NCBI RefSeq assembly: GCF_053078305.1
Contig: NZ_CP166879.1
Reading direction: 5' to 3' (one strand)
Length of the DNA: 64,000 nucleotides
Part shown: positions 1 through 64,000 of the stretch, in pieces
How positions within the stretch are numbered: position 1 is the first letter of the stretch
How the letters are laid out: each line of letters starts with the position of its first letter
Program-made: the position numbers and the translations under genes
The notes under the pieces: generated by a model
Database searches by the model: none
What the model was told of the DNA's origin: nothing
Seen by the model: only the letters and a program-made list of their open reading frames with translations

Positions 1-1
1 C

Positions 2-313
2 ACTTACGGTGTGCTGCCGCGCCACCCATCACAGCTTTACGAGCTGCTGCTGGAAGGTGTGGTGCTGTTTATTATCCTCAACCTGTATATTCGTAAACCG
101 CGCCCAATGGGAGCTGTCTCAGGCTTGTTCCTGATTGGCTACGGCGCGTTTCGCATCATTGTTGAGTTTTTCCGCCAGCCCGACGCGCAGTTTACCGGTG
201 CCTGGGTGCAGTACATCAGCATGGGGCAAATTCTTTCCATCCCGATGATTGTCGCGGGTGTGATCATGATGGTCTGGGCATATCGTCGCAGCCCACAGCA
301 ACACGTTTCCTGA
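2..313 (+). CDS. lgt: Prolipoprotein diacylglyceryl transferase, C-terminal part (5' end lies outside the window)
   Basis: Open frame runs from the window edge to a stop at 311-313; translation ends ...[15 protein letters not shown], recognised as the Lgt C-terminus; thyA follows 6 nt downstream. Confidence 0.85.
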
Positions 314-319
314 GGAACC

Positions 320-1114
320 ATGAAACAGTATTTAGAACTGATGCAAAAAGTGCTCGACGAAGGCACACAGAAAAACGACCGTACCGGAACCGGAACGCTT
401 TCCATTTTTGGTCATCAGATGCGTTTTAACCTGCAGGATGGATTCCCGCTGGTGACAACTAAACGTTGCCACCTGCGTTCCATCATCCATGAACTGCTGT
501 GGTTTCTGCAGGGCGACACTAACATTGCTTATCTACACGAAAACAATGTCACCATCTGGGACGAATGGGCCGATGAAAACGGTGACCTCGGGCCAGTGTA
601 TGGTAAACAGTGGCGCGCCTGGCCAACGCCAGATGGTCGTCATATTGACCAGATCACTACGGTACTGAACCAGCTGAAAAACGACCCGGATTCGCGCCGC
701 ATTATTGTTTCAGCGTGGAACGTAGGCGAACTGGATAAAATGGCGCTGGCACCGTGCCATGCATTCTTCCAGTTCTATGTGGCAGACGGCAAACTCTCTT
801 GCCAGCTTTATCAGCGCTCCTGTGACGTCTTCCTCGGCCTGCCGTTTAACATTGCCAGCTACGCGTTACTGGTGCATATGATGGCGCAGCAGTGCGATCT
901 GGAAGTGGGTGATTTTGTCTGGACCGGTGGCGATACGCACCTGTACAGCAATCATATGGATCAAACTCATCTGCAATTAAGCCGCGAACCGCGTCCGCTG
1001 CCGAAGTTGATTATCAAACGTAAACCCGAATCCATCTTCGACTACCGTTTCGAAGATTTTGAGATTGAAGGCTACGATCCGCATCCGGGCATTAAAGCGC
1101 CGGTGGCTATCTAA
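320..1114 (+). CDS. thyA: Thymidylate synthase
   Basis: 264-aa ORF, translation recognised as ThyA (…[37 protein letters not shown]…). Confidence 0.95.
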
Positions 1115-1135
1115 TTACGAAACATCGTGCCAGAG

Positions 1136-1162
1136 CCGACGCTAGTGTGCGTCGGTTTTTTT
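1136..1162 (+). terminator. Rho-independent terminator after thyA
   Basis: Stem CCGACGC / GCGTCGG with loop TAGTGT, followed by a run of seven T. Confidence 0.7.
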
Positions 1163-1297
1163 ACCCTCCGTTAAATTCTTCGAGACATCTTCCCGAAATT
1201 TTGCAACGTCCTGCAACGGCGTAAATAGTCCGGAAGATGCGCCGAAGAAATAGAAACTGGCCCTCGTCTTTTTTTCTCCTTGCTCCATACTGCCGGC

Positions 1298-1768
1298 ATG
1301 AAAACACAACGTGGTTATACGCTGATTGAAACGCTGGTCGCGATGCTGATTTTGGTCATGCTAAGTGCAAGTGGACTCTATGGCTGGCAATACTGGCAGC
1401 AGTCGCAACGGCTATGGCAAACCGCCAGCCAGGCGCGAGACTATTTGCTCTATTTACGTGAAGATGCCAACTGGCATAACCGCGACCACAGTATCAGCGT
1501 TATCAGGGAGGGGACGTTATGGTGCCTTGTGAGTTCCGCTGCTGGGGCCAATACCTGTCATGGCAGTTCACCATTGGTCTTTGTGCCACGCTGGCCCGAA
1601 GTCGAAATGAGCGACCTGACACCTTCGCTTGCCTTCTTTGGCCTGCGCAATACCGCATGGGCCGGGCATATTCGCTTCAAAAACACAACGGGCGAGTGGT
1701 GGCTGGTGGTTTCGCCGTGGGGAAGACTCCGGCTTTGTCAGCAAGGAGAAACAGAAGGATGCCTGTAA
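1298..1768 (+). CDS. ppdA: Prepilin peptidase-dependent protein A (type IV pilin-like)
   Basis: ORF in frame of 1280..1768; N-terminus [22 protein letters not shown] is a prepilin-type N-terminal methylation motif; 156 aa from the ATG at 1298. Confidence 0.85.
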
Positions 1769-2322
1769 AAGAGCAAGGTTTTTCTCTGCTGGAAGTGTTG
1801 ATTGCTATGGCGATCAGTAGCGTATTGTTGTTGGGGGCTGCACGCTTTCTGCCTGCGTTACAGCGTGAAAGTTTAACGAGCACCCGTAAGCTGGCACTGG
1901 AAGATGAAATCTGGCTGCGGGTATTTACCGTCGCGAAGCATCTCCAGAGGGCGGGTTATTGTCATGGCATCTGTACCGGCGAAGGGCTGGAAATTGTCGG
2001 ACAGGGTGACTGTGTCATTGTGCAGTGGGATGCGAACAGTAACGGTATCTGGGATCGCGAACCGGTAAAAGAGTCCGACCAGATTGGATTTCGTCTGAAG
2101 GAGCATGTGCTGGAAACGCTACGCGGTGCGACATCCTGTGAAGGTAAGGGCTGGGATAAAGTCACTAATCCGGATGCCATCATTATCGACACTTTTCAGG
2201 TCGTACGTCAGGATGTCAGCGGCTTCTCGCCGGTGTTGACGGTTAATATGCGTGCTGCCAGTAAGTCTGAACCGCAAACCGTGGTGAATGCCAGCTATAG
2301 CGTGACAGGATTCAACCTGTGA
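1759..2322 (+). CDS. ppdB: Prepilin peptidase-dependent protein B
   Basis: ATG at 1759 gives 187 aa starting [27 protein letters not shown] (prepilin-like); the upstream part of ORF 1519..2322 is treated as a spurious extension. Confidence 0.85.
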
Positions 2323-2726
2323 ACCGCGAAAAGGGTGTTTCGTCACTGGCTCTGGTCCTGATGCTGCTAGTTTTGGGTAGCTTGCTATTACAAGGAATGA
2401 GCCAACAGGATCGCAGTTTTGCCTCTCGCGTGAGCATGGAAAGTCAGTCATTGCGCCGCCAGGCCATCGTTCAGTCGGCGCTGGCGTGGGGAAAAATGCA
2501 CTCCTGGCAGACGCAGCCAGCAGTTCAGTGCTTGCAGTACGCTGGAACCGATGCCCGGGTTTGTTTGCGTTTATTGGCAGATAATGAAGCCTTATTGATT
2601 GCCGGTTATGAAGGCGTTTCGTTGTGGCGAGCAGGTGAAGTCATCGATGGAAAAATTGTTTTTTCGCCACGCGGCTGGAGCGATTTTTGTCCGCTGAAAG
2701 AGGGGGCGTTATGTCAGCTTCCCTGA
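2319..2726 (+). CDS. ygdB: Pilin-like protein in the ppd operon
   Basis: 135-aa ORF with GTG start at 2319, hydrophobic N-terminus, and 4-nt overlap with the ppdB stop. Confidence 0.8.
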
Positions 2727-3034
2727 AGAATCAACAAGGCTTTAGCCTGCCGGAGGTAATGTTGGCGATGGTGTTGATGGTGATGATTGTCACTGCGTTA
2801 TCGGGTTTCCAGCGAACATTAATGAACAGTCTTGCCAGCAGAAACCAGTACCAACAGCTCTGGCGGCATGGTTGGCAGCAAACGCAACTGCGCGCGATTT
2901 CGCCACCTACCAACTGGCAGGTCAACCGAATGCAGACATCGCAGGCGGGATGTGTCAGCATCAGCGTTACGCTAGTTTCACCCGGGGGCAGAGCAGGCGA
3001 GATGACCCGCCTGCATTGCCCGAATCGTCAGTAG
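2711..3034 (+). CDS. ppdC: Prepilin peptidase-dependent protein C
   Basis: ATG at 2711 gives 107 aa starting [27 protein letters not shown] (prepilin-like N-terminus). Confidence 0.85.
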
Positions 3035-3046
3035 TCAGGAGCCGCT

Positions 3047-6000
3047 ATGTTAAGGGTCTACCATTCCAATCGTCTGGACGTGCTGGAAGCGTTGATGGAG
3101 TTTATTGTCGAACGCGAACGGCTGGACGATCCTTTCGAACCAGAGATGATTCTGGTGCAAAGTACCGGTATGGCACAGTGGCTGCAAATGACCCTGTCGC
3201 AAAAGTTTGGTATTGCGGCAAACATTGATTTTCCGCTGCCTGCGAGCTTTATCTGGGATATGTTCGTCCGGGTGTTACCGGAGATCCCCAAAGAGAGCGC
3301 CTTTAACAAACAGAGCATGAGCTGGAAACTGATGACTCTGCTGCCGCAATTGCTGGAGCGCGAAGACTTTACCCTGTTGCGGCATTATCTGACTGACGAT
3401 AGCGACAAGCGAAAACTGTTCCAGCTTTCCTCAAAAGCGGCGGACCTGTTTGACCAGTATCTGGTCTATCGCCCGGAGTGGCTGGCACAATGGGAAACAG
3501 GACATTTGGTTGAAGGGCTGGGAGAAGCACAGGCCTGGCAAGCGCCGTTGTGGAAGGCTCTGGTGGAATATACCCATGAACTCGGGCAACCGCGCTGGCA
3601 CCGCGCGAATCTCTATCAGCGCTTTATCGAAACGCTGGAGTCCGCGACGACCTGCCCGCCGGGGTTACCTTCGCGCGTCTTTATATGCGGTATTTCCGCG
3701 TTACCGCCTGTTTATCTCCAGGCGCTCCAGGCGCTGGGTAAACATATTGAAATCCATCTCCTGTTTACCAACCCCTGCCGTTATTACTGGGGCGACATTA
3801 AAGATCCTGCTTATCTGGCGAAACTACTGACTCGCCAGCGCCGACACAGTTTTGAAGATCGCGAATTACCGCTATTTCGCGACAGCGAAAATGCCGGGCA
3901 GCTCTTTAACAGCGATGGTGAACAGGATGTCGGCAACCCGCTGCTGGCCTCATGGGGCAAGCTTGGGCGCGACTACATTTATCTCCTTTCTGACCTGGAG
4001 AGCAGCCAGGAGCTGGACGCCTTTGTCGATGTCACGCCAGATAACCTGCTGCATAACATTCAGTCTGACATTCTGGAACTGGAAAACCGCGCTGTTGCTG
4101 GTGTGAACATCGAAGAGTTTTCCCGTAGCGATAACAAACGCCCGCTTGATCCACTGGATAGCAGTATCACCTTCCACGTTTGCCATAGCCCGCAGCGTGA
4201 AGTTGAAGTTTTGCACGATCGCCTGCTGGCGATGCTGGAGGAAGACCCGACACTTACTCCGCGCGACATCATCGTGATGGTGGCCGACATCGACAGCTAC
4301 AGTCCGTTTATTCAGGCAGTGTTTGGTAGCGCACCTGCGGATCGTTACCTGCCTTACGCCATTTCCGACCGTCGTGCGCGGCAGTCACATCCGGTACTGG
4401 AAGCGTTTATCAGCCTGTTATCACTGCCTGACAGTCGCTTTGTGTCAGAGGATGTGCTGGCGCTGCTGGATGTGCCGGTGCTGGCGGCGCGGTTTGACAT
4501 CACCGAAGAAGGGCTGCGTTATTTACGCCAGTGGGTCAACGAGTCCGGCATTCGTTGGGGCATAGATGACGACAACGTTCGCGAGCTGGAACTCCCCGCC
4601 ACCGGACAACACACCTGGCGATTTGGCCTGACGCGTATGTTGTTGGGCTACGCGATGGAGAGCGCGCAGGGCGAGTGGCAATCGGTTCTACCTTATGATG
4701 AATCGAGCGGCTTAATTGCAGAACTGGTGGGGCATCTGGCTTCACTGCTAATGCAGCTAAACATCTGGCGTCGCGGGCTTGCACAGGAGCGTCCGCTGGA
4801 AGAGTGGTTGCCGGTTTGTCGCGATATGCTCAACGCCTTCTTCCTGCCGGATGCGGAAACCGAAGCGGCGATGACGCTGATCGAACAACAATGGCAGGCG
4901 ATTATCGCCGAAGGTTTAGGTGCGCAGTATGGCGACGCGGTGCCGCTGTCACTATTGCGTGATGAACTGGCACAGCGCCTGGATCAAGAACGTATCAGCC
5001 AGCGTTTTCTCGCCGGACCGGTTAACATTTGTACTCTGATGCCAATGCGTTCAATTCCGTTCAAAGTGGTTTGCCTGCTGGGAATGAACGACGGCGTTTA
5101 TCCACGTCAGCTTGCGCCATTGGGCTTTGACCTGATGAGCCAGAAACCGAAGCGTGGCGACCGTAGCCGTCGCGATGACGACCGCTATCTGTTCCTGGAA
5201 GCGTTAATTTCAGCGCAGCAAAAACTCTATATCAGCTATATCGGGCGTTCCATTCAGGATAACAGTGAACGTTTCCCGTCGGTACTGGTGCAGGAACTGA
5301 TCGACTACATCGGGCAAAGTCATTATCTACCGGGCGATGAAGCGCTCAACTGTGATGAAAGCGAGGCAAGGGTAAAAGCGCATCTTACTTGCCTCCATAC
5401 CCGAATGCCGTTTGATCCACAAAACTATCAGCCAGGCGAACGACAAAGCTATGCTCGTGAATGGCTACCTGCGGCCAGCCAGGCTGGTAAAGCACATTCT
5501 GAATTTGTTCAGCCGCTGCCGTTTACCTTACCGGAAACCGTGCCGCTGGAAACGCTACAACGATTCTGGGCACATCCGGTGCGGGCGTTCTTCCAGATGC
5601 GTTTGCAGGTGAACTTCCGTACTGAAGACAGCGAAATCCCCGACACCGAGCCATTTATTCTGGAAGGACTTAGCCGTTATCAAATCAATCAGCAGTTATT
5701 GAATGCACTGGTTGAGCAGGATGATGCCGAACGCTTGTTCCGCCGCTTCCGGGCGGCAGGGGATTTACCGTATGGCGCTTTTGGTGAAATTTTCTGGGAA
5801 ACACAGTGCCAGGAGATGCAGCAGCTTGCCGACAGAGTCATTGCCTGTCGCCAGCCGGGGCAGAGTATGGAAATTGATCTCGCTTGCAACGGTGTGCAGA
5901 TAACTGGTTGGTTGCCGCAGGTGCAGCCGGATGGCTTGTTGCGCTGGCGTCCCTCTTTATTAAGTGTGGCGCAGGGAATGCAACTTTGGCTGGAACACCT

Positions 6001-6415
6001 TGTCTACTGTGCCAGCGGTGGTAATGGTGAAAGTCGCCTTTTTCTACGCAAAGACGGCGAGTGGCGTTTTCCGCCGCTTGCAGCCGAACAGGCTTTGCAT
6101 TACCTCTCACAACTGATTGAGGGGTATCGTGAAGGGATGTCCGCGCCATTGCTGGTGTTACCTGAAAGTGGCGGCGCGTGGCTAAAAACCTGTTATGACG
6201 CGCAAAACGATGCCATGCTGGATGACGATTCCACGTTGCAAAAAGCCCGTACGAAATTCCTTCAGGCTTACGAAGGCAACATGATGGTGCGTGGCGAAGG
6301 TGATGATATCTGGTATCAAAGGCTCTGGCGGCAATTAACACCAGAGACAATGGAGGCAATCGTTGAACAGTCGCAACGTTTCCTGTTACCGCTGTTTCGC
6401 TTTAATCAGTCATGA
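3047..6415 (+). CDS. recC: Exodeoxyribonuclease V gamma subunit
   Basis: 1122-aa ORF starting MLRVYHSNRLDVLEALMEFIVERE…, recognised as RecC. Confidence 0.95.
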   Translation: MLRVYHSNRLDVLEALMEFIVERERLDDPFEPEMILVQSTGMAQWLQMTLSQKFGIAANIDFPLPASFIWDMFVRVLPEIPKESAFNKQSMSWKLMTLLPQLLEREDFTLLRHYLTDDSDKRKLFQLSSKAADLFDQYLVYRPEWLAQWETGHLVEGLGEAQAWQAPLWKALVEYTHELGQPRWHRANLYQRFIETLESATTCPPGLPSRVFICGISALPPVYLQALQALGKHIEIHLLFTNPCRYYWGDIKDPAYLAKLLTRQRRHSFEDRELPLFRDSENAGQLFNSDGEQDVGNPLLASWGKLGRDYIYLLSDLESSQELDAFVDVTPDNLLHNIQSDILELENRAVAGVNIEEFSRSDNKRPLDPLDSSITFHVCHSPQREVEVLHDRLLAMLEEDPTLTPRDIIVMVADIDSYSPFIQAVFGSAPADRYLPYAISDRRARQSHPVLEAFISLLSLPDSRFVSEDVLALLDVPVLAARFDITEEGLRYLRQWVNESGIRWGIDDDNVRELELPATGQHTWRFGLTRMLLGYAMESAQGEWQSVLPYDESSGLIAELVGHLASLLMQLNIWRRGLAQERPLEEWLPVCRDMLNAFFLPDAETEAAMTLIEQQWQAIIAEGLGAQYGDAVPLSLLRDELAQRLDQERISQRFLAGPVNICTLMPMRSIPFKVVCLLGMNDGVYPRQLAPLGFDLMSQKPKRGDRSRRDDDRYLFLEALISAQQKLYISYIGRSIQDNSERFPSVLVQELIDYIGQSHYLPGDEALNCDESEARVKAHLTCLHTRMPFDPQNYQPGERQSYAREWLPAASQAGKAHSEFVQPLPFTLPETVPLETLQRFWAHPVRAFFQMRLQVNFRTEDSEIPDTEPFILEGLSRYQINQQLLNALVEQDDAERLFRRFRAAGDLPYGAFGEIFWETQCQEMQQLADRVIACRQPGQSMEIDLACNGVQITGWLPQVQPDGLLRWRPSLLSVAQGMQLWLEHLVYCASGGNGESRLFLRKDGEWRFPPLAAEQALHYLSQLIEGYREGMSAPLLVLPESGGAWLKTCYDAQNDAMLDDDSTLQKARTKFLQAYEGNMMVRGEGDDIWYQRLWRQLTPETMEAIVEQSQRFLLPLFRFNQS

Positions 6416-6590
6416 GCGCTGTATAAAAATTGCGCAATCTATCCGCTTACTTTATGATGCGCACCAGTCACGGACTGATGGTTATATAAACATAGGCTGA
6501 CTCGTGCAGCACAAGATTAAATTCTGGCAGATGATTTGCGTTAACCTGTTGAATCTGGCCAGAAAATAAAGTTGATTATGAGGTCCGTGA

Positions 6591-9479
6591 ATGCCCCGCA
6601 GCACCTGGTTCAAAGCATTATTGTTGTTAGTTGCCCTTTGGGCACCATTAAGTCAGGCAGAAACGGGATGGCAGCCGATTCAGGAAACCATCCGTAAAAG
6701 TGATAAAGATAACCGCCAGTATCAGGCTATACGTCTGGATAACGGTATGGTGGTCTTGCTGGTTTCTGATCCGCAGGCAGTTAAATCGCTCTCGGCGCTG
6801 GTGGTGCCCGTTGGGTCGCTGGAAGATCCCGAGGCGTACCAGGGGCTGGCACATTACCTTGAACATATGAGTCTGATGGGGTCGAAAAAGTACCCGCAGG
6901 CTGACAGTCTGGCCGAATATCTCAAAATGCACGGCGGTAGTCACAATGCCAGCACGGCACCGTATCGCACGGCTTTCTATCTGGAAGTTGAGAACGACGC
7001 CTTGCCCGGTGCGGTAGACCGCCTGGCCGATGCTATTGCAGAACCCTTGCTCGACAAGAAATACGCCGAACGTGAGCGTAATGCAGTGAACGCTGAATTA
7101 ACCATGGCGCGTACGCGTGACGGGATGCGCATGGCACAGGTCAGCGCAGAAACCATTAACCCGGCACACCCCGGTTCAAAGTTTTCTGGTGGTAACCTCG
7201 AAACTTTAAGCGACAAACCTGGTAATCCGGTGCAGCAGGCGCTGAAAGATTTCCACGAGAAGTACTATTCCGCCAATTTGATGAAGGCGGTTATTTACAG
7301 TAATAAACCGCTGCCGGAGTTGGCAAAAATGGCGGCGGACACCTTTGGTCGCGTGCCGAACAAAGAGAGCAAAAAACCGGAAATCACCGTGCCGGTAGTC
7401 ACCGACGCGCAAAAGGGCATTATCATTCATTACGTCCCAGCGCTGCCGCGTAAAGTTCTGCGCGTTGAGTTTCGCATCGATAACAACTCAGCGAAGTTCC
7501 GCAGTAAAACGGATGAATTGATTACCTATCTGATTGGTAATCGCAGCCCAGGTACACTGTCTGACTGGCTGCAAAAGCAGGGGTTAGTTGAGGGCATTAG
7601 CGCCAACTCCGATCCTATCGTCAACGGCAACAGCGGCGTATTAGCGATCTCTGCGTCTTTAACCGATAAAGGTCTGGCGAATCGCGATCAGGTTGTGGCG
7701 GCTATTTTTAGCTACCTCAATTTGTTACGTGAAAAAGGGATCGATAAACAATACTTCGATGAACTGGCGAATGTGCTGGATATCGACTTCCGTTATCCGT
7801 CAATCACCCGTGATATGGATTACGTCGAATGGCTGGCAGATACCATGATTCGCGTTCCGGTTGAGCATACGCTGGATGCAGTCAATATTGCCGATCGGTA
7901 CGATGCTAAAGCAGTAAAAGAACGTCTGGCGATGATGACGCCGCAGAATGCGCGTATCTGGTATATCAGCCCGAAAGAGCCGCACAATAAAACGGCTTAT
8001 TTTGTCGATGCGCCGTATCAGGTCGATAAAATCAGCGAACAAACTTTCGCTGACTGGCAGCAAAAAGCTGCCAGTATTGCGCTCTCCTTACCGGAGCTTA
8101 ACCCCTATATTCCTGACGATTTCTCGCTGATTAAGTCAGAGAAGAAATATGACCATCCAGAGCTGATTGTTGATGAGTCGAATCTGCGCGTGGTGTATGC
8201 GCCAAGCCGTTATTTTGCCAGCGAACCCAAAGCTGATGTCAGCCTGATTTTGCGTAATCCGAAAGCCATGGACAGCGCCCGCAATCAGGTGATGTTTGCG
8301 CTCAATGATTATCTCGCAGGGCTGGCGCTTGATCAGTTAAGCAACCAGGCGTCGGTTGGTGGCATAAGTTTTTCCACCAACGCTAACAACGGCCTTATGG
8401 TTAATGCTAATGGTTACACCCAGCGTCTGCCGCAGCTGTTCCAGGCATTGCTCGAGGGATACTTTAGCTATACCGCTACGGAAGATCAGCTTGAGCAGGC
8501 GAAGTCCTGGTATAACCAGATGATGGATTCCGCAGAAAAGGGTAAAGCGTTTGAGCAGGCGATTATGCCCGCGCAGATGCTCTCGCAAGTGCCGTACTTC
8601 TCGCGAGATGAACGGCGTAAAATTTTGCCCTCCATTACGTTGAAAGAGGTGCTGGCCTATCGCGACGCCTTAAAATCAGGGGCTCGACCAGAGTTTATGG
8701 TTATCGGCAACATGACCGAGGCCCAGGCAACAACGCTGGCACGCGATGTGCAAAAACAGTTGGGCGCTGATGGTTCAGAGTGGTGTCGAAACAAAGATGT
8801 AGTGGTCGATAAAAAACAATCCGTCATCTTTGAAAAAGCCGGTAACAGCACCGACTCCGCACTGGCAGCGGTATTTGTACCGACTGGCTACGATGAATAC
8901 ACCAGCTCAGCCTATAGCTCTCTGTTGGGGCAGATCGTACAGCCGTGGTTCTACAATCAGTTGCGTACCGAAGAACAATTGGGCTATGCCGTGTTTGCGT
9001 TTCCAATGAGCGTGGGGCGTCAGTGGGGCATGGGCTTCCTTTTGCAAAGCAATGATAAACAGCCTTCATTCTTGTGGGAGCGTTACAAGGCGTTTTTCCC
9101 AACCGCAGAGGCAAAATTGCGAGCGATGAAGCCAGATGAGTTTGCGCAAATCCAGCAGGCGGTAATTACCCAGATGCTGCAGGCACCGCAAACGCTCGGC
9201 GAAGAAGCATCGAAGTTAAGTAAAGATTTCGATCGCGGCAATATGCGCTTCGATTCGCGTGATAAAATCGTGGCCCAGATAAAACTGCTGACGCCGCAAA
9301 AACTTGCTGATTTCTTCCATCAGGCGGTGGTCGAGCCGCAAGGCATGGCTATTCTGTCGCAGATTTCCGGCAGCCAGAACGGGAAAGCCGAATATGTGCA
9401 TCCTGAAGGCTGGAAAGTGTGGGAGAACGTCAGCGCGTTGCAGCAAACAATGCCCCTGATGAGTGAAAAGAATGAGTGA
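6591..9479 (+). CDS. ptrA: Protease III (pitrilysin), periplasmic zinc metalloprotease
   Basis: 962-aa ORF with signal peptide and the inverted zinc-binding motif HYLEH; lies between recC and recB as in E. coli. Confidence 0.95.
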   Translation: MPRSTWFKALLLLVALWAPLSQAETGWQPIQETIRKSDKDNRQYQAIRLDNGMVVLLVSDPQAVKSLSALVVPVGSLEDPEAYQGLAHYLEHMSLMGSKKYPQADSLAEYLKMHGGSHNASTAPYRTAFYLEVENDALPGAVDRLADAIAEPLLDKKYAERERNAVNAELTMARTRDGMRMAQVSAETINPAHPGSKFSGGNLETLSDKPGNPVQQALKDFHEKYYSANLMKAVIYSNKPLPELAKMAADTFGRVPNKESKKPEITVPVVTDAQKGIIIHYVPALPRKVLRVEFRIDNNSAKFRSKTDELITYLIGNRSPGTLSDWLQKQGLVEGISANSDPIVNGNSGVLAISASLTDKGLANRDQVVAAIFSYLNLLREKGIDKQYFDELANVLDIDFRYPSITRDMDYVEWLADTMIRVPVEHTLDAVNIADRYDAKAVKERLAMMTPQNARIWYISPKEPHNKTAYFVDAPYQVDKISEQTFADWQQKAASIALSLPELNPYIPDDFSLIKSEKKYDHPELIVDESNLRVVYAPSRYFASEPKADVSLILRNPKAMDSARNQVMFALNDYLAGLALDQLSNQASVGGISFSTNANNGLMVNANGYTQRLPQLFQALLEGYFSYTATEDQLEQAKSWYNQMMDSAEKGKAFEQAIMPAQMLSQVPYFSRDERRKILPSITLKEVLAYRDALKSGARPEFMVIGNMTEAQATTLARDVQKQLGADGSEWCRNKDVVVDKKQSVIFEKAGNSTDSALAAVFVPTGYDEYTSSAYSSLLGQIVQPWFYNQLRTEEQLGYAVFAFPMSVGRQWGMGFLLQSNDKQPSFLWERYKAFFPTAEAKLRAMKPDEFAQIQQAVITQMLQAPQTLGEEASKLSKDFDRGNMRFDSRDKIVAQIKLLTPQKLADFFHQAVVEPQGMAILSQISGSQNGKAEYVHPEGWKVWENVSALQQTMPLMSEKNE

Positions 9480-12400
9480 TGTCGCCGAGACACTAGATCC
9501 TTTGCGCTTGCCCTTACAGGGCGAGCGTCTGATTGAAGCCTCTGCCGGCACAGGCAAAACCTTTACGATTGCGGCGCTCTATTTGCGCCTGTTACTTGGA
9601 CTAGGCGGTTCCGCCGCCTTTCCCCGCCCGCTGACCGTTGAAGAACTGCTGGTGGTCACCTTTACCGAGGCTGCCACGGCAGAATTGCGCGGTCGTATCC
9701 GTAGCAATATCCACGAGTTGCGCATCGCCTGTCTGCGTGAAACCACCGACAATCCACTGTACGAACGTCTGCTGGAAGAGATCGACGATAAAGCGCAAGC
9801 CGCGCAGTGGTTGTTGTTAGCCGAACGGCAGATGGATGAAGCGGCAGTCTTTACTATTCACGGCTTTTGCCAGCGCATGCTCAACCTGAATGCCTTTGAA
9901 TCCGGCATGCTGTTTGAGCAGCAGCTGATTGAAGATGAGTCTCTGCTACGCTACCAGGCCTGCGCCGATTTCTGGCGTCGCCACTGCTACCCGCTGCCGC
10001 GTGAAATAGCCCAGGTCGTCTTTGAAACCTGGAAAGGGCCGCAGGCGTTGCTGAGCGATATTAATCGTTATCTGCAAGGCGAAGCGCCGGTTATCAAAGC
10101 ACCGCCGCCCGATGATGAAACGCTGGCTTCCCGTCACGCGCAAATTGTGGCGCGTATTGATACGGTAAAACAGCAGTGGCGCGACGCAGTGGGTGAACTG
10201 GATGCGCTGATCGAATCTTCTGGTATTGATCGACGCAAGTTTAACCGTAGCAATCAGGCTAAATGGATCGACAAGATCAGCGCCTGGGCAGAAGAAGAGA
10301 CAAACAGTTATCAGTTGCCGGAGTCGCTGGAAAAATTCTCCCAGCGTTTCTTAGAAGATCGCACGAAGGCCGGGGGGGAAACCCCGCGACATCCACTGTT
10401 TGAGGCGATCGATCAACTGCTTGCAGAACCATTGTCGATCCGCGATCTGGTGATCACCCGCGCATTGGCTGAGATCCGCGAAACAGTAGCGCGTGAAAAA
10501 CGCCGCCGTGGCGAATTGGGTTTTGATGACATGTTAAGTCGGCTCGATTCCGCGCTGCGTAGCGAAAGCGGTGAGGTGTTGGCAGCGGCGATCCGTACGC
10601 GATTCCCGGTGGCAATGATCGATGAATTTCAGGATACCGACCCCCAGCAGTACCGAATTTTTCGCCGTATCTGGCACCATCAGCCGGAAACCGCATTGTT
10701 GCTAATTGGCGACCCGAAGCAGGCCATATATGCATTCCGGGGTGCGGATATCTTCACTTATATGAAGGCGCGTAGCGAAGTTCACGCCCACTACACTTTA
10801 GACACCAACTGGCGTTCCGCACCAGGAATGGTGAACAGCGTGAACAAGCTTTTCAGCCAGACTGATGACGCGTTCATGTTTCGCGAAATACCGTTTATTC
10901 CAGTGAAATCAGCCGGGAAAAATCAGGCGTTACGTTTTGTATTTAAAGGTGAAACGCAGCCTGCGATGAAAATGTGGCTGATGGAAGGCGAAAGCTGCGG
11001 CGTTGGCGACTATCAAAGTACCATGGCGCAGGTATGTGCTGCGCAAATCCGCGACTGGCTACAAGCCGGACAGCGGGGCGAAGCGTTGCTGATGAACGGC
11101 GACGAAGCGCGTCCGGTGCGTGCTTCGGACATCAGTGTGCTGGTGCGCAGCCGCCAGGAGGCCGCCCAAGTGCGCGATGCCTTAACGTTGCTGGAAATCC
11201 CTTCCGTTTACCTTTCGAACCGCGACAGTGTTTTTGAAACTCTGGAAGCGCAGGAAATGCTTTGGTTGTTGCAGGCGGTGATGACGCCCGAACGTGAGAA
11301 CACCCTGCGTAGTGCGCTGGCAACGTCAATGATGGGGCTGAACGCGCTGGATATCGAAACGCTGAATAATGACGAACATGCGTGGGACGCGGTGGTCGAA
11401 GAGTTCGATGGTTATCGGCAAATCTGGCGCAAACGTGGCGTTATGCCGATGCTGCGGGCGCTGATGTCGGCGCGTAACATTGCAGAAAACTTGCTGGCAA
11501 CGGCAGGCGGTGAGCGGCGTCTTACCGATATCTTGCATATCAGCGAACTGCTACAAGAAGCCGGAACGCAGCTGGAAAGTGAACATGCGCTGGTACGCTG
11601 GTTATCGCAACATATCCTCGAGCCAGACAGTAATGCCTCCAGCCAACAAATGCGCCTCGAAAGTGATAAACATCTGGTGCAGATTGTCACGATCCATAAA
11701 TCGAAAGGGCTGGAATATCCGCTTGTCTGGTTGCCATTTATTACCAATTTCCGCGTCCAGGATCAGGCGTTTTATCACGATCGCCACTCGTTTGAGGCTG
11801 TTCTGGATCTTAACGCTGCGCCAGAAAGTGTCGATCTCGCGGAGGCCGAACGTCTGGCGGAAGATCTGCGTTTGCTTTACGTGGCGCTGACGCGTTCGGT
11901 TTGGCATTGTAGTCTCGGCGTTGCACCGCTGGTGCGCCGTCGTGGCGATAAAAAAGGTGACACCGACGTTCACCAAAGTGCGCTCGGGCGTTTGCTGCAA
12001 AAAGGGGAACCGCAAGATGCGGCAGGGCTTCGCACCTGTATTGAAGCGTTATGCGATGATGATATTGCCTGGCAAACGGCACAAACTGGTGATAACCAGC
12101 CATGGCAGGTTAATGATGCTTTAACTGCAGAATTGAATGCCAGGACATTACAACGATTGCCCGGCGATAACTGGCGCGTCACCAGCTACTCAGGTTTACA
12201 ACAGCGTGGTCACGGAATCGCTCAGGATCTGATGCCACGGCTGGATGTCGATGCCGCAGGCGTTGCCAGCATCGTTGAAGAACCGACGTTAACACCGCAT
12301 CAGTTCCCGCGCGGTGCGTCACCGGGGACGTTTTTGCACAGTTTGTTTGAAGACCTGGATTTTACCCAGCCGGTTGAACCGAACTGGGTGCGGGAAAAAC

Positions 12401-13014
12401 TGGAACTTGGCGGTTTTGAAGCGCACTGGGAACCTGTATTAACCGAATGGATCACCGCTATTCTTCAGGCGCCGCTCAATGAAACTGGTGTTAGCCTGAG
12501 TCAACTTTCCGCTCGTAATAAACAGGTGGAGATGGAGTTTTATCTGCCGATTAGTGAACCACTTGTCGCCAGTCAGCTTGATACGTTAATCCGCCAGTTT
12601 GACCCGCTATCAGCAGGCTGCCCGCCGCTGGAGTTCATGCAGGTGCGCGGCATGTTAAAAGGCTTTATCGACCTGGTGTTTCGCCACGAAGGGCGTTATT
12701 ACCTGCTTGACTATAAATCCAACTGGTTGGGTGAAGACAGTTCGGCTTACACCCAACAGGCTATGGCAGCGGCGATGCAGGCACACCGCTATGATCTGCA
12801 ATATCAGCTTTATACCCTGGCGCTGCACCGTTATCTGCGACATCGCATTGCTGATTACGACTATGAGCGCCACTTTGGCGGCGTTATCTATCTGTTCCTG
12901 CGTGGCGTTGATAAAGAACATCCGCAACAAGGGATCTACGCGACCCGACCCAACGCCGAGTTGATTGCCCTGATGGATGAGATGTTTGCCGGTATGACCC
13001 TGGAGGAGGCGTGA
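9472..13014 (+). CDS. recB: Exodeoxyribonuclease V beta subunit (helicase-nuclease)
   Basis: 1180 aa from the ATG at 9472 ([13 protein letters not shown]…), Walker A motif GTGKTFT; start overlaps the ptrA stop by 8 nt. Confidence 0.95.
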
Positions 13015-14840
13015 TGAAATTGCAAAAGCAATTACTGGAAGCTGTGGAGCACAAACAGCTACGCCCGCTGGATGTGCAATTTGCCCTGACCGTGGCGGGA
13101 GATGAACATCCTGCCGTCACCCTCGCGGCGGCACTGTTAAGTCATGATGCCGGAGAGGGACACGTTTGTTTGCCGCTTTCACGACTGGAAAATAACGAGG
13201 CGTCGCATCCGCTGTTGGCGACCTGTGTCAGTGAAATCGGTGAGCTACAAAATTGGGAAGAATGCTTGTTGGCTTCTCAAGCGGTCAGCAGGGGAGATGA
13301 ACCCACGCCGATGATCCTCTGTGGCGATCGTCTTTATTTGAATCGCATGTGGTGTAACGAGCGGACGGTAGCGCGCTTCTTCAATGAGGTGAATCATGCC
13401 ATCGAGGTTGATGAAGCTCTACTGGCGCAAACCCTGGACAAACTTTTTCCAGTAAGCGATGAAATTAACTGGCAAAAAGTTGCAGCGGCAGTGGCGCTGA
13501 CGCGGCGGATCTCGGTGATTTCCGGCGGCCCAGGCACCGGTAAAACGACCACCGTGGCGAAGTTGCTGGCAGCGTTAATTCAAATGGCCGACGGCGAACG
13601 CTGCCGTATCCGTCTGGCTGCACCAACGGGTAAAGCTGCCGCGCGCTTAACCGAATCTCTCGGCAAGGCTTTGCGACAGTTACCGCTGACCGATGAACAA
13701 AAGAAACGCATTCCGGAAGATGCCAGCACTTTGCACCGATTGCTGGGCGCGCAGCCGGGTAGCCAGCGTTTACGTCATCATGCCGGTAACCCGCTGCATC
13801 TTGATGTGCTGGTGGTAGATGAAGCGTCAATGATCGATCTGCCTATGATGTCGAGACTGATCGACGCCTTGCCAGATCATGCGCGAGTGATCTTTCTCGG
13901 CGATCGTGATCAACTGGCCTCGGTTGAGGCTGGGGCTGTGCTGGGCGATATCTGCGCTTATGCCAACGCGGGCTTTACCGCCGAGCGTGCCAGGCAGCTA
14001 AGCCGCCTGACGGGGACTCACGTTCCGGCAGGAACTGGCACAGAAGCGGCATCTTTGCGCGACAGTCTCTGCCTGCTGCAAAAAAGCTATCGTTTCGGCA
14101 GCGATTCTGGCATTGGTCAGTTAGCTGCGGCGATCAACCGTGGTGATAAAACGGCAGTGAAAACCGTTTTTCAGCAGGATTTTACTGATATCGAAAAACG
14201 ACTTTTACAGAGCGGCGAAGATTATATTGCGATGCTTGAGGAAGCTCTTGCGGGTTACGGACGTTATCTGGATCTGCTGCAAGCGCGTGCCGAGCCGGAT
14301 TTAATCATTCAGGCGTTCAATGAGTACCAGCTTTTGTGCGCCCTGCGGGAAGGGCCATTTGGCGTGGCTGGACTGAATGAGCGAATTGAGCAGTTTATGC
14401 AACAGAAGCGCAAAATTCATCGTAATCCGCACTCTCGTTGGTACGAAGGCCGACCGGTGATGATTGCCCGTAATGACAGCGCGCTTGGGTTGTTTAATGG
14501 CGATATCGGTATTGCGCTGGATCGCGGGCAGGGGACGCGCGTCTGGTTTGCGATGCCGGACGGCAATATTAAGTCTGTGCAACCGAGTCGCTTGCCAGAG
14601 CACGAAACTACGTGGGCGATGACGGTACATAAATCGCAGGGATCGGAGTTCGACCATGCGGCGTTGATTTTACCGAGCCAACGCACGCCGGTAGTAACGC
14701 GAGAGCTGGTATACACCGCGGTGACCCGCGCGCGTCGCCGTCTGTCGCTGTATGCCGATGAGCGTATATTAAGTGCGGCAATCGCCACTCGTACTGAGCG
14801 GCGCAGTGGTCTGGCGGCGTTGTTTAGTTCGCGGGAATAA
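13014..14840 (+). CDS. recD: Exodeoxyribonuclease V alpha subunit
   Basis: 608 aa with Walker A motif [10 protein letters not shown]; start overlaps the recB stop (ATGA). Confidence 0.95.
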
Positions 14841-14848
14841 ACGTAATT

Positions 14849-14889
14849 GCCGGATGCGACGCACGAGTGTTACGCCTGCCGCATCCGGC
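14849..14889. repeat. REP-like palindrome between the convergent recD and argA genes
   Basis: GCCGGATGCGACGC…GCCTGCCGCATCCGGC inverted repeat. Confidence 0.6.
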
Positions 14890-14901
14890 GATTTTCATCG
14901 C

Positions 14902-16233
14902 TTACCCTAAATCCGCCATCAACACTTTGGATTTACGCTGGTAGTTGTACAACTGCTTTTTGCTCTCGGGCAATAAATCAATATCCACCGGGGTAAATCC
15001 ACGTTCCTGGAACCAGTGAATACTGCGCGTGGTCAGCACAAACAATTTGCTTAAGCCGCTCTGCTTCGCCTGAGCGGCAATGCGTTCCAGCAGAACCTCG
15101 CCCCGTGATGAGCTGCGGTAATCCGGGTGAACAGCCACACAGGCCATTTCCCCAATCTTCTCTTCCGGGAACGGATAGAGCGCGGCGCAGGCAATAGTCG
15201 TGTTATCGCGCTGAATAATAGTGAATTTATCGATTTCCATCTCCAGCTGCTCGCGAGAACGGCGTACCAGAATACCTTGCTGCTCCAGTGGGCGAATCAA
15301 CTCCAGAATACCGCCAATATCGTTGATTGTTGCGCGACGAATCTGCTCGGCGCTTTCCATCACAATCTGCGTACCGATACCGTCGCGTGAGAACAACTCT
15401 TGCAACAGCGCGCCATCTTCCTGATAACTGATTAAATGACAGCGACGCACGCCGCTGCGGCAGGCTTTCACTGCGCCACGCAAAAAGCGCACCGTACCGG
15501 AGTTGTAATCGCCTTTCTCTTCCTGGGCTTCTACCCGCGATTGCGCTTCGTTAGGGAAAAGTTCGGAGACAATATCACCGTCGTCATTAGTGACGCCCTG
15601 GGAAGAGCAAAAACCAATCATCTTTTCAGCTTTCAGTTTGATGGCCAGTTGAGTAGCAATCTCTTCCGAGGTCAGATTAAAGCTCTCGCCAGTGACTGAA
15701 ACAGCGACCGGCCCCATTAGCACTATTGCACCGCTGTCCAGTTGACGATGGATCGCGTCTTCATCAATCCGCCGGATACGCCCGCTATGGCAGTAATCCA
15801 CGCCGTCATCGACGCCCAGCGGCTGGGCAATAATAAAATTGCCACTGACGACGTTGATATGCGCGCCCTGTAGCGGCGTGTTATTGAGACTCATCGACAG
15901 GCGAGCAGTAATATCCAGTTGCAATGTTCCCGCAGCCTGCTTCACCAGTTCCAGTGTTTTGGCGTCGGTCACACGTATATTCTTGTGATACAGCGGTTCG
16001 TGGTGATGCGCAGCCAGATTTGCGTCGATCTGCGGACGTGCGCCATAGACCACCACCAGACGGATGCCGAGGCTGTGCAGCAACCCGATATCATTAACGA
16101 TACTGGAGAAATTCTCATGCTCAATGGCTTCACCGCCGAGCATGATGACAAACGTTTTTCCCCGGTGGGTATTGATATAGGGAACCGAATGGCGGAATCC
16201 CTCGACCAGCTCGGTTTTACGTTCCTTTACCAC
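14902..16233 (-). CDS. argA: N-acetylglutamate synthase
   Basis: Translation recognised as ArgA; 443 aa if started at the GTG giving [27 protein letters not shown]…; the 22 codons further upstream in ORF 14902..16299 are treated as extension. Confidence 0.9.
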
Positions 16234-16464
16234 GGCACACCCCTTTGCATGATTATTCGAAATTATTGTATTTTTATTCTGTTTTTTCGCAGGGTGCAAG
16301 TGTAAATTTTATGCGAGAGCGACTTTTTTATCAGTAATGCCGTGAATATAAAAAGAATGTTTACCGTTTATTAGATGACAGATTATGCGTCTTTCGCTAA
16401 AGTTTCCGGTCAAATTAGTCGTTTACTTGTTACACAGCTTAGATTTCTTTTGCTCGGGAGAGGC

Positions 16465-17718
16465 ATGTCAGGATCCAACACTGCAATCAGCCGTCGTCGT
16501 TTACTGCAAGGCGCGGGTGCCATGTGGCTATTGAGCGTAAGTCAGGTCAGTCTGGCTGCGGTCAGCCAGGTCGTGGCGGTGCGCGTCTGGCCTGCGTCCA
16601 GCTACACCCGCGTGACGGTAGAATCAAATCGTCAGCTGAAATATAAGCAGTTCGCGTTGAGTAACCCGGAACGCGTGGTGGTGGATATCGAAGATGTAAA
16701 CCTGAACTCGGTACTCAAGGGGATGGCGGCACAAATTCGTGCAGACGACCCGTTCATCAAGTCGGCGCGCGTCGGGCAATTTGACCCGCAAACCGTACGG
16801 ATGGTTTTTGAATTAAAGCAAAACGTAAAACCGCAGATGTTTGCCCTCGCGCCGGTCGCCGGGTTTAAAGAACGTCTGGTGATGGACCTCTATCCGGCCA
16901 ATGCACAGGATATGCAGGACCCGCTGCTGGCGCTGCTGGAGGATTACAACAAAGGCGACCTCGAAAAGCAGGTGCCGCCAGCGCAAAGTGGTCCACAACC
17001 AGGTAAAGCAGGGCGCGATCGTCCGATTGTCATTATGCTTGACCCTGGTCACGGTGGCGAAGACTCCGGTGCGGTGGGGAAATACAAAACGCGCGAAAAA
17101 GACGTGGTATTGCAAATAGCTCGCCGTCTGCGCTCTCTGATCGAGAAAGAGGGCAATATGAAGGTGTACATGACGCGCAATGAAGACATCTTCATTCCGT
17201 TGCAAGTGCGCGTAGCAAAAGCCCAGAAACAGCGTGCTGACCTGTTTGTCTCTATCCATGCCGACGCCTTTACCAGTCGCCAGCCGAGCGGTTCCTCTGT
17301 GTTTGCGCTCTCAACCAAAGGTGCAACCAGTACTGCGGCAAAATATCTGGCGCAAACCCAGAACGCCTCGGACTTGATTGGTGGCGTGAGCAAAAGCGGT
17401 GACCGCTATGTCGACCACACCATGTTCGATATGGTGCAGTCGCTGACCATTGCTGACAGCCTTAAGTTTGGTAAAGCGGTGCTGAATAAGCTCGGTAAAA
17501 TCAACAAGCTGCATAAAAATCAAGTTGAACAGGCCGGGTTTGCCGTACTAAAGGCACCAGATATTCCCTCCATTCTGGTCGAAACGGCGTTTATCAGTAA
17601 CGTTGAGGAAGAGCGTAAACTGAAAACGGCGACCTTCCAGCAGGAAGTTGCGGAGTCTATTCTTGCAGGGATTAAAGCGTATTTTGCCGATGGAGCGACG
17701 CTGGCGAGAAGGGGATGA
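16465..17718 (+). CDS. amiC: N-acetylmuramoyl-L-alanine amidase (Tat-exported)
   Basis: 417 aa from [25 protein letters not shown] (twin-arginine signal); amidase_3 type sequence. Confidence 0.9.
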
Positions 17719-17720
17719 TA

Positions 17721-17746
17721 AAAAGGCGCTGAATGGCGCTTTTTTA
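17721..17746. terminator. Probable bidirectional terminator (amiC on +, tRNA operon on -)
   Basis: AAAAAGGCGC-TGAATG-GCGCTTTTTT: a short GC stem flanked by an A-run and a T-run. Confidence 0.55.
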
Positions 17747-17791
17747 TAGGAGACCAGAAACAAAAAAACACCCGTTAGGGTGTTCAATAAT

Positions 17792-17868
<77 letters not shown>

Positions 17869-17900
17869 TCACCGTACTGCTTTATTTCATCAAATTTGAT

Positions 17901-17977
<77 letters not shown>

Positions 17978-18010
17978 TCACCGTACTGCTTTACTTCATC
18001 AAATTTTAAT

Positions 18011-18087
<77 letters not shown>

Positions 18088-18100
18088 TCCGTGGATGCGC

Positions 18101-18128
18101 ACTATACTCCGCTCGCGTTTTCATGCAA
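18101..18128 (-). promoter_or_regulatory. Candidate sigma70 promoter of the tRNA-fMet operon
   Basis: Minus strand reads TTGCAT-16 nt-TATAGT followed by a GC-rich discriminator (GCGCATCC), just upstream of the first tRNA. Confidence 0.6.
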
Positions 18129-18295
18129 CCTTTTTTTTACCCCGATCACGGATTTGGCATGATTTTGAACAAAAACAAATCACTAAAGCCTATTTTTTGT
18201 GCAAAATTTGCGTCAGGGAGAGGCTGCTCATTTCATTAAACGCGGCGGTTTGTTATCTTCGTTGCGCCTTATTTTTTAACCTGAAGAAGAGAACA

Positions 18296-19393
18296 ATGAA
18301 AGGACGTTGGGTAAAGTACCTTCTTATGGGCACGGTTGTGGCAATGCTTGCCGCCTGCTCTTCCAAACCAACCGATCGCGGACAGCAATATAAAGACGGG
18401 AAATTTACCCAGCCTTTCTCTCTGGTGAACCAGCCAGATGCCGTTGGCGCGCCGATTAACGCCGGTGATTTTGCCGAGCAAATTAACCATATCCGTAATT
18501 CGTCACCGCGTCTGTATGGCAACCAGAGTAATGTTTATAACGCGGTGCAAGAGTGGCTGCGCGCAGGCGGTGATACCCGCAATATGCGCCAGTTCGGCAT
18601 TGATGCCTGGCAGATGGAAGGTGCCGACAACTATGGAAACGTGCAGTTTACAGGCTATTACACGCCGGTAATTCAGGCGCGCCATACCCGCCAGGGCGAG
18701 TTCCAGTATCCTATTTACCGTATGCCGCCAAAACGTGGTCGTCTGCCGTCTCGTGCGGAGATCTACGCGGGGGCATTGAGTGATAAATATATTCTCGCTT
18801 ACAGTAACTCCCTGATGGATAACTTCATTATGGATGTGCAGGGTAGTGGGTATATCGACTTTGGTGATGGCAGTCCGCTTAACTTTTTCAGCTATGCAGG
18901 GAAAAACGGTCATGCCTATCGCAGCATTGGTAAGGTGCTGATCGACCGTGGCGAAGTGAAAAAAGAAGATATGTCGATGCAGGCGATTCGTCACTGGGGC
19001 GAAACACACAGTGAAGCCGAGGTTCGCGAGCTGCTGGAACAGAACCCGTCTTTCGTCTTCTTTAAACCGCAATCTTTTGCACCGGTGAAAGGGGCAAGTG
19101 CGGTGCCGCTGGTTGGCCGTGCTTCTGTTGCCTCTGATCGTTCCATTATTCCGCCAGGTACAACCTTGCTGGCAGAAGTGCCGCTGCTGGATAATAACGG
19201 CAAATTTAATGGTCAGTACGAATTGCGTCTGATGGTGGCGCTGGATGTCGGTGGCGCAATCAAAGGCCAACACTTCGATATCTATCAAGGGATCGGGCCG
19301 GAAGCCGGGCACCGCGCAGGTTGGTACAACCACTATGGACGTGTCTGGGTGCTGAAAACCGCCCCGGGCGCAGGTAACGTCTTTAGCGGCTGA
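18296..19393 (+). CDS. mltA: Membrane-bound lytic murein transglycosylase A (lipoprotein)
   Basis: 365 aa from MKGRWVKYLLMGTVVAMLAACSS (lipobox); the upstream part of ORF 18014..19393 overlaps a tRNA gene and is rejected. Confidence 0.9.
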   Translation: MKGRWVKYLLMGTVVAMLAACSSKPTDRGQQYKDGKFTQPFSLVNQPDAVGAPINAGDFAEQINHIRNSSPRLYGNQSNVYNAVQEWLRAGGDTRNMRQFGIDAWQMEGADNYGNVQFTGYYTPVIQARHTRQGEFQYPIYRMPPKRGRLPSRAEIYAGALSDKYILAYSNSLMDNFIMDVQGSGYIDFGDGSPLNFFSYAGKNGHAYRSIGKVLIDRGEVKKEDMSMQAIRHWGETHSEAEVRELLEQNPSFVFFKPQSFAPVKGASAVPLVGRASVASDRSIIPPGTTLLAEVPLLDNNGKFNGQYELRLMVALDVGGAIKGQHFDIYQGIGPEAGHRAGWYNHYGRVWVLKTAPGAGNVFSG

Positions 19394-19481
19394 TGTGATA
19401 TTCTGTATGCCGTTTTTACGGATATGACAGGGTGAGGGATAACCTCACATCCTGATTATTGACTAAGTGCGCGTTGTTCAT

Positions 19482-19579
19482 GCCGGATGCGGCGTGAACG
19501 CCTTATCCGGCCTACAAATCATGCAAATCCAAAATATTGCAGGAGTTATGTAGGCCTGATAAGCGTAGCGCATCAGGCA
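19482..19579. repeat. BIME / REP pair in the mltA-tcdA intergenic region
   Basis: GCCGGATGCGGCGTGAACGCCTTATCCGGCCTACA … TGTAGGCCTGATAAGCGTAGCGCATCAGGC, typical REP units in inverted orientation. Confidence 0.85.
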
Positions 19580-19630
19580 TTTATGCGTTTAGGGTGAGGG
19601 ATAACCTCGCCCTTTTTATTCTGAGGTGCT

Positions 19631-20437
19631 ATGTCTGTGGTAATTAGTGATGCATGGCGTCAGCGTTTTGGTGGCACAGCGCGTCTGTATGGTGAAAAAG
19701 CGCTGCAACTGTTTGCTGACGCGCATATTTGTGTGGTCGGTATTGGCGGTGTCGGTTCCTGGGCGGCGGAAGCGCTGGCGCGCACGGGGATTGGCGCAAT
19801 CACGCTTATCGATATGGATGATGTGTGCGTCACCAATACCAATCGGCAAATTCATGCCCTGCGCGATAACGTTGGGCTGGCAAAAGCGGAAGTTATGGCG
19901 GAGCGTATTCGCCAGATTAACCCGGAGTGCCGTGTAACGGTGGTGGATGATTTCGTGACGCCGGATAACGTAGCGCAGTATATGAGCGTGGGTTATTCGT
20001 ACGTGATTGATGCCATTGATAGTGTACGGCCCAAAGCGGCGCTGATTGCTTATTGTCGGCGCAATAAAATCCCACTGGTCACAACCGGTGGCGCGGGTGG
20101 GCAGATTGACCCGACGCAGATTCAGGTTACCGATCTGGCGAAAACGATTCAGGACCCGCTGGCGGCGAAGTTGCGCGAGCGCCTGAAAAGCGATTTTGGC
20201 GTAGTGAAAAACAGTAAAGGTAAGCTCGGCGTGGATTGCGTGTTCTCTACCGAAGCATTGGTGTATCCGCAGTCAGACGGTACGGTGTGTGCGATGAAAG
20301 CCACGGCGGAAGGGCCAAAGCGGATGGATTGTGCATCTGGATTTGGCGCGGCAACGATGGTGACCGCCACCTTTGGGTTTGTTGCGGTTTCTCATGCGCT
20401 GAAGAAGATGATAGCGAAAGCGGCGCGTCAGGGTTAA
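19631..20437 (+). CDS. tcdA: tRNA threonylcarbamoyladenosine dehydratase (E1-like, ThiF/MoeB fold)
   Basis: 268-aa ORF with nucleotide-binding motif VVGIGGVGSWAAEALARTG. Confidence 0.9.
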   Translation: MSVVISDAWRQRFGGTARLYGEKALQLFADAHICVVGIGGVGSWAAEALARTGIGAITLIDMDDVCVTNTNRQIHALRDNVGLAKAEVMAERIRQINPECRVTVVDDFVTPDNVAQYMSVGYSYVIDAIDSVRPKAALIAYCRRNKIPLVTTGGAGGQIDPTQIQVTDLAKTIQDPLAAKLRERLKSDFGVVKNSKGKLGVDCVFSTEALVYPQSDGTVCAMKATAEGPKRMDCASGFGAATMVTATFGFVAVSHALKKMIAKAARQG

Positions 20438-20487
20438 ACAATCACGTCGGATGATACGCGAACGTCTTATCCGACCCGGTTCTGTGC

Positions 20488-20931
20488 TTAAACCTGCTTC
20501 GTCGCAGCGATAATCGCCTCGCTTAACGCATTTAACCCCTGGCTGCGTGAGGCGCTAAGTTGCGCACGCAATCCCAGCTCATCAAACAATGCCAGCGGCG
20601 ACTGTGCCTGCAATTCGGCGGCGGTTTTCCCCTCAACGGCAGTCAACAGCACCGCCAGCAGGCCGCGCACTATACGTCCTTCGCTGTCGCCAAAGAAGTG
20701 CATTTTACCGTTTTCAGCCACGGTATATCCCAGCCAGACGCGGTTTTCGCATCCGGCAATCTCTTTAGCCTGCGCTTTTAACTCGTCTGGCAAAGCCGGA
20801 AGCTGTTTCCCCAGCATGATCAACTGGCGATATTTATCTTCCCATTGCGTCAACGGTGCGAAGGTATTGCGTAACGTTTCTGCGGTTACGGTTGTGCCGA
20901 ACGGATGTCCGGCGAATTGCGGGTTCGTCAT
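20488..20931 (-). CDS. csdE: Cysteine desulfurase sulfur acceptor (SufE-like)
   Basis: 147-aa SufE-family ORF immediately downstream of csdA. Confidence 0.9.
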
Positions 20932-22136
20932 TAATCCACCAATAATTCCAGCGCGCGGTCAACGGCATTCACCAGCGCATCCACATCACTCTTTGTATTA
21001 TATGGCGCAAAAGAGGCGCGCAGTGTGCCGGTTACGCCTAATTCTGCCAGTAGCGGCTGAGCGCAATGTTGCCCGGCCCGCAAGGCAATACCGTACTCCG
21101 CCAGCAGCGTCACCATATCGCTGTGATGAACGCCAGCAAAATCAAAGGCCAGCAGGCTGGAATCCTGGCAGCGGAATGAACGGAAGCCTGGACGTTTCGC
21201 CAGCGCATCTTCCGCCAGTGTTGCTAAACTACGGCTCCAGCTTTCGGCCTGGTTGATATCGTAATCTGCCAGCCATTCCAGCGCCGCGCTTAATCCTATG
21301 ACACCAGCCACATTTGGCGTTCCTGCTTCCAGTTTCCACGGCGCAGATTGAGTCGTGAAGCCGTCAAAACTCACTTCGTGAACCATTTTGCCGCCGCCCA
21401 GCCAGGGCGACATCGCTTCTAGCAGTTCTGATTTGCCATACAGCACGCCGATACCTGTCGGGCCATACAGTTTGTGACCTGAAAAAGCATAGAAATCAAT
21501 ATTCAGTTGCTGAACATCCGCGGGGAAATGCACCGCCCCCTGAGCACCATCAACCATCACCACCATCCCGGCGGAATGAGCAAAGGTAATCGCTCGCGCC
21601 AGATCCGGGCAACCGCCAGTAACGTTCGACATCTGACCCAACGCCAGAATCCGACTACGGGGAGTAATCAGTTCTGGCAACAAATCGACATCCGGCAGTC
21701 GCTGCGCATTAAGCGGCAATTTCACCACTTTGGCTCCAGTTTGTTGGGCAACCATCAGCCAGGGGACGAGGTTAGCGTGGTGTTCTGCCACGCTGACAAT
21801 AATCTCATCGCCCGGTTGCAGACGCGGACGCGCATAGCATTGTGCCACCATGTTGATGGATTCAGTGGTGCCGCGCGTCCAGACGATAGTTTTATCATCC
21901 GGTGCATTCAGTAATTGCGCCACTTTCTCTCGTGCAGCTTCATAACGCGCGGTCAGGCGTTGGGCTTCGGCAAACTGGCTGCGATGGACGTTTCCGGCGC
22001 TCAGACTGTAAAACTGTCGGGTGGCTTCAACCACGGCTTCAGGTTTAAGCGCGGTCGCGGCGCTGTCGAGATAGACGCCCGCATCCTGTAGAGCGGGAAA
22101 CTGGGCGCGAAACTGCGCGGGATTAAAAACGTTCAT
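20931..22136 (-). CDS. csdA: Cysteine desulfurase CsdA (PLP-dependent)
   Basis: 401 aa from [16 protein letters not shown]; class V aminotransferase-like sequence. Confidence 0.9.
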
Positions 22137-22327
22137 GGTACTCCTCGGCTTGATGCACCGATCGTGACGCAAAATTCACTTTGATACAAGGAGAGTGCTA
22201 ACCATCAGAATTATCTGGATATCCTGGCGAAGCCGCGTCAGTAACATATGCTGAATAGTGTTAGGCGTTAATTTTAGCCTGTTAATCAATACTATTAAGA
22301 TTTATTAATCGCTTTAAGGAGAAGATG

Positions 22328-22555
22328 ATGAAAAAGACTGCCGCAATTATTTCTGCCTGTATGCTGACTTTTGCCCTGAGCGCCTGTTCCGGTTCGAACT
22401 ATGTGATGCACACCAATGACGGACGTACCATCGTCTCTGACGGCAAACCACAGACTGATAACGATACCGGTATGATTTCGTATAAAGACGCTAATGGCAA
22501 CAAACAGCAGATCAACCGTACTGACGTGAAAGAGATGGTCGAACTGGATCAGTAA
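22328..22555 (+). CDS. ygdI: Small lipoprotein (DUF903 family)
   Basis: 75 aa, [22 protein letters not shown] lipobox. Confidence 0.85.
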
Positions 22556-22571
22556 TTCGCGATCGCAAGGT

Positions 22572-22776
22572 AAAAAAAAGCACCGCAATTAGGCGGTGCT
22601 ACATTAATCACTATGGACAGACAGGGTAAATGTACAGGAAGTGAAAAAAGGTAGCTTTGCTACCATGGTCTGAATCGCAGACCAATTGCAAACACAACAA
22701 CACAACATCACAACCGTAAGCCAAAAGTTCACCAGAACACGCATTCCGATAAAACTTTTCGTTCCGGCTCAGGAAG
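22572..22776 (-). ncRNA. gcvB: GcvB small regulatory RNA
   Basis: Minus strand reads ACTTCCTGAGCCGGAACGAAAAGTTTTATCGGAATGCGTGTTCTGGTGAAC…GTTGTGATGTTGTGTTGTTGTGTTTGCAATTGG… (GU-rich R1 region) and ends in a hairpin plus T-run; divergent from gcvA. Confidence 0.9.
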
Positions 22777-22905
22777 TGCCGCCACTATAGGTATTTGCTG
22801 GTAGAAGCTCAACGGACAATTTATAATGGCTCAGATTAAAAAAACTAATAGGTTACACACTGTGATCTAATTGTTAAATTCATTTAACATCAAAGTTTAA
22901 AAGCC

Positions 22906-23823
22906 ATGTCTAAACGATTACCACCGCTAAATGCCTTACGAGTTTTTGATGCCGCAGCACGCCATTTAAGTTTCACTCGCGCAGCAGAAGAGCTTTTTGT
23001 GACCCAGGCCGCAGTAAGTCATCAAATCAAGTCTCTTGAGGATTTTTTGGGGCTAAAACTGTTCCGCCGCCGTAATCGTTCACTCCTGCTGACCGAGGAA
23101 GGGCAAAGCTATTTCCTCGATATCAAAGAGATATTTTCGCAATTAACCGAAGCGACGCGTAAACTCCAGGCCCGTAGCGCCAAGGGGGCGTTGACGGTCA
23201 GTTTACTCCCCAGTTTCGCCATTCATTGGTTGGTTCCGCGACTTTCCAGCTTTAATTCAGCTTATCCGGGAATTGACGTTCGAATCCAGGCGGTTGATCG
23301 TCAGGAAGATAAGCTGGCGGATGATGTTGATGTGGCGATATTTTATGGTCGGGGCAACTGGCCGGGGCTACGGGTGGAAAAACTGTACGCCGAATATTTA
23401 TTGCCGGTGTGTTCGCCGCTACTGCTGACTGGCGAAAAACCCTTGAAGACCCCGGAAGATCTGGCTAAACATACGCTATTACATGATGCGTCACGCCGTG
23501 ACTGGCAGACATATACTCGTCAATTGGGGTTAAATCATATCAACGTTCAGCAAGGGCCAATTTTTAGCCATAGCGCCATGGTGCTGCAAGCGGCTATCCA
23601 CGGGCAGGGAGTGGCGCTGGCAAATAACGTGATGGCGCAATCTGAAATTGAAGCCGGACGTCTTGTTTGCCCGTTTAATGATGTTCTGGTCAGTAAAAAC
23701 GCTTTTTATCTGGTTTGTCATGACAGCCAGGCAGAACTGGGTAAAATAGCCGCCTTTCGCCAATGGATCCTGGCGAAAGCCGCTGCTGAACAAGAAAAAT
23801 TCCGCTTTCGTTATGAACAATAA
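22906..23823 (+). CDS. gcvA: Glycine cleavage system transcriptional regulator (LysR family)
   Basis: 305-aa ORF with a LysR-type N-terminal HTH. Confidence 0.95.
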   Translation: MSKRLPPLNALRVFDAAARHLSFTRAAEELFVTQAAVSHQIKSLEDFLGLKLFRRRNRSLLLTEEGQSYFLDIKEIFSQLTEATRKLQARSAKGALTVSLLPSFAIHWLVPRLSSFNSAYPGIDVRIQAVDRQEDKLADDVDVAIFYGRGNWPGLRVEKLYAEYLLPVCSPLLLTGEKPLKTPEDLAKHTLLHDASRRDWQTYTRQLGLNHINVQQGPIFSHSAMVLQAAIHGQGVALANNVMAQSEIEAGRLVCPFNDVLVSKNAFYLVCHDSQAELGKIAAFRQWILAKAAAEQEKFRFRYEQ

Positions 23824-23841
23824 TTTACGTAGGGTACGACC

Positions 23842-24237
23842 ATGACCAGCCGTTTTATGCTGATTTTCGCCGCCATTAGCGGCTTCATTTTTGTGGCTCT
23901 GGGTGCTTTTGGCGCGCATGTGTTAAGTAAAACCATGGGGGCCGTTGAGATGGGCTGGATCCAGACCGGCCTCGAATACCAGGCGTTTCATACTCTGGCG
24001 ATCTTAGGTCTGGCGGTGGCAATGCAGCGTCGCATCAGTATCTGGTTTTACTGGAGTAGCGTTTTCCTCGCGTTAGGCACGGTGCTGTTCAGCGGCAGCC
24101 TTTATTGCCTGGCACTGTCCCATCTGCGTTTGTGGGCGTTTGTCACTCCGGTTGGCGGCGTGAGCTTCCTTGCGGGCTGGGCGTTAATGTTAGTTGGTGC
24201 TATCCGTTTAAAGCGCAAGGGCGTAAGTCATGAATAA
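23842..24237 (+). CDS. ygdD: Inner membrane protein, DUF423 family
   Basis: 131-aa hydrophobic ORF downstream of gcvA. Confidence 0.85.
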
Positions 24238-25330
24238 GGTTGTATTGCTGTGCCGTCCGGGCTTTGAAAAAGAGTGCGCCGCAGAAATTACCGATAAAGC
24301 CGGCCAGCGGGAAATTTTCGGTTTTGCCCGCGTGAAAGAGAATACGGGTTATGTCATTTATGAATGTTATCAACCTGATGATGGCGATAAGTTAATCCGT
24401 GAGCTGCCGTTCAGTTCATTAATTTTTGCCCGCCAGTGGTTTGTGGTGGGGGAACTCTTGCAGCATTTGCCGCCAGAAGATCGTATTACCCCCATTGTCG
24501 GCATGTTACAGGGCGTAGTAGAGAAGGGCGGTGAACTGCGTGTTGAAGTTGCCGATACCAACGAAAGCAAAGAGTTGCTGAAATTCTGCCGTAAATTTAC
24601 TGTTCCGCTACGCGCTGCCTTGCGCGATGCGGGGGTGCTGGCGAACTATGAAACGCCGAAGCGTCCGGTAGTGCATGTATTCTTCATTGCACCAGGCTGC
24701 TGTTATACCGGTTACTCATACAGCAACAATAATTCGCCGTTCTATATGGGCATTCCGCGCCTGAAATTTCCGGCAGATGCGCCGAGTCGTTCCACGCTCA
24801 AACTGGAAGAGGCATTTCATGTGTTTATTCCTGCGGATGAGTGGGATGAACGCCTGGCTAACGGGATGTGGGCGGTGGATTTGGGCGCTTGCCCAGGCGG
24901 CTGGACCTACCAACTGGTGAAGCGCAACATGTGGGTTTATTCCGTCGACAACGGCCCGATGGCGCAAAGTCTGATGGATACCGGACAGGTGACGTGGCTG
25001 CGGGAAGACGGTTTCAAATTCCGTCCGACGCGCAGCAATATCTCCTGGATGGTATGCGATATGGTTGAAAAACCGGCGAAAGTTGCGGCATTGATGGCGC
25101 AGTGGCTGGTTAATGGCTGGTGTCGTGAAACCATTTTCAACCTCAAACTGCCGATGAAAAAACGCTACGAAGAAGTGTCACACAATCTGGCGTATATTCA
25201 GGCACAGCTTGATGAACATGGCATAAATGCTCAGATTCAGGCGCGGCAGTTGTATCACGATCGCGAAGAAGTGACGGTGCACGTCCGCCGCATCTGGGCT
25301 GCGGTGGGTGGTCGTCGCGACGAGCGATAA
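24230..25330 (+). CDS. rlmM: 23S rRNA 2'-O-ribose C2498 methyltransferase
   Basis: 366-aa ORF overlapping the ygdD stop, recognised as RlmM/YgdE. Confidence 0.9.
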
Positions 25331-25336
25331 CAGGCA

Positions 25337-25360
25337 AGGCCGGGGCGTCGTCTCCGGCCT
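25337..25360. terminator. Hairpin between the convergent rlmM and fucR genes
   Basis: AGGCCGG-10 nt-CCGGCCT inverted repeat; no strong T-run, so weak. Confidence 0.4.
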
Positions 25361-25373
25361 GCTACCCTTTCTG

Positions 25374-26105
25374 TCAGGCTGTTACCAAAGAAGTTGCAAC
25401 CTGGCGCTCATCAGAAATAATGTGCGTTACCTCATCCAGATGCCCGATGCGGGCTTCCCCTGAACGATTAAATTTACTTTTATCAATCAATAACAACGAT
25501 TGCGCGGCACGTTTTAATAGCATCGATTTGTAATCAGCGTTGATGGCATTGGAGTCCCACAGTGCGCCGCTGCTATCGATCCCTTCACAAGAAAAAATAA
25601 ACAGATCGATTTCCAGCGATTTAAGTTGGGAAATCAGCGAGGGATTGACGTAACAGCCATATTTGCGCTCAAGTGTGCCGCCGGAACTGATCAGTTGAAT
25701 GCGTTCGCGTTTACCGAGTTCATGGCAAATCGGATGGCTATTGGTGAAGACCTGAATGTTGATGTCAGGCAACTGGCGTGCCAGATACCAGCAAGTTGAA
25801 CTGGCGTCTAAGGCTATCACCATCCCTTCTTCAATCCACGCGAGCGCCTCGCGCGCGATATCTGCTTTATGCGCATAATGGCTTTTCAGCCTGATGTGAA
25901 AGGGATCGCCACTGTCTTGATTTTGACGGTGGATATATTTAGCGCGTCCATGATTGCGCAGAATTTTACCCTGCGTCTGTAATTCATTGAGATCGCGACG
26001 AATGGTTTCTTTACTGACCTTTAGCTGTTCAGAGAGAGCTTCCGTGGTCAGGCTGGTATGGTTCAGCAGCAGGTCGACTATCGCTTGCTGGCGTGCCGCT
26101 TTCAT
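25374..26105 (-). CDS. fucR: L-fucose operon activator (DeoR family)
   Basis: 243 aa from MKAARQQAIVDLLLNHTSLTTEALSEQL. Confidence 0.9.
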   Translation of the reverse strand: MKAARQQAIVDLLLNHTSLTTEALSEQLKVSKETIRRDLNELQTQGKILRNHGRAKYIHRQNQDSGDPFHIRLKSHYAHKADIAREALAWIEEGMVIALDASSTCWYLARQLPDINIQVFTNSHPICHELGKRERIQLISSGGTLERKYGCYVNPSLISQLKSLEIDLFIFSCEGIDSSGALWDSNAINADYKSMLLKRAAQSLLLIDKSKFNRSGEARIGHLDEVTHIISDERQVATSLVTA

Positions 26106-26162
26106 ATTTTTCACCCCATCATTCGATAACCGCCCGCGTCATGCGGGCGTACCGGTATGAGA

Positions 26163-26585
26163 TTACGGTGTTACCCCTTTTTTTAAAAGAATATTCCCGT
26201 ACTTCGCTCGTTCGCCTGTGATAACGATCGCAAAGGCTTTTTGCGCCCGTTCATAAAACGCAAAACGATTGATGCGGATGATGTCAGGACAGGGGGCTTG
26301 TAGTGAAAGCGCATTACGGTAACGTCGTTCTACTTCAGGATCGAGAGTGTCACCTTCTACCGCTGCCATCATCACCAGCGGCGGTGCATAACTGTCCAGC
26401 TCAAATAACGGGATAATCGCCTGGAGCAAGTCGCTCACCAACAGGCCATCAGCGCGGATCACCTGCGGTCCCATCGAATGGGCGGGAAAGTGAGCATCGG
26501 AAAAAATAATTTCATCTCCATGTCCCATCTCTGCCAGCACTTTCAATAGTTCGGGAGAAATTAACGGCGAAATTGTTTTCAGCAT
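26163..26585 (-). CDS. fucU: L-fucose mutarotase
   Basis: 140-aa ORF, RbsD/FucU family, in the fuc operon. Confidence 0.9.
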
Positions 26586-26586
26586 T

Positions 26587-28005
26587 TCACACTTCCTCTA
26601 TAAATTCAGGTTCAGTTTGCGGGTAGAAATAACGGTACTGATAATGAATCTGCGCGCGGGCTTCTTCCGGGCTGTTAAATTCCCCTACGCCATACCAACC
26701 GAACAGCGCAGCTCCTGCGACGGTCGTTTCGGCGTCGTCGAGAACTTTTACCGGAATATCAAGCATATTGGCTTTAATCTGATTCCACAATGTGTTGCGA
26801 CTTCCTCCTCCGACTAACAATAATTCAGAGGCTTTAAAGTGCCCGATTTTTTCCAGCATCTGTAGATTGCGCTGTAATTGCGCAGTTAACCCTTCCAGCG
26901 CCGCGCGATAGAAATGCCCCCGCGTGGTATTAAGCGTCACTCCTTGCCAGCCAGCGTTCTGACACGACAATAAATCACACTGCATTTTCACGCCATCCGC
27001 GCCAGGCGCGATCAGACGAGCCTCTTCAATCAACATTTGCCAGGGTGTTTCAGCCGTCCAGAACAGTTTTCTCACCCATTCCAGCACGCCGGATGCCAGC
27101 CATTGCATACCTGGGTTATACAACCCTGCCTGGCTATCCAGTTCGCAGGTGGAACCGGCGTACTGACTTAACAGCGAAGTATCAACCTGGGCGCTGCGAA
27201 CCATTAAAATTTCCCATGTACCGGAAGAGAGCACGGGTTCATTTTGTTCAGCACCAGCGCCAAAAAGGGCGAACTGGGTATCGTGACCTGCGGAAATCAC
27301 CGGTATGCCAACGGGTAAGCCGAGCATTGCTGCGGCGCTGTTCTGTAGCGTACCAATCTGTTCACCCGCTTCCACCAGACGAGGGAAGAGTCGGCGTGGA
27401 ATACCGGTGGCTTGTAAAATTTGCGGACTGAAATCGCGTTGCTGGATATCCAGCATCTGGCTGGTTCCGGCCATCGTGATATCAGTAGTGAATTCGCCGG
27501 TTAAACGGTGGTTAATCAGCGACGAAATAAAGAGCCAGGCGTGCGCGCGTTCCAGCAGTTGTGGATGATTTTCTTTCAACCACACCAACTTATATAACGT
27601 ATTGAAACTAAAGGCTCCGACGCCAGAAATAGCCTGCAACCGCTGTGCGGAGATTAACCGTTCAATATTGTCCATAACCGCTGCTGTTCGCGGACATTTC
27701 CAGCTAATGATCGGATAGAGCAGATTGCCTTGCTTATCTACCAGAGCGCCATCCACACCAAAGGTGGTGACGGCGATACCGCGGATGTGGCATTCAGTCA
27801 GTTCACTATTGATTTGCCGACAGCAATCAGCAAAGCGTTGCAAAATGGCGTCTAAAGACCACTGGTGCCAGGTGTTGTTTTCCATCGCGATATCGCTGGC
27901 ATTAGGCGTTGAGGCGCGGGCAACAATTTTTCCCTGCCGATTAACCGCGATGGCCCTGACATTGGTCGCGCCACAGTCGAGTACCAGGATAACTTCTTGT
28001 TTCAT
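26587..28005 (-). CDS. fucK: L-fuculokinase
   Basis: FGGY-kinase sequence; 472 aa from [21 protein letters not shown] (a start 10 codons upstream is also possible). Confidence 0.9.
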
Positions 28006-28023
28006 GATCGCTCCTGCAATATA

Positions 28024-28047
28024 GCCGGATAACATTGCTTATCCGGC
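28024..28047. repeat. REP-like palindrome in the fucI-fucK spacer
   Basis: GCCGGATAACATTGCTTATCCGGC, a perfect hairpin-forming palindrome. Confidence 0.6.
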
Positions 28048-28113
28048 TAACCACTCTTGCTTGTTCAGGCCCGGCAGCCGGAGCGACCGGGCATCACATC
28101 AGGGAGTAATGTA

Positions 28114-29889
28114 TTAACGCTTGTACAACGGACCGTAGTTCTGGCAAGCGCGGTAATCCTGGCCTTCAATATCCATGCCGTGCGCAGCCCAGGCAGAAGG
28201 ACGATACACTTTGGTCTCTTCAACGTTGTGCATACATACCGGGATACGCAGCATGGAGGCGAGAGTGATAAAGTCTGCGCCAACGTGGCCGATGGTCAGA
28301 ACCCCATGGTTAGCGCCCCAGTTCGCCATTACCGAGTACACATCCGTAAACGGCCCTTTACCGGTGAGGCGCGGTGCAAACCAGGTGGTTGGCCAGGTTG
28401 AGTTGGTGCGTTTGTTGAGGATGTCATGCACATCCTTCGGCAATTCCACGCTCCAGCCTTCCGCGATTTGCAGTACCGGTCCCAGGCCTTTGATGATGTT
28501 GACACGAGTCATGGTGAACGGGACGCCGCCTTCGGTAAGGAAGCGGGAAGAGTAACCGCCGCCACGGAAGTATTCGTGGATCGCCGGGCACCATTCGGTA
28601 GCGGCGAGGCAAGCGTCAGCCTCTTGCTGAGAGATTTCCCAGTGCGGCTTCATCGTCGGGTTACCTTCGCTGTCGCGTTGTTTACAGGAACCGTCCAGCG
28701 CAGCAGAACCGGAGTTGATCAAATGGATGATGCCGTGTTCTGCCAGTCCATCCAGTTTATGCCCCGTTACACGCTCAATTGCTTTTGGTGACCAGTAGGT
28801 ACGCACATCGGCAAATACCTGAGCGGTGCCGGTGAGCTGGTGACCCATTAGCATTGCCACGCCGTTAAGACTGTCGTTTTCGGTCGCCACGACAAAGGGT
28901 TCGCGCACGCCATTCCAGTCAAATGAACTGTTGAGGATCGCTTCGGCGGTGTCACCATTGGGATATTGATCGGTCCAGTGGCGTTGTCCCTGGAAGCCCG
29001 CAGCGATGGCGTTGTAGCCAAGTGATTCTTCCACGCGACCAATATCGGCCAGTTTGCTGTTGCCTTGCATCATGTCGCGGATACACATCGCCATCAGTAA
29101 ACTTTCGCGCAGAACTGCGCGGCTTTGCTCGGCATTGCGTTGATACTGTTTGTTATTTTCATCTTCGCCATAGCGGAAGTTTTTATCAGCCCAGGTCAGT
29201 GCCATTTCCAGTTCGGCTTCGTCGTAAATCTTCTGATCGATACGGCGACGCAGTTCGGTCATATCCACCGCCTGGACTTTCATTCCCAGCCAGGATTCAA
29301 AGAAGTTGTGATCAACAATAGAACCGGCGATACCCATCGAAACGCCGCCCAGCGACAGATAGCTTTTACCTTTCATGCTGGCGACGGCCAAACCGGCGCG
29401 GGCAAAGCGCAGCAGTTTTTCTTCAACATCGGCAGGAATCGATGTGTCATCGGCATCCTGAACGTCATGACCGTAAATGGAGAATGCCGGGATGCCTTTC
29501 TGGCTGTGAGCTGCCAGAGCCGCTGCCAGGTAAACAGCGCCGGGACGTTCAGTGCCGTTAAAGCCCCAAATGGCTTTCGGGCGGGTTGGATCCATGTCGA
29601 TGGTTTCACTGCCATAGCACCAGCAAGGCGTTACCGTAATGGTGAGGCCTACATTCTGACTGCTGAATTTTTCTTCGCAAGCAGCGGCTTCAGCCATACC
29701 CGCGATACAGGTATCGGAAATGACACACTCGACGGCAGCTCCGCAGGCATGGCGCAGTTTCTCGGTCAGCAGTGCGGCCGTAGCTTTCGCCATATTCATT
29801 GTTTGTTCTTCAAGCGACTCACGAACACCCATGCGACGACCGTCAATAACCGGGCGGATACCAATTTTCGGTAAGCTGATTTTTTTCAT
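28114..29889 (-). CDS. fucI: L-fucose isomerase
   Basis: 591-aa ORF starting [36 protein letters not shown]. Confidence 0.95.
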
Positions 29890-29921
29890 TACAGATTCCT
29901 CACTTTATTCGGAAAATATGT

Positions 29922-31238
29922 TCAGTTAGTTGCCGTTTGAGAACGGAAACGGGCAAAGATAAAGATGACCGCGAAGCAGAGTGCGGGGATCAGTTCAGCA
30001 GTGGGGATGTTGCCCGCCGCGTCACTGACAAAACCCATGACCGGAGTGACAATACCGCCGCCAATGATGGTCATAACGATGAAGGACGAACCGTATTTGG
30101 TGTCCTGGCCGAGATTCTTAATGCCCAGCGAGAAGATTGTTGGGTACTGAATCGACATAAAGGCGCTGCATAAAGTCAGGGCTATTAAGCCCACATGACC
30201 GCCAGCGAAGGCTGAGATCAGGCACAGTGCCATAGCGATTAATGCGTAGGCGGCCAGGACTTTGTGTGGTGCGAAGCGACTGATGAGCCAGGTACCGGTG
30301 AAACGACCAATAAAGAAGCACACCATGGTTCCGGTTAAATAGTTAGCGGCAAAGCCTGCAGTCATACCTGGAATTTCTTCTACAGCGTAGCGAATCAAAT
30401 AGCTCCAGCAGGCCGTTTGTGCGCCAACGTAGCAGAATTGCGCTAATACTGCCCAGCGCCAGTGGCGAATACGCGCCAGGCGAGAAAGCGATGCGGAGAA
30501 CGATCCTTGTTTGGCGTCACTGTGATTATCACTCTGCAATGCCGGGAATTTCGTCAGCATGATCAGCAGGGCGACCAGTAACACGATAGCCACGATGATC
30601 ATATAAGGTGTCTGTACCGATAATACCAGGCTGTGTTTATACGCACTCAATTGCTCTGGAGACATTTTATCGAGAACGTCTTGCGATTGATGTGGCACGT
30701 TAGACAAAATAAGACTTTGCCCAAAGACAACCGCGATAATTGCGCCAAATGAGTTAAATGTTTGCGCAAGATTTAAGCGGAAGTGACCACTGCTTTCCGG
30801 CCCTAATACCGTAACAAAAGGGTTTGCGGCAGTTTCCAGACAACCTAATCCGGCTGCAATAATAAATAGGCCAACTAAAAATAAGGTGTAGTTCATTATT
30901 TCTGCCGCGGGCCAGAATAATGCAGCACCCAAGGCATATAAAAATAACCCGGTAATAATTCCTGCTTTATAACTGAGTTTTTTCATCAATATCCCAGCAG
31001 GAATTGGGATAATGAAATAACCAAAGTAAAAGGCCGATTGGATCAGGCCAGCCTGGAAATTTGTCAGCGTAAAAGCCTGCTGGAATTGAGGTAATAAAAT
31101 GTCGTTAAGGTTATTGGCTACCGCCCAAAGAAAAAACAGTGAGCACAGCAGCGCGAATGGAATAATGTAACTTCTGCTTTGCCCTGCATCTTTATCTACC
31201 GCACGGTAACTCTGCGTTTGTATTGATGTGTTTCCCAT
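29922..31238 (-). CDS. fucP: L-fucose:H+ symporter (MFS)
   Basis: 438-aa polytopic membrane ORF at the head of fucPIKUR. Confidence 0.95.
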   Translation of the reverse strand: MGNTSIQTQSYRAVDKDAGQSRSYIIPFALLCSLFFLWAVANNLNDILLPQFQQAFTLTNFQAGLIQSAFYFGYFIIPIPAGILMKKLSYKAGIITGLFLYALGAALFWPAAEIMNYTLFLVGLFIIAAGLGCLETAANPFVTVLGPESSGHFRLNLAQTFNSFGAIIAVVFGQSLILSNVPHQSQDVLDKMSPEQLSAYKHSLVLSVQTPYMIIVAIVLLVALLIMLTKFPALQSDNHSDAKQGSFSASLSRLARIRHWRWAVLAQFCYVGAQTACWSYLIRYAVEEIPGMTAGFAANYLTGTMVCFFIGRFTGTWLISRFAPHKVLAAYALIAMALCLISAFAGGHVGLIALTLCSAFMSIQYPTIFSLGIKNLGQDTKYGSSFIVMTIIGGGIVTPVMGFVSDAAGNIPTAELIPALCFAVIFIFARFRSQTATN

Positions 31239-31500
31239 AGCATCCTCTTAGGTTCAGAAGCTTAAGCACGTAATCGGTTATGTTTTCAAAAGTGCAAAAC
31301 CAGCGAGTTCGGGCTTCATATCAGTGAATATTTGCCTGTCTGAAATGAACTCATGGATTCATTTTCAAATAAAAAACGCTCTGTAATATGACGGCGGTCA
31401 CACTTATTAGCTGGAAGGTGACTTTATGTGACTACCATCACTTTAATAATCGAAATTTCATGCCCGTTTCAGAAAATAAATCATAAAAAACACAAATCAG

Positions 31501-31595
31501 ATGACCGTATTAATTGTTTGTGCCGAAAACGGTCATTCCGGGCTTGGAGGAATAGAAAAATGACCGTTTTGATAAATATTTTTAAGAGCGGTCAT
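31501..31595. promoter_or_regulatory. Paired inverted repeats in the divergent fucPIKUR / fucAO control region (candidate operator sites)
   Basis: ATGACCGT-20 nt-ACGGTCAT (31501..31536) and ATGACCG-22 nt-CGGTCAT (31560..31595) within the 546-bp intergenic region. Confidence 0.5.
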
Positions 31596-31784
31596 TTTTA
31601 ATGGGGTTATAAAAAGAGAACTTGCAGTTATTTACTGTGATTAGTTGAACCAGGTCACAAAATATAAGCTTGTGAATTTCTTTCTGGTTAATCAGGAAGA
31701 AGATGGTGGGTAATTAAACGGCTAATTCAATAGTGTGAAAGGAACAACATTATTGCCCTGTTTTGAATCAGAGAGAGGTAGCTA

Positions 31785-32432
31785 ATGGAACGAAATAAAC
31801 TTGCTCGTCAGATTATTGACACATGCCTGGAAATGACCCGCCTGGGACTGAACCAGGGGACCGCGGGGAACGTCAGTGTACGTTATCAGGATGGGATGCT
31901 GATTACGCCTACAGGTATTCCATATGAAAAACTGACGGAGTCGCATATTGTCTTTATTGATGGCAACGGTAAACATGAGGAAGGAAAGCTACCCTCAAGC
32001 GAATGGCGTTTCCATATGGCGGCCTATCAAAGCAGACCGGATGCCAACGCGGTTGTTCACAATCATGCCGTTCATTGCACAGCAGTTTCCATTCTTAACC
32101 GACCGATCCCCGCTATTCACTACATGATTGCGGCGGCTGGCGGTAATTCTATTCCTTGCGCGCCTTATGCGACCTTTGGAACACGCGAACTTTCTGAACA
32201 TGTTGCGCTGGCTCTCAAAAATCGTAAGGCAACTTTGTTACAACATCATGGGCTTATCGCTTGTGAGGTGAATCTGGAAAAAGCGTTATGGCTGGCGCAT
32301 GAAGTTGAAGTGCTGGCGCAACTTTACCTGACGACCCTGGCGATTACGGACCCGGTGCCAGTGCTGAGCGATGAAGAAATTGCCGTAGTGCTGGAGAAAT
32401 TCAAAACCTATGGGTTACGGATTGAAGAGTAA
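31785..32432 (+). CDS. fucA: L-fuculose-1-phosphate aldolase
   Basis: 215-aa ORF, class II aldolase. Confidence 0.95.
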   Translation: MERNKLARQIIDTCLEMTRLGLNQGTAGNVSVRYQDGMLITPTGIPYEKLTESHIVFIDGNGKHEEGKLPSSEWRFHMAAYQSRPDANAVVHNHAVHCTAVSILNRPIPAIHYMIAAAGGNSIPCAPYATFGTRELSEHVALALKNRKATLLQHHGLIACEVNLEKALWLAHEVEVLAQLYLTTLAITDPVPVLSDEEIAVVLEKFKTYGLRIEE

Positions 32433-32459
32433 TTTCGTAAAGCAACAAGGAGAAGGATG

Positions 32460-33608
32460 ATGGCTAACAGAATGATTCTGAACGAAACGGCATGGTTTGG
32501 TCGGGGCGCTGTTGGGGCTTTAACCGATGAGGTGAAACGCCGTGGTTATCAGAAGGCGCTGATCGTCACCGATAAAACGCTGGTGCAATGCGGCGTGGTG
32601 GCGAAAGTGACCCATAAGATGGATGCTGCAGGGCTGGCATGGGCGATTTACGACGGCGTAGTACCCAACCCAACAATTACTATCGTCAAAGAAGGGCTCG
32701 GTGTATTCCAGAATAGCGGCGCGGATTACCTGATCGCTATTGGTGGTGGTTCTCCACAGGATACTTGTAAAGCGATTGGCATTATCAGCAACAACCCGGA
32801 GTTTGCCGATGTGCGTAGCCTGGAAGGACTTTCCCCGACCAATAAACCCAGTGTACCGATTCTGGCAATCCCCACCACAGCAGGCACTGCGGCAGAAGTG
32901 ACCATTAACTACGTGATCACTGACGAAGAAAAACGGCGCAAGTTTGTTTGCGTTGATCCGCATGATATCCCGCAGGTGGCGTTTATTGACGCTGACATGA
33001 TGGATGGTATGCCTCCAGCGCTGAAAGCTGCGACGGGTGTCGATGCGCTCACTCATGCTATTGAGGGGTATATTACCCGTGGCGCGTGGGCGCTAACCGA
33101 TGCACTGCACATTAAAGCGATTGAAATCATTGCTGGGGCGCTGCGAGGATCGGTTGCTGGTGATAAGGATGCCGGAGAAGAAATGGCGCTCGGGCAGTAT
33201 GTTGCGGGTATGGGCTTCTCGAATGTTGGGTTAGGGTTGGTGCATGGTATGGCGCATCCACTGGGCGCGTTTTACAACACTCCACACGGTGTTGCGAACG
33301 CCATCCTGTTACCGCATGTCATGCGCTATAACGCTGACTTTACCGGTGAGAAGTACCGCGATATCGCGCGCGTTATGGGCGTGAAAGTGGAAGGTATGAG
33401 TCTGGAAGAGGCGCGTAATGCCGCTGTTGAAGCGGTGTTTGCTCTCAACCGTGATGTCGGTATTCCGCCACATTTGCGTGATGTTGGTGTACGCAAGGAA
33501 GACATTCCGGCACTGGCTCAGGCGGCACTGGATGATGTTTGTACCGGTGGCAACCCGCGTGAAGCAACGCTTGAGGATATTGTAGAGCTTTACCATACCG
33601 CCTGGTAA
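32460..33608 (+). CDS. fucO: Lactaldehyde reductase (L-1,2-propanediol oxidoreductase)
   Basis: 382 aa from MANRMILNETAWFGRGAVGAL; iron-containing alcohol dehydrogenase family. Confidence 0.95.
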   Translation: MANRMILNETAWFGRGAVGALTDEVKRRGYQKALIVTDKTLVQCGVVAKVTHKMDAAGLAWAIYDGVVPNPTITIVKEGLGVFQNSGADYLIAIGGGSPQDTCKAIGIISNNPEFADVRSLEGLSPTNKPSVPILAIPTTAGTAAEVTINYVITDEEKRRKFVCVDPHDIPQVAFIDADMMDGMPPALKAATGVDALTHAIEGYITRGAWALTDALHIKAIEIIAGALRGSVAGDKDAGEEMALGQYVAGMGFSNVGLGLVHGMAHPLGAFYNTPHGVANAILLPHVMRYNADFTGEKYRDIARVMGVKVEGMSLEEARNAAVEAVFALNRDVGIPPHLRDVGVRKEDIPALAQAALDDVCTGGNPREATLEDIVELYHTAW

Positions 33609-33662
33609 ATGCGCTGATGTGATAATGCCGGATACGACGTTTGCGGCGTATCCGGCTCGCCG

Positions 33663-34529
<867 letters not shown>

Positions 34530-35897
34530 TTAATCGCAGGCAACGATCTTCATTGCCAGGCCGCCGCGAGAGGTTTCGCGGTACTTGGCGTTCATATCTT
34601 TACCTGTTTCGTACATGGTTTCGATAACTTTATCGAGGCAGACGCGCGGCTCGCTGGTACGGCGCAGCGCCATACGTGCGGCGTTCACCGCTTTTACTGC
34701 CGCAATGGCGTTACGCTCGATGCATGGCACCTGTACCTGTCCGGCGACCGGGTCACACGTCAGACCGAGGTTGTGCTCCATGGCGATTTCCGCCGCGATG
34801 CACACCTGCGCCGGGCTTGCACCTAACAGTTCTGCCAGACCAGCCGCCGCCATTGAGCACGCCACACCAACTTCACCCTGGCAACCCACTTCGGCACCAG
34901 AAATCGACGCGTTCATCTTATAAAGAGAACCAATGGCGCTGGCTACCAGCAGGTAACGAGCCAGTGAGTTAGCGTTCACTTCGCGGATAAACTTATCGTA
35001 GTACGCCAGCACTGCCGGGATAATCCCGCACGCACCGTTAGTCGGCGCAGTCACCACGCGACCGCCAGCAGCGTTCTCTTCGTTCACTGCCAGTGCAAAC
35101 ATGTTGATCCAGTCAACAACCGCCATCGGGTCAGTGGTGGTTTTATCCTGGCTGACCAGCATCCGGCGTAGTGCCGCAGCACGGCGTGGAACGCGCAGTT
35201 TGCCAGGCAACACGCCTTCGGTGGAAATACCGCGCTCAATACCGCCGCGCATGACTTCCCAGACGTTCGCCAGGTGCTGTTCCAGCTCTTCTTTGCTGTG
35301 CAGCGCCAGCTCGTTTTTCATCATCAGGCCAGAGAGTGACAGCCCGGTTTCCTGACAATGTTTTTGCAGATCGGCTGCTGAACTGTACGGATAAGGAACT
35401 TCAACCGGTGCGCTATCCTGCTGGCCAAAATGCTCTTCATCAACGATAAAGCCACCGCCAATAGAGTAGTAAGTCTGACTGTAAACGACTTTATCACCCG
35501 CCAGCGCGGTAATGCGCATACCGTTTTCATGCAGAGAAAGGTTGTCGGCATGGAAGTTCATGCACTGATCAACCGGGAACTCCACTTCATGCTGACCGTT
35601 TGCCAGCATCAGGCGACCATGAGTATTCACATCCTGAATAAAACCAGGGATGGAATCGATATCCACGGTATCCGGCAGGTTACCCGCCAGGCCCATAATA
35701 ATGGCGATATCAGTGTGGTGGCCTTTACCAGTCAGAGAGAGCGAGCCGTACACGTCAACCACCACGCGGGTCACGTCTTTAAGCTGGTTACGGGCAATCA
35801 GATCGTCGGTAAATTGTTTACCCGCTTTCATTGGTCCAACGGTATGAGAACTGGAAGGGCCAATGCCGATTTTGAAAATATCGAATACGCTAATCAT
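34530..35897 (-). CDS. sdaB: L-serine dehydratase 2
   Basis: 455-aa ORF starting MISVFDIFKIGIGPSSSHTVGPM. Confidence 0.95.
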   Translation of the reverse strand: MISVFDIFKIGIGPSSSHTVGPMKAGKQFTDDLIARNQLKDVTRVVVDVYGSLSLTGKGHHTDIAIIMGLAGNLPDTVDIDSIPGFIQDVNTHGRLMLANGQHEVEFPVDQCMNFHADNLSLHENGMRITALAGDKVVYSQTYYSIGGGFIVDEEHFGQQDSAPVEVPYPYSSAADLQKHCQETGLSLSGLMMKNELALHSKEELEQHLANVWEVMRGGIERGISTEGVLPGKLRVPRRAAALRRMLVSQDKTTTDPMAVVDWINMFALAVNEENAAGGRVVTAPTNGACGIIPAVLAYYDKFIREVNANSLARYLLVASAIGSLYKMNASISGAEVGCQGEVGVACSMAAAGLAELLGASPAQVCIAAEIAMEHNLGLTCDPVAGQVQVPCIERNAIAAVKAVNAARMALRRTSEPRVCLDKVIETMYETGKDMNAKYRETSRGGLAMKIVACD

Positions 35898-35954
35898 AGG
35901 AAATACATCGCGTTAAAACGGAGGAAGCGCCGCCCGAAAGCGGCGCGAAAGGAC

Positions 35955-37244
35955 TTAGCTGAACAGAGAGTAGAAGATTGCGGAGATTGCAATCAGACCC
36001 ATCACGACAACGAATACGTTGCTGATGTGACCGCTGTACTTACGCATTGCCGGTACTTTCTGAATTGCGTACATCGGCATCAGGAACAGGATCATCGCGA
36101 TGATTGGGCCGCCCAGGGTTTCAATCATACCCAGGATGCTCGGGTTCAGGGTGGCAACAATCCAGGTCGTTACCAGCATGAACAGCGCAGTGATACGGTT
36201 CAGCTTGTTGATTTCGATAGACTTACCTTTACCACGCAGAGATTTAATCACCATACCGTTGAAGCCTTCACGTGCGCCCAGGTAGTGGCCGAGGAAGGAT
36301 TTGGTGATAGCGATAATCGCGATAATCGGAGCCATCCACGCGATAACCGGTGCGTTAAAGTGGTTAGCCAGGTAAGACAGAATCGAGATGTTCTGCTCTT
36401 TAGCCGCAGCCAGGTCTGCCGGAGTCAGGCTCAGTACACAGCTGAAGACGAAGAACATTACGGTCAGCACCATCATGATGTGTGCGAATGCCAGGATCTT
36501 CGAGCATTTCTGTTCTGCCATATCGCCGTACTCTTCACGCTTCGCAACGGCGAAAGAAGAGATGATCGGAGAGTGGTTGAACGAGAACACCATTACCGGA
36601 ATTGCCAGCCACAGGGTCATCCACAGACCGTTTCCGGTTGCAGATGCAGTGTCCAGAGACAGCGTTTCCAGTGCTGCGCCGTTCCACTGCGGGATCAGGT
36701 ACAGAGCCAGCAGCATCAATACGCCAACAAACGGGAACACCAGAATACTCATCGCTTTAACGATCATCTGCTCACCGAAGCGAACGATGGTCATCATACC
36801 CACGATCAGGATCAGCGACAGAATCGCACGCGGCGGTGGCGTCATACCCAGCTGGTGAGACATGAAGCTTTCAACTGTATTGGTGATTGCCACGCTATAA
36901 ACCAGCAGGATCGGGTAGATAGCGAAGAAGTAGAGCAGGGTAATCAGTTTACCTGCGCCAATACCAAAGTGTTCTTCTACAACCTCGGTGATGTCTTCGC
37001 CCGGGTTTTTACCAGACAGTACGAAGCGAGTCAGGCCGCGGTGAGCAAAAAACGTCATCGGGAACGCAAGGATAGCCATGATGATCAGCGGGATCATACC
37101 GCCAACACCGGCGTTGATTGGCAGGAACAGCACGCCCGCGCCGATTGCCGTGCCGTAAAGGCCCAGCATCCACATGGTGTCTGTCTTGCGCCAGGCACTA
37201 CGAGAGTCTTTCGACGCAATCGTGCTGGTTTGAGTCGTTTCCAT
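35955..37244 (-). CDS. sdaC: Serine:H+ symporter
   Basis: 429-aa polytopic membrane ORF upstream of sdaB (HAAAP family). Confidence 0.95.
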
Positions 37245-37800
37245 CTATTTCTCCTGGAGGAATGCAAATAATTCAGCTTTTAGCCAGTTCAGCCCGGGAA
37301 GGTGCCTGACCGTAAAAATGAAATCTGTCTATCGGCGATGGCTTAATCATTTACCGCCGTAATAATTTGAGGGCGGAAAGATACACACAAGTTATGTATC
37401 TATCAGTGATCTTGATCCCAAATACAATAATCTACTTGGAAGATAGATTATCCCAACGCTTTACTCTGTAAATCAAAAGTAAAAGAGAATTTAAGGGCAA
37501 TATTTGCCCATTAAACGACATCTGACTTCTTCCGGGGCGCGCAATATATGTAGGTTGAACTGAAAAAATCAATACTTTTAGTTAATCATGGCGATAATTT
37601 CTTTTTCATAGCGATAAAATACGGTTTATGAAAATAGGGAAACGTTTGCGTTGCAACATAAATTGTATGACATATTAACTGTGATGATATTTGTCGCGTG
37701 AGGGTGGTAAGAAACATTCATATAACAAATGAAATGAGTTGATGAGTAAGTGACCAAAAACGAGAAAACCCGGCAACAAACGTCACCGGGGGAGCGGAGA

Positions 37801-39165
37801 TTACGTGCAGATTTCGTAGCAAGGGATGTAGGCTGAGCCTGGCAACTTCATACGATGCTGGGCAACAAAACCCTGTAGCAGGTCGTCCATACGACGCATA
37901 ATCTCTTTATCGCCGTTGATTTTGTAAGGACCAAACTCTTCAATGGCGCGAATACCGACTTCTTTTACGTTACCCGCCACAATACCGGAGAACGCACGGC
38001 GCAGGTCGGCAGCCAGCACTTCAACGGGTTGATCCGGGTAAAGCTTCAGATTAGCCATATTCTCGTGAGACGGCTCAAACGGCATTTGCAAATCTGGCGC
38101 AATGCGCATTGACCAGTTAAAGCTGTAAGCGTCACCAGTGTCGCGGCGATTTTCTTTCACCAGCGGCATCGATTTTTTCATCTGACGAGCGACTTCAGCG
38201 GCGTCATCAATGATGATGCGGTAATGGCGGCGCGCGTTTTCACCCAGCGTATGCACGACAAACTCGTCCAGTACGCGGAAGTAGTCGGCGCTCTCTTTCG
38301 GGCCGGTGAGGATCAATGGTAAAACCTGATCTTTGTTGGCCGGGTTCATTAAAATTCCCAGCAAATACAGCAACTCTTCTGCCGTACCCACACCGCCAGG
38401 GAAGATAATGATACCGTGAGCGATACGGACAAACGCTTCCAGACGTTTTTCGATATCCGGCATGATGATCAATTCGTTGACCAGCGGGTTAGGCGGTTCA
38501 GCGGCGATAATCGACGGCTCTGTCATACCAATAAAACGACTGTCTTTGTAACGCTGCTGCGCGTGTCCGACCGCAGCGCCTTTCATCGGCGCTTCCATCG
38601 CTCCTGGACCACAGCCGGTGCAGATATTCAGCTCGCGCAGCCCCAGCTGGTTTCCGACGCGACGGGCATACAAATACTCGTTTTCGTTAATTGAGTGACC
38701 GCCCCAGCAGACCACCATATTTGGCGCTTCACCCACATGCAGTGCGCGAGCGTTACGCAAGATGGAAAAGACCAGGTTAGTGATGTGGACGGAGTTGTCG
38801 AGATTCAGGTTGGGAAAACGAACGGTGTTATGGATTTGCCCGTAAACGAAGAGAATGTCTCGCAGAACCGCGAACAAGTTGGCCTGCAAAGCGCGAATAA
38901 TTCGCCCATCGACAAAAGCCTCTTCCGGGGGATTAATCAGTTCCAGCTTTACGCCGCGTTCACGGCGCAGGACGTTAATATCGAAATTTTCAAAACGAGA
39001 CAGCAATTCTTTGCTGTTATCGGTCAAACTACCGGAGTTCAGTACGGCAAGTGAACAGTTGCGAAACAGTTGATAGAGGTCGCTGCTGGCGGTGCGTTTA
39101 AGCATATCCACTTCCAGCTGCGACAACATATCCATGGAGCCAAGCGGGCTAATATGTGTAATCAA
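37801..39165 (-). CDS. ppnN: Nucleotide 5'-monophosphate nucleosidase (LOG family)
   Basis: 454-aa ORF recognised as YgdH/PpnN. Confidence 0.9.
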
Positions 39166-39276
39166 GAAAAACTCCTTATGGGACGAATATCGTCATTCCC
39201 TTTGATTACAATAGCCCTGCCTGATGACCTTTCACAACCTTCTGCGTGAATCCAGCACGCAAAATTGAGAAAAAAT

Positions 39277-40125
39277 TTATTGCCGAACCAGTCTTGTGGT
39301 CGATGGGACAAAATCGCTATTACTGCGCCACGGGTTAATGTCCAGACCGCCACGACGGGTATAACGTGCGTAAACGCTCAATTTCTCTGGCTGGCAGAAG
39401 CGTAACAGGTCATTAAAGATGCGTTCCACGCACTGTTCGTGGAACTCGTTGTGATGACGGAATGAGACCAGGTAACGCAGCAGTTTTTCTCTGTCAATTT
39501 GGCGTCCACGATACTGAATTTGGATCGAACCCCAATCTGGTTGATGGGTGATCAGGCAGTTTGATTTCAGCAGGTGGCTGACGAGCGTCTCTTCCACTAC
39601 TTTTTCACCACTGGTGGCATTCTCCAGATAGTCAGTAGTGAATTCATAGTTATCGATAGTGATATCCTGGTCATCAATGCAAGTGCCATTGAAATGACCT
39701 ATCGGCTGGCCTTCCAGTTCATCAAGACGATATAACGCCACGCTAACCTCACCCTGAGCGCAAGTGCTTAAGTCGCGCTCCAGCGTCTGGCGCACATCAT
39801 CCCAGTTATTAAAACGCGTCTGGTTAAAACTGTTGAGATAGAGCTTAAAACTCTTCGACTCAATCAGATTTACGCTGGTGTAATCAAGTTCAACATGACC
39901 GACAGCGACCTGCGGCAAACCTTTCGCATTCAGCCAGGAAAGTTCATACAGCGTCCAGATATCCGTACCGTGAAAAGGCAGGTTATCCGCTTTCAGACCC
40001 AGCGGGTCGCGATTCAGGCTGCGTGGAACGCCTTGCAGTAGGCTGGCGTCATAGGTATCCCGGTAATCGGTTGATTTTCCAAGAGTCAGGCCCGCAAGAG
40101 CCTGATGGTTTGCATAAGAAGACAT
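39277..40125 (-). CDS. queF: NADPH-dependent 7-cyano-7-deazaguanine reductase
   Basis: 282-aa ORF, two-domain QueF type. Confidence 0.9.
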
Positions 40126-40192
40126 GTTTCACCGTCATAAACCAGATAAACTAAACGACAAGTGTATCTGGTTTAAGTGAAGAGAGAAATTA

Positions 40193-40738
40193 GTGGACGA
40201 TTTGACCGCACAAGCCCTGAAAGATTTTACTGCACGCTACTGCGATGCGTGGCATGAAGAGCATAAAAGCTGGCCGTTAAGTGAGGAACTGTACGGCGTT
40301 CCTTCACCGTGCATTATTTCAACTACTGAAGATGCCGTATACTGGCAACCCCAGCCGTTTACCGGGGAACAAAATGTAAACGCGGTTGAACGCGCTTTTG
40401 ATATTGTGATACAACCCACAATTCATACCTTTTATACGACTCAGTTTGCCGGGGATATGCACGCGCAGTTTGGCGATATCAAACTGACATTGCTGCAAAC
40501 CTGGAGTGAAGACGACTTCCGTCGGGTGCAGGAAAATCTGATTGGTCATCTGGTGACTCAGAAAAGGCTAAAACTGCCACCCACGCTATTTATCGCGACG
40601 CTGGAAGAAGAGTTAGAGGTCATCTCGGTGTGTAATCTCTCCGGTGAAGTGTGTAAAGAGACGCTGGGAACACGTAAACGGACGCATTTAGCCTCAAATC
40701 TTGCGGAATTCCTTAATCAACTTAAGCCTCTTCTGTAA
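40193..40738 (+). CDS. syd: SecY-interacting protein Syd
   Basis: 181-aa ORF with GTG start, recognised as Syd. Confidence 0.85.
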
Positions 40739-40757
40739 TCCAAATACCCCATCTGGT

Positions 40758-40775
40758 TGTGAGAGATCTCTTACA
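40758..40775. promoter_or_regulatory. Candidate UvrY (BarA/UvrY response regulator) binding palindrome upstream of csrB
   Basis: TGTGAGAGATCTCTTACA, an 18-bp near-perfect inverted repeat about 180 bp upstream of the csrB 5' end. Confidence 0.65.
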
Positions 40776-40948
40776 GACTCTGTAGGAGATCGCCAGGAAA
40801 TAAGCGAATACTTAAAAAGATAAGAATCGTTATTTTCATTTAAAATCAATATGTTGCTTGTTAATTCCTAACTTTCATATGAAATTTTCCTTAAGGCATT
40901 GTCTGTAAGCGCCTTGTAAGACTTCGCGAAAAAGACGATTCTATCTTC

Positions 40949-41317
40949 GTCGACAGGGAGTCAGACAACGAAGTGAACATCAGGATGATGACACTTCTGA
41001 AGGACACACCAGGATGGTGTTTCAGGGAAAGGCTTCTGGATGAAGCGAAGAGGATGACGCAGGACGCGTTAAAGGACACCTCCAGGATGGAGAATGAGAA
41101 CCGGTCAGGATGATCCGGTGGGTCAGGAAGGCCAGGGACACTTCAGGATGAAGTATCACATCGGGGTGGTGTGAGCAGGAAGCAATAGTTCAGGATGAAC
41201 GATTGGCCGCAAGGCCAGAGGAAAAGTTGTCAAGGATGAGCAGGGAGCAACAAAAGTAGCTGGAATGCTGCGAAACGAACCGGGAGCACTGTGAATACAG
41301 TGCTCCCTTTTTTTATT
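40949..41317 (+). ncRNA. csrB: CsrB regulatory RNA (CsrA-sequestering)
   Basis: Starts GTCGACAGGGAGTCAGACAACGAAGTGAACATCAGGATGATGACAC…; carries many CAGGATG / AGGA repeats and ends in a strong hairpin (GGGAGCACTGTGAATACAGTGCTCCC) plus T-run. Confidence 0.92.
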
Positions 41318-41359
41318 CCTGCTATCCTTCGCGGCAGTTTTTCTTATTGAGGTTGCTTT

Positions 41360-41689
41360 ATGACCACTCATGACCGCGTTCGTCTCCAGTTGCAGGCGCT
41401 TGAAGCGTTACTGCGTGAACATCAGCACTGGCGAAACGATGAACCCCAGCCACATCAATTTAACAGTACCCAACCGTTCTTTATGGACACCATGGAACCA
41501 CTGGAGTGGTTGCAGTGGGTGCTGATCCCGCGAATGCACGATTTGTTAAATAACAACCAGCCGTTACCGGGCGCTTTTGCCGTTGCTCCCTATTATGAAA
41601 TGGCGCTGGCGACGGACCATCCGCAACGCGCGCTTATTCTGGCTGAGTTGGAAAAACTGGATGCTCTTTTTGCGGATGATGCGAGCTAA
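41360..41689 (+). CDS. yqcC: DUF446-family protein
   Basis: 109-aa ORF whose stop overlaps the truC start. Confidence 0.85.
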   Translation: MTTHDRVRLQLQALEALLREHQHWRNDEPQPHQFNSTQPFFMDTMEPLEWLQWVLIPRMHDLLNNNQPLPGAFAVAPYYEMALATDHPQRALILAELEKLDALFADDAS

Positions 41690-42471
41690 TGCTGGAAATA
41701 CTCTATCAGGATGAATGGCTGGTTGCGGTAAATAAACCCTCCGGCTGGCTGGTTCACCGCAGCTGGCTGGATCGCGACGAGAAAGTAGTGGTCATGCAAA
41801 CCGTGCGTGACCAGATAGGACAGCATGTTTTTACTGCTCATCGTCTGGACCGACCAACTTCTGGTGTGTTGTTGATGGGATTATCCAGCGAGGCCGGACG
41901 GCTGCTGGCACAACAGTTTGAACAGCACCAAATCCAGAAACGTTACCATGCGATTGTGCGCGGCTGGTTGATGGAAGAAGCGGTGCTGGATTATCCACTG
42001 GTGGAAGAACTGGACAAAATCGCTGATAAATTTGCCCGCGAAGATAAAGGCCCGCAGCCAGCAGTGACGCATTATCGCGGTCTGGCGACCGTAGAAATGC
42101 CGGTAGCGACCGGACGTTACCCGACCACGCGCTACGGCCTAGTGGAACTGGAGCCGAAAACCGGACGCAAACATCAGCTTCGCCGACATCTTGCCCATTT
42201 GCGTCATCCGATTATTGGCGATAGCAAACATGGCGATTTACGCCAGAATCGCAGCGGTGCTGAGCATTTTGGTCTTCAGCGGTTAATGCTGCATGCCAGT
42301 CAGTTGTCATTGACGCATCCTTTTACTGGCGAGCCGCTGACTATTCACGCGGGCCTGGACGACACCTGGATGCAGGCGTTATCACAATTTGGCTGGCGCG
42401 GTCTGCTTCCTGAAAATGAAAGGGTTGAGTTCAGTGCGCCATCAGGTCAGGATGGAGAGATAAGTTCCTAA
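41689..42471 (+). CDS. truC: tRNA pseudouridine(65) synthase
   Basis: 260-aa ORF, RluA-family pseudouridine synthase. Confidence 0.9.
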
Positions 42472-42488
42472 TCCAGGGAGAAAACGGT

Positions 42489-42938
42489 ATGGCGGAAATT
42501 GGTATTTTTGTCGGCACCATGTACGGAAATTCGCTGTTAGTGGCGGAAGAAGCAGAAGCAATTCTGACCGCACAGGGCCACAAAGCAACGGTATTTGAAG
42601 ATCCTGAATTAAGCGACTGGCTGCCCTATCAGGATAAGTATGTTCTGGTGGTTACGTCCACGACCGGGCAGGGCGACCTTCCTGATAGCATTGTGCCGCT
42701 CTTTCAGGGAATCAAAGATAGTCTGGGCTTCCAGCCGAATCTGCGTTATGGCGTGATTGCGCTCGGCGACAGCAGTTATGTAAATTTCTGCAATGGCGGC
42801 AAACAGTTCGATGCCTTGTTGCAGGAACAGAGCGCTCAGCGGGTTGGCGAAATGCTGTTGATTGACGCCAGTGAGAACCCGGAACCGGAAACGGAATCAA
42901 ATCCGTGGGTCGAACAGTGGGGCACGCTGTTGTCCTGA
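42489..42938 (+). CDS. yqcA: Flavodoxin-like protein
   Basis: 149-aa ORF with flavodoxin-type FMN-binding N-terminus (…[10 protein letters not shown]…). Confidence 0.85.
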
Positions 42939-43372
42939 TATGTTCAGCGAGCGGTAAATGTCGTTTTAGCGGTGCTGAATCGAATCTTTTCAGGCAAATG
43001 CCAGTAAAAACTGCTTCATAGCGCGGATTTTTACTGGCGTTTGCCTGGAGTCAAGCGATCCATTTCATACTCTTCTTTATTTCTTCGTTTTAACCCTTCC
43101 TTTCTTGTTCTTGTTTTCATTTCCGTGAAGTGGATTCCACCGTCCAGGGCTAATGCCAAAATCGGGCCTCATTGAACGCATTAATGTTGTGTTGTTGCAC
43201 GGTGAGCCGCTATGGCGCGCTTTTTATACTGCTATTGCCAGATATAAACACGCGCCGTATTCGGCGAACGACCTATAAAAACGGCAAAAAACACCCTACG
43301 TCACCTCTGATTTCCTGGCGATGTCGCAGTCCAGAGTGAGCGTGGCTAACGCGAATTTTCAGGAGTGCAACA

Positions 43373-44725
43373 ATGAGTTCTTTAAGTCAGGCTGCGAGCA
43401 GTGTGGAAAAACGCACGAATGCTCGTTACTGGATAGTGGTGATGTTGTTTATCGTCACATCCTTCAACTACGGCGACCGCGCTACGCTTTCTATTGCCGG
43501 TTCGGAAATGGCCAAAGATATCGGCCTTGATCCCGTGGGAATGGGCTATGTGTTCTCTGCCTTCTCATGGGCTTATGTTATCGGGCAGATCCCTGGTGGT
43601 TGGTTGCTGGATCGTTTTGGTTCAAAACGCGTCTACTTCTGGTCGATCTTTATCTGGTCGATGTTTACCTTGCTGCAAGGCTTCGTCGATATCTTTAGTG
43701 GATTCGGCATTATCGTTGCCCTGTTTACTCTGCGCTTCCTGGTCGGGCTTGCTGAAGCGCCATCTTTCCCCGGCAACAGTCGCATTGTTGCGGCCTGGTT
43801 TCCGGCGCAGGAAAGGGGAACGGCGGTGTCGATTTTTAACTCCGCTCAATACTTCGCAACGGTGATCTTCGCGCCGATTATGGGCTGGCTGACGCATGAA
43901 GTGGGCTGGTCACACGTCTTCTTCTTTATGGGCGGTCTGGGGATTGTCATCAGCTTTATCTGGTTGAAAGTCATCCACGAGCCAAATCAACATCCGGGGG
44001 TAAATCAGAAAGAGCTGGAGTACATCGCCGCGGGTGGCGCGCTGATCAATATGGATCAGCAAAACACCAAAGTTAAAGTGCCGTTCAGCGTGAAGTGGGG
44101 GCAGATCAAACAACTGCTCGGGTCACGGATGATGATCGGCGTTTATATCGGTCAGTACTGTATTAACGCCCTGACTTACTTTTTCATTACCTGGTTTCCG
44201 GTTTATCTGGTGCAGGCGCGTGGGATGTCGATTCTGAAAGCGGGCTTTGTGGCTTCCGTTCCGGCGGTTTGTGGTTTTATCGGTGGTGTGCTGGGTGGGA
44301 TTATTTCCGACTGGCTGATGCGCCGCACGGGATCGCTGAACATTGCGCGTAAAACACCGATCGTAATGGGCATGTTGCTGTCGATGGTGATGGTGTTCTG
44401 CAACTACGTCAACGTTGAGTGGATGATCATCGGCTTTATGGCGCTGGCCTTCTTCGGTAAGGGCATCGGGGCGCTGGGTTGGGCAGTAATGGCAGATACC
44501 GCGCCAAAAGAGATCAGCGGTCTTTCCGGTGGCCTGTTCAACATGTTCGGTAACATTTCTGGCATCGTCACGCCAATCGCAATTGGTTATATCGTTGGCA
44601 CGACTGGCTCGTTTAATGGGGCGCTGATTTATGTTGGTGTTCATGCCTTAATCGCGGTACTGAGCTACCTGGTGCTGGTGGGCGATATCAAGCGTATCGA
44701 GCTGAAACCTGTCGCGGGGCAATAA
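43373..44725 (+). CDS. gudP: D-glucarate/galactarate transporter (MFS)
   Basis: 450-aa polytopic membrane ORF upstream of gudX/gudD. Confidence 0.9.
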
Positions 44726-44726
44726 G

Positions 44727-46067
44727 ATGACGACACAATCCAGTCCTGTTATTACTGATATGAAAGTCATTCCGGTCGCCGGGCACGATAGCATGTTGCT
44801 TAATATTGGTGGGGCACATAACGCATATTTCACCCGCAATATTGTGGTACTCACCGATAACGCCGGGCATACCGGCATTGGTGAAGCGCCGGGCGGAGAG
44901 GTGATTTATCAGACGCTTGTCGAAGCTATTCCGATGGTGCTGGGCCAGGAAGTTGCGCGCCTGAATAAAGTGGTTCAGCAGGTGCATAAAGGTAATCAGG
45001 CCGCCGATTTTGATACCTTCGGTAAAGGGGCCTGGACCTTTGAATTGCGCGTTAACGCCGTGGCGGCGCTGGAAGCCGCCTTGCTTGACCTGCTAGGTAA
45101 GGCGCTGAATGTTCCGGTCTGCGAACTGTTAGGGCCAGGCAAGCAACGCGATGCTATCACCGTCCTCGGTTATCTGTTTTATATCGGTGATCGGACTAAA
45201 ACCGATCTTCCTTATCTGGAAAATACGCCGGGCAATCATGAGTGGTATCAGTTGCGACATCAGAAAGCGATGAACAGCGAAGCCGTTGTGCGTCTGGCGG
45301 AAGCCTCACAGGATCGCTATGGCTTTAAAGATTTCAAACTTAAGGGCGGGGTGTTACCTGGCGAGCAAGAAATCGACACTGTTCGTGCATTGAAGAAAAG
45401 CTTCCCGGATGCGCGGATTACCGTTGATCCCAACGGTGCCTGGCTGCTTGATGAAGCCATTTCTTTGTGCAAAGGGCTGAATGATGTTCTTACCTATGCC
45501 GAAGATCCATGCGGCGCAGAACAGGGCTTCTCCGGACGTGAAGTGATGGCGGAGTTTCGGCGGGCGACCGGCTTGCCCGTCGCGACTAATATGATCGCCA
45601 CCAACTGGCGCGAAATGGGCCATGCGGTAATGCTCAATGCGGTGGATATTCCACTTGCCGATCCGCATTTCTGGACGCTTTCCGGTGCAGTCCGAGTGGC
45701 GCAGCTTTGCGACGACTGGGGGCTGACCTGGGGCTGCCATTCTAATAACCATTTCGATATCTCTCTGGCGATGTTTACCCATGTGGGCGCGGCGGCACCG
45801 GGTAATCCTACCGCTATCGATACCCACTGGATTTGGCAGGAGGGCGATTGTCGCCTGACCCAAAATCCGCTGGAGATTAAAAACGGAAAAATTGCCGTTC
45901 CTGATGCGCCCGGTCTGGGCGTGGAACTGGACTGGGAACAGGTACAAAAGGCACATGAGGCCTATAAACGTCTGCCTGGCGGTGCGCGTAACGACGCAGG
46001 CCCGATGCAGTACCTGATCCCCGGCTGGACCTTTGACCGTAAACGTCCCGTTTTCGGCCGTCATTGA
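44727..46067 (+). CDS. gudX: Glucarate dehydratase-related protein (enolase superfamily)
   Basis: 446-aa paralogue of the following gudD; the two translations are closely similar. Confidence 0.9.
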
Positions 46068-46087
46068 TTCTGAAAAAGGACATAAAT

Positions 46088-47428
46088 ATGAGTTCTCAAT
46101 TTACGACGCCTGTTGTTACTGAAATGCAGGTCATCCCGGTGGCGGGCCATGACAGTATGCTGATGAATCTGAGTGGTGCACACGCACCGTTCTTCACGCG
46201 TAATATTGTGATTATCAAAGATAATTCTGGTCACACTGGCGTAGGGGAAATTCCCGGCGGCGAGAAAATCCGTAAAACGCTGGAAGATGCGATTCCGCTG
46301 GTAGTGGGTAAAACGCTGGGTGAATACAAAAACGTTCTGACGCTGGTGCGTAATACTTTTGCCGATCGTGATGCCGGCGGGCGCGGTTTGCAGACATTTG
46401 ATTTGCGTACCACTATTCATGTAGTTACCGGGATAGAAGCGGCAATGCTGGATCTGCTGGGGCAGCATCTGGGGGTTAACGTGGCATCCCTGCTGGGCGA
46501 TGGTCAACAGCGTAGCGAAGTCGAAATGCTCGGTTATCTGTTCTTCGTCGGTAATCGCAAAGCCACACCGCTGCCGTATCAAAGCCAGCCGGATGACTCA
46601 TGCGACTGGTATCGCCTGCGTCATGAAGAAGCGATGACGCCGGATGCGGTGGTGCGCCTGGCGGAAGCGGCGTATGAAAAATATGGCTTCAACGATTTCA
46701 AACTGAAAGGCGGTGTACTGGCCGGGGAAGAAGAGGCCGAGTCTATTGTGGCACTGGCGCAACGCTTCCCGCAGGCGCGTATTACGCTCGATCCTAACGG
46801 TGCCTGGTCGCTGAACGAAGCGATTAAAATTGGTAAATACCTGAAAGGTTCGCTGGCTTATGCAGAAGATCCGTGTGGTGCGGAGCAAGGTTTCTCCGGG
46901 CGTGAAGTGATGGCAGAGTTCCGTCGCGCGACTGGCCTGCCGACTGCAACCAATATGATCGCCACCGACTGGCGGCAGATGGGCCATACGCTCTCGTTAC
47001 AATCCGTTGATATCCCGCTGGCGGATCCGCATTTCTGGACGATGCAAGGTTCGGTACGTGTGGCGCAAATGTGCCATGAATTTGGCCTGACCTGGGGTTC
47101 ACACTCTAACAACCACTTCGATATTTCCCTGGCGATGTTTACCCATGTTGCCGCCGCTGCACCGGGTAAAATTACTGCTATTGATACGCACTGGATTTGG
47201 CAGGAAGGCAATCAGCGCCTGACCAAAGAACCGTTTGAGATCAAAGGCGGGCTGGTACAGGTGCCAGAAAAACCGGGGCTGGGTGTAGAAATCGATATGG
47301 ATCAAGTGATGAAAGCCCATGAGCTGTATCAGAAACACGGGCTTGGCGCGCGTGACGATGCGATGGGAATGCAGTATCTGATTCCTGGCTGGACGTTCGA
47401 TAACAAGCGCCCGTGCATGGTGCGTTAA
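46088..47428 (+). CDS. gudD: D-glucarate dehydratase
   Basis: 446 aa from [23 protein letters not shown]. Confidence 0.9.
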
Positions 47429-47440
47429 GACAAAAAACCA

Positions 47441-47466
47441 AAACCGGCTCTATCTGGAGCCGGTTT
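47441..47466 (+). terminator. Hairpin after gudD
   Basis: AAACCGGCTC-TATCTG-GAGCCGGTTT. Confidence 0.55.
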
Positions 47467-47490
47467 GAGACTGATGCCAAACACAAAATT

Positions 47491-47587
47491 GCCTGATGCG
47501 CTACGCTTATCAGGCCTACATGCTTTTTAATTTATTGAATTTAATTGGTTTTGTAGGCCGGATAAGGCGTTAACGCCGCATCCGGCA
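47491..47587. repeat. BIME / REP pair in the gudD-barA intergenic region
   Basis: GCCTGATGCGCTACGCTTATCAGGCCTACA … TGTAGGCCGGATAAGGCGTTAACGCCGCATCCGGC. Confidence 0.85.
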
Positions 47588-47660
47588 TAAACACAGGCAC
47601 TTTGTCACCAATCTGAAACCAGCGTCATAAAAAGCCGATTGCTACTCGACAAGACGTCCG

Positions 47661-50417
47661 TTACCCGAGAATTTTGCTGGCTTCGCGCGCGACATTATCC
47701 ATCTCGTCCAACAGTTCCAGCAGCTCCGGCTCCAAATCTTCTTCTTTAGTACCGCTACGTAGCTGTTGTTCGATCAGTTGGCAGAGATTCTTCATACGCG
47801 GCACACCGCTATAGCCGCAACTGCCATGCAGTTTATGAATCAAATCAACCAGGCCTTCCGGGTTTTCTCCAACCAGCTGTTCCTCAACTTTGTTGCGAAC
47901 TTCAGGCAGGAAATCGAGTAACATTTGCAGCATATCGCGCGCTAAATCGGTTTTTCCTGCTGCCTGGCGTAGTGCCAGTTGCCAGTCGAGGGTCGCATTC
48001 GGGTTCACCACAATTTCGTTGACTTCGGGCGTCACGACGCGAGACGAAATACCGCTGCCAGGCTTGTAGCGCAACAACAAATTATGCAATCGCTCTTCTT
48101 CAATCGGTTTCGCCAGATAATCGCTCATCCCTGCGCCAAGCAGCTTCTCTTTTTGCCCGGCCATTGCATGCGCCGTTACCGCGATAACCGGCGTTTGTTG
48201 CTGATGGGGGAGCTGGTGGATGAGCTCGCAGGCCCGAATGCCATCCATGTCCGGCATTTGAATATCCATTAAGATCAAATCGAACGGCATCTGTTTCGCC
48301 CGTTCAACCGCCTGATGCCCGCTATCGCAAAGTTCCACATGTTGCACCATATCTTCCAGCAATGCGCCGATAAGTTTCAGGTTAGCGGGGTTGTCATCAA
48401 CCGCCATGACTGTCATTGCCAGCTTACTTTCATCGGTTACAGGCAAAAGCGTGTTTTGTTTGTGATGACAAAATTCCGTCAGGGCAGGCAGCAGGCGCGT
48501 AGGTGTTAATGGTTTCAGCAGACACGCGCCGATACCATCTTGCTTGAGTTTTTCAGCATTGACTTGTGCATGGCAAGGAAGTGCCAGCATCAGGAAATCG
48601 GTCATCGATACCGCTTTCGCTAATCGCTCATGTTGCATTGTTAGCGGCTCGCGGAAGGTCACCGCGATGCCTAACAACATCATGTCGTAATGCGCGGGAG
48701 GCAGCGCGGAGAACGTTGGGCTATAAACCACTTCCAGCGGCGTTTCACTTAAAATATCCAGCGTGCATTGCGCTGCTGCGGAGTTTGGTTCGACATAGGC
48801 CAGGCGTTTACCGGCGAGGCACTGGGTGGATGGCCCTTCAATAATAATGTTCGGGTTCAGATCGAGATTAATGTGGAACCAGAAAGTTGAACCGCGATTC
48901 GGCTGGCTATGGAACGAAATATCGCCGCCCATTTCATTAACCAGTTTTTGTGTAATCACCAGCCCCAGCCCGGTGCCACCATGACGGCGGGAAATACTGG
49001 CATCAGCCTGTCGGAAGGCCTGGAATAAGCGCGATTGATCACGTTCAGGAATACCAATGCCGGTATCCCGAATCTGCACTTCAATCTGCACTTTGGTATT
49101 ACTCAGCGCACGTTTTTCTACCAGAATATCAATGTTGCCATTCTCGGTGAATTTAATTGCATTCCCCACCAGGTTAGTGATGATTTGCTGTAATCGCAGT
49201 GGGTCGCCGATCACGTTATCAGGCACGTCGCTTTTAATATTGAGCGTCAGTTCCAACCCTTTATCGTGAGAAGAATGTGCCAGCAGAGTAACGACTTCAT
49301 CCAGCGTGCTGCGTAGTGGGAATGGAATACTTTCCAGAATCAGCTTACCTGCTTCCAGTTTCGAGAAGTCGAGAACATCATTAATAATTGCCAGCAAATT
49401 ATTTGCCGAACGTTCAATCGTATTCAGGTGATCGCGCTGCGTTGGTGTTAATTCTGTTTTCAGCGTCAGGCGGGTAAAGCCAATAACACCATTCAGTGGT
49501 GTACGCAGCTCGTGTGACATATTTGCCAGAAACTCGGATTTAATACGTGCCGCTTCCTGGGCGCGCTTTTTCGCCAGATCCAACTCAACGTTCTGAATTT
49601 CCATCTGCTCCAGCGTTTCACGCAGATCGGACGTCGCCTGGTCGATATTGTGCTGCATCTCTTCGTGATAAGCAGCCAGCGACATTGCCATCGAGTTGAT
49701 ACCGTTTTTCAGCATATCCAGCTCGCCGAGCATAAATCCTTCCACCCGGCTGTCGAGTTGCCCGCGACGGATGCGGTCGACGGTATTCACCATGTTGCGA
49801 ATCGGACCGGTTACATCGCGCATTAAGCGCCAGCCAAAAATAAGCGCAATACCGATACAAAACAGCATCATCACGCTGGAAATAAAGATCTCTTTATATT
49901 GCTGCAAGCGAACCGATTTAAGATCCAGCTCAAGCGCAATATATCCCAACATATTTTGACTATTTTTGGCATCGCTACTGGGCGATTCGTCGGGGGAGTA
50001 ACTCTCAGAAATAATCGGCGTGCGCAGGATCATAATATCGCCGTCACGAGTGACAGTGAGCTGGCGAGGAAACGGCACGTTGCTGCCGAGCTGCATTGAT
50101 GAGGGATCAAGATGAAAATTGGAGGTGACAAAGAGTCGGTTATTTTCATCATAAACCGAAATCGCGCGAACAATATCGGAATGGCGACGATGCAGTACGC
50201 TTATTAACTGACCGATAGATTCGCGATTTTGCAGGCTCATGCCATATTCAGTAGAAACTGCAAGCGGCTCAATAATGCTGGCACCGGCATCTTCCAGTTG
50301 ACGCTGCAAGTCGTTATAGCGATGCACGACGAAAAAGATACTCAGCAATAAACCAATAAGGACGGTCGGTGCCAGGATCAGAATCATCATGCGTGCGCGC
50401 AGGCTGTAGTTGGTCAT
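47661..50417 (-). CDS. barA: Hybrid sensor histidine kinase BarA
   Basis: 918-aa ORF with HAMP, HisKA/HATPase, receiver and HPt regions. Confidence 0.95.
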
Positions 50418-50473
50418 GGAGTTCCGTTATGGGACAATTAAGGTCACACTGTTAAATTGAGAAAGTCTCGCCA

Positions 50474-51775
50474 ATGGCGCAATTCTACTCTGCAAAACGA
50501 CGCACGACGACGCGTCAGATCATAACCGTTTCAGTCAACGACCTCGACTCTTTTGGTCAGGGCGTGGCGCGACATAACGGCAAAACGCTATTTATCCCCG
50601 GATTATTGCCGCAGGAAAACGCGGAAGTTACTGTTACTGAAGATAAAAAACAGTATGCCCGCGCTAAAGTCGTACGCCGGTTAAGCGATAGCCCGGAACG
50701 CGAAACGCCACGCTGTCCTCATTTTGGCGTATGCGGCGGCTGTCAGCAACAACACGCCAGCGTGGATTTACAGCAGCGAAGCAAAAGTGCGGCACTCGCC
50801 CGATTAATGAAACACGAAGTCTCTGAAGTGATCGCCGATGTTCCCTGGGGCTATCGCCGTCGCGCGCGTTTAAGTCTGAACTACTTACCGAAAACACAGC
50901 AACTTCAGATGGGGTTTCGCAAAGCGGGCTCCAGTGACATTGTCGACGTTAAACAATGCCCCATTTTAGTGCCCCAACTTGAAGCATTGCTGCCCAAAGT
51001 CAGGGCATGCCTGGGCAGCTTACAAGCTATGCGCCATCTTGGTCATGTTGAACTGGTACAGGCAACCAGCGGCACGCTGATGATTTTGCGCCATACCGCA
51101 CCGCTAAGTTCGGCAGATCGCGAAAAACTGGAACGCTTTTCGCATTCTGAAGGCCTGGATCTGTATCTCGCCCCCGATAGTGAGATACTCGAAACCGTCT
51201 CTGGTGAGATGCCCTGGTATGACTCAAATGGGTTGCGCTTAACTTTTAGCCCGCGCGATTTTATTCAGGTCAATGCGGGTGTGAACCAAAAAATGGTAGC
51301 GCGTGCGTTGGAATGGCTGGATGTGCAACCTGAAGATCGCGTACTGGATCTGTTCTGCGGTATGGGCAACTTTACACTGCCATTGGCGACACAAGCTGCC
51401 AGTGTGGTCGGTGTAGAAGGTGTTCCGGCGCTGGTGGAAAAAGGCCAGCAGAATGCGCGTCTTAATGGCTTACAGAATGTGACGTTTTATCACGAAAATC
51501 TTGAAGAAGATGTCACAAAGCAGCCGTGGGCGAAAAACGGCTTCGATAAAGTGTTGCTGGACCCTGCGCGAGCAGGTGCCGCAGGTGTTATGCAGCAAAT
51601 TATAAAACTGGAACCTATTCGTATAGTTTATGTATCCTGTAACCCTGCAACGCTGGCTCGGGATAGCGAAGCGTTATTAAAAGCAGGATATACCATTGCG
51701 CGACTGGCGATGCTGGATATGTTCCCACACACGGGACATCTGGAATCGATGGTACTTTTCTCGCGCGTTAAATAG
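50474..51775 (+). CDS. rlmD: 23S rRNA (uracil1939-C5)-methyltransferase
   Basis: 433-aa ORF, recognised as RumA/RlmD. Confidence 0.9.
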
Positions 51776-51822
51776 TTGCGATTTGCCGATTTCGGCAGGT
51801 CTGGTCCCTAAAGGAGAGGACG

Positions 51823-54057
51823 ATGGTTGCGGTAAGAAGTGCACATATCAATAAGGCTGGTGAATTTGATCCGGAAAAATGGATCGCAAGTCTGGGTATT
51901 ACCAGCCAGAAGTCGTGTGAGTGCTTAGCCGAAACCTGGGCGTATTGTCTGCAACAGACGCAGGGGCATCCGGATGCCAGTCTGTTATTGTGGCGTGGTG
52001 TTGAGATGGTGGAGATCCTCTCGACATTAAGTATGGACATTGACACGCTGCGGGCGGCGCTGCTTTTCCCTCTGGCGGATGCCAACGTAGTCAGCGAAGA
52101 TGTGCTGCGTGAGAGCGTCGGTAAGTCGGTCGTTAACCTTATTCACGGCGTGCGTGATATGGCGGCGATCCGCCAGCTGAAAGCGACGCACACTGATTCT
52201 GTTTCCTCCGAACAGGTCGATAACGTTCGCCGGATGTTATTGGCGATGGTCGATGATTTTCGCTGCGTGGTCATCAAACTGGCGGAGCGTATTGCTCATC
52301 TGCGTGAAGTAAAAGATGCGCCGGAAGATGAACGCGTACTGGCGGCAAAAGAGTGCACCAATATCTACGCGCCGTTGGCAAACCGTCTTGGGATTGGGCA
52401 ACTGAAATGGGAGCTGGAAGATTACTGCTTCCGTTATCTCCACCCGACCGAATACAAACGCATCGCAAAACTGTTGCATGAACGCCGTCTCGACCGCGAA
52501 CACTATATCGAAGAGTTTGTCGGTCATCTGCGCGCTGAGATGAAAGCTGAAGGCGTTAAAGCTGAAGTGTATGGTCGTCCGAAACACATCTACAGCATCT
52601 GGCGCAAAATGCAGAAAAAGAACCTCGCCTTCGATGAGCTGTTTGATGTGCGTGCGGTACGTATTGTCGCCGAGCGTTTACAGGATTGTTATGCCGCACT
52701 GGGGATAGTGCACACTCACTATCGCCACCTGCCGGATGAGTTTGACGATTACGTCGCTAACCCGAAACCAAACGGTTATCAGTCTATTCATACCGTGGTT
52801 CTGGGGCCGGGTGGAAAAACCGTTGAGATCCAAATCCGCACCAAACAGATGCATGAAGATGCAGAGTTGGGTGTTGCTGCGCACTGGAAATATAAAGAGG
52901 GCGCGGCTGCTGGCGGCGCACGTTCGGGACATGAAGACCGGATTGCCTGGCTGCGCAAACTGATTGCGTGGCAGGAAGAGATGGCTGATTCCGGCGAAAT
53001 GCTCGACGAAGTACGCAGCCAGGTGTTTGACGACCGGGTGTATGTCTTTACGCCGAAAGGTGATGTCGTTGATTTACCTGCGGGATCAACGCCGCTGGAC
53101 TTCGCTTACCACATCCACAGTGATGTCGGACACCGCTGTATCGGGGCAAAAATTGGCGGGCGCATTGTGCCGTTCACCTACCAGCTGCAAATGGGCGACC
53201 AGATTGAAATTATCACCCAGAAACAGCCGAACCCCAGCCGTGACTGGTTAAACCCAAACCTCGGTTACGTCACAACCAGCCGTGGGCGTTCGAAAATTCA
53301 CGCCTGGTTCCGTAAACAGGACCGTGACAAAAACATTCTGGCTGGGCGGCAAATCCTTGACGACGAGCTGGAACATCTGGGGATCAGCCTGAAAGAAGCA
53401 GAAAAACATCTGCTGCCGCGTTACAACTTCAATGATGTCGACGAGTTGCTGGCGGCGATTGGTGGAGGGGATATCCGTCTCAATCAGATGGTGAACTTCC
53501 TGCAATCGCAATTTAATAAGCCGAGTGCCGAAGAGCAGGACGCCGCCGCGCTGAAGCAACTTCAGCAAAAAAGCTACACGCCGCAAAACCGCAGTAAAGA
53601 TAACGGTCGTGTGGTGGTTGAAGGTGTCGGTAACCTGATGCACCACATCGCGCGCTGCTGCCAGCCGATTCCTGGAGATGAGATTGTCGGCTTCATTACC
53701 CAGGGACGCGGTATTTCAGTACACCGCGCCGATTGCGAACAACTGGCGGAACTGCGCTCCCATGCGCCAGAACGCATTGTTGACGCGGTATGGGGCGAGA
53801 GCTACTCCGCCGGATATTCGCTGGTGGTCCGCGTGGTGGCTAATGATCGTAGTGGGTTGTTACGTGATATCACGACCATTCTCGCCAACGAAAAGGTGAA
53901 CGTACTTGGCGTTGCCAGCCGTAGCGACACCAAACAGCAACTGGCGACCATCGACATGACCATTGAGATTTACAACCTGCAGGTGCTGGGTCGCGTGCTG
54001 GGTAAACTCAACCAGGTGCCGGATGTTATCGACGCGCGTCGGTTGCACGGGAGTTAG
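51823..54057 (+). CDS. relA: GTP pyrophosphokinase ((p)ppGpp synthetase I)
   Basis: 744-aa ORF recognised as RelA. Confidence 0.95.
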   Translation: MVAVRSAHINKAGEFDPEKWIASLGITSQKSCECLAETWAYCLQQTQGHPDASLLLWRGVEMVEILSTLSMDIDTLRAALLFPLADANVVSEDVLRESVGKSVVNLIHGVRDMAAIRQLKATHTDSVSSEQVDNVRRMLLAMVDDFRCVVIKLAERIAHLREVKDAPEDERVLAAKECTNIYAPLANRLGIGQLKWELEDYCFRYLHPTEYKRIAKLLHERRLDREHYIEEFVGHLRAEMKAEGVKAEVYGRPKHIYSIWRKMQKKNLAFDELFDVRAVRIVAERLQDCYAALGIVHTHYRHLPDEFDDYVANPKPNGYQSIHTVVLGPGGKTVEIQIRTKQMHEDAELGVAAHWKYKEGAAAGGARSGHEDRIAWLRKLIAWQEEMADSGEMLDEVRSQVFDDRVYVFTPKGDVVDLPAGSTPLDFAYHIHSDVGHRCIGAKIGGRIVPFTYQLQMGDQIEIITQKQPNPSRDWLNPNLGYVTTSRGRSKIHAWFRKQDRDKNILAGRQILDDELEHLGISLKEAEKHLLPRYNFNDVDELLAAIGGGDIRLNQMVNFLQSQFNKPSAEEQDAAALKQLQQKSYTPQNRSKDNGRVVVEGVGNLMHHIARCCQPIPGDEIVGFITQGRGISVHRADCEQLAELRSHAPERIVDAVWGESYSAGYSLVVRVVANDRSGLLRDITTILANEKVNVLGVASRSDTKQQLATIDMTIEIYNLQVLGRVLGKLNQVPDVIDARRLHGS

Positions 54058-54073
54058 GCAGAAATTTGCTCGT

Positions 54074-54108
54074 ATCTACAATGTAGATTGATATATACTG
54101 TATCTACA
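54074..54108 (+). promoter_or_regulatory. mazEF promoter region with alternating palindrome
   Basis: ATCTACAATGTAGATTGATATATACTGTATCTACA: overlapping palindromic arms ATCTACA/TGTAGAT just upstream of mazE. Confidence 0.7.
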
Positions 54109-54134
54109 TATGATAGCGGTTTGAGGAAAGGGTT

Positions 54135-54383
54135 ATGATCCACAGTAGCGTAAAGCGTTGGGGAAATTCACCGGCGGTGCGGATCCCGGCTACGTTAATG
54201 CAGGCGCTCAATCTGAATATTGATGATGAAGTGAAGATTGACCTGGTGGATGGCAAATTAATTATTGAGCCAGTGCGTAAAGAGCCCGTATTTACGCTTG
54301 CTGAACTGGTCAACGACATCACGCCGGAAAACCTCCACGAGAATATCGACTGGGGAGAGCCGAAAGATAAGGAAGTCTGGTAA
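54135..54383 (+). CDS. mazE: Antitoxin MazE
   Basis: 82-aa [30 protein letters not shown]…. Confidence 0.95.
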
Positions 54384-54718
54384 TGGTAAGCCGATACGTA
54401 CCCGATATGGGCGATCTGATTTGGGTTGATTTTGACCCGACAAAAGGTAGCGAGCAAGCCGGACATCGTCCGGCTGTTGTCCTGAGTCCGTTCATGTACA
54501 ACAACAAAACAGGTATGTGTCTGTGTGTTCCTTGTACAACGCAATCAAAAGGATATCCGTTCGAAGTTGTTTTATCCGGTCAGGAACGTGATGGCGTAGC
54601 GTTAGCTGATCAGGTAAAAAGTATCGCCTGGCGGGCAAGAGGAGCAACGAAGAAAGGAACGGTTGCCCCAGAGGAATTACAACTCATTAAAGCCAAAATT
54701 AACGTACTGATTGGGTAG
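54383..54718 (+). CDS. mazF: Toxin MazF (ACA-specific endoribonuclease)
   Basis: 111-aa ORF overlapping the mazE stop, [53 protein letters not shown]…. Confidence 0.95.
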   Translation: MVSRYVPDMGDLIWVDFDPTKGSEQAGHRPAVVLSPFMYNNKTGMCLCVPCTTQSKGYPFEVVLSGQERDGVALADQVKSIAWRARGATKKGTVAPEELQLIKAKINVLIG

Positions 54719-54789
54719 GTGTTACTAACTCACTTCTATTCTGGTCACAGGTTTCCACCTGACAGACCCGCAATTTTCAGGACATTCTA

Positions 54790-55581
54790 ATGAATCAAAT
54801 CGACCGTTTGCTCACTATTATGCAGCGCCTGCGCGACCCGGAAAACGGCTGCCCGTGGGATAAAGAGCAGACATTTTCTTCTATTGCGCCTTACACCCTT
54901 GAAGAAACCTACGAGGTGCTGGACGCTATTGCCCGCGAAGACTTTGACGATCTGCGCGGTGAACTCGGCGATCTGCTGTTCCAGGTGGTGTTTTACGCAC
55001 AAATGGCTCAGGAAGAAGGGCGCTTTGACTTTAATGATATTTGCGCTGCGATTAGCGATAAATTAGAGCGTCGCCATCCGCATGTTTTTGCTGACAGTTC
55101 TGCCGAAAACAGTAGTGAAGTGCTTGCCCGTTGGGAGCAAATCAAAACCGAAGAGCGCGCGCAGAAAGCGCAGCATTCGGCGCTGGACGATATTCCTCGT
55201 AGTTTACCGGCTTTAATGCGTGCGCAAAAAATCCAGAAACGTTGCGCCAACGTTGGCTTCGATTGGACGACGCTTGGTCCGGTAGTCGATAAAGTCTACG
55301 AAGAGATCGACGAGGTGATGTACGAGGCACGGCAGGCTGTTATCGACCAGGCTAAACTGGAGGAGGAAATGGGTGACCTGCTGTTTGCCACGGTCAATCT
55401 GGCTCGTCATTTAGGGACAAAAGCGGAAATCGCATTGCAAAAAGCGAACGAAAAATTCGAGCGTCGTTTTCGCGAAGTGGAGCGTATTGTTGCCGCGCGT
55501 GGATTGGAAATGACAGGTGTTGACCTCGAAACAATGGAAGAAGTCTGGCAACAGGTAAAACGGCAGGAAATTGATCTCTAA
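54790..55581 (+). CDS. mazG: Nucleoside triphosphate pyrophosphohydrolase MazG
   Basis: 263-aa ORF downstream of mazF. Confidence 0.9.
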   Translation: MNQIDRLLTIMQRLRDPENGCPWDKEQTFSSIAPYTLEETYEVLDAIAREDFDDLRGELGDLLFQVVFYAQMAQEEGRFDFNDICAAISDKLERRHPHVFADSSAENSSEVLARWEQIKTEERAQKAQHSALDDIPRSLPALMRAQKIQKRCANVGFDWTTLGPVVDKVYEEIDEVMYEARQAVIDQAKLEEEMGDLLFATVNLARHLGTKAEIALQKANEKFERRFREVERIVAARGLEMTGVDLETMEEVWQQVKRQEIDL

Positions 55582-55594
55582 GGGAATTACGCGG

Positions 55595-55635
55595 TCAAGC
55601 GCCATTTGTGTCATTTTTTAAATGACAAGCGCTTG
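55595..55635 (+). terminator. Imperfect long hairpin downstream of mazG (possible operon terminator)
   Basis: TCAAGCGC…TGTCATTTTTTAAATGACA…AGCGCTTGA nested inverted repeats; no clean T-run. Confidence 0.35.
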
Positions 55636-55793
55636 ATTTGCGTCAAAAACATTTACCCCAAAGGGGCTATTTTCTCACTCCTGATTTCAATAGTGCGCTG
55701 GCGAAGAGGAGGGATAATGAAAGTTTGTGGCACAGGTCATGTTCGGGTATACTGCTTTCCCGTCCTGGTTATTCCATCGTCTTTTCAACCTAA

Positions 55794-57446
<1,653 letters not shown>

Positions 57447-57518
57447 GTAAAAAAGTTAGAACGGCAACGCGTACCCAGGGTACGCGTTGTTTGTCTGGAG
57501 TTTCAGTTTAACTAGTGA

Positions 57519-58832
<1,314 letters not shown>

Positions 58833-58857
58833 GTCTGACTTTATCTGATTTAAAAAT

Positions 58858-58883
58858 GCCAGCCTTCGGGCTGGCGTTTTTTA
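58858..58883. terminator. Bidirectional terminator between eno (+) and the convergent TPM gene (-)
   Basis: GCCAGCC-TTCG-GGCTGGC followed by GTTTTTT and preceded by an A-run. Confidence 0.8.
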
Positions 58884-58891
58884 TGGTTGAG

Positions 58892-59785
58892 TTACCAGCG
58901 ACCGGACGCGCCGCCACCGCCAGAAGAACCGCCCCCGCCGCTAAATCCGCCGCCACTTGAGCCTCCACCGGAAGAGGATGAAGAAGAACTTTTTCTTGAA
59001 GCTCTTTCTTTACTGAGTTTTTTGTATTTGGCGCGTAGCTTTTTATTGACGATAAGCCAAAAAATAACCAGTGGTACGCTCGCAAAAGGCGTTAACATAC
59101 CGCAGGCAACGATTAAATTGGTCCATGGTCCTGGCTCGGCAACATAGAGGAATACCATCCCGTAAATGGCGCCAGTGAGAGTGATCCAGGGTAAATTCGA
59201 CGGATCGGTAAAAACAATAAAATATGAAAGTACCGCCAGCAATATAATTACAGCAAGCGATAATGGAATAGGGGGATTGATACTGTAATAATCCCCCTTG
59301 TCTTCCGATAATTCACCATTCAACAGAAGCGCGCCGATATTTTCGCTTGCCAGTGTTAATCCACCCATCAGGTCATCACTTTTGAAGGCAGGGATCAATA
59401 TATCCCTGATAATCTTCGCCGCTTGCAGGTCGGTAACCACCCCTTCCAGCCCGTAGCCAACCTCAATACGAACAGCATGATCCTCCCAGGCAACCAGAAG
59501 TAAAATACCATCGTTTCTCTGCTTATCTCCCAGTTTCCAGCTATCAAAAACGCGTGTTGCATATTGTTCAATGGAATCGTCTCCGGTGGACGGCACTACT
59601 AATACAGCGACCTGCGCCCGTGTTTTATGTGTAATATCCTGCAGTTGCTGTGTCAGTGATTGTTGTTCAGAAGTGCTTAACGTACCAGTAATATCGGTCA
59701 CCTGTTGGCGCAGCTCCGGCACAGCAATTTGCTGGGCAAGCCCAGGAAGGCACCACAAAGTGAATAGAATAAAGATTAAGCGCAT
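58892..59785 (-). CDS. TPM-domain membrane protein (YgcG-like), eno-proximal paralogue
   Basis: Signal peptide MRLIFILFTLWCLPGLAQQ, then TPM-like region (…ITGTLSTSEQQSLTQQLQ…AQVAVLVVPSTG…), hydrophobic segments, and C-terminal Gly/Ser tail ending SGRW; ATG at 59785 preferred over the TTG at 59797. Confidence 0.8.
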   Translation of the reverse strand: MRLIFILFTLWCLPGLAQQIAVPELRQQVTDITGTLSTSEQQSLTQQLQDITHKTRAQVAVLVVPSTGDDSIEQYATRVFDSWKLGDKQRNDGILLLVAWEDHAVRIEVGYGLEGVVTDLQAAKIIRDILIPAFKSDDLMGGLTLASENIGALLLNGELSEDKGDYYSINPPIPLSLAVIILLAVLSYFIVFTDPSNLPWITLTGAIYGMVFLYVAEPGPWTNLIVACGMLTPFASVPLVIFWLIVNKKLRAKYKKLSKERASRKSSSSSSSGGGSSGGGFSGGGGSSGGGGASGRW

Positions 59786-59790
59786 TACGA

Positions 59791-60939
59791 TCACCAACGG
59801 CCGGATGAACCGCCGCCTCCTGAAGAACCGCCACCACCGCGGAAAGAATTTCTCGACGAAGAGCGAGAATGAGCATTACGATTCCCCGTTTTCCTGTTGC
59901 TTTTTTCTCCTGACCCCAGCTTAAGATTGCCAGTAAATTTGGCCACAATGATCAGCAGAACGATGCCAGCAATGGTTATTGGGCCGATAAAATGATCAAT
60001 TAACCCAATAATTGTTGAGATGAATGCAATATCTTTATTACTGGCGAACACCAGGCACCATCCCACAATAATTATCAGCATCACGACAAACAATGAATTT
60101 CGTCCTGATTCACGAACCTGCGGAGTCTTCTTTTGTTTTTTCACTTTAGCGTTTTTATTTTTTGGGGCCAGCATCATAGGAAATACGCGGCACAAATTAA
60201 AAACTACCGCGAGACGCTGCTTGCAGGTTGTTGCTAACAATAAACTAAAACAAACGACCGATACCCGCCGAATGATGACATCGTCCTGAAAGGAGAAAAA
60301 CCAGACCATAGGGGTAATCATCGATATCATCCATATGCCACGCCGTGGGCGGCTGGCAAATCGCCAGAGGACAACGATGGCAACGATCATCAGCAGTGTC
60401 CAGGCAAGACATGGCAGCGAACGTTGCGGATTAGCAAACAGATGATTGGCTAAAGCATCCAAAGGGCTAAGGTTCGCTTTGATATGGGTAAACTGTGCGA
60501 TGCTTTCAATTCCGCCCGTTAATCCAGCAAAGAGATTGTTTTTTTCGAATTCTGGCTGCATATGGTAACGAACAATTTGCGCAGCTTGTTCCGGCGGCAA
60601 CATCTCTTCCAGTCCATGTCCAATCTTCATTGACGCCAGCCCTTCCGGCCATACGACGAGAATTAAGATACCTTCGCCATATCGCTTCTCTCCAACGGGT
60701 TTCCAGTGATATACCCCGTATCTCTGCGAGGCTGCAAGTTTAATGTTTTTGCCCCCTGTGGTCGGCGTAACCAACACGGCCACCTGGAAGTGGTTTTGCT
60801 GCTCGAGAGTCTGTAATTGTTGAGTTAAAGCAGTTTGTTCTTCTGTCGTTAATGTCCCGGTTAAGTCATTCACTGAAGGCAATCGTTCAGCGAATACCTG
60901 AAAACTGCATAGCATCAGAAGTAAGAGAAAAATACGCAT
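59791..60939 (-). CDS. TPM-domain membrane protein, divergent and longer middle paralogue
   Basis: Signal peptide, TPM-like N-terminal region (SVNDLTGTLTTEEQTALTQQLQ…), several hydrophobic helices, a Lys-rich segment (KNKNAKVKKQKK) and a Gly/Ser tail ending SGRW. Confidence 0.75.
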   Translation of the reverse strand: MRIFLLLLMLCSFQVFAERLPSVNDLTGTLTTEEQTALTQQLQTLEQQNHFQVAVLVTPTTGGKNIKLAASQRYGVYHWKPVGEKRYGEGILILVVWPEGLASMKIGHGLEEMLPPEQAAQIVRYHMQPEFEKNNLFAGLTGGIESIAQFTHIKANLSPLDALANHLFANPQRSLPCLAWTLLMIVAIVVLWRFASRPRRGIWMISMITPMVWFFSFQDDVIIRRVSVVCFSLLLATTCKQRLAVVFNLCRVFPMMLAPKNKNAKVKKQKKTPQVRESGRNSLFVVMLIIIVGWCLVFASNKDIAFISTIIGLIDHFIGPITIAGIVLLIIVAKFTGNLKLGSGEKSNRKTGNRNAHSRSSSRNSFRGGGGSSGGGGSSGRW

Positions 60940-60956
60940 ATCAATTCCTTTTGTTA

Positions 60957-61847
60957 CTAGCGCCCGGAAGCGCCACCGCCACCAGATGAACCGCCACCAC
61001 CGCTGAAATTGTCATTGTTGAATGAAGAGGATGACGATGATGAATAGTGGGAGGAAGAATTGCTTCTTGTATGGCGTGATGGCTGGTTGACATCACGCAT
61101 CAAATCCCGAACTTTTTTGCCGAAGGGAGTAACAGCGATGGCGACAGCCAGGAACGGTGTGGCGAAGCAGAGTAATGTTGCGAGTACTCCCCAGCTTCCG
61201 CTGAAGCCTGCTATAGGTAAAACAAAGGCCAGTACAATAGCTGCGAAGCAAATTACTCCCAGCGTTTTGATATATCCTCTGGCAGAAATAAACGTCAGTA
61301 CTATCGCCCAGACTAACAATGCCCACCAACCGCTAAAGGGCAAAGGGTGATCGGTCGGTGTAATCGTTGCTAAATTATTCCCCGTCAGACGACTTTCAAG
61401 ATCGCTGATCCCCTTTTGTAAACCGACAGCAAGGTCGCCTTTTTTAAATGCAGGAATAATATTGTTGCGAATAATTTTCCCGGACTGCGCATCCGTAATA
61501 ATACCTTCCAGTCCGTAACCGATTTCAATACGCACGGTATGATCCTGCCAGGCGACTAACAGTAGAACGCCATTATCGCGGTCTTTATCACCCGGTTTCC
61601 AGCTATCGAATACCCGCGTTGCGTACTGCTCGATGGTTTCATCGCCTGTTGTATCAACCACTAACACGACCAACTGTGCGTGGTTTTTTTGCGTCAGGGC
61701 TTTAATCTGGTTGGTCAGGGTGTTTACTTCGCTGTTTGTTAATGTGCCGGTTAAGTCATTCACATACTTGGGGGATTCAGGTACTGGAATTTGTGTGGCA
61801 AACACAGATGAACAGAAGAAAGCCATAAGGAAGATAAAATTTCGCAT
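60957..61847 (-). CDS. TPM-domain membrane protein (YgcG-like), LemA-proximal paralogue
   Basis: From the ATG at 61847 (MRNFIFLMAFFCSSVFA signal peptide), TPM-like region closely similar to the eno-proximal paralogue, hydrophobic segments and a Ser-rich/Gly-rich tail. Confidence 0.8.
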   Translation of the reverse strand: MRNFIFLMAFFCSSVFATQIPVPESPKYVNDLTGTLTNSEVNTLTNQIKALTQKNHAQLVVLVVDTTGDETIEQYATRVFDSWKPGDKDRDNGVLLLVAWQDHTVRIEIGYGLEGIITDAQSGKIIRNNIIPAFKKGDLAVGLQKGISDLESRLTGNNLATITPTDHPLPFSGWWALLVWAIVLTFISARGYIKTLGVICFAAIVLAFVLPIAGFSGSWGVLATLLCFATPFLAVAIAVTPFGKKVRDLMRDVNQPSRHTRSNSSSHYSSSSSSSFNNDNFSGGGGSSGGGGASGR

Positions 61848-61860
61848 AGAACTTCCCCGC

Positions 61861-62463
61861 TTAATGAGCATTAGCATTCTGGCTAAAATCTATTGTTGGG
61901 GCTTTACTTACTGCGGTGACATCATCCGGCAAATAATTTTTCTTTGGTGTGTAATCCATGACCTTTGCGGTTAATACAGCGGGGAATTTGCGGATAGTGA
62001 CATTATATTGTTCAATGGCTTTAATATATCTTCCTCGCGCAACGGCAATTCTATTTTCACTTCCTTCGAGCTGTACCATTAAGTTTTGATAGAGCTCTTG
62101 AGCCTTTAACTCAGGGTAACGCTCACTAATTATCGTTAACTGACCGAGAGTGCGAGTCACCTGCGCCTGGGCCTGTTGCCAGGCTTGTAATTTTTGTGCA
62201 TCTCCCGGAGCTTGCTGAAGATCGCTGCTGGCGCGATTAGCCTGGCTACGAGCCAATGTTACGGCTTCCAAAACGTCTTTTTCATGGCTGGAATAACCTT
62301 TAATACTGGCGACAAGATTAGGAATAAGATCGGCGCGACGTTGATATTGATTCAATACCTCAGACCAGGAGGCGTTAACCTGCTCATCATAGGTTTGAAT
62401 ATCGTTATATCCACAGCCTGATAAATTGAAAATAAATATAATTACGATGAATATTCTGAGCAT
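61861..62463 (-). CDS. LemA-family lipoprotein
   Basis: 200-aa ORF with lipobox (…IFNLSGC) and LemA-like sequence (…WSEVLNQYQRRADLIPNLV…); first gene of a four-gene minus-strand cluster. Confidence 0.8.
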   Translation of the reverse strand: MLRIFIVIIFIFNLSGCGYNDIQTYDEQVNASWSEVLNQYQRRADLIPNLVASIKGYSSHEKDVLEAVTLARSQANRASSDLQQAPGDAQKLQAWQQAQAQVTRTLGQLTIISERYPELKAQELYQNLMVQLEGSENRIAVARGRYIKAIEQYNVTIRKFPAVLTAKVMDYTPKKNYLPDDVTAVSKAPTIDFSQNANAH

Positions 62464-62635
62464 GTTTAAATCCCTTTTAATTAATTCCTTAAAACATAAT
62501 ACTCTGCTTCATTTTATTCTTTATGATCTAATCCACTTTTTGCCATAAACCTGCCTGTAACAGAATGTTAATAAGACATGATTGTTGTGGCAGGATCTGC
62601 AATAATTAACAATTATCCACTTCACAGAGAATGCT

Positions 62636-63307
62636 ATGCAGTACCCGATTAACGAGATGTTCCAGACCCTGCAAGGTGAGGGTTACTTTACCGGCGTCCC
62701 CGCCATTTTTATTCGTTTACAGGGATGCCCGGTTGGCTGTGCCTGGTGCGACACCAAACACACCTGGGAAAAGCTTGAGGATCGGGAAGTCTCCCTTTTC
62801 AGCATTCTGGCGAAGACCAAAGAGAGTGATAAGTGGGGGGCGGCGAGCAGTGAAGACTTGCTGGCTGTCATTGGTCGCCAGGGATATACCGCGCGGCATG
62901 TGGTGATTACGGGTGGTGAGCCTTGCATTCATGATTTGCTGCCACTGACTGACCTGCTCGAAAAGAACGGTTTTAGCTGCCAGATCGAAACCAGTGGTAC
63001 TCATGAGGTACGCTGCACACCGAATACCTGGGTTACCGTATCGCCAAAGCTGAACATGCGCGGCGGCTATGAAGTGTTGTCACAGGCACTGGAGCGAGCC
63101 AACGAAATCAAGCATCCAGTGGGGCGCGTACGTGATATTGAAGCACTGGATGAACTTTTGGCGACGCTGACCGATGATAAACCGCGAGTCATTGCTCTGC
63201 AGCCGATTAGCCAAAAGGATGATGCCACACGTTTGTGCATTGAAACCTGCATTGCGCGTAATTGGCGTTTGTCGATGCAAACCCATAAATATTTAAATAT
63301 TGCCTGA
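62636..63307 (+). CDS. queE: 7-carboxy-7-deazaguanine synthase (radical SAM)
   Basis: 223-aa ORF starting MQYPINEMFQTLQGEGYFTGVPAIFIRLQGCPVGCAWCDTKH, recognised as QueE/YgcF. Confidence 0.9.
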   Translation: MQYPINEMFQTLQGEGYFTGVPAIFIRLQGCPVGCAWCDTKHTWEKLEDREVSLFSILAKTKESDKWGAASSEDLLAVIGRQGYTARHVVITGGEPCIHDLLPLTDLLEKNGFSCQIETSGTHEVRCTPNTWVTVSPKLNMRGGYEVLSQALERANEIKHPVGRVRDIEALDELLATLTDDKPRVIALQPISQKDDATRLCIETCIARNWRLSMQTHKYLNIA

Positions 63308-63645
63308 TTAAACATTTATAAGCGTTATAAATGGGTGGAACCTGTAAAGACTTCTACTCATTTATATTCTTTGTCGTCTCTGAAAAACCTCCATTTTGCC
63401 CATCCTGAACTAATCATTATCATTCTCTACAAATTCTGTGGCGTTAATTTTTCACTGGAGTGAAAATTATTGCGGTAAAGTTTGGTAGATTTTAGTTTGT
63501 ATAGAGTTATTTTAAATATTTACCTTTTTAATCAATGGGTTAAGTGCTCTTTAACATAATGGATGTGTTGTTTGTGTGATACTGTAAAGTTGGTAGATTG
63601 TGACTGGCTTAAAAAATCATTAATTAATAATAGGTTATGTTTAGA
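63308..63645 (+). promoter_or_regulatory. AT-rich CRISPR leader
   Basis: About 340 bp of AT-rich non-coding sequence immediately upstream of the first repeat; orientation matches the crRNA-sense repeat. Confidence 0.7.
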
Positions 63646-64000
63646 GAGTTCCCCGCGCTAGCGGGGATAAACCGTAATGAGTCAGGGGAATACCGAATAT
63701 TTTATAGAGTTCCCCGCGCTAGCGGGGATAAACCGAAATTTATCGAGATCGGCAGGGGTTACTGACAGAGTTCCCCGCGCTAGCGGGGATAAACCGGCCG
63801 TTAATCCGGACTGCCAGCGAATAACGCTGAGTTCCCCGCGCTAGCGGGGATAAACCGCAACATATTTAAACGATTTAAGCCAGGCATATGAGTTCCCCGC
63901 GCTAGCGGGGATAAACCGGGATTCATCACGCGGTTATCCGGGGGCCGTTAGAGTTCCCCGCGCTAGCGGGGATAAACCGGTGGTTGCGGGGTTATCGGTG
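63646..64000 (+). CRISPR. Type I-E-like CRISPR array; 6 repeats and 5 complete spacers in the window, array continues beyond the window end
   Basis: 29-nt repeat GAGTTCCCCGCGCTAGCGGGGATAAACCG at 63646, 63707, 63768, 63829, 63890 and 63951, with 32-nt spacers: TAATGAGTCAGGGGAATACCGAATATTTTATA / AAATTTATCGAGATCGGCAGGGGTTACTGACA / GCCGTTAATCCGGACTGCCAGCGAATAACGCT / CAACATATTTAAACGATTTAAGCCAGGCATAT / GGATTCATCACGCGGTTATCCGGGGGCCGTTA; a sixth spacer is cut by the window end. Confidence 0.95.

Follow-up and report, generated by a model that had tools for sequence, protein, structure and literature searches.

Among the closest described counterparts of the Escherichia coli ppdA-ppdB-ygdB-ppdC operon are the comNOPQ genes of Haemophilus influenzae (HI0938-HI0941), which are required for DNA uptake (PMC12616744). 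Both sets consist of four similar-sized, prepilin-peptidase-dependent genes located directly 5' of recC in the same orientation, both belong to the CRP-S/Sxy regulon, and they are treated as orthologous in the literature (PMC1635313, PMC12616744). Cameron and Redfield regarded the four E. coli genes as orthologues of H. influenzae pulG-HI0941 on the basis of this recC adjacency (PMC1635313). The similarity between the two sets is, however, below BLAST detection (PMC1635313), and PpdA and ComN are 18% identical and differ in their disulfide patterns (PMC12616744). In addition, the necessity for DNA uptake is proven for comNOPQ but is not an established phenotype of the E. coli operon.

The FimU-PilV-PilW-PilX proteins of Pseudomonas aeruginosa constitute the priming complex of a type IVa pilus (T4aP). 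Their order is U-V-W-X, whereas that in E. coli is A (FimU), B (PilW), YgdB (PilX) and C (PilV). Unlike the P. aeruginosa set, the ppd operon encodes no PilY1 or PilE partner, its YgdB is much smaller, and it is located apart from all other pilus genes, beside recC and under Sxy/CRP-S control. The GspH-I-J-K quartet of E. coli, corresponding to PulHIJK of Klebsiella, also differs from the ppd set: T2SS clusters include their own HIJK genes, the ppd operon does not adjoin gspC-M, and identity beyond the N-terminal helix is negligible. Moreover, YgdB has only 135 aa, against 327 aa in GspK, and lacks the large insertion domain of the latter. The DNA-binding minor pilin FimT of Legionella pneumophila is usually encoded by an orphan gene and has a flexible, Cys-free C-terminal tail; in contrast, PpdA is operon-encoded, the invariant C147-C155 pair holds its C-terminus in place, and its DNA binding is putative.

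The locus analysed here is an ordinary and well-known E. coli minor-pilin operon that has already been described; its annotation is found in all E. coli genomes, and the four proteins have been published as core minor pilins of the PpdD/Hof system and as members of the Sxy regulon. The four genes most probably encode the core minor pilins of a T4aP whose major subunit is PpdD (HcpA), under Sxy/CRP-S control (probability about 0.87). Gene structure, motifs, pilin folds, conservation, purifying selection, synteny and distant machinery, all observed here, carry this reading, and the priming function and the Sxy induction are taken from the literature. In the window (the whole 64-kb stretch of DNA that was analysed), the genes are arranged as follows; a slash marks the cleavage site.

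1298..1768, + strand: ppdA, ATG start; minor pilin of the GspH/FimU family, 156 aa, leader MKTQRG/YTLIE
1759..2322, + strand: ppdB, ATG start; minor pilin, 187 aa, leader MPVKEQG/FSLLE, PilW/GspJ in published tables
2319..2726, + strand: ygdB, GTG start; DUF2509 protein with a pilin fold, 135 aa, N-terminus MNREKG/VSSLA, without Glu5, equated with PilX/GspK
2711..3034, + strand: ppdC, ATG start; small minor pilin, 107 aa, mature start /FSLPE, equated with PilV/GspI
3047..6415, + strand: recC (RecBCD gamma subunit), from the annotation; invariant neighbour downstream of ppdC

A preliminary description of this DNA had placed four short overlapping genes, ppdA, ppdB, ygdB and ppdC, at 1298-3034, directly upstream of recC, and this layout stands. 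All four ORFs agree base for base with the RefSeq coordinates in the annotation of NZ_CP062811.1, which is 99.3% identical to the window across 63.7 kb and served as the annotation reference. The overlaps are 10 nt (ppdA/ppdB), 4 nt (ppdB/ygdB) and 16 nt (ygdB/ppdC), and recC begins 12 nt past the ppdC stop. Of 5426 complete E. coli genomes, all but one (5425) contain a match to a 2-kb query over the operon. The window also contains lgt, thyA, recC-ptrA-recB-recD, argA, amiC, mltA, fuc genes, sdaCB, barA, relA, mazEF, pyrG, eno and the beginning of a CRISPR array.

Conservation of the locus extends well beyond E. coli. When one genome per GTDB species was scanned, with the conserved RecC N-terminus as the anchor, 80 Enterobacteriaceae loci were obtained; the order thyA-ppdA-ppdB-ygdB-ppdC-recC is present in all 79 of those with upstream DNA, and in these 79 species the reading frames are intact and their lengths fall in narrow ranges. 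The four pilin proteins share 42-77% identity across genera (90-98% for ThyA and 75-93% for RecC), and dN/dS of the ppd genes is 0.07-0.25, even with saturated dS (0.01-0.08 for thyA and recC). Because of these dN/dS values, the ppd genes are considered to be under selection and are not relics; they are "cryptic" in expression only.

A reading as cryptic genes decaying to pseudogenes, retained merely by their position between the essential-like thyA and recC, would be in line with the name "cryptic" given to the operon, the failure of earlier work to detect ppdD and hof transcripts in laboratory cultures (PMC1635313), the evolution of the pilin proteins several times faster than that of ThyA and RecC, and the lack of a Shine-Dalgarno sequence at ppdA. 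However, neither dN/dS near 1 nor frequent frameshifts or stops were seen, and in the 79 species the four ORFs are intact and narrow in length. Gly(-1), Glu5, all Cys residues and several motifs are invariant, promoter elements are conserved, and functional assays have been published, as far as the accounts in PMC7248040 and PMC5131608 go. Pseudogene decay has been dropped on the grounds of dN/dS and the invariant residues, and its probability is next to nil.

The sequences of the four products point to pilin-like proteins. The leaders of PpdA, PpdB, YgdB and PpdC are short and positively charged with Gly at -1, and a hydrophobic helical segment of about 20 residues, readable in the sequences, follows directly after the cleavage site; in predicted structure models, the long N-terminal helix spans residues 9-60 in PpdA and 4-60 in YgdB. 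An absence of the prepilin cleavage motif on alignment, the point at which the preliminary description would have been vulnerable, was not found: in alignments of 80 sequences per family (the window and 79 species, with residues counted per column), the cleavage residue Gly(-1) is present in 80/80 for each of the four proteins. For Glu5 the counts are 79/80 (PpdA), 80/80 (PpdB) and 79/80 (PpdC), and this conservation of Gly(-1) and Glu5 is far above chance. Residue 1 of the mature protein is Y/F in PpdA, F in PpdB (80/80) and F in PpdC.

Prepilin N-termini had been ascribed to all four products. This is right for PpdA, PpdB and PpdC, which have the canonical class III signal G/[FY][ST]Lx-E5 and match Pfam PF07963 (N_methyl) with 30.0, 35.5 and 28.6 bits, respectively (cutoff 21.2), as well as TIGR02532 above its cutoff. 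YgdB, in contrast, is not a canonical prepilin: a profile search gave no N_methyl or TIGR02532 match, with DUF2509 as its sole Pfam family, and position 5 is A/L/G/M, with Glu in none of the 80 sequences. Position 1 of YgdB is M/V/A/L/I, and a G-x-S-S-L sequence and the hydrophobic helix are retained. Absence of Glu5 in GspK/PilX subunits is a known exception among type IV pilin-like proteins, and Gly(-1) without Glu5, as in the YgdB sequences, is the GspK/PilX pattern.

Other features are consistent with these assignments. Invariant cysteines, which are expected of exported, disulfide-bonded pilins, include four in PpdB, C81 and C103 in PpdC, and two conserved pairs in PpdA, one of which is C147-C155. 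As in a minor-pilin quartet, four pilin-like genes are present in one operon, overlapping and in a fixed order, with one member of the GspH/FimU fold (PpdA) and one of the GspK/PilX type without Glu5 (YgdB). All four proteins have NCBIfam equivalog matches (NF007848 for PpdB), and PpdC matches Pfam T2SSppdC besides N_methyl.

Correspondence of individual subunits is less uniform. PpdC aligned with K-12 GspI over 96 columns with a probability of 87% (hhalign), and the best hhalign match of YgdB was the GspK N-terminus; matches to single K-12 Gsp sequences were mostly confined to the N-terminus. The link between PpdB and GspJ is weak (TIGR01711, E = 2.7e-4, N-terminus only). PDB sequence searches with YgdB, PpdA, PpdB and PpdC gave nothing or the N-terminal helix, besides a weak match of PpdB to Thermus thermophilus TTHA1219 (E = 0.035, residues 4-137). 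Sequence and structure give weak signals for the equivalences of PpdB with GspJ and of YgdB with GspK. In the published table, FimU corresponds to PpdA and GspH, PilV to PpdC and GspI, PilW to PpdB and GspJ, and PilX to YgdB and GspK (PMC7248040). The hhalign and profile results agree with this table.

The preliminary description had also noted that pilus assembly machinery is missing from the window, that the processing peptidase is encoded elsewhere, and that the cognate genes should be sought in the rest of the genome; each of these points was borne out. In the annotation of the near-identical NZ_CP062811.1, no pilus or secretion machinery is present in the 64-kb window, and the lack of gsp genes there indicates that the operon is neither within nor beside a gspC-M cluster. 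On the K-12 chromosome, ppdD-hofB-hofC, hofMNOPQ, pppA and gspO occupy other loci, gspO being located inside the cryptic gsp T2SS cluster, which has its own gspHIJK. In the closest genome, NZ_CP062811.1, pppA is accompanied by a complete T2SS-beta cluster with its own gspHIJK, and pppA/T2SS-beta and the PilT-like gene yggR are about 150-180 kb from the operon.

Among 5426 complete E. coli genomes, ppdD-hofBC was found in 5424 and hofMNOPQ in 5425, and gspO in 3159 (58%) and pppA in 3640 (67%). As the Hof/PpdD machinery is encoded elsewhere and, like the ppd operon, occurs in nearly 100% of the genomes, the two complement each other: the ppd quartet is the minor-pilin set that Hof/PpdD lacks, and Hof/PpdD is the machinery that the operon lacks. 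The PpdD/Hof pilus is universally conserved yet silent, while each of the two peptidase genes is limited to about 60% of E. coli genomes. As neither gspO nor pppA is universal, processing of the pilins is not guaranteed in every strain.

The same distribution bears on whether the four products are instead spare minor pseudopilins that natively serve Gsp alpha or beta. That the Pfam family of PpdC is named T2SSppdC, that the only prepilin peptidases of the genome are located in T2SS clusters, and that, according to the account in PMC5131608, priming of Klebsiella PulG has been reported in a pulHIJK mutant would all fit such a role. However, both E. coli T2SS clusters have their own gspH-I-J-K. 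About 100% of genomes contain the ppd operon, ppdD-hofBC and hofMNOPQ, but gspO and pppA are each limited to about 58-67% of them, so that in its occurrence the ppd operon goes together with Hof/PpdD. Published work also assigns the operon to T4aP and to the competence regulon (PMC7248040, PMC12616744). A native role in T2SS is therefore very unlikely.

For core minor pilins of the PpdD pilus, the following mechanism can be proposed. The N-terminal hydrophobic helix would insert each product into the inner membrane, and GspO or PppA would cleave each prepilin after Gly(-1), presumably including YgdB. PpdC (GspI/PilV-like), PpdB (GspJ/PilW-like) and YgdB (GspK/PilX-like) would then form a tip complex, in which YgdB might cap the filament because it has no Glu5. 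PpdA (GspH/FimU-like) would join the tip to the first PpdD subunits; this subunit order is inferred. The minor-pilin complex would thereby prime polymerisation by HofB/HofC/HofMNOPQ.

Published results are in line with this mechanism. In a pulHIJK mutant, PpdAB-YgdB-PpdC is able to prime the assembly of the PulG pseudopilus (Cisneros 2012, as cited in PMC5131608), and assembly of the EHEC type IV pilus is strongly impaired upon deletion of the genes (Luna Rico 2019, as cited in PMC7248040). Induction of the operon by Sxy has been described (Sinha 2009; Jaskolska and Gerdes 2015, as cited in PMC12616744), and hofBC, hofMNOPQ, ppdAB-ygdB-ppdC and gspO have been used together as a chassis for pilus assembly in E. 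coli (bioRxiv 10.1101/856302). In view of the reports on priming, the EHEC pilus and Sxy induction, as they appear in PMC5131608, PMC7248040, PMC1635313 and PMC12616744, the earlier statement that the function of these products remains poorly defined no longer holds.

Silence of the operon in ordinary culture could be explained if CRP-cAMP and Sxy (TfoX) are both needed at a weak CRP-S site. Such a requirement would make the operon a member of the competence/DNA-uptake regulon and the counterpart of Haemophilus comNOPQ. The region upstream of ppdA contains the following elements.

1132..1162, + strand: thyA intrinsic terminator, a GC-rich hairpin followed by a U-run, separating thyA from the ppd operon
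1176..1197, + strand: candidate CRP-S site, TTCTTCGA-GACATC-TTCCCGAA, with cores at 1179-1183 and 1190-1194 and a 6-bp non-conserved spacer
1202..1217, + strand: direct repeat TGCAAC-N4-TGCAAC, strongly conserved, the sole match in the window

The thyA terminator has a folding energy of -17.9 kcal/mol (z = -4.2), and its hairpin and T-run are conserved in an intergenic alignment of 71 species. The terminator scan overlooked this element, and folding confirmed it. Because the terminator is strong, the ppd operon would require its own promoter, which would be located downstream of it. A sigma-70 promoter scan found no promoter on the + strand, and searches of 1115-1297 for strict CRP-S and canonical CRP sites gave at best 3-4 mismatches, with the top match inside the thyA terminator.

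The candidate CRP-S site emerged solely from phylogenetic footprinting of 71 aligned thyA-ppdA spacers. Its bipartite consensus in the 71 species is TTTT(T/G)CGA, a 6-bp spacer (58 variants) and TTCC(A/T/C). As the left core, 15 species have TGCGA and 32 have TTCGA/TTCGG (together 47/71); C6 is present in 62/71, and 56/71 have a right core of the form TTCC[A/T/C], lacking G17. The distance to the ppdA ATG is fixed at 111-114 nt. C6 is a hallmark of Sxy-dependent CRP-S sites (PMC1635313; bioRxiv 10.1101/284836), and the E. coli ppdD promoter is an experimentally validated CRP-S promoter (PMC1635313). The layout of the latter, TTCTTCGT-N6-TCGCA, 16 nt, CTGCAAC and then CGGAATCTGC, is the same as at ppdA, where the counterpart is CGGAAGATGC, and the left half is shared. 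The candidate sequence of the window fits the strict core TGCGA-N6-TCGCA poorly, deviating from it at 4 positions. On the basis of the footprint, C6 and the ppdD-like layout, 1176-1197 is likely to be a CRP-S site, although the exact position is a prediction.

Each TGCAAC copy of the direct repeat is exact in 37-38 of the 71 species and mostly differs by one base elsewhere, and the ppdD promoter has a single CTGCAAC at an equal distance from its CRP-S site. The repeat could be a -35-like element or a site for another factor. As a sigma-54 (-24/-12) promoter or a CRP site it was rejected, the spacing and half-site orientation being a misfit. Immediately 5' of the ppdA ATG, CA(T/C)ACTGCC-GCC is conserved at the place expected for a Shine-Dalgarno sequence; CA(T/C)ACT as the -10 element of a leaderless mRNA was not adopted, as the CRP-S-like site would then centre near -111. 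RNA structure in the ppdA leader (1240-1330) was not better than that of shuffled sequences (z = +1.2).

Downstream, the operon runs closely into recC.

3035..3046, + strand: ppdC-recC junction, 12 nt, containing the recC Shine-Dalgarno sequence AGGAG and too short for a terminator

The gap is 7-31 nt in 80/80 sequences and 12 nt in 59/80, with AGGAG/GGGAG conserved, and the terminator scan found no terminator-like site between ppdC and recC. Given this short gap without a terminator, it is plausible from the sequence that recC is co-transcribed with the ppd operon.

Core minor pilins that start pilus assembly may be contrasted with a competence module, in which PpdA would act at the tip as a DNA receptor of the FimT/ComN type and the binding and import of DNA would take precedence over adhesion or the start of assembly. 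Residues 142-145 of PpdA form a GRxR motif (G142 in 79/80, R143 in 80/80 and R145 in 80/80), the positions of which match the DNA-binding arginines of FimT (PMC8897410), and DNA binding by E. coli PpdA is a hypothesis of a 2025 modelling paper (PMC12616744). Such a primary role in DNA uptake is possible but, on balance, doubtful.

A bolder and rather unlikely extension is that DNA uptake is wired to recombination, with PpdA as the tip receptor, Sxy/CRP-S induction reading into recC, and the TGCAAC repeat and the ppdA start without a Shine-Dalgarno sequence providing additional undescribed controls. Read-through to recC is suggested by the gap of 7-31 nt, which lacks a terminator in each of the 80 sequences. 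If this were the case, DNA capture and RecBCD supply would be co-regulated. The recC-adjacent arrangement is found also in Pasteurellaceae (PMC1635313, PMC12616744), and the operon is thus tied to recC across Enterobacteriaceae and Pasteurellaceae.

Near the C-terminus of PpdA, which is encoded by the first gene of the ppd operon (window 1298-1768), residues 142-145 form a GRxR motif. Among 80 sequences (the window and 79 Enterobacteriaceae species), G142 is conserved in 79 and both R143 and R145 in 80, and R117 is conserved in 77. R117 and the GRxR positions correspond to the residues through which FimT, a DNA-binding minor pilin, contacts DNA (PMC8897410; PMC12616744). The non-synonymous rate of the four pilin genes (window 1298-3034) is 5-10 times that of flanking thyA and recC (compared over 320-1114 and 3047-3646), and identity to the GTDB E. 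coli representative (L007) is 85% for YgdB and 89% for PpdB vs 99% for ThyA and 98% for RecC. Despite this faster change, all four pilin genes remain under purifying selection.

The ppd operon and the pilus machinery genes ppdD-hofBC and hofMNOPQ, which lie outside the window, are each present in ~100% of complete E. coli genomes. Both known prepilin peptidase genes, counted separately, are accessory: gspO is present in 3159 of 5426 complete genomes and pppA in 3640 of the 5426. Their positions in K-12 are as follows.

L005:12544-13221, gspO
L006:5544-6353, pppA

In NZ_CP062811.1, the genome closest to the window, one locus (L087; 811-845 kb) carries a complete T2SS-beta cluster, sslE-pppA-gspS2-gspC..L-yghD, and also yggR, a gene for a PilT/PilU-family ATPase; YggR could be a retraction motor of the PpdD pilus.

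Two further elements flank the operon.

Window 1202-1217, direct repeat TGCAAC-N4-TGCAAC between the CRP-S-like site (a candidate Sxy-dependent CRP site) and ppdA
Window 3035-3046, ppdC-recC junction (around 4986-5000 in the species loci L007-L086)

The direct repeat is strongly conserved over Enterobacteriaceae (71 species compared), each copy being exactly TGCAAC in 37-38 of the 71, and the E. coli ppdD promoter has one CTGCAAC at an equal distance from its CRP-S site. The repeat does not follow the pattern of a CRP site or of a sigma-54 promoter. Immediately 5' of the ppdA ATG (window 1286-1297), there is no Shine-Dalgarno sequence, its place being taken by a conserved CA(T/C)ACTGCC-GCC block; no significant RNA structure was detected in the ppdA leader. 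Recognisable Shine-Dalgarno sequences precede ppdB, ygdB, ppdC and recC. The gap from the ppdC stop to the recC start is 7-31 nt in all 80 sequences, and 12 nt in 59 of them. Because this gap is short, contains a recC Shine-Dalgarno sequence that is conserved among the 80 sequences and has no terminator, the arrangement suggests that transcription from the ppd promoter can continue into recC.

Elsewhere in the window, annotation of the 99.3%-identical genome places the following genes, which show up as internal repeats when the window is compared with itself.

Window about 17792-18087, minus strand, three tandem tRNA-Met genes between amiC and mltA

CRISPR-like repeats with a 61-nt period and the repeat core GAGTTCCCCGCGCTAGCGGGGATAAACCG lie at the extreme end of the window (63706-63857). 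The alignment to NZ_CP062811.1 ends at 63674, and the annotation of that genome has a CRISPR array here.

Follow-up and report, generated by a model that had tools for sequence, protein, structure and literature searches.

Two conserved stop/start overlaps of different build in the ptrA-recB-recD operon and their plausible contribution to translational coupling

The window, a stretch of 64,000 nucleotides of E. coli DNA, contains the gene order thyA-ppd-recC-ptrA-recB-recD-argA. All features described below lie on the plus strand. recC (3047-6415), an intact open reading frame identified by annotation transfer, encodes the gamma subunit of RecBCD and forms a separate transcription unit upstream of ptrA. 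The 175-nt intergenic region between the two genes (6416-6590) constitutes the ptrA leader. ptrA (6591-9479), the first gene of the ptrA-recB-recD operon, encodes pitrilysin (protease III), and residues 24-962 of its product match PDB 1q2l_A. recB (9472-13014) encodes the beta subunit of 1180 residues and recD (13014-14840) the alpha subunit of 608 residues. Translated RecB aligns over residues 1-1180 with the solved chain 1w36_B and RecD over residues 1-608 with 1w36_D, in both cases from end to end. RefSeq places the recB and recD starts at the same positions in near-identical E. coli genomes, the closest to the window. The gene identities, together with a gene order in which recC is set apart, are those of the E. 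coli-type ptrA-recB-recD operon.

The ptrA stop codon TGA occupies positions 9477-9479 and the recB ATG positions 9472-9474. As originally predicted, the two genes overlap by 8 nt (ATGAGTGA, 9472-9479), which corresponds to a spacing of -8. At the next junction, the recB stop TGA (13012-13014) and the recD ATG (13014-13016) have one base in common, giving a spacing of -1. The predicted 1-nt overlap is present, but the motif that makes it is TGATG and not the ATGA quoted for it. The string ATGA is found at 13014-17, where it is composed of the recD start and a second in-frame recB stop: recB ends in the frame GCG TGA TGA, and its tandem stops span 13012-13017. The second stop is a vestigial ATGA (-4) overlap. 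The similar overlaps named for yqcC/truC (41687-41691, overlapping at 41689) and mazE/mazF (54381-54385, overlapping at 54383) also exist, each of 1 nt within TAATG. The recB stop is TGA in the window versus TAA in all 5,424 matching complete E. coli genomes; the overlap at recB/recD is unaffected by this change.

The operon has long been sequenced, its original E. coli sequence papers reportedly being those of Finch et al. (1986), and its overlaps are textbook features. Both the overlaps and the idea of coupling are already in print. The sharing of one nucleotide by the recB stop and the recD start has been described in E. coli K-12 (PMC2586629), and a 'potential translational coupling' of ptrA and recB, with the ribosome-binding region of recB located inside ptrA, has been noted (PMC12342828). 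Within the window, 10 of the 38 co-directional neighbour pairs overlap (26%), whatever their function, with spacings of -1 (four pairs), -4 (two), -8 (two), -10, and -16. Overlaps across prokaryotes are enriched at three spacings, namely -4, -1, and -8 (PMC12548453). The overlaps exceed chance but are ordinary, with nothing special about them. What is added here is a refinement and not a discovery: the family-wide persistence of the overlaps, the differing build of the two junctions, and the restriction of what coupling could serve to the matching of RecB and RecD.

Conservation was assessed in 80 species-level Enterobacteriaceae genomes with RecB identities of 68-98%. recB and recD overlap in 80/80, with a spacing of -4 in 71 and -1 in 9, and are never separated. 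All nine loci of the -1 class read T[AG]A-TGA. ptrA and recB overlap in 80/81, with spacings of -4 in 45, -8 in 32, and -20 in 3; the single exception has a spacing of +413. The junctions slide between spacing classes yet remain overlapped. Within E. coli, a 60-mer at the ptrA/recB junction is identical in 5216 of 5425 genomes. recC and ptrA are 175 nt apart in the window and 110-186 nt apart in all but one of 79 relatives. A RecB homologue search returned only Escherichia and Citrobacter and was of no use for outgroups; these were taken from 50%-identity representatives, a set skewed to AT-rich reduced genomes. Three free-living outgroups with a recC-recB-recD arrangement overlap at both junctions, with spacings of -1/-4 (L089), -4/-7 (L090), and -1/-7 (L093). 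The recCBD genes of P. syringae are also three overlapping reading frames (PMC2828478). The persistence of the overlaps could in part reflect a mutational ratchet rather than selection.

The two junctions differ in their Shine-Dalgarno (SD) sites: in the window, an SD inside the upstream gene is present for recD, whereas that for recB is at background level. The recD site, GGAGGAGG (13002-13009), is situated within the Leu-Glu-Glu-Ala tail of RecB. With a dG of -12.1 kcal/mol, its anti-SD duplex ranks among the top 1% of the background, and the median across loci, -9.9 kcal/mol, is attained by only 1% of control windows. In all relatives (80/80), a GGAG or GAGG motif precedes the recD start by 4-11 nt. 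The C-terminal 8-mers of RecB exist in 64 distinct versions, and the recD SD is kept although the tail residues vary. The recB start lacks an SD in the window and is preceded by A-rich sequence; its duplex dG of -2.5 kcal/mol equals the background median, and the median across loci is -3.0 kcal/mol. The absence of a recB SD is not universal among relatives, as a moderate GGAG (-5.9 to -6.9 kcal/mol) precedes recB in some of those with a -4 spacing. The Intestinirhabdus alba locus (L020), in which a 413-nt insert separates ptrA from recB and recB carries AGAGGA (-5.8 kcal/mol), was considered as a natural experiment. It was rejected as evidence of compensation, since GGAG motifs of the same quality occur at several loci that do overlap.

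On balance, the two junctions are best regarded as ordinary, evolutionarily conserved stop/start overlaps in a known operon that probably permit some termination-reinitiation coupling, with each junction built differently. The analysis shows overlapping and conserved junctions, unequal SD sites, and no significant local structure, whereas the coupling, plausible at both junctions, is inferred. Coupling is most efficient at spacings from -4 to +3 nt (PMC12548453). A spacing of -8 to +10 nt has been taken as predictive of termination-reinitiation, and subunits of heteromeric complexes are 4.5-fold enriched among pairs spaced in this way (PMC10666635). Both junctions, at -8 and -1 nt, fall within the latter range. 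No direct test of coupling at either junction, such as a premature upstream stop with mRNA controlled, was found in the literature, and neither PMC8144880 nor PMC5318159 lists recB, recD, or ptrA in its supplements.

At the ptrA/recB junction (-8), the sequence around the SD-less recB start is A-rich and unstructured; the start and the 18 nt upstream are unpaired in both the minimum free energy (MFE) and the centroid structures of the local fold. This build suggests that ribosomes coming straight from termination on ptrA probably initiate much of the very low translation of recB. Because coupling efficiency drops once the overlap exceeds -4 (PMC12548453), coupling at the -8 junction may be no more than weak. 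Reinitiation from ptrA to recB would explain how Hfq binding 2.9 kb upstream, in the ptrA leader, alters the amount of RecB per mRNA. Positions 6541-6576 of the leader correspond to the 36-nt Hfq-binding region of K-12 (36-mer from PMC12342828) with three substitutions. When the Hfq site of the ptrA 5'UTR was deleted, RecB protein per mRNA doubled, from 7.9 to 16.3 (PMC12342828). In our reading, this effect is most simply accounted for if the translation of recB follows that of ptrA. A second Hfq site, located within recB, or an altered fate of the mRNA could instead be responsible for the effect.

At the recB/recD junction (-1, TGATG), the strong and conserved GGAGG in the last recB codons could hold terminating ribosomes and thereby support efficient reinitiation, which would keep RecD near RecB. 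The same GGAGG could recruit free ribosomes too, which would make the coupling facultative. A RecD-sized polypeptide, for which the authors invoke a minor internal promoter, persists in recB-recD fusion mutants without a recB stop (PMC2586629). The persistence of this protein indicates that recD can be initiated independently and, together with the very strong SD of recD, that coupling at this junction is not obligatory. It comes close to an experimental demonstration of independent initiation, the finding that the original prediction had named as speaking against it. A consensus scan of positions 2900-15100 revealed no promoter-like site near either junction, a result that is silent on the reported minor recD promoter. 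Terminator-like matches in the same interval occurred only at chance level.

The overlaps had been proposed to help balance the subunits of RecBCD. This proposal stands at most for the matching of RecB and RecD and fails for the whole enzyme, since PtrA is no subunit, recC belongs to a separate operon, and a RecD-sized protein is made without the recB stop. PtrA is a periplasmic protease, and as it is not part of RecBCD, no balance among the subunits of the complex can come from the ptrA/recB overlap. RecBCD numbers fewer than 10 molecules per cell and does harm when overproduced, which makes it a genuine question how its subunits are held at low and matching levels. A figure quoted for RecB is 33-93 copies per cell. 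ptrA, recB, and recD are co-transcribed (PMC12342828, PMC2586629), and recC forms its own operon (PMC12342828). Because this operon is separate and lies 175 nt upstream of ptrA, RecC cannot be coupled. RecC and PtrA are thus outside any stoichiometric coupling.

In a less probable view, the overlaps result from genome compaction and an easy mutational origin as mere by-products, and free 30S subunits initiate each gene independently, with expression ratios set by the initiation region of each gene and by ORF-wide mRNA structure. Three of the four bases in NTGA already come with an NTG start, and more than a quarter of the co-directional pairs in the window overlap regardless of function; against a mere by-product stands the retention of both overlaps throughout the relatives (80/80 and 80/81) while junction sequences and spacing classes shift. 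For recD, independent initiation agrees with the very strong SD and with the RecD-sized protein made without recB termination. For recB, the unpaired A-rich region could permit an SD-independent de novo start, but recB is expressed although it has no SD, and it is difficult to see, without a translational link between ptrA and recB, how the Hfq site in the ptrA leader would affect RecB per mRNA. Evidence from other gene pairs points both ways. In genome-wide ribosome profiling, relative translation efficiency varies to about the same extent in overlapping and in non-overlapping pairs (PMC5318159), as expected if each gene were initiated on its own. Among native E. coli pairs with a -4 spacing, four of five tested were coupled by termination-reinitiation, usually in an SD-dependent manner, with an SD requirement that differs from pair to pair; bioBF was uncoupled (PMC6728339).

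An improbable alternative is that the recB or recD start is sequestered by pairing with upstream coding sequence and opened only by ribosomes translating the end of the upstream gene. RNA unfolding of this kind is presented as a classical mechanism for several E. coli pairs in the introduction of PMC6728339 and the abstract of PMC12548453, and the MFE fold contains a weak hairpin that involves part of the recD SD. However, 120-nt local folds around the two starts are no more stable than shuffled sequences (z = -0.84 for recB and +0.19 for recD), and the recB start is unpaired as described above. The lack of a significant local fold at either start favours reinitiation over the unfolding mechanism. 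An annotation artefact, with the true start at an in-frame GTG 9 nt upstream of the recB ATG (9463) or 3 nt upstream of the recD ATG (13011) in the window, or at a downstream ATG, is very unlikely: the GTG candidates were rejected because the ATGs are at the projected position in all relatives and the solved chains match end to end, an in-frame stop lies 9 nt upstream of the recB ATG in the -4 relatives inspected by eye (Enterobacter-type junction), the GTG before recD is GTA in the other E. coli genomes, and either GTG start would overlap the upstream gene anyway.

Termination-reinitiation at the two differently built junctions remains the preferred reading. A history of the operon may be sketched, though only tentatively. 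An ancestor of the Enterobacteriaceae may have gained ptrA between recC and recB, and recB may then have lost its own SD and come to rely on ribosomes delivered by ptrA translation. The protease gene would in this way have become a translational driver of RecB and a conduit for Hfq, setting a very low and low-noise level of RecB, while the strong SD of recD would hand the output of RecB on to RecD.

The operon in the window closely resembles that of E. coli K-12, with which it shares genes, gene order, and junctions; the recB stop codon differs. Among experimentally studied pairs, hyfH-hyfI, astD-astB, ydbH-ynbE, and menD-menH (PMC6728339) are likewise co-directional with very short overlaps. 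Their downstream SD is inside the upstream gene, as at recB/recD, whereas recB has no SD. These pairs are also of -4 spacing and were tested by experiment, whereas the junctions here have spacings of -8 and -1 and are putatively coupled. In rplK-rplA, translational repression of the first gene is passed downstream (PMC12548453), the same model as that proposed for the action of Hfq at the ptrA leader on RecB. The transfer was demonstrated experimentally for rplK-rplA, which encodes ribosomal proteins, whereas that from ptrA to recB is deduced and concerns two functionally unrelated proteins. The recC-recB-recD operons without ptrA, in P. syringae (PMC2828478) and in L089, L090, and L093, also overlap at recB/recD and upstream of recB. 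The gene upstream of recB is, however, recC in these operons, encoding a true subunit, and ptrA in Enterobacteriaceae. The recB SD is good in the three outgroups (-7.4 to -9.3 kcal/mol, n=3) and weak in Enterobacteriaceae.

The ptrA, recB and recD genes of the window are joined by two stop/start overlaps. The ptrA gene (6591–9479) ends in a TGA stop codon at 9477–9479 and the recB ATG lies at 9472, leaving 8 nt, ATGAGTGA, common to both genes. The recB TGA stop codon (13012–13014) shares one base with the recD ATG (13014–13016). Both overlaps were correctly anticipated in the original prediction, as were the similar ones at yqcC/truC (41689) and mazE/mazF (54383), each of 1 nt with the sequence TAATG. 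The label ATGA given there to the recB/recD junction fits only in part. The motif of the 1-nt overlap is TGATG, but the recB frame ends with tandem in-frame stops (GCG TGA TGA, 13012–13017), and the second of these forms the string ATGA with the recD start. The annotated recB and recD starts are sound. Their ATGs are conserved in all relatives, and the products of 1180 (RecB) and 608 (RecD) residues align over their full length with the RecB and RecD chains of PDB 1w36. The window PtrA matches protease III.

The window is E. coli chromosomal DNA. It carries RefSeq annotation transferred from the closest genomes and matches 5,425 of 5,426 complete E. coli genomes at ~98–99.5% identity. Its gene run is lgt/thyA, recC-ptrA-recB-recD, argA, the fuc operon, csrB, barA, relA, mazEF, queE and a CRISPR array, with repeats adjoining queE at the window end (63706–63857). 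Known RNA features are sRNA ES036 (19515–19557, plus strand), GcvB (22572–22777, minus strand) and CsrB (40958–41317, plus strand). Three tandem tRNA genes (17795–18087, minus strand) are tRNA-Met according to the reference-genome annotation.

Ten of the 38 co-directional neighbour pairs in the window overlap, namely ppdA/ppdB (−10 nt), ppdB/ygdB (−4), ygdB/ppdC (−16), ptrA/recB (−8), recB/recD (−1), csdA/csdE (−1), ygdD/rlmM (−8), yqcC/truC (−1), mazE/mazF (−1) and two TPM-domain genes (−4). Three overlap spacings, −4, −1 and −8, are enriched in bacteria and archaea (2025 review, PMC12548453), and the E. coli genome contains 820 co-directional pairs within −8 to +10 nt (PMC10666635). The ptrA/recB and recB/recD overlaps exceed chance, yet are not distinctive. 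The first three pairs form a chain (ppdA-ppdB-ygdB-ppdC, 1298–3034) that ends 12 nt short of recC; ppdA is intact in the window, but the annotation of strain PE164 makes it a pseudogene that contains an internal stop. The two overlapping TPM-domain genes and lemA, the most divergent gene of the window (96.5%), adjoin a further TPM-domain gene (61176–61847, minus strand) that is an incomplete pseudogene by reference-strain annotation.

A RecB scan with one genome per species yielded 80 Enterobacteriaceae loci (L-numbers) of 68–98% amino-acid identity, in which stops and starts were placed by tblastn and ORF extension. Junction counts include the window itself; L073 stops inside recB and contributes no recB/recD junction. 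The ptrA and recB genes overlap in 80 of 81 loci, with spacings of −4 (45 loci), −8 (32), −20 (3) and +413 (1). The −8 class comprises Escherichia, Citrobacter, Salmonella, Phytobacter and some Kosakonia. In the three loci with 20-nt overlaps (L065, L081 and L083; Kosakonia and one Enterobacter sp. record), AGA replaces the TGA stop of the −8 form, which extends ptrA to the next stop codon. In Intestinirhabdus alba (L020), the sole Enterobacteriaceae locus with the two genes separated, a 413-nt GC-rich insert (~3567–4000) parts ptrA from recB. The recB and recD genes overlap in all 80 loci, by 4 nt in 71 and by 1 nt in nine. All nine −1 junctions (the window and L004–L007, L009, L014, L030 and L080) have the sequence T[AG]A-TGA, so the 1-nt overlap derives from the ancestral ATGA overlap, in which the final sense codon has mutated to a stop (CAA to TAA, for instance). 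This form occurs separately in Escherichia, in a few Citrobacter and in a MAG labelled UBA5654, three groups in all. The recC and ptrA genes never overlap, and their gap is 110–186 nt in 78 of 79 loci.

Outgroup loci were drawn from 50%-identity representatives. Three free-living genomes with a recC-recB-recD arrangement overlap at both junctions (L089, −1/−4; L090, −4/−7; L093, −1/−7), and the spacings in L084 are +45/−8. The P. syringae recCBD genes are likewise three overlapping frames (PMC2828478). Five AT-rich reduced genomes (L085, L086, L087, L091 and L095; GC 16–39%, some records 0.46–1.4 Mb) have lost the recB/recD overlap, with +16 to +115 nt now between the genes, and often the Shine-Dalgarno (SD) site too, which may reflect AT-biased stop-codon gain or relaxed selection.

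SD sites were scored as the free energy of pairing between the 20 nt upstream of the start and the 3′ end of 16S rRNA. The recB site scores −2.5 kcal/mol in the window (median across loci −3.0, range −6.9 to −1.9), which is the median of background positions within the recB coding sequence. The recD site scores −12.1 kcal/mol (median −9.9, range −13.4 to −5.9), in the top 1% of the background, and its median is reached by 1% of control windows 30–90 nt upstream. The recC and ptrA sites, scored in the window only, have values of −6.6 and −6.3 kcal/mol. GGAG or GAGG occurs 4–11 nt before the recD start in 80 of 80 loci, among which the last eight RecB residues take 64 distinct versions; the nucleotide motif is therefore conserved above the encoded protein. 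The recB gene is preceded by an A-rich stretch (the final 12 nt are 49% A), and its start is left unpaired in the local fold. Local folds of 120 nt have no excess stability versus shuffled sequence at the recB (z = −0.84) or recD start (z = +0.19). In three recC-recB outgroups the recB SD is good (−7.4 to −9.3 kcal/mol); on this small sample (n = 3), weakness of the recB SD is thus associated with the ptrA arrangement.

The 3′ end of recB (0.9 kb, 12099–13013) contains 60 mismatches (6.6%) to the closest E. coli genome, against 0–6 per kb in the flanks, and is at most 94.2% identical to complete E. coli genomes spanning it. This patch carries 12 amino-acid changes in RecB 876–1180 and ends at the recB stop codon, which is TGA in the window but TAA in the complete E. 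coli genome used for comparison. None of 5,424 E. coli genomes has an identical copy of the recB/recD junction 60-mer, and the exact RecB protein is present on 32 public contigs labelled E. coli. Its sequence suggests that the patch was imported by recombination from a diverged Escherichia lineage. The 90%-identity cluster of this RecB (23,426 members) also includes 608-residue RecD proteins, which could be a clustering artefact or bridging via fused recB-recD gene calls.

The best reading of the junctions is probably that termination-reinitiation couples translation in two different ways. At ptrA/recB, a ribosome ending at 9477–9479 would step back 5 nt to the ATG and, unaided by an SD, reinitiate there with low efficiency, which would fit the very low RecB level. 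Deletion of a 36-nt Hfq-binding region in the ptrA 5′UTR raised RecB per mRNA from 7.9 to 16.3 (PMC12342828), a rise for which, we infer, ptrA-to-recB reinitiation would account. The region lies at 6541–6576 in the window, with three substitutions relative to the quoted K-12 sequence. At recB/recD, the strong SD could hold the terminating ribosome, and RecD would then track RecB. Four of five other E. coli pairs tested were coupled and usually needed an SD (PMC6728339), which supports the termination-reinitiation reading in general terms. Coupling peaks between −4 and +3 nt and weakens as overlaps lengthen (PMC12548453). A RecD-sized protein persists in recB-recD fusions without the recB stop (PMC2586629); recD initiation can therefore be independent, from either full-length mRNA or a minor-promoter transcript. 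Genome-wide, the relative translation of overlapping pairs is about as variable as that of non-overlapping pairs (PMC5318159). The RecBCD subunit balance originally proposed as the purpose of coupling is applicable to RecB and RecD only; PtrA is no subunit and RecC is transcribed separately. Tentatively, and with some doubt, ptrA might now be the translational driver of SD-less recB and a route for Hfq control, which would be of modest interest if true.

The junction overlaps are an already known feature and of low interest. They were reportedly first described in the 1986 Nucleic Acids Research sequence papers of Finch and colleagues. The one-nucleotide overlap of the recB termination and recD initiation codons is in PMC2586629 (2008), and the two operons, recC alone and ptrA-recB-recD, are in PMC12342828 (eLife 2025). 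The coupling reading is reasonable as a published hypothesis that is only partly applicable here. Complex stoichiometry as the role of short overlaps is the conclusion of PMC10666635, in which complex subunits are encoded by 30.4% of closely spaced pairs versus 6.8% of distant pairs.

Follow-up and report, generated by a model that had tools for sequence, protein, structure and literature searches.

The mltA-tcdA spacer carries two copies of a hairpin around a BIME-1

The genes and features of the intergenic region between mltA and tcdA are collected in Table 1; the window denotes the whole 64-kb stretch of DNA that was analysed. The spacer contains an 18-mer, AGGGTGAGGGATAACCTC, that occurs exactly at 19429-19446 and 19591-19608, both on the plus strand, and has no third site in the 64-kb window with up to three mismatches allowed. 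Its chance expectation is 0.03, and two matches were obtained in none of 100 shuffles. Leaving tRNA and CRISPR arrays aside, it is the sole perfect local direct repeat of such length in the window. The initial annotation had described an 18-bp direct repeat bracketing a REP pair, and this description holds, as both exact copies were located and a complete BIME-1 lies between them.

Table 1. Features of the mltA-tcdA region (positions in the window)
Feature	Position	Strand	Basis and remarks
mltA CDS (murein transglycosylase A)	18296..19393	+	ORF list; 1098-nt CDS in the RefSeq annotation of identical loci; stop TGA at 19391-19393
Putative extended -10 promoter TG-A-TATTCT, candidate for tcdA	19396..19404	+	Comparative; 3 nt past the mltA stop
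Hairpin copy 1, AGGGTGAGG-GATAA-CCTCAC(AT)CCT, without T-tract	19429..19453	+	Fold; first 18-mer inside
BIME-1 left outer motif GATTATTGACTAAGTGCGCGTTGTTCAT, 28 nt	19454..19481	+	Also found in the BIME-1 of mscK, gltD and barA and in the 37-locus consensus
Y-type REP (palindromic unit)	19482..19515	+	Exact match to the Y REP pattern
Long (L) linker, 34 nt; IHF-site region in the BIME-1 family	19516..19549	+	Rfam ES036/CssrF; consensus alignment
Z1-type REP, inverted relative to the Y REP	19550..19578	+	Pattern match; inverted-repeat arms
BIME-1 right outer motif, truncated ATTTATGCGTTT, 12 nt, without the usual GTCATCAGTCTC	19579..19590	+	Consensus comparison
Hairpin copy 2 (19591-19613) and T-tract, intrinsic terminator	19591..19619	+	Terminator scan, fold, Term-seq; second 18-mer inside
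tcdA ribosome-binding site GAGG	19623..19626	+	Read from the sequence; TCTGAGGT conserved across genera
tcdA (tRNA ct6A37 synthase; formerly ygdL/csdL)	19631..20437	+	ORF list; RefSeq annotation

Each 18-mer is part of a larger structure. In copy 2 it continues into CCTCGCCCT; the fold (-17.2 kcal/mol, z = -3.9) has a 9-bp stem, in which one pair is G.U, and the loop GATAA. The T run spans 19613-19617 and leaves 13 nt from the last T to the tcdA ATG at 19631; fold and terminator scan agree with the proposal that the second copy forms a hairpin with a T-run 13 nt before the start codon. In copy 1 the 18-mer continues as CCTCAC-AT-CCT, and positions 19429-19453 fold with a 2-nt AU bulge (-15.4 kcal/mol). 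Since copy 1 also folds as a complete hairpin, the duplicated unit is the entire stem-loop of 23 nt and extends beyond the 18 nt, which are merely the stretch still identical between the copies in the window's strain. The copies are homologous over 20 nt, within which a single site is polymorphic (CAC versus CGC). The K-12 copies differ by one loop base (GGTAA versus GATAA); in Escherichia albertii, two compensatory changes keep the 9-bp stem of copy 1 perfect. The 18-mer makes up most of the mltA/tcdA intrinsic terminator stem-loop that is found in many Enterobacteriaceae.

The insert is a BIME-1 with outer motifs

The insert between the hairpins is 137 bp long (19454-19590). It consists of a Y and a Z1 REP in inverted orientation, separated by a 34-nt linker that corresponds to the L linker of ~33 nt typical of BIME-1, and is a single, non-tandem unit. 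BIME-1, also named RIB or RIP, is described as a Y REP, an L linker with an IHF site and a Z1 REP, located at the 3' ends of transcription units (PMC3333891, summarising Gilson 1991, Bachellier 1994 and Boccard & Prentki 1993). Positions 19515-19557 match Rfam ES036/CssrF at 46.5 bits, above the gathering score of 37.6, and the Y REP matches Rfam naRNA4 weakly, under its gathering score. At the corresponding site of the linker, the focal copy reads ATCCAAAATATTG and the family consensus TTCAATATATTG.

The consensus of 37 loci (see below) reads tcAgATTgcTgACAaaGTGCgCtTTGTTcAT - Y - L - Z1 - AaTTTTgCgTTTGtCatCa..., and its outer motifs pair, so that the whole unit of ~155 nt forms one long hairpin (-39 kcal/mol, DNA parameters). 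The focal copy is short of the last ~12 nt of the right outer motif; its REP doublet can fold as one long hairpin, as REPINs do, with z = -7.2 for the transcript. The insert is therefore a BIME-1 with outer motifs, or a REPIN in later vocabulary. It resembles other BIME-1 in its REP types, their orientation, the long linker, the outer motifs and its presence as a single copy in a 3' UTR, and differs in the truncated right outer motif. A second BIME-1 lies within the window, between barA and gudD (47480-47610). The 28-nt left motif is also present in the mscK-rsmS spacer and in a decayed copy after gltD. The E. coli tnpA_REP (RAYT) gene is located between yafL and fhiA (PMC3333891), outside the window.

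Copy 2 is a leaky Rho-independent terminator in front of tcdA

We compared the second hairpin with published Term-seq data. In MG1655 grown in LB to OD 0.4, a 3' end was mapped at 2945855 (minus strand), 13 nt ahead of the start codon of tcdA (Adams et al. 2021, eLife, PMC7815308). The sequence around it reads ...AGGGTGAGGGATAACCTCGCCCTTTTTA|A..., the Rho score is 0.55 ('No') and the intrinsic-terminator score is 12.2, a score of at least 3 denoting an intrinsic terminator; coverage in 800-nt windows is 107 upstream and 65 downstream of the end (PMC7815308). The Term-seq strain, K-12 MG1655, differs from the strain of the window, and the coordinates were checked. Two further Term-seq sources (PMC9023263 and PMC12207403) gave no usable data for this locus. 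The published end sits at copy 2, where a GC-rich stem (9 bp, six GC pairs) is followed by UUUUAUU, and the in vivo 3' end at this U-tract is insensitive to Rho. As coverage falls from 107 to only 65, termination at copy 2 is leaky. These data demonstrate that copy 2 is a working, leaky Rho-independent terminator. Copy 1 has no U-tract and is probably a non-terminating stem-loop, in which case transcripts would run through the BIME-1.

The initial annotation had suggested that the hairpin could insulate or attenuate tcdA from mltA read-through, with the mapping of 3' ends as a check. The suggestion is supported by the Rho-independent, leaky end at copy 2 and by the listing of ygdL (= tcdA) among predicted BIME-associated attenuators (Naville & Gautheret 2010, PMC2965389). 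The site shares with BIME-associated attenuators (Espeli, Moulin & Boccard 2001; PMC2965389) a GC-rich stem, a U-tract and a mapped 3' end near the start codon. It differs in that the terminating hairpin is no REP; it is the older, genus-spanning hairpin that was split and duplicated by the BIME.

The hairpin and T-tract may act mainly as an attenuator in the tcdA leader. Transcripts of tcdA would then begin upstream of the hairpin, at a conserved candidate extended -10 promoter just past the mltA stop, and the terminator would meter tcdA expression beyond merely ending mltA transcripts; we regard this as quite possible, if somewhat short of probable. Of the 80 Enterobacteriaceae loci, 32 have the motif TGnTAnnnT in the stretch searched past the mltA stop, mostly at a distance of 3-4 nt. 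The motif is found in Escherichia, Salmonella, Enterobacter, Leclercia, Kosakonia, Phytobacter and Pseudescherichia, among which the remaining spacer varies and is unrelated. Pseudescherichia retains the motif and the ribosome-binding site in a 41-nt spacer that has no hairpin. The gap between hairpin and ribosome-binding site is too small for a promoter, and the partial read-through (107 to 65) and the predicted ygdL attenuator also fit a metering role. Against it, a two-hexamer promoter scan gave no match, no conserved anti-terminator structure is evident, and the hairpin loops vary while the stem is nearly invariant, which makes covariation uninformative. A search for a tcdA start site in the Cappable-seq and SMRT-Cappable-seq supplements returned no match. 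If the extended -10 is real, transcription would be expected to start near 19410-19412 (about 2946062-2946064 on the minus strand of MG1655), the terminator would lie in the tcdA leader, and in filled alleles the BIME-1 would lie inside both the tcdA 5' UTR and the mltA 3' UTR. The attenuator reading concerns function only and is compatible with the explanation that we favour for the origin of the repeat. We also considered a promoter within the hairpin loop (GATAAC) and rejected it, as the loops differ between genera and no TG precedes the hexamer. A 'Ygdl' named in one paper is a different protein, belonging to the Rcs regulon.

Filled and empty alleles in E. coli and its relatives

To follow the spacer across strains, a 371-nt query spanning it was searched against ~5,425 complete E. 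coli genomes, a sample that carries the bias of RefSeq complete genomes. The full-length hairpin-BIME-hairpin (filled) allele is present in 2,751 of 5,425 genomes, and in nearly all remaining genomes the span is shorter by 161-162 nt, equal to the start-to-start spacing of the repeat. In alignments these short (empty) alleles contain one hairpin and no BIME. The UTI89 allele, for example, reads AGGGTGAGG-GGTAA-CCTCACCCT-TTTTAA with a perfect stem, and that of ETEC1738 reads ...GATAA-CCTCGCCCT. Two hairpins without an intervening REP element were found in no sampled genome. In the cross-strain comparison that the initial annotation had called for, BIME-less genomes carry a single hairpin and never both copies. 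A 40-nt hairpin query matched 1-3 places per E. coli genome and 8,248 places in 5,425 genomes, which, for matches of at least ~20 nt, corresponds to about one per empty and two per filled allele and answers the accompanying question about further copies elsewhere in the genome.

To view the locus outside E. coli we used a TcdA-based scan with one genome per species, which yielded 80 loci. The tcdA-proximal hairpin, GGGTGAGG-loop-CCTCACCC-T5-(A)ATTCTGAGG, is single and BIME-less in several genera, including Phytobacter, Enterobacter, Salmonella and Leclercia, and Phytobacter massiliensis has the same left context. Hence, the deep ancestral state is a single hairpin. The filled allele is present in E. 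albertii and in two divergent Escherichia lineages, where its right end is truncated as in the window (...GCATTTATGCGTTT|AGGG). Identity to the window is 95-98% for the BIME and 90.5-94.7% for the flanking genes. The presence of an orthologous filled allele in these lineages indicates that the insertion predates the split of E. coli and E. albertii. In Kosakonia sp. S29 two hairpin copies flank a different REP cluster, and the event may accordingly be older than Escherichia, or recurrent.

About 20 E. coli alleles were read base by base, among them eight empty, nine filled and one hybrid allele. The eight empty alleles represent seven haplotypes. In neighbour-joining trees of the mltA and the tcdA-csdE flanks, filled and empty alleles are interspersed and every outgroup is filled. 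A loop G (GGTAA) is a derived marker of copy 1 in most filled alleles, and a stem G (CGC) marks copy 2. Empty alleles with the copy-1 marker were found in UTI89, K-15KW01 and 05-3629, and those with the copy-2 marker in ETEC1738, MRSN346355, Z22-7 and 1532MA; the empty allele of 1916D18 has neither marker and is identical to that of Enterobacter. Crossovers at varied points between the copies would yield such a mixture. The first seven filled alleles share a single left-flank haplotype, and a wider, targeted search also recovered filled alleles on the left flanks of empty ones. In one of these the two copies are identical over 20 nt and copy 2 is perfect, making it a suitable parent for an empty allele of the UTI89 type.

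Together, the data suggest that the empty alleles of E. coli are most likely recurrent precise deletions between the hairpin copies. One old insertion followed by repeated precise deletions is the most economical reading; homologous recombination that moves alleles between lineages surely adds to the pattern, and recurrent deletion is not fully separable here from recombination shuffling a few old alleles. The idea that the repeat is a footprint of how the REP cluster arrived is upheld in one part and corrected in another. The footprint itself stands, supported by the single-hairpin empty sites, the 162-bp indel and the recurrence of the layout at other BIME-1 loci, whereas an arrival within E. 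coli does not, the insertion being older and subsequently lost.

The same footprint at other BIME-1 loci

The BIME-1 at mscK is bracketed by GGGGGCGACATTTAGTTGCCCC on one side and GGGGACATTTAGCGGCCCC+ATTTATTT on the other, with a hairpin on each side and a T-tract on the right only. To survey the family, we scanned metagenome contigs, with the sampling bias inherent in such contigs, for a pattern of a Y REP end, 25-40 nt and a Z1 REP start, and obtained 108 usable instances at 42 distinct loci. At the 37 typical loci the left flank was aligned to the right flank, and all mismatched locus pairs served as the null. Flank-to-flank similarity reached p<0.02 at 12 of the 37 loci (0.7 expected) and p<=0.0015 at eight. 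At almost all duplicated loci the copies directly adjoin the outer motifs, the left one ending 29-32 nt ahead of the Y REP and the right one beginning 23-26 nt past the Z1 REP. The duplicated segment measures 18-35 nt, nearly always forms a hairpin and is specific to its locus. A stable hairpin abuts at least one end of the element at 26 of 37 loci (left end, 19; right end, 18); control windows shifted 60 nt outward gave 8 (left) and 3 (right). Landing at the foot of a hairpin looks general across BIME-1 loci. Its duplication is not obligatory, being absent at two thirds of the loci. The first 50-kb piece sampled from K-12, a strain with about 75 BIME-1 copies, contains no BIME-1.

Filled and empty alleles at seven loci are listed in Table 2.

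Table 2. Hairpin duplication and occupancy at BIME-1 loci in E. coli genomes
Locus	Hairpin duplication	Filled genomes	Indel (nt)
mltA-tcdA	Yes	2,751/5,425	162
mscK-rsmS	Yes	3,880/5,425	170-172
pitA-uspB	Yes	1,940/5,425	173
fbaA-mscS	Yes	3,719/5,425	167
barA-gudD	No	5,205/5,425 (96%)	
fliA-fliC	No	3,501/5,425	156
yvcK-uvrB	No	3,675/5,425	154

The empty alleles of pitA and fbaA contain exactly one hairpin copy, and that of mscK contains one, more diverged, hairpin; the mscK alleles were read by eye, since the MAFFT alignment was misleading. Comparison with the empty sites of fliA-fliC and yvcK-uvrB places the element immediately 3' of a single hairpin, and no more than 4 nt are repeated there. 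That the layout recurs at independent loci indicates that hairpin duplication accompanies BIME-1 integration and did not arise by accident at one locus. The high occupancy of barA-gudD (96% filled) had raised the possibility that only repeat-flanked BIME-1 are dimorphic; this was ruled out by fliA-fliC and yvcK-uvrB, which are dimorphic without repeats.

Proposed origin of the duplicated hairpin

We consider it highly probable that the anatomy and history of the spacer reflect an old BIME-1 insertion that duplicated the terminator hairpin, followed by repeated losses. In an ancestor of Escherichia, the BIME-1 would have integrated at the 3' foot of the hairpin, between stem and T-tract, leaving the hairpin on both sides, much like a target-site duplication of hairpin length. 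That integration itself made the duplication is likely from the fixed position of the copies relative to the element. Direct copies around a strongly hairpin-forming insert would be a classic substrate for precise excision by slipped-strand events or recombination. Such excision would take the BIME and one copy (162 bp) and restore a single terminator, and its repetition may have led to the present E. coli population, about half filled and half empty. By analogy with the precise excision of classical transposons, the losses probably occurred by slipped mispairing or recombination between the copies.

How the element was joined to its target is a matter for more tentative proposals. BIME-1 may integrate by recognising structure, landing where a GC-rich (terminator) hairpin has its 3' foot and facing the hairpin with the Y-REP side, and nicking at the 3' feet with fill-in might then duplicate the hairpin via the HUH/Y1 chemistry of TnpA_REP; we find this proposal rather doubtful, and extend the same reserve to any particular enzymatic mechanism, while the enzyme and the nicking geometry are conjecture. 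Both strands of an extruded target palindrome might be nicked at their 3' feet, giving 3' overhangs that each carry the palindrome. The 3'-OH ends could join 5'-phosphotyrosine-linked element ends, a chemistry described for TnpA_REP (PMC3333891), and fill-in would then duplicate the hairpin, whereas insertion into one strand would leave no duplication. A template switch of replication at a stalled hairpin could serve as an alternative.

Several other origins were weighed against an old insertion with later losses. The single-hairpin allele could be ancestral within E. coli, with the filled allele a recent, spreading BIME insertion. The single hairpin of more distant genera is in line with this, as are the diversity of the empty alleles next to the one left-flank haplotype of the seven filled alleles sampled first, the empty state of phylogroup B2 genomes such as UTI89, and a query with the mscK BIME-1 that gave 8 BIME-like matches in ST131 genomes versus 40 in K-12. 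However, the presence in E. albertii and two divergent lineages of an orthologous filled allele whose right motif is truncated alike, the filled alleles that the wider search found on diverse left flanks, and the occurrence in empty alleles of derived markers otherwise belonging to copy 1 or copy 2 of filled alleles make a recent insertion improbable. We consider it more improbable still that two independent tandem terminators came first and the BIME later landed between them, which would make the repeat older than the arrival of the BIME and unrelated to it. Such an arrangement could account for the two hairpins around a different REP cluster in Kosakonia sp. S29 and for the maintained structure of copy 1 in E. 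albertii. It is contradicted by the failure to find two hairpins without a REP between them in any sampled genome, by the one hairpin at the pitA, fbaA and mscK empty sites, and by at least 11 other BIME-1 loci that duplicate their own, unrelated hairpin at the same positions relative to the element ends.

The duplication might also have arisen secondarily, by strand slippage, and been selected because an insertion between stem and T-tract would destroy the terminator, in which case it would say nothing of the insertion chemistry. The copy on the T-tract side is indeed intact at tcdA, mscK, pitA and several others, and fliA-fliC and yvcK-uvrB, which show no duplication, lack a T-tract after the hairpin on the element side. 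At fbaA-mscS, however, the A-run at the hairpin's far side is part of the duplicated 35 nt, which means that no terminator needed rescue there. Moreover, the copies lie within a few nt of the element ends at every duplicated locus, and one event is simpler than two; we therefore judge a selected secondary duplication unlikely. A chance match, or membership of the 18-nt repeat in a dispersed repeat family, carries practically no weight. In other genera, box C-like repeats ahead of tcdA likewise have GGGTGAGGG as their tail, but the shuffles speak against chance and the 1-3 places per E. coli genome matched by the 40-nt hairpin query against a dispersed family, which refutes this reading for matches of at least ~20 nt. 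With these alternatives weighed, an old insertion that duplicated the hairpin, followed by losses, is the reading that we retain.

Relation to known mobile elements

Since the 1980s it has been asked how REP and BIME elements spread. TnpA_REP, the accepted candidate enzyme, cleaves and rejoins REPs in vitro; to our knowledge no integration footprint is known, and reviews describe REPs as devoid of transposon signatures. Whole BIME-1 are reportedly present or absent among natural E. coli isolates, according to an abstract by Bachellier and colleagues of 1997. In the accessible literature we found no description of a flanking duplication of a locus-specific hairpin at BIME-1; the papers of the 1990s (Bachellier 1997, Boccard & Prentki 1993) may mention flanking repeats.

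The element resembles those of the REPIN/RAYT (TnpA_REP) system (Bertels & Rainey 2011, Nunvar 2010, Ton-Hoang 2012) in being a dispersed, intergenic REP doublet that folds as a long hairpin. Under the Y1/HUH single-strand model, the target should be short and sequence-specific and should not be duplicated. Here, in contrast, the element sits at a structural target, namely the 3' foot of a hairpin, and a duplication of 18-35 nt accompanies a third of the copies. Transposition of the IS200/IS605 type by Y1 enzymes, which is favoured for REP/BIME mobility, likewise produces no target duplications (PMC3333891, PMC2817692); fliA-fliC and yvcK-uvrB conform to this, whereas mltA-tcdA and 12 of the 37 loci do not. 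A duplication of hairpin length is thus unexpected from current Y1-transposase models of REP mobility.

MITEs share with the element pairing termini (AGATTGCTGACAAAG and the reverse complement AGAnTGATGACAAACG) and flanking direct repeats. They are distinguished by a short duplication of fixed length, whereas here its length is variable (18 to ~35 nt), tracks the local hairpin, and the duplication is absent at most copies (two thirds of loci). REPs have been described as lacking MITE signatures (Delihas 2011). As for the losses, the locus can be compared with Tn10/Tn5-type precise excision, in which, as E. coli genetics has established, short direct repeats on either side of inverted repeats undergo slipped mispairing. 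Here, direct repeats of 18-23 bp surround a palindromic insert of 137 bp and the product is an exact single copy; the difference is that the repeats are themselves hairpins and are longer than 9 bp.

At mltA-tcdA and 11 further loci the footprint is consistent, the element abutting a local hairpin that is duplicated beyond it in a third of cases, and at four loci the empty alleles that were read have exactly one hairpin. The footprint gives BIME-1 integration a defined target, the foot of the hairpin, and a geometry that can be tested. If structure recognition is true, this would be the first sequence footprint from which REP/BIME integration can be reconstructed, and it would explain why BIME occupy the 3' ends of transcription units and yet leave terminators intact. 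The mltA-tcdA locus alone is of modest interest, its terminator having already been mapped and its BIME catalogued; the added value lies in the general footprint. It explains a common presence/absence polymorphism of E. coli intergenic regions, in which filled and empty alleles alter the 3' UTR and 5' UTR lengths of the neighbouring genes, here mltA and the tRNA-modification gene tcdA.

A third mltA-tcdA allele in E. coli

We observed a third form of the mltA-tcdA region in E. coli strain 104 (L104), which by count is carried by about 77 genomes. In this allele the filled form (hairpin-BIME-hairpin) is broken off 5 nt past the Y REP and is joined, at ...GGCCTACAAATC|TGGCAGAAG..., to an added piece in which the 3'-terminal 224 nt of mltA appear a second time, followed by the spacer and a single hairpin. 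The single hairpin of the added piece is identical to that of the empty allele of ETEC1738, and the RefSeq annotation for the piece is a '3D domain' pseudogene, partial. Within L104, the mltA 3' sequences of the two copies differ at 8 of 284 sites, indicating different haplotypes of origin.

Related spacers were noticed outside Escherichia. In Kosakonia sp. S29 (L022), two copies of the hairpin flank a different, species-type REP cluster. The left motif at the start of this cluster, CAGATTTTTGACAAAG, is BIME-1-like, and a full right motif, TTGTCAGCAATATCA, closes the cluster. The spacer of Phytobacter diazotrophicus (L013) carries the same insert as Kosakonia sp. S29 and has lost copy 1 of the hairpin. 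Two readings fit: an insertion that long predates Escherichia, or two separate hits on the same hairpin.

Some genera also have box C-like repeats, CCCTCTCCCTGAGGGAGAGGGTTAGGGTGAGGG, between mltA and tcdA (upstream of tcdA in L018, L065 and L076), and such repeats adjoin one E. coli BIME-1 (L109). The tail of these repeats, GGGTGAGGG, has the same sequence as the 5' stem arm of the hairpin before tcdA.

Structure and antisense 3' end at hairpin copy 1

Published Term-seq data of MG1655 place an antisense 3' end just beyond hairpin copy 1, the mltA-proximal copy (Adams et al. 2021, PMC7815308); the study lists this end under another growth condition. Its position suggests that antisense transcription crosses the BIME and either ends at copy 1 or is trimmed back to it. 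In E. albertii (L005), where copy 1 lies about 200 nt upstream of tcdA and the left outer motif is without 11 nt, GATTATTGACT, copy 1 reads AGAGTGAGA-AATAA-TCTCGCTCT. Compared with AGGGTGAGG/CCTCACCCT, it has five stem substitutions, none of which disrupts pairing: they comprise two compensatory pairs and one wobble, and the hairpin folds at -12.3 kcal/mol. These pairing-preserving changes hint that the structure of copy 1 may be under selection.

Candidate promoters near the hairpin

Immediately 3' of the mltA stop codon, an extended -10-like motif, TGnTAnnnT, is kept across many genera, at the same position in L004-L055. This motif is a candidate tcdA promoter, and as such would place the terminator hairpin inside the tcdA leader. 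Buttiauxella, Cedecea and their relatives carry the hairpin CGGGCTG-TATAAT-CAGCCCG between mltA and tcdA, followed by a T run. Since the loop of this terminator contains a perfect extended -10, TGTATAAT, terminator and promoter may overlap at these loci.

Features at the mltA-tcdA region and other repeats of the window
Feature	Position	Strand	Remarks
Extended -10-like motif, TGnTAnnnT	window 19396-19404		
Antisense Term-seq 3' end at copy 1	window 19429-19453	-	MG1655 2946050 (+)
Third mltA-tcdA allele	L104 1301-1726		
Hairpin CGGGCTG-TATAAT-CAGCCCG	about 40-80 nt upstream of tcdA		L040, L042, L050, L051, L054, L058-L060, L063, L068
ES036 match	window 19515-19557		BIME-1 linker
Second BIME-1 of the window	47480-47610	-	between barA and gudD
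Three tandem units, ~109 nt each	17790-18117		metZ-metW-metV initiator tRNA genes
CRISPR array	63640-63983		six repeats of GAGTTCCCCGCGCTAGCGGGGATAAACCG, 61-nt spacing; reaches window end

Other BIME-1 copies and repeats

The barA-gudD BIME-1, found in 5,205 of 5,425 E. coli genomes, has diverged outer motifs, and its flanks are not duplicated; immediately past its Z1 side there is a bidirectional terminator. Megablast detected about 4-9 BIME-1-like places per genome in E. coli such as ST131 and other B2-like strains, and at least 40 per genome in K-12 and its relatives, which suggests large differences in BIME-1 load between lineages. The linker of the mltA-tcdA BIME-1 matches Rfam ES036 (CssrF sRNA) above the gathering score, so this family model appears to describe a repeat-element linker and not a unique sRNA gene. 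By K-12 annotation, metZ-metW-metV precede mltA and lie on the opposite strand.

Follow-up and report, generated by a model that had tools for sequence, protein, structure and literature searches.

The GcvB small RNA gene between ygdI and gcvA in an Escherichia coli chromosome, and the stem-loop common to the 3' ends of gcvB and ygdI

Genes and features of the locus

The locus described here lies in a stretch of 64,000 nucleotides of contig NZ_CP166879.1 (NCBI RefSeq assembly GCF_053078305.1), which as a whole is called the window and from whose first letter all positions are counted. Between ygdI and gcvA, both read from the plus strand, it holds the gene for the small RNA GcvB on the minus strand:

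22328..22555, plus strand: ygdI coding sequence, a 75-aa DUF903 lipoprotein with lipobox LSAC (open reading frame list; Pfam DUF903, 83.9 bits; K-12 and RefSeq annotation)
22572..22777, minus strand: gcvB, the GcvB sRNA of 206 nt, with transcription start site (TSS) 22777 and annotated 3' end 22572 (Rfam RF00022; K-12 b4443)
22778..22905, no strand assigned: divergent control region of gcvA and gcvB, 128 nt (sequence)
22784..22812, minus strand: sigma-70-like gcvB promoter, -35 TTGAGC, 17-nt spacer, -10 TATAGT (consensus scan, 9/12 matches)
22906..23823, plus strand: gcvA coding sequence, a LysR-type regulator (open reading frame list; Pfam HTH_1 and LysR_substrate; annotation)

The GcvB covariance model of Rfam (RF00022) matches 22572..22777 on the minus strand with 199 bits against a gathering threshold of 42 (E = 1.1e-46), and the match is full length, covering model positions 1-204 of 204. 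Over gcvB and its flanks (22540-22830), 290 of the 290 shared aligned positions are the same as in E. coli K-12 MG1655. The K-12 annotation places the 206-nt ncRNA gcvB (b4443) at 2942696..2942901, which maps to window 22777..22572 (window position = 2965473 - K-12 position), with gcvA (b2808) upstream and divergent, and ygdI (b2809) downstream, convergent and 16 nt off. Because the Rfam match is far above threshold, the sequence is 100% identical to K-12 gcvB and the neighbours are gcvA and ygdI, we regard it as very nearly certain that 22572..22777 (minus strand) is the E. coli gcvB gene; this, including the stem-loop common to both 3' ends, is the best explanation of the locus overall, and nothing speaks against the identity of gcvB.

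A preliminary description of this DNA had already placed the GcvB sRNA between ygdI and gcvA, on the minus strand and divergent from gcvA. It had proposed an Rfam search and an alignment with annotated gcvB as checks, and had named the lack of a GcvB match in Rfam as the result that would speak against it. Such a match is present, the alignment with b4443 is without a mismatch, and gcvB (TSS 22777, minus strand) and gcvA (start 22906, plus strand) do diverge, in agreement with the K-12 annotation. The interval it gave, 22572-22776, is right at the 3' end (22572) and falls one nucleotide short at the 5' end, the real position being 22777; the sRNA and its terminator had thus been placed within one base from the letters alone.

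A 701-nt query spanning ygdI, gcvB and gcvA was covered over at least 80% of its length in 5,423 of 5,426 complete E. coli genomes, the region reaches an identity of 95% or more in 5,423 of the 5,426, and 5,385 records match the query at 99% identity or better. A single genome of the 5,426 is without any match to the query; the matches include one on a plasmid record, and certain genomes are matched at two places. The best-matching RefSeq/PGAP record, NZ_CP024147.1, is 100% identical across the locus (2807-3156) and carries no gcvB ncRNA feature from ygdI to gcvA; the feature is present in the annotation of NC_000913.3, and its lack in NZ_CP024147.1 is an annotation gap, with no difference in sequence. 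The gcvB gene has been under study since 2000, and its locus is an ordinary one, already known in full detail.

Other RNAs are encoded elsewhere in the window. A full-length CsrB sRNA lies at 40958-41317 (plus strand; Rfam RF00018, 384 bits against a gathering threshold of 71), with repeated GGA hairpins and a terminator, and there is a short Rfam match to the ES036 (CssrF) sRNA at 19515-19557 (plus strand; 46.5 bits against 37.6). Three tRNA genes of 74 nt, with equal scores and a spacing of about 110 nt, are found at 17795-17868, 17904-17977 and 18014-18087 (minus strand). The copy at 17795-17868, the sole one in the alignment shown, has the anticodon loop CUCAUAA (anticodon CAU) and a non-standard pair at position 1:72, features that we take to be typical of initiator tRNA-Met.

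Within the control region between gcvA and gcvB there are CTAAT motifs at 22845 and 22867, presumably putative GcvA binding sites. The promoter-like site at 22784..22812, a call made purely by match to consensus, lies where a promoter serving a TSS at 22777 would be expected. GcvB has been described as an Hfq-dependent sRNA of about 200 nt, divergent from gcvA (PMC9299463), under the control of GcvA/GcvR and induced at high glycine (PMC9299463; PMC2515195), and the same E. coli sequence brings about Hfq-dependent repression of mRNAs for amino-acid and peptide transporters (PMC9299463; PMC2515195). The genes adjoining gcvB in E. coli are given as gcvA and ygdI (PMC2676305), and the synteny of gcvA/gcvB/ygdI in Salmonella is tabulated as '<- -> <-' (PMC2515195). 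A glycine-responsive promoter under GcvA/GcvR would then drive the 206-nt, Hfq-dependent, trans-acting GcvB divergently from gcvA, and its single-stranded seeds, the G/U-rich R1 together with R2 and R3, would pair with a large set of mRNAs from amino-acid and peptide transport and metabolism, leading to repression of these mRNAs. The control by GcvA/GcvR, the function of the seeds and the 3'-end positions discussed below are taken from the literature on the identical sequence.

Elements of the GcvB RNA and their conservation

The 206-nt RNA has a minimum free energy (MFE) fold of -62.1 kcal/mol (z = -3.63 against shuffles), with its stem-loops arranged as in Rfam. Upstream of the terminator, the elements are as follows:

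22718..22770, minus strand: stem-loop 1, GcvB nt 8-60 (Rfam structure line and MFE fold)
22685..22714, minus strand: R1 seed, G/U-rich, GcvB nt 64-93, GUUGUGAUGUUGUGUUGUUGUGUUUGCAAU (sequence positions)
22667..22683, minus strand: stem-loop 2, GcvB nt 95-111 (Rfam structure and MFE fold)
22644..22664, minus strand: stem-loop 3 with U6, GcvB nt 114-134, an internal terminator-like site (terminator scan, call at 22664..22650)
22628..22643, minus strand: R2, conserved single-stranded, GcvB nt 135-150, CACUUCCUGUACAUUU (sequence and Rfam consensus)
22615..22626, minus strand: R3 seed, about GcvB nt 152-163 (published mutation positions)

R1, R2 and R3, the seed regions of GcvB (PMC9299463), are thus all present in the window sequence, and the centroid fold leaves most of R1 unpaired. 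The published point mutations of R3, at G156, G160 and C162 (PMC9299463), correspond to window 22622 (G), 22618 (G) and 22616 (C); since they land on the expected bases, the register of the GcvB numbering is confirmed. In an alignment of 26 diverse Enterobacterales sequences prepared for the analysis of covariation, the basal helix of stem-loop 1 is kept throughout, and the basal pair of stem-loop 3 shows a compensatory GC<->AU change in 6 of the 26; compensatory changes are found nowhere else.

For a wider comparison, representative bacterial genomes were scanned with a DNA pattern of the form R1...R2, which gave at least 120 Enterobacterales loci; as the pattern contained both motifs, the invariance of R1 and R2 across species is partly by construction. 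Among the matches listed, gcvA lies upstream of GcvB wherever the sequence sufficed, and the terminal hairpin with its T-run is recognisable in 116 of 120. The position of ygdI in these 116 loci varies:

60 of the 116 loci listed: ygdI homologue in convergent orientation, 8-37 nt past the U-tract (Escherichia, Salmonella, Citrobacter, Enterobacter, Kosakonia, Buttiauxella, some Serratia, others)
15 of the 116 loci listed: ygdI 43-280 nt away (Yersinia, Rahnella, Hafnia, others)
41 of the 116 loci listed: ygdI absent for at least 400 nt (Photorhabdus, Xenorhabdus, Proteus, Providencia, Morganella, Edwardsiella, Raoultella, some Kluyvera)

The terminal stem GCACCGC/GCGGTGC (in RNA, GCACCGC/GCGGUGC) is found unchanged in 114 of the 116 listed loci, with 50 different sequences in its loop, and it is equally invariant in the 41 of them that have no ygdI within 400 nt. 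This invariance, with or without an adjoining ygdI, argues that the hairpin is primarily an element of GcvB, conserved as part of the sRNA independently of ygdI, and the tight convergence of ygdI and gcvB would on the same comparison be a feature of one part of the Enterobacterales. In the 26-sequence alignment the terminal stem is likewise unvaried except for one C-to-U change, which keeps a G-U wobble; because it hardly varies, its covariation says nothing for or against pairing, and the hairpin is supported by its fold energy and by the free variation of the loop. The invariance of the stem at the level of sequence exceeds what pairing alone would require.

One of the matches to the R1...R2 pattern, of 83 nt and with an unusually long gap, came from an uncultured bacterium (CAIQMU010000096.1, about 10043-10125). 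The stretch examined there has no terminal T-run, gcvA or ygdI, and the match may be a divergent GcvB or due to chance.

The stem-loop between ygdI and gcvB

The region in which the two genes meet contains the gcvB terminator, the ygdI 3' UTR and the 3' ends mapped by Term-seq in K-12 (Adams et al. 2021, PMC7815308, Supplementary file 1), the growth conditions of the table sheets having been assigned from their order in the file caption:

22572..22600, minus strand: Rho-independent terminator of gcvB, an 8-bp stem with a 6-nt loop (22579-22600) followed by U8 (22572-22579) (terminator scan)
22556..22604, plus strand: ygdI 3' UTR (Term-seq 3' ends and plus-strand hairpin)
22603, plus strand (K-12 2942870, minus strand): ygdI 3' end of the 'primary' class, signal 36,630 in LB at OD 0.4
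22604, plus strand (K-12 2942869, minus strand): ygdI 3' end of the 'primary' class, signal 1,164,820 in LB at OD 2.0
22603, plus strand (K-12 2942870, minus strand): ygdI 3' end of the 'primary' class, signal 441,780 in M63
22579, minus strand (K-12 2942894, plus strand): gcvB 3' end, signal 134,815 in LB at OD 0.4

The ygdI stop codon, TAA at 22553-22555, is followed by a 16-nt spacer (22556-22571) that is the same in K-12, by a run of eight A (22572-22579, U8 on the minus strand) and by the hairpin AGCACCGC-AATTAG-GCGGTGCT at 22579-22600, a palindrome that occurs once in the window, with 0 expected by chance. The gcvB 3' end (22572) is the 17th base past the TAA, in keeping with the preliminary description, which had put the terminator 17 nt after the ygdI stop. 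Six of the eight pairs of the stem are G-C, and the terminator folds at -16.9 kcal/mol (z = -4.72). A terminator scan of the interval gave two calls, both on the minus strand: stem-loop 3, which has U6, and the terminal hairpin, which has U8. The plus strand had none. Transcription of gcvB ends, Rho-independently, at the 8-bp G+C-rich hairpin and U8, and the RNA has the Rho-independent terminator with a long U-tail that serves as the Hfq-binding module of class I/II sRNAs.

Read on the ygdI strand, the same hairpin has a folding energy of about -15 to -16 kcal/mol. It is followed by ACATTAATCA, whose first 8 bases include 3 T, and there is no U-tract; in all 116 of the 116 loci listed in the cross-species comparison, no more than 3 of 8 bases are T in the tail on this strand. 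The plus strand, with A8 upstream and ACATTAATCA downstream, does not have the succession of A-tract, hairpin and T-tract of the canonical intrinsic bidirectional type.

In all three conditions the mapped 3' ends of ygdI lie 3-4 nt past 22600, where the pairing of the hairpin ends (PMC7815308). As they are past 22600, the whole palindrome is within the ygdI mRNA, and the overlap between the ygdI and gcvB transcripts amounts to 25-26 nt when reckoned from the Term-seq end of gcvB, or 32-33 nt from its annotated end. The two are convergent genes whose 3' ends overlap at an intergenic stem-loop. The ygdI mRNA would run through the A8 tract and the palindrome and end 3-4 nt beyond, so that both transcripts finish in one stem-loop, and these observations support the hairpin as a 3'-end structure common to both genes. 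The convergence of both genes on one hairpin, as given in the preliminary description, is accordingly borne out by the geometry and by the ygdI ends at 22603/22604; the word 'terminator', as applied to the ygdI strand, needs qualifying, there being no U-tract and no plus-strand call. Because of the missing U-tract, the hairpin would on the ygdI strand appear to be mainly an element that defines and stabilises the 3' end, and not a canonical intrinsic terminator.

The full-length 3' end of gcvB is missing from the curated list in LB at OD 2.0 and in M63, in which only ends internal to R1 appear (PMC7815308). These lie inside the seed at window 22705 and 22710 (minus strand), or GcvB nt 73 and 68, with a signal of 132,094 in LB at OD 2.0 and 1,692 in M63 (PMC7815308), and are probably decay intermediates. 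No 3' end is listed in the Term-seq data at stem-loop 3 and its U6 (22644-22664; Adams et al. 2021, PMC7815308). A region of Rho-dependent termination on the gcvB strand is reported at about window 22339 (minus strand; K-12 2943134, plus strand), antisense to the 5' part of ygdI, with a Rho score of 10.25 and p = 2e-71 (PMC7815308, Supplementary file 2), which suggests that read-through past the gcvB terminator is stopped by Rho within the antisense of ygdI.

Origin of the ygdI 3' end and comparison with known systems

Term-seq reports 3' ends, not termination events, and several mechanisms are possible for the end of ygdI: weak termination independent of a U-tract, read-through followed by exonucleolytic trimming, or termination at the stem-loop assisted by collision. 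These bear on the mechanism on the ygdI strand and leave the identity of gcvB untouched. That the end at 22603/22604 arises by processing, with transcription reading through into antisense gcvB and 3'-to-5' exonucleases trimming the transcript back to the hairpin, has in our estimate close to, though not quite, an even chance of being correct. It agrees with the lack of both a U-tract past the hairpin and a terminator call on the plus strand, with the stability of the plus-strand hairpin (about -15 kcal/mol) and with the location of the end just 3-4 nt beyond the stem, as would fit the stalling of an exonuclease. Both RNase II and PNPase stall at stable hairpins. A point against processing is that no Rho-dependent region is found on the ygdI strand just past the ygdI stop, among coordinates of the form 29427xx-29428xx of K-12 in one condition (PMC7815308).

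A true bidirectional terminator, in which either a weak intrinsic terminator acts on the ygdI side or polymerases colliding head-on are positioned by the stem-loop, as has been put forward for many convergent pairs in E. coli, is a more doubtful explanation, though one with a precedent. The genes are a convergent pair whose overlapping 3' ends are centred on one stem-loop, and bidirectional terminators between convergent E. coli genes are a known class, Rho-independent and unlike the intrinsic ones, according to the account of Ju et al. 2019 relayed in bioRxiv 10.1101/2022.10.23.513370. Collision would, however, call for convergent transcription, and the ygdI signal is highest in LB at OD 2.0 (1.16 million) and in M63 (442 thousand), where the full-length gcvB end is unlisted, and lowest (36.6 thousand) in LB at OD 0.4, where the gcvB 3' end is strong, with the proviso that signal values may not compare between growth conditions. 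Since its end is strongest where that of full-length gcvB is not listed, ygdI seems to have no strict need of heavy convergent gcvB transcription. Searching the literature for the phrase 'bidirectional terminator' in connection with gcvB yielded unrelated uses alone, such as a plasmid terminator. A canonical terminator of its own wherever ygdI stands apart from gcvB would have implied that ygdI relies on the gcvB hairpin in E. coli. Among the 15 loci with a distant ygdI, 13 have no canonical terminator on the ygdI strand in the gap either, so that this comparison is uninformative on the dependence of ygdI on the hairpin. However it arises, a 3' end of ygdI at a hairpin without a U-tract is a small case of how convergent bacterial genes terminate.

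It is also conceivable, but in our judgement quite improbable, that the stretch of 25-33 nt over which the ygdI 3' UTR is perfectly complementary to the terminator and Hfq-binding module of GcvB is used for regulation. Abundant ygdI mRNA, in stationary phase and minimal medium, would then pair or interfere with GcvB, by cleavage of the duplex or by transcriptional interference, and so help to switch GcvB off; the reverse direction could be envisaged as well. If this were true, ygdI and gcvB would form a cis-antisense regulatory pair, going beyond tightly packed neighbours. Hfq CLASH data contain a single chimera of the ygdI 3' UTR, with aldB, and none with GcvB.

The suggestion that GcvB has a dual function and also encodes a 46-codon protein (22604..22744, minus strand) can be set aside as scarcely credible: a mechanical reading frame does exist, with an ATG at GcvB nt 34, but the frame is not conserved, its length ranging from 4 to 59 codons over the 63 loci with a recognisable 5' end among the matches listed (no stop within the extracted stretch in 2 of the 63, no ATG at this position in 3 of the 63), and the ATG sits inside the helix of stem-loop 1.

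The reading that we prefer remains that of E. coli gcvB, with a stem-loop in common with ygdI at its 3' end. Compared with K-12 GcvB (b4443, RF00022), there is no difference: all 206 nt and both flanks are identical, and the neighbours, spacing, structure elements and terminator are alike, the window being another E. coli chromosome with the same allele. The stem-loop resembles the bidirectional terminators of Ju, Li and Liu 2019 and Wang et al. 2022 (a preprint) in that two convergent transcripts, with an overlap of about 25-33 nt, share one intergenic stem-loop as their end; it differs from them in that the gcvB side, with its U8, is an intrinsic terminator of the textbook kind and the ygdI side is without a U-tract. 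It also resembles the hairpins that stabilise 3' ends (REP-type or derived from terminators), a stable G+C-rich hairpin lying a few nucleotides from the ygdI 3' end. It differs from these in being the reverse complement of an sRNA terminator, and not a dedicated element of the mRNA, and in that its conservation tracks GcvB, not ygdI.

Follow-up and report, generated by a model that had tools for sequence, protein, structure and literature searches.

The fuc regulon and its divergent control region

The stretch of DNA analysed here, from now on referred to as the window, comprises 64 kb of E. coli DNA and carries the fuc regulon; in a profile comparison, every fuc gene matched its NCBIfam equivalog. 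The minus-strand operon fucPIKUR starts with fucP (29922-31238; L-fucose:H+ symporter; NF007524, 977 bits) and continues with fucI (28114-29889), fucK (26587-28035), fucU (26163-26585) and fucR (25374-26114). The plus-strand operon fucAO starts with fucA (31785-32432; L-fuculose-phosphate aldolase; TIGR01086, 444 bits), followed by fucO (32457-33608). FucR is the DeoR-family L-fucose operon activator (NF007720 equivalog, 508 bits, residues 4-246 of the ORF). It also scores against the NCBIfam profiles of GlpR, AgaR, SrlR, UlaR and DeoR, and a PDB sequence search with FucR returned no relative at 1e-5.

The fucP start codon (ATG at 31238, minus strand) and the fucA start codon (ATG at 31785) are separated by a spacer of 546 bp, the length that the original prediction had given for this region. 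Only two of the 546 bases differ from K-12 MG1655 (positions 31413 and 31686), both located outside all boxes and repeats described below, and work carried out in K-12 therefore transfers directly to the window. The spacer is present in 5024 of 5426 E. coli genomes at a median of one place per genome. Together with the fact that the repeat-pair pattern occurs nowhere else in the window, this rules out a dispersed repeat of the REP/BIME or MITE type.

Several promoter elements can be placed in the spacer. On the fucP side, two CRP sites are conserved: OCrp0 of the fucPIKUR promoter (31384-31405, taaTaTGAcggcggTCACActt; sequence from Zhou 2025, PMC11894529) and OCrp1 (31424-31445, TGTGActaccaTCACT core; named in Zhang 2024, PMC11011485, and Zhou 2025, PMC11894529). 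On the fucA side, OCrp2 (31642-31663, ttagtTGAaccaggTCACAaaa) is conserved and essential for the fucAO promoter PfucAO, its mutation lowering induced activity 350-fold, while OCrp3 (31731-31752, tagTGTGAaaggaacaACAtta), located in the fucA 5' UTR, plays a minor role (Zhang 2024, PMC11011485) and is weakly conserved (0.77 bits). The PfucAO transcription start, determined by 5'RACE, is a C at 31722 on the plus strand, 63 nt before the fucA ATG, with the -10 element AATTAA mapping to 31712-31717 (Zhang 2024, PMC11011485). The repeats and boxes that are the subject of this study span 31460-31595 and are flanked by the CRP sites of PfucPIKUR on one side and those of the divergent promoter PfucAO on the other.

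Further features of the spacer should be noted. The -35 element of PfucAO has been placed as 'TTGtgA' at -96 to -91 (Zhang 2024, PMC11011485); the window sequence at -96 to -91 is TAATCA, and TTGTGA is found at 31670-31675 (-115 to -110), 36 bp from the -10 element AATTAA. Positions 31685-31690 read TTGTTA in K-12 and TGGTTA in the window. Consensus scans of the spacer for sigma-70 promoters and terminators yielded no match; for sigma-70 this fits activator-dependent promoters and is uninformative on the boxes. Two stretches on the fucP side, 31344-31375 (AATGAACTCATG..TTCATTTTCAAATAAAAA) and 31239-31263 beside the fucP start, are strongly conserved and presumably represent the core promoter of fucPIKUR and its 5' UTR or ribosome-binding region. 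In propanediol-positive K-12 mutants, IS5 always enters a CTAG target (Zhou 2025, PMC11894529). The corresponding positions 31411-31414 read CTGG in the window due to the substitution at 31413, TCAG in another E. coli and TCGG in E. albertii, so that the hot-spot tetranucleotide of K-12 cannot be regarded as universal.

Two inverted-repeat pairs with one geometry

Two inverted-repeat pairs are found in the spacer. Pair A consists of ATGACCGT (31501-31508) and ACGGTCAT (31529-31536) separated by 20 nt, and pair B of ATGACCG (31560-31566) and CGGTCAT (31589-31595) separated by 22 nt. Their starts are 59 bp apart, in line with the predicted two pairs at a distance of about 60 bp. When measured between the 7-mer cores, the gap is 22 nt in both pairs, which therefore share one geometry with arms 29 bp apart centre to centre. 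This distance corresponds to about 2.8 helical turns, not to the two turns across which binding had originally been proposed.

The pairs are not expected by chance. A search of the 64-kb window for ATGACCG-N15-30-CGGTCAT gave two matches, both in the fucP-fucA spacer, compared with none in 100 dinucleotide-preserving shuffles. ATGACCG and its complement were counted 15 times on both strands of the window compared with 8.2 +/- 2.4 expected, with four of the 15 copies falling inside the 95 bp of the two pairs. Five further copies in fucP and fucI coding DNA (29256-30201) were considered as additional sites and rejected as chance occurrences based on low scores once flanks are included and the lack of partners at 29 bp. 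Single high-scoring boxes of the type described below are also present at 18910, 26842 and 48602 (17.2, 15.7 and 14.8 bits); two lie within long ORFs and the third in fucK coordinates, none has a partner at 29 bp, and they are probably chance matches.

Five conserved boxes in the fucP-fucA spacer

To place the repeats in a comparative context, relatives of FucA were scanned using one genome per species, yielding 80 loci, 46 of which carry a divergent upstream fucP. Twenty-eight of these 46 regions, ranging from Escherichia to Kosakonia, were aligned, while counts of box layout are based on all 46 regions plus the window (47 regions). Besides the CRP sites, five boxes are conserved in the alignment. 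Their cores reach a mean information content of 1.6-1.85 bits compared with 0.99 bits in the rest of the spacer. All four arms of the two pairs, originally proposed as four half-sites, are real and conserved; a fifth conserved box at 31460-31466, outside the region then considered, had been missed.

Numbered from the fucP side, box 0 (31460-31466, plus strand) reads ATGCCCG, with the C at position 4 representing a tolerated M variant; most other genera have ATGACCG. It is the best-conserved box of the 28-species alignment (mean 1.85 bits), scores 12.7 bits with the position weight matrix derived from the alignment, matches the published DAP-seq consensus for FucR at 12 of 15 positions and is always located 41-42 bp before box 1. 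Box 1 (31501-31507, plus strand, ATGACCG) is the left arm of pair A, scores 15.3 bits, matches at 14 of 15 positions and is conserved in the alignment as ATGMCCGATTTAATT. The right arm of pair A, box 2 (31530-31536, minus strand; CGGTCAT on the plus strand), scores 19.4 bits and matches at 14 of 15 positions. Box 3 (31560-31566, plus strand, ATGACCG), the left arm of pair B, is conserved and fits the FucR motif better than any other site of the region, with 20.2 of a maximum of 20.7 bits and 15 of 15 positions. Box 4 (31589-31595, minus strand; CGGTCAT on the plus strand) is the right arm of pair B and matches at 12 of 15 positions.

Between boxes 0 and 1, an additional conserved block (31484-31495) can be followed from Escherichia as far as Yersinia and Hafnia. 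It reads TAAAAAACACAA in E. coli, TAAAACCCACAG in most genera and TCAAAC(A/C)CACA in Yersinia. The block matches the FucR consensus at only 7 of 15 positions and has just AAAAC..CA in common with a FucR box. Possibly, it is a degenerate partner of box 0.

The consensus of 133 box instances, written 5' to 3' on the CGG-carrying strand, is aAAACGGKCAttt. The C, G and G are kept in 132, 129 and 133 instances and the following C and A in 132 and 131, with K being T or G about equally often. Within Escherichia, cores vary solely by T>G at the tolerated K position and substitutions cluster between the boxes. Matrix matches of at least 12 bits occur at 7.5 per kb in the spacers and 0.09 per kb in flanking DNA; this contrast is partly circular because the matrix was trained on the 28 species, with only other taxa and the flanks being independent. 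As a negative control, FucA-homologue loci lacking a divergent fucP were inspected, and 29 of 34 show no upstream box cluster. Thus, the predicted conservation of the half-sites in orthologous fuc regions is borne out in the 46 regions and the window, and the five boxes and their spacing are under purifying selection.

Some loci outside the typical arrangement are of interest in their own right. Three Edwardsiella loci (L042, L048, L054) and Serratia sp. DD3 (L059) have no close fucP and yet carry FucR-type boxes upstream of fucA, including convergent pairs spaced by 22 nt, which suggests that FucR acts there amid a different set of neighbouring genes. Two assemblies, 'Martelella alba' (L030, an alphaproteobacterium) and 'Serratia marcescens 1001295B' (L014), contain Enterobacteriaceae-like fuc loci with the full box layout and a FucA 89-92% identical to that of E. 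coli; these assemblies may be mislabelled or contaminated.

The right arms coincide with characterized FucR operators

A FucR motif (…AAAACGGKCATT) was obtained by DAP-seq (Baumgart 2021, as quoted in Zhang 2024, PMC11011485). The quoted consensus is G/A C/T C/G A/C A/G A/T/C A/T CGG T/G CA T/A T/C/G, with CGG and CA given as its most conserved bases (PMC11011485). It agrees with the independently derived footprinting motif described above, both consisting of CGG-K-CA with an A-rich 5' flank. As quoted, the degenerate consensus is permissive, with 110 sites in the window matching at 13 or more of 15 positions and only two at 15 of 15, and was therefore dropped as a scanning tool.

Two FucR operators have been named in K-12, OFucR2 (CCGAAAACGGTCATT, window 31523-31537) and OFucR3 (TTAAGAGCGGTCATT, window 31582-31596) (Zhang 2024, PMC11011485). 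The right arms of pairs A and B are identical in sequence to these sites, with box 2 forming the core of OFucR2 and box 4 that of OFucR3. Mutation of OFucR2 reduces fucose-induced PfucAO activity by about 30% and mutation of OFucR3 by more than 50-fold, in both cases leaving basal activity unchanged (Zhang 2024, PMC11011485). Locus, right-arm 15-mers, regulator, inducer logic and the CGG-K-CA motif are the same in the K-12 system and in the window. The proposal that FucR uses the half-sites holds up well, given that the right arms are validated operators and all four arms are conserved and agree with 12-15 of the 15 positions of the DAP-seq consensus. In these published data, the evidence that FucR itself contacts the region is a DAP-seq peak (OFucR2) and not a footprint (Zhang 2024, PMC11011485).

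Published 5' truncations further define what is needed for PfucAO activity. Start positions are counted from the fucA ATG, and assays were carried out at the lac locus under full induction. With the 5' end at -270 (window 31515), the reporter contains boxes 2, 3 and 4, lacks boxes 0 and 1 and shows full induced activity; one starting at -206 (window 31579) and retaining only box 4 shows about 70%, and one starting at -166 (window 31619), without any box, has mostly lost it.

The existence of "four known" FucR operators or binding sites, named OR0-OR3, was later mentioned (Zhou 2025, PMC11894529), with no positions for OR0 and OR1 given in the text or supplements of that study. The left arms, boxes 1 and 3, may be OR0 and OR1, and, as those positions are unstated, one of the five boxes probably still lacks a name in the literature. 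A published mutation of box 0, 1 or 3 was not found in these two studies, and no further paper defining E. coli FucR sites was found among the literature searched. With a motif from 2021, two validated sites from 2024 and "four known" sites from 2025, the original remark that the sites had not been precisely defined is outdated. The regulator, the motif and the key sites are already published; what is new is descriptive detail of the layout. In both studies, each site is regarded as an individual 15-mer of one strand, and no mention is made of inverted pairing, the 22-nt spacer, a fifth box or conservation across species (Zhang 2024, PMC11011485; Zhou 2025, PMC11894529).

Spacing rules define two rigid modules

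The box order >><>< is shown by 31 of the 47 regions and, when a single additional weak match upstream is tolerated, by 35; among them are those of Hafnia, Buttiauxella and Yersinia, outside the training set of the matrix. Convergent neighbouring boxes are 29 bp apart in 77 cases and 30 bp apart in 10 cases, whereas divergent neighbours, i.e. those between pairs, are separated by 11 to 48 bp. The conserved unit can be written as a convergent (A/T)TGMCCG-N22-CGGKCA(T), in which the length of the spacer is fixed and most of its sequence is free. This 22-nt-spaced pair is kept from Escherichia to Yersinia and Photorhabdus. It is also retained where the rest of the layout differs, namely in Photorhabdus, Rahnella, Mangrovibacter, Edwardsiella and Serratia sp. 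DD3. In Photorhabdus, the unit is present twice at differing mutual distances (spacings 29, 11, 29 and 19), and in Serratia sp. DD3 a lone unit is located upstream of fucA. The sequence between the two boxes is not conserved in such rearranged contexts.

Intervals between elements were measured between reference columns of the 28-species alignment. Starting from the fucP side, OCrp1 and box 0 are 29 bp apart (28.5 bp centre to centre in the window; invariant in 28 of 28 species). The conserved block follows at +29 bp from the centre of box 0 in 27 of 28 species, with 30 bp in one, and lies 12 bp before the centre of box 1 without exception, while boxes 1 and 2 are invariably 29 bp apart. The interval between boxes 2 and 3 is variable, ranging from 23 to 30 bp. 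Beyond it, spacing is rigid again, with 29-30 bp between boxes 3 and 4, 59-60 bp between box 4 and OCrp2, and 62 bp between OCrp2 and the -10 region (27 of 28 species; 61 bp in one). This alternation of rigid and variable intervals defines two rigid modules, one for each promoter, joined by a flexible linker. Module 1 contains OCrp0, OCrp1, box 0, the conserved block, box 1 and box 2, and module 2 contains box 3, box 4, OCrp2 and the PfucAO -10 element, with the 23-30 bp from box 2 to box 3 forming the linker. As CRP sites are included in the modules as well, part of the rigid spacing may be due to constraints other than FucR pairing.

A probable FucR operator array and alternative explanations

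Most probably, the five-box array represents the operators of the DeoR-family activator FucR, an explanation that includes a pair-bridging oligomer and the module scheme outlined above. The identity of the boxes as FucR boxes is very likely, and the bridging of both arms of a pair by one FucR oligomer can be proposed with moderate strength. FucR acts as an activator in response to L-fuculose-1-phosphate, with box 4 (OFucR3) and CRP at OCrp2 being the elements essential for fucose induction of PfucAO according to the published mutants and box 2 (OFucR2) contributing about 30%. We hypothesize that a FucR dimer or tetramer with a span of about 100 Å contacts the two arms of a pair and that this contact would result in cooperative binding when FucR is scarce, fucR itself being part of the induced operon. 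Within each module, the distance between FucR and a CRP site may be fixed in such a way that FucR could help CRP to recruit RNA polymerase, as has been proposed for PfucAO (Zhang 2024, PMC11011485).

Whether both arms are required is where the evidence diverges. The 22-nt spacer is kept almost without exception, but reporters lacking left arms retain 70-100% of PfucAO activity. The original notion of paired half-sites with fixed spacing agrees with the conserved 22-nt spacing but finds no backing in the published functional data. Since the left arms are dispensable for most of the fucAO induction in the 5' truncations, the pair can only be suggested to be an obligate unit.

The same reporters would be explained if each 13-15-bp box were bound by FucR alone, with inverted orientation and the 29-bp distance resulting from CRP phasing or DNA bending. 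The reporter with only box 4 has about 70% of induced activity and the one without box 1 is fully active. Further, box 0 has no good partner, as the block at +29 matches at only 7 of 15 positions, and modelling of a fucose sensor yielded a Hill coefficient of 1 (PMC10046853). However, independently bound boxes would not easily account for a 22-nt spacer that survives rearrangement, as in the two Photorhabdus units and the lone Serratia sp. DD3 pair, while the distance from one pair to the next ranges from 11 to 48 bp. Also, the reporters were assayed at the lac locus under full induction, where cooperativity may not have been limiting. Taken together, we consider independent binding unlikely, though clearly the most serious competitor of a paired FucR array.

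Binding of the boxes by another factor, such as CRP, SrsR or a further protein, with FucR acting elsewhere, is very improbable. Four CRP sites and one SrsR site do occur in the spacer, but all four CRP sites lie outside the boxes, which on inspection do not contain the TGTGA-N6-TCACA dyad, and the SrsR box gCtGgTTTTGC is located at 31294-31304, far from them. Moreover, mutation of boxes 2 and 4 affects fucose-induced activity only and not basal activity (Zhang 2024, PMC11011485), and the motif, as quoted there, derives from DAP-seq with FucR itself (PMC11011485).

A role of the repeats as nucleic-acid structure, be it a DNA cruciform, an RNA hairpin or a terminator, can be dismissed for practical purposes: the arms can pair (ssDNA folding z-scores of -6.25 for pair B and -1.9 for pair A), but inverted repeats fold as hairpins by construction, the sole variable arm position is Watson-Crick paired in just 14 of 28 species (pair A) and 15 of 28 (pair B), as expected for independent variation, complementarity at the outermost (eighth) arm position of pair A is limited to 3 of 28 species, both promoters are located downstream of the region (transcription from PfucAO starts at 31722), loops are 20-22 nt long, and neither an Rfam match at a permissive threshold nor a terminator-like site was found. 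This absence of covariation between arms identifies the repeats as protein boxes instead of hairpins.

Comparison with related regulatory systems

The DeoR operators of E. coli are 16-bp palindromes (O1, O2 and OE) that engage in looping, and those of GlpR are 20 bp long and arranged in tandem. The FucR array resembles both systems in that the regulator belongs to the same protein family, has several operators in one control region, responds to a sugar phosphate and acts in interplay with CRP. In contrast to them, FucR is an activator, its boxes are located upstream of CRP sites and not over the promoter, and its half-sites are 29 bp apart instead of forming compact palindromes or contiguous tandem repeats.

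In the L-rhamnose regulon, the AraC-family proteins RhaS and RhaR bind two inverted 17-bp half-sites, 16-17 bp apart, together with CRP at divergent promoters. This arrangement shares with the FucR array a sugar-specific activator, widely spaced inverted half-sites, CRP dependence and a divergent control region for 6-deoxyhexose utilization. However, protein family and motif are unrelated, and RhaS/RhaR sites abut the -35 element, whereas the FucR boxes are located farther out than the CRP site, at least about 130 bp before the PfucAO start.

Implications for FucR regulation

As the main components of FucR regulation have been described, the present results change the field little, their residual value being descriptive: a map of five boxes with exact spacing rules. 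Two elements stand out as targets because no experiment on them was found, namely the strong box at 31560-31566 and the conserved block at 31484-31495. Across Enterobacterales, it is the convergent pair with 22-nt spacing that emerges as the conserved unit.

More tentatively, and with the balance leaning somewhat against it, FucR may recognize not a single 15-mer but a ruler-like unit formed by a convergent pair of boxes always separated by 22 nt, about 100 Å apart, with the region as a whole consisting of two rigid modules and a flexible linker. If so, box 3, box 0 and the CACA block would have roles, for example in switch-like cooperative induction at low FucR levels or, alternatively, in coupling the two divergent promoters, and the geometry would be unlike that of other described DeoR-family operators. 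The map could be of use for mutagenesis of the less studied fucPIKUR promoter, for the design of fucose biosensors and for structural work on how a DeoR-family activator contacts DNA.

Follow-up and report, generated by a model that had tools for sequence, protein, structure and literature searches.

We asked whether one stretch of DNA, 64,000 nt of contig NZ_CP166879.1 (hereafter the window), holds both the gene of the sensor kinase BarA and, upstream of its regulatory target csrB, the promoter element to which UvrY, the partner response regulator, is thought to bind. A sequence-only reading had proposed that it does, and both components were confirmed. The window is collinear with K-12 2.906-2.965 Mb in reversed orientation at 98.7% identity, and the locus is an ordinary E. 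coli region with the gene order syd-csrB-yqcC-truC-yqcA-gudPXD-barA. The whole account, in which BarA acts through phosphorylated UvrY (UvrY-P) at an 18-mer upstream of csrB, and csrB in turn acts on CsrA, all within an ordinary E. coli region, is one that we hold with near certainty. The gene of the response regulator is another matter: a tblastn search with K-12 UvrY as query did not find uvrY in the window, the sole match being a 29%-identical receiver domain within barA. The window therefore lacks a complete signalling pair, the presence of which had never been claimed. Since barA, csrB, the UvrY site and their interpretation are already known and well characterised, the label of established biology that the reading attached to the locus was correct, and the interpretation is already in print.

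The small RNA gene csrB occupies 369 nt of the plus strand (40949-41317). The Rfam model RF00018 (CsrB) matched positions 40958-41317 with 384 bits (gathering threshold 71; E 1e-111), and the match covered model positions 1-356 of 356. The gene is collinear with K-12 b4408, also 369 nt long, from which it differs by three substitutions only (C52A, T167C, and G340A); the span proposed from the letters is that of b4408, base for base apart from these three. Many GGA motifs had been noted by eye, and the count came to 22 triplets (12.3 ± 2.8 in shuffled sequences), a number given for CsrB in PMC5027483 as well. CAGGATG occurred six times, against 0.03 expected. In the folded RNA (MFE -122.7 kcal/mol, z = -4.8) the GGA triplets had a mean unpaired probability of 0.81, compared with 0.44 across all bases, and 17 of the 22 were unpaired in the MFE structure, nine in hairpin loops and eight in other single-stranded parts. 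An intrinsic terminator (41282-41317, plus strand) consists of an 11-bp stem (41282-41307) with seven GC pairs, followed by a T run. CsrA binding and sequestration have been published for the near-identical K-12 CsrB RNA (PMC5027483), and the csrB RNA of the window, with its GGA motifs mostly unpaired, would be expected to sequester CsrA likewise.

The tripartite sensor kinase gene barA lies on the minus strand (47661-50417) and encodes 918 amino acids. Residues 1-917 of the product matched the BarA equivalog model NCBIfam NF008318 with 1624 bits, over the cutoff of 890, and the protein shows no amino-acid difference from K-12 BarA. Its Pfam domains are sCache_4, HAMP, HisKA, HATPase_c, Response_reg, and Hpt. 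H302, D718, and H861, the known phosphorelay residues, are all present. The distance from the 3' end of csrB to the near end of barA is 6.3 kb, in agreement with the roughly 6 kb estimated beforehand.

Upstream of csrB, exactly where it had been reported, an 18-bp near-perfect inverted repeat, TGTGAGAGATCTCTTACA, spans 40758-40775. Its centre (40766/40767) falls at -183/-182 relative to csrB +1 (40949), and it is self-complementary at 16 of 18 positions, with eight of nine arm pairs intact and one G/T pair at positions 4/15. The sequence is unique in the window even when up to three mismatches are allowed (0.03 expected), and the relaxed box TGTRAGN6CTYACA has its single exact match in the window at the same place. 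Further UvrY boxes in the window were rejected: a search for the relaxed box with up to two mismatches returned three matches, two of them besides the palindrome, compared with 5.1 expected. For conservation we used 67 distinct Enterobacterales species and an unbiased scan anchored on a 3' csrB motif. The palindrome was present with 0-3 mismatches in all 67 species, and in all but one of them its centre lay between -181 and -185; in the alignment of this set the sequence between the csrB upstream elements drifts and the elements are kept. Within E. coli, the 50-mer around the palindrome was identical in 4382 of 5422 genomes, and neither of the two variant types that could be placed among the 1040 variant genomes (40755 G>T and 40779 T>C) changes a base of the palindrome.

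The significance of TGTGAGAGATCTCTTACA rests on this conservation and on its match to a known consensus. Zere et al. (2015; PMC4682653) found a ChIP-exo peak at the exact 18-mer at -183/-182 of csrB, DNase I protection of the 18-mer by phosphorylated UvrY, and UvrY binding reduced about 35-fold in a barA deletion strain. A genomic SELEX peak upstream of csrB is in independent agreement (PMC8249747). The published footprint thus places the UvrY site on the same 18-mer at the same offset, not elsewhere, and the assignment of a UvrY-type site stands. Given published binding to an identical sequence, 40758-40775 is predicted to be the upstream activating site for UvrY-P.

Five bp past the palindrome, in the orientation of its left arm, is a third UvrY-type half-site, TGTAGGAGATC (40781-40791, plus strand), on which PMC4682653 remarks as 'partially conserved TGTAGGAGA'. 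In our set, TGTRRGA was found 4-5 bp 3' of the palindrome in 67/67 species, most commonly in the form TGTGAGAGATC. The strictly kept layout of three half-sites (forward, reverse, 5 bp, forward) suggests that more than one UvrY dimer may be bound.

Closer to the gene, an IHF-type core, AATCAATATGTTG (40844-40856, plus strand; -105 to -93 of csrB), agrees at the sequence level with the consensus WATCAANNNNTTR, and the A/T-rich tract TTATTTTCATTTAAA lies 5' of it. The strict core was present in 25 of the 67 species, its start always at -104 to -107, and a relaxed core in 46, where the background rate is 0.08 per kb. In PMC4682653 a putative IHF site sits between two UvrY crosslink regions, and CsrB was about 10-fold lower without IHF; we infer that 40844-40856 corresponds to that putative site. 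The csrB promoter, as defined from conservation and the K-12 start, is of the sigma-70 type and weak, matching the consensus at 7/12 positions, and a promoter scan found no consensus-grade sigma-70 promoter for csrB, which fits activator dependence. The -35 hexamer TTGTAA (40914-40919) is conserved together with the GAC that follows it (40914-40922, plus strand), and 17 bp past the hexamer is the -10 region GATTCTAT (40937-40944, plus strand), with the hexamer GATTCT at -12 to -7. In the -35 element TTG is invariant, TTGTAAG begins at -35 or -36 in 53 of the 67 species, and G-29, A-28, and C-27 are each kept at 79-88%; in the -10 element A-11 and T-7 never vary, and the remaining positions are kept at 91-97% (66 species).

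A UvrY half-site, TGTAAGA (40915-40921), overlaps the -35 hexamer and falls within the published downstream UvrY crosslink region (-56 to +25; PMC4682653). A further half-site-like hexamer, TGTAAG (40904-40909, plus strand; -45 of csrB), is restricted to Escherichia, Salmonella, Citrobacter, and Intestinirhabdus. The -35 half-site might serve as a low-affinity docking point for UvrY-P after bending by IHF. That it causes the downstream ChIP-exo crosslink is a weak hypothesis, because K-12 csrC shows a comparable downstream crosslink yet has no TGTRRG near its -35. In PMC4682653, UvrY-P gave no footprint at the promoter-proximal crosslink site, and purified RNAP, UvrY-P, and IHF together gave no csrB transcription in vitro. 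A second palindrome, CTTTCATATGAAA (40872-40884; starting at -77), was picked out by conservation: with up to three mismatches it was found at -76 to -78 in 33 of 67 species and not once in the control intervals. The searched literature yielded no mention of it in the context of csrB, and it might bind the missing csrB transcription factor. That the control region of csrB holds conserved elements bearing on both the unfootprinted crosslink and the failed in vitro transcription is a tentative idea, to which we give a rather low probability.

The location of the 18-mer invites a different reading. It starts 19 nt past the stop codon of syd (SecY-interacting protein; 40193-40738, plus strand; NCBIfam NF003439, 287 bits against a cutoff of 153, and K-12 annotation), the gene 5' of csrB, and might be an RNA hairpin that terminates or stabilises the syd transcript at its 3' end instead of a protein-binding DNA site. 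As RNA, the right arm and the third half-site can indeed form a 12-bp hairpin (-21.8 kcal/mol, z = -3.3), and stem positions 15/27 covary (T-A 27, T-G 29, C-G 15, and C-A 2), although these counts ignore shared ancestry. However, no T run follows the palindrome and the terminator scan found no terminator there, and the stem positions are all kept as sequence and not through compensation. Pairing at positions 4/15 of the 18-mer was rarer than in every shuffle, and 11 species have A-C there, a pattern that fits independent TGTRAG half-sites and not a stem. Across genera, the distance separating the palindrome from the start of csrB varies by no more than ±2 bp, and purified UvrY-P leaves its footprint on this DNA (PMC4682653). 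After folding, pair counts, and the terminator scan we rejected the hairpin or terminator as very improbable. Could the palindrome have arisen by chance, with no function of its own? Counting zero-spacer 18-mers with 8/9 pairs or more gave 11 in the window and 7.9 ± 2.0, or about eight, in shuffled sequences; palindromy is not above chance here and was therefore dropped as an argument. TGTGAGAGATCTCTTACA is nonetheless the exact published operator, expected about 0.03 times per window at up to three mismatches, it keeps a fixed offset in 66/67 species amid drifting flanks, and experimental binding data exist (PMC4682653; PMC8249747). Conservation and the published footprints effectively refute a chance origin, for which we would allow almost no probability at all, and a UvrY-P operator is the reading that we retain.

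The proximity of barA to csrB might itself be functional, for example if the sensor gene and the target promoter had been selected for co-localisation. The linkage is syntenic across Enterobacteriaceae and Erwiniaceae: at 22 loci from at least 12 genera of the two families, csrB is followed 1.8-9.5 kb downstream by barA on the other strand. In E. albertii, Erwinia, and Pluralibacter, barA comes immediately past yqcA, and the gudPXD operon between yqcA and barA looks like a later insertion. However, synteny holds to the same degree for the neighbours queF, syd, yqcC, truC, yqcA, rlmD, and relA, all of them core genes, and the linkage of barA and csrB therefore needs no special explanation. BarA works through diffusible UvrY, whose gene is about 0.93 Mb away in K-12; csrC, the second target, is at 4.05 Mb; and Hafnia paralvei showed no barA up to 10 kb from csrB. 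In PMC8249747, uvrY and its targets are classed as unlinked. We consider a selected co-localisation improbable. The papers that were searched gave no coverage of the -35 half-site, CTTTCATATGAAA, or the barA-csrB synteny.

In the mechanism that we favour, the membrane-bound tripartite kinase BarA would sense protonated short-chain carboxylates and pass phosphate from H302 to D718 to H861 and on to UvrY, the product of a gene elsewhere in the chromosome; both steps are published. UvrY-P would occupy the inverted repeat at 40758-40775, 183 bp 5' of the csrB start, as published for the sequence that is identical here, and would probably also contact the adjacent third half-site (40781-40791). UvrY-P binding and its dependence on barA, as well as the dependence of csrB on IHF, have been demonstrated in the literature, and the DNA and RNA elements were observed here in their identity, position, and conservation. 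IHF near -100 may bend the DNA and bring UvrY-P to the weak promoter (TTGTAA-17 bp-GATTCT), and csrB transcription would be activated by UvrY-P delivered in this way; the looping geometry and any direct UvrY contact at -35 are what we infer. The 369-nt CsrB, with its 22 mostly unpaired GGA triplets, would draw CsrA dimers off mRNAs, as published.

The locus serves as a positive control, in which a kinase gene, a small RNA gene, and an operator were recognised from raw sequence with base-exact positions. Enteric bacteria use BarA-UvrY-CsrB/C-CsrA as a central post-transcriptional switch, to the description of which the window adds nothing new. Work on the activation of a weak promoter from 183 bp upstream could take its lead from the constant spacing of the elements, the -35 half-site, and the -77 palindrome.

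Compared with known systems, the locus shares with E. coli K-12 csrB (b4408; PMC4682653) the gene order, the 369-nt length, the 18-mer, and its position at -183/-182; TGTAGGAGA 5 bp downstream of the 18-mer, the 22 GGA triplets, and an identical BarA are likewise common to both. It differs from K-12 in the RNA (C52A, T167C, and G340A, as above) and in the promoter spacer (-99, -92, and -81), while the palindrome and the half-site next to it are untouched, as are both promoter elements (-35 and -10) and the bases that make up the IHF consensus. The SirA/IHF system of Salmonella csrB is alike in layout in another species, and the Salmonella locus in our analysis (L059) carries the identical 18-mer at -183. 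SirA/IHF control of Salmonella csrB is reportedly the subject of Martinez et al. 2014 (J Bacteriol 196:325), who are said to have described a distant upstream inverted repeat of 18 bp, an IHF site between that repeat and the promoter, and conservation among enterobacteria. The GacA box of Pseudomonas has the same palindromic consensus, and the small RNAs that it controls belong to other families. There, a GacA box lies upstream of rsmX, rsmY, and rsmZ, and an orthologous FixJ/NarL-type regulator activates these CsrA/RsmA-sponge RNAs. Measured against Pseudomonas GacA boxes, as they are generally known, the box in the window is unusually far upstream (-183). The GacA box TGTAAGN6CTTACA is the consensus used in PMC4682653, where Pseudomonas rsmZ is described as being helped by IHF as well.

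We examined the palindrome that the sequence-only reading had placed upstream of csrB and found its position right to the base: the 18-mer TGTGAGAGATCTCTTACA occupies 40758-40775, and the 181-aa ORF upstream of it, syd, has its stop codon 19 bp before it. Sixteen of its 18 bases are self-complementary, G4/T15 being the sole imperfect pair. Palindromy alone is unremarkable, since 11 zero-spacer 18-mers with at least 8 of 9 pairs occur in the window vs 7.9 ± 2.0 in shuffles. Searched at up to 3 mismatches, the 18-mer has a single site in the window (0.03 expected), which is also the sole exact match there to the relaxed box TGTRAGN6CTYACA. With +1 at 40949 its centre (40766/40767) falls at -183/-182, and the DNA directly 3' of it (40776-40789) reads GACTC followed by TGTAGGAGA. 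Published UvrY binding data match exactly in 18-mer and centre: in ChIP-exo, csrB and csrC were the strongest UvrY targets, and in the middle of the upstream crosslink region of csrB, -222 to -142, stands TGTGAGAGATCTCTTACA, "centered at -183/-182", with an extra TGTAGGAGA 5 bp downstream of the palindrome (Zere et al., 2015; PMC4682653). In the same work, purified UvrY-P gave DNase I protection at the upstream csrB site only, and UvrY binding at csrB in vivo was about 35-fold lower without barA (PMC4682653). Independent genomic SELEX agrees, its main peak for UvrY lying upstream of csrB (PMC8249747), as does a 2020 review (PMC7652899).

The csrB gene was detected by Rfam (CsrB, RF00018) at 40958-41317 on the plus strand with 384 bits vs a gathering score of 71. 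Side-by-side comparison with the 369-nt K-12 gene b4408, whose ends coincide exactly, sets it at 40949-41317 (+), as had been claimed, with three substitutions (C52A, T167C, and G340A). The GGA count and RNA folding were also in agreement with that claim: there are 22 GGA triplets vs 12.3 ± 2.8 in shuffles, the number published for E. coli CsrB (PMC5027483), and CAGGATG occurs six times vs 0.03 expected. The fold is 4.8 sd better than shuffles and leaves the triplets mostly exposed (unpaired probability 0.81 vs 0.44 for all bases), of which hairpin loops hold 9 and other single-stranded stretches 8, while 5 are partly paired; the RNA ends in a terminator, with an 11-bp stem followed by a T run. 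The sensor kinase gene barA, also reported in the window, was identified at 47661-50417 on the minus strand (NCBIfam equivalog, 1624 bits vs a cutoff of 890). Its product has sCache, HAMP, HisKA, HATPase, receiver, and Hpt domains and shows no amino-acid difference from K-12 BarA, with H302, D718, and H861 present. In published work BarA is described as a sensor of protonated short-chain carboxylates that phosphorylates UvrY (PMC7652899 among the sources), and CsrB sequesters CsrA.

For the cross-species footprint, the anchor was a 20-nt motif in the 3' portion of csrB, chosen to avoid selecting for the palindrome, and one genome per species was scanned with it. After csrB had been placed in the matches by nhmmer, the upstream DNA was inspected, and 67 distinct species were kept in which the 5' end of csrB was aligned and the upstream sequence extended to 260 nt or more. 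The best 18-mer match had no mismatch in 49 species, one in 12, two in 4, and three in 2, and was centred at -181 to -185 in 66/67. A third half-site, TGTRRGA (40781-40791 in the window), stands 4-5 bp past the palindrome in all 67, its most frequent form TGTGAGAGATC being a complete copy of the left arm. The outer TGT.AG/CT.ACA and the central AT are (nearly) invariant; variation is seen at palindrome positions 4, 8, 11, and 15, and the spacer of 5 bp to the third half-site is unconstrained. Of 5422 E. coli genomes, 4382 share an identical 50-mer over the palindrome and third half-site and the others differ at 1-2 positions; neither of the two variants that were placed, 40755 G>T and 40779 T>C, falls in the palindrome or the third half-site.

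The arms usually differ at the R position (window 40761 and 40772). Among 73 distinct operator sequences with a 5-bp spacer (loci L005-L122; raw counts, kinship ignored), 63 combine one TGTGAG with one TGTAAG in either orientation, and perfectly symmetric UvrY palindromes are rare (10/73). In Enterobacillus tribolii (L076, about 7768-9008, minus strand), csrB is present as a tandem array of three copies at intervals of about 610 bp, and a UvrY-type palindrome with 2-4 mismatches precedes each of them at about -182.

Conservation of the palindrome at a fixed offset rules out a chance occurrence. It could also be argued that the region works as an RNA hairpin and not as a protein-binding DNA site, because the right arm and third half-site, read as RNA, form a 12-bp hairpin (-21.8 kcal/mol) in which positions 15/27 covary. 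However, no T run follows this hairpin, the terminator scan is empty there, and what the region conserves is sequence, not pairing. At positions 4/15 of the 18-mer, pairing is rarer than in every shuffle and 11 species have A-C, the pattern that independent TGTRAG half-sites would give, and purified UvrY-P footprints the palindrome as DNA (PMC4682653). The hairpin was rejected. The UvrY site is backed by published footprints, independent SELEX, and deep conservation, which sustain the interpretation made from the sequence.

In an alignment of 25 genera the spacer between palindrome and csrB drifts freely save for a few islands: an IHF-type core (AATCAATATGTTG in the window, 40844-40856), a second palindrome CTTTCATATGAAA starting at -77 (40872-40884), TTGTAAGAC at -35, and GATTCTAT at -12 to -5. 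The strict IHF form WATCARNNNNTTR occurs in 25/67 species; its start never leaves the interval -104 to -107, and its background frequency is 0.08 per kb. When up to 3 mismatches are allowed, CTTTCATATGAAA is found at -76 to -78 in 33/67 Enterobacterales species (control intervals were all lower) and is missing in Enterobacter, Leclercia, and Kosakonia; the searchable literature holds no mention of it at -77 of csrB and no known binding factor. The promoter region differs from K-12 at three places (-99, -92, and -81), all non-consensus positions. Martinez et al. (2014) reportedly made a similar footprint for Salmonella, and some of the conserved blocks may already be described there.

The csrB promoter, TTGTAA-17-GATTCT, agrees with the sigma-70 consensus at 7/12 positions and is not called by a consensus scan; such weakness fits activator dependence. 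Its -35 hexamer and the next three bases make up TTGTAAGAC, within which TGTAAGA is a UvrY half-site. TTGTAAG is found at -35 in 53/67 species, with G-29, A-28, and C-27 each at 79-88%. Two direct TGTAAG hexamers lie 11 bp apart (-45 and -34; window 40904-40922), the second overlapping the -35 hexamer; the -45 copy is confined to the Escherichia-Salmonella-Citrobacter group, whereas TTGTAAGAC is widely conserved. The -35 half-site, of which we found no mention in the literature searched, falls within the unexplained UvrY crosslink region at -56 to +25 of csrB. K-12 csrC, however, has no hexamer of this kind and yet shows a similar crosslink, so that UvrY being crosslinked indirectly, via RNA polymerase, is the simpler account. 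Expression of csrB depends about 10-fold on IHF, for which a putative site separates the two crosslink regions; in the "repositioning" model, the bend made by IHF would carry UvrY-P to the csrB promoter (Zere et al., 2015; PMC4682653). The mechanism is incomplete: RNAP, UvrY-P, and IHF alone did not yield csrB transcription and the promoter-proximal crosslink site gave no footprint (PMC4682653).

The gene order is queF(-), syd(+), csrB(+), yqcC, truC, yqcA, gudP, gudX, gudD (all +), barA(-), rlmD(+), relA(+). The window is collinear with K-12 2,965,474-2,906,502, reversed, at 98.7% identity, diverging only beyond 58973, and the 801 bases around csrB are found in 5425/5426 complete E. coli genomes (top match 99.8% identical), which identifies the window as E. 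coli chromosome. A tblastn search of the window with K-12 UvrY matched only the barA receiver domain (29% identity); uvrY is absent. In 22 loci barA lies on the opposite strand, 1.8-9.5 kb 3' of csrB. The gudPXD glucarate operon separates yqcA from barA in E. coli and many others (window 42938-47661). Because yqcA is followed directly by barA in E. albertii, Erwinia, and Pluralibacter (L007, L037, L063, and L083), gudPXD seems to have been inserted into an older csrB-yqcC-truC-yqcA-barA block. We read the barA-csrB proximity, not mentioned in the literature searched, as ordinary synteny, since neighbouring core genes are all equally syntenic and the UvrY gene and csrC are unlinked to the region (PMC8249747 among the bases).

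The sole large departure from K-12 is 58974-62428, where the window has a lemA-like gene and three TPM-domain genes (61861-62463, 60957-61877, 59791-60939, and 58892-59797; all four on the minus strand) and K-12 only yqcG and ygcG (about 0.9 kb); similarity ends again past 63674. Rfam also detected the sRNA GcvB (22572-22777, minus strand, 199 bits), three tandem initiator tRNA-Met genes (K-12 metZWV; 17795-18087, minus strand), and a short match to the sRNA ES036 (19515-19557, plus strand, 46.5 bits). In E. coli NZ_CM187577.1 (a laboratory culture of EcN) the csrB region matches at two separate places with the break at the equivalent of 40967, which suggests that this assembly has a csrB gene disrupted close to the 5' end. 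The RefSeq record of E. coli PE164 (L002) leaves csrB unannotated between syd and yqcC though the sequence is present, as do the other listed RefSeq records; K-12 is annotated.

The features not found in the literature searched (the -35 half-site, the -77 palindrome, and the barA-csrB synteny) are small points. Across genera the placement of the palindrome (-183), the IHF core (about -100), the -35, and the -10 is kept within ±2 bp, with unconserved sequence between. We concluded that the occurrence of barA, csrB, and the UvrY site together is confirmed to the base and was already known: every published element is intact and at its published position.
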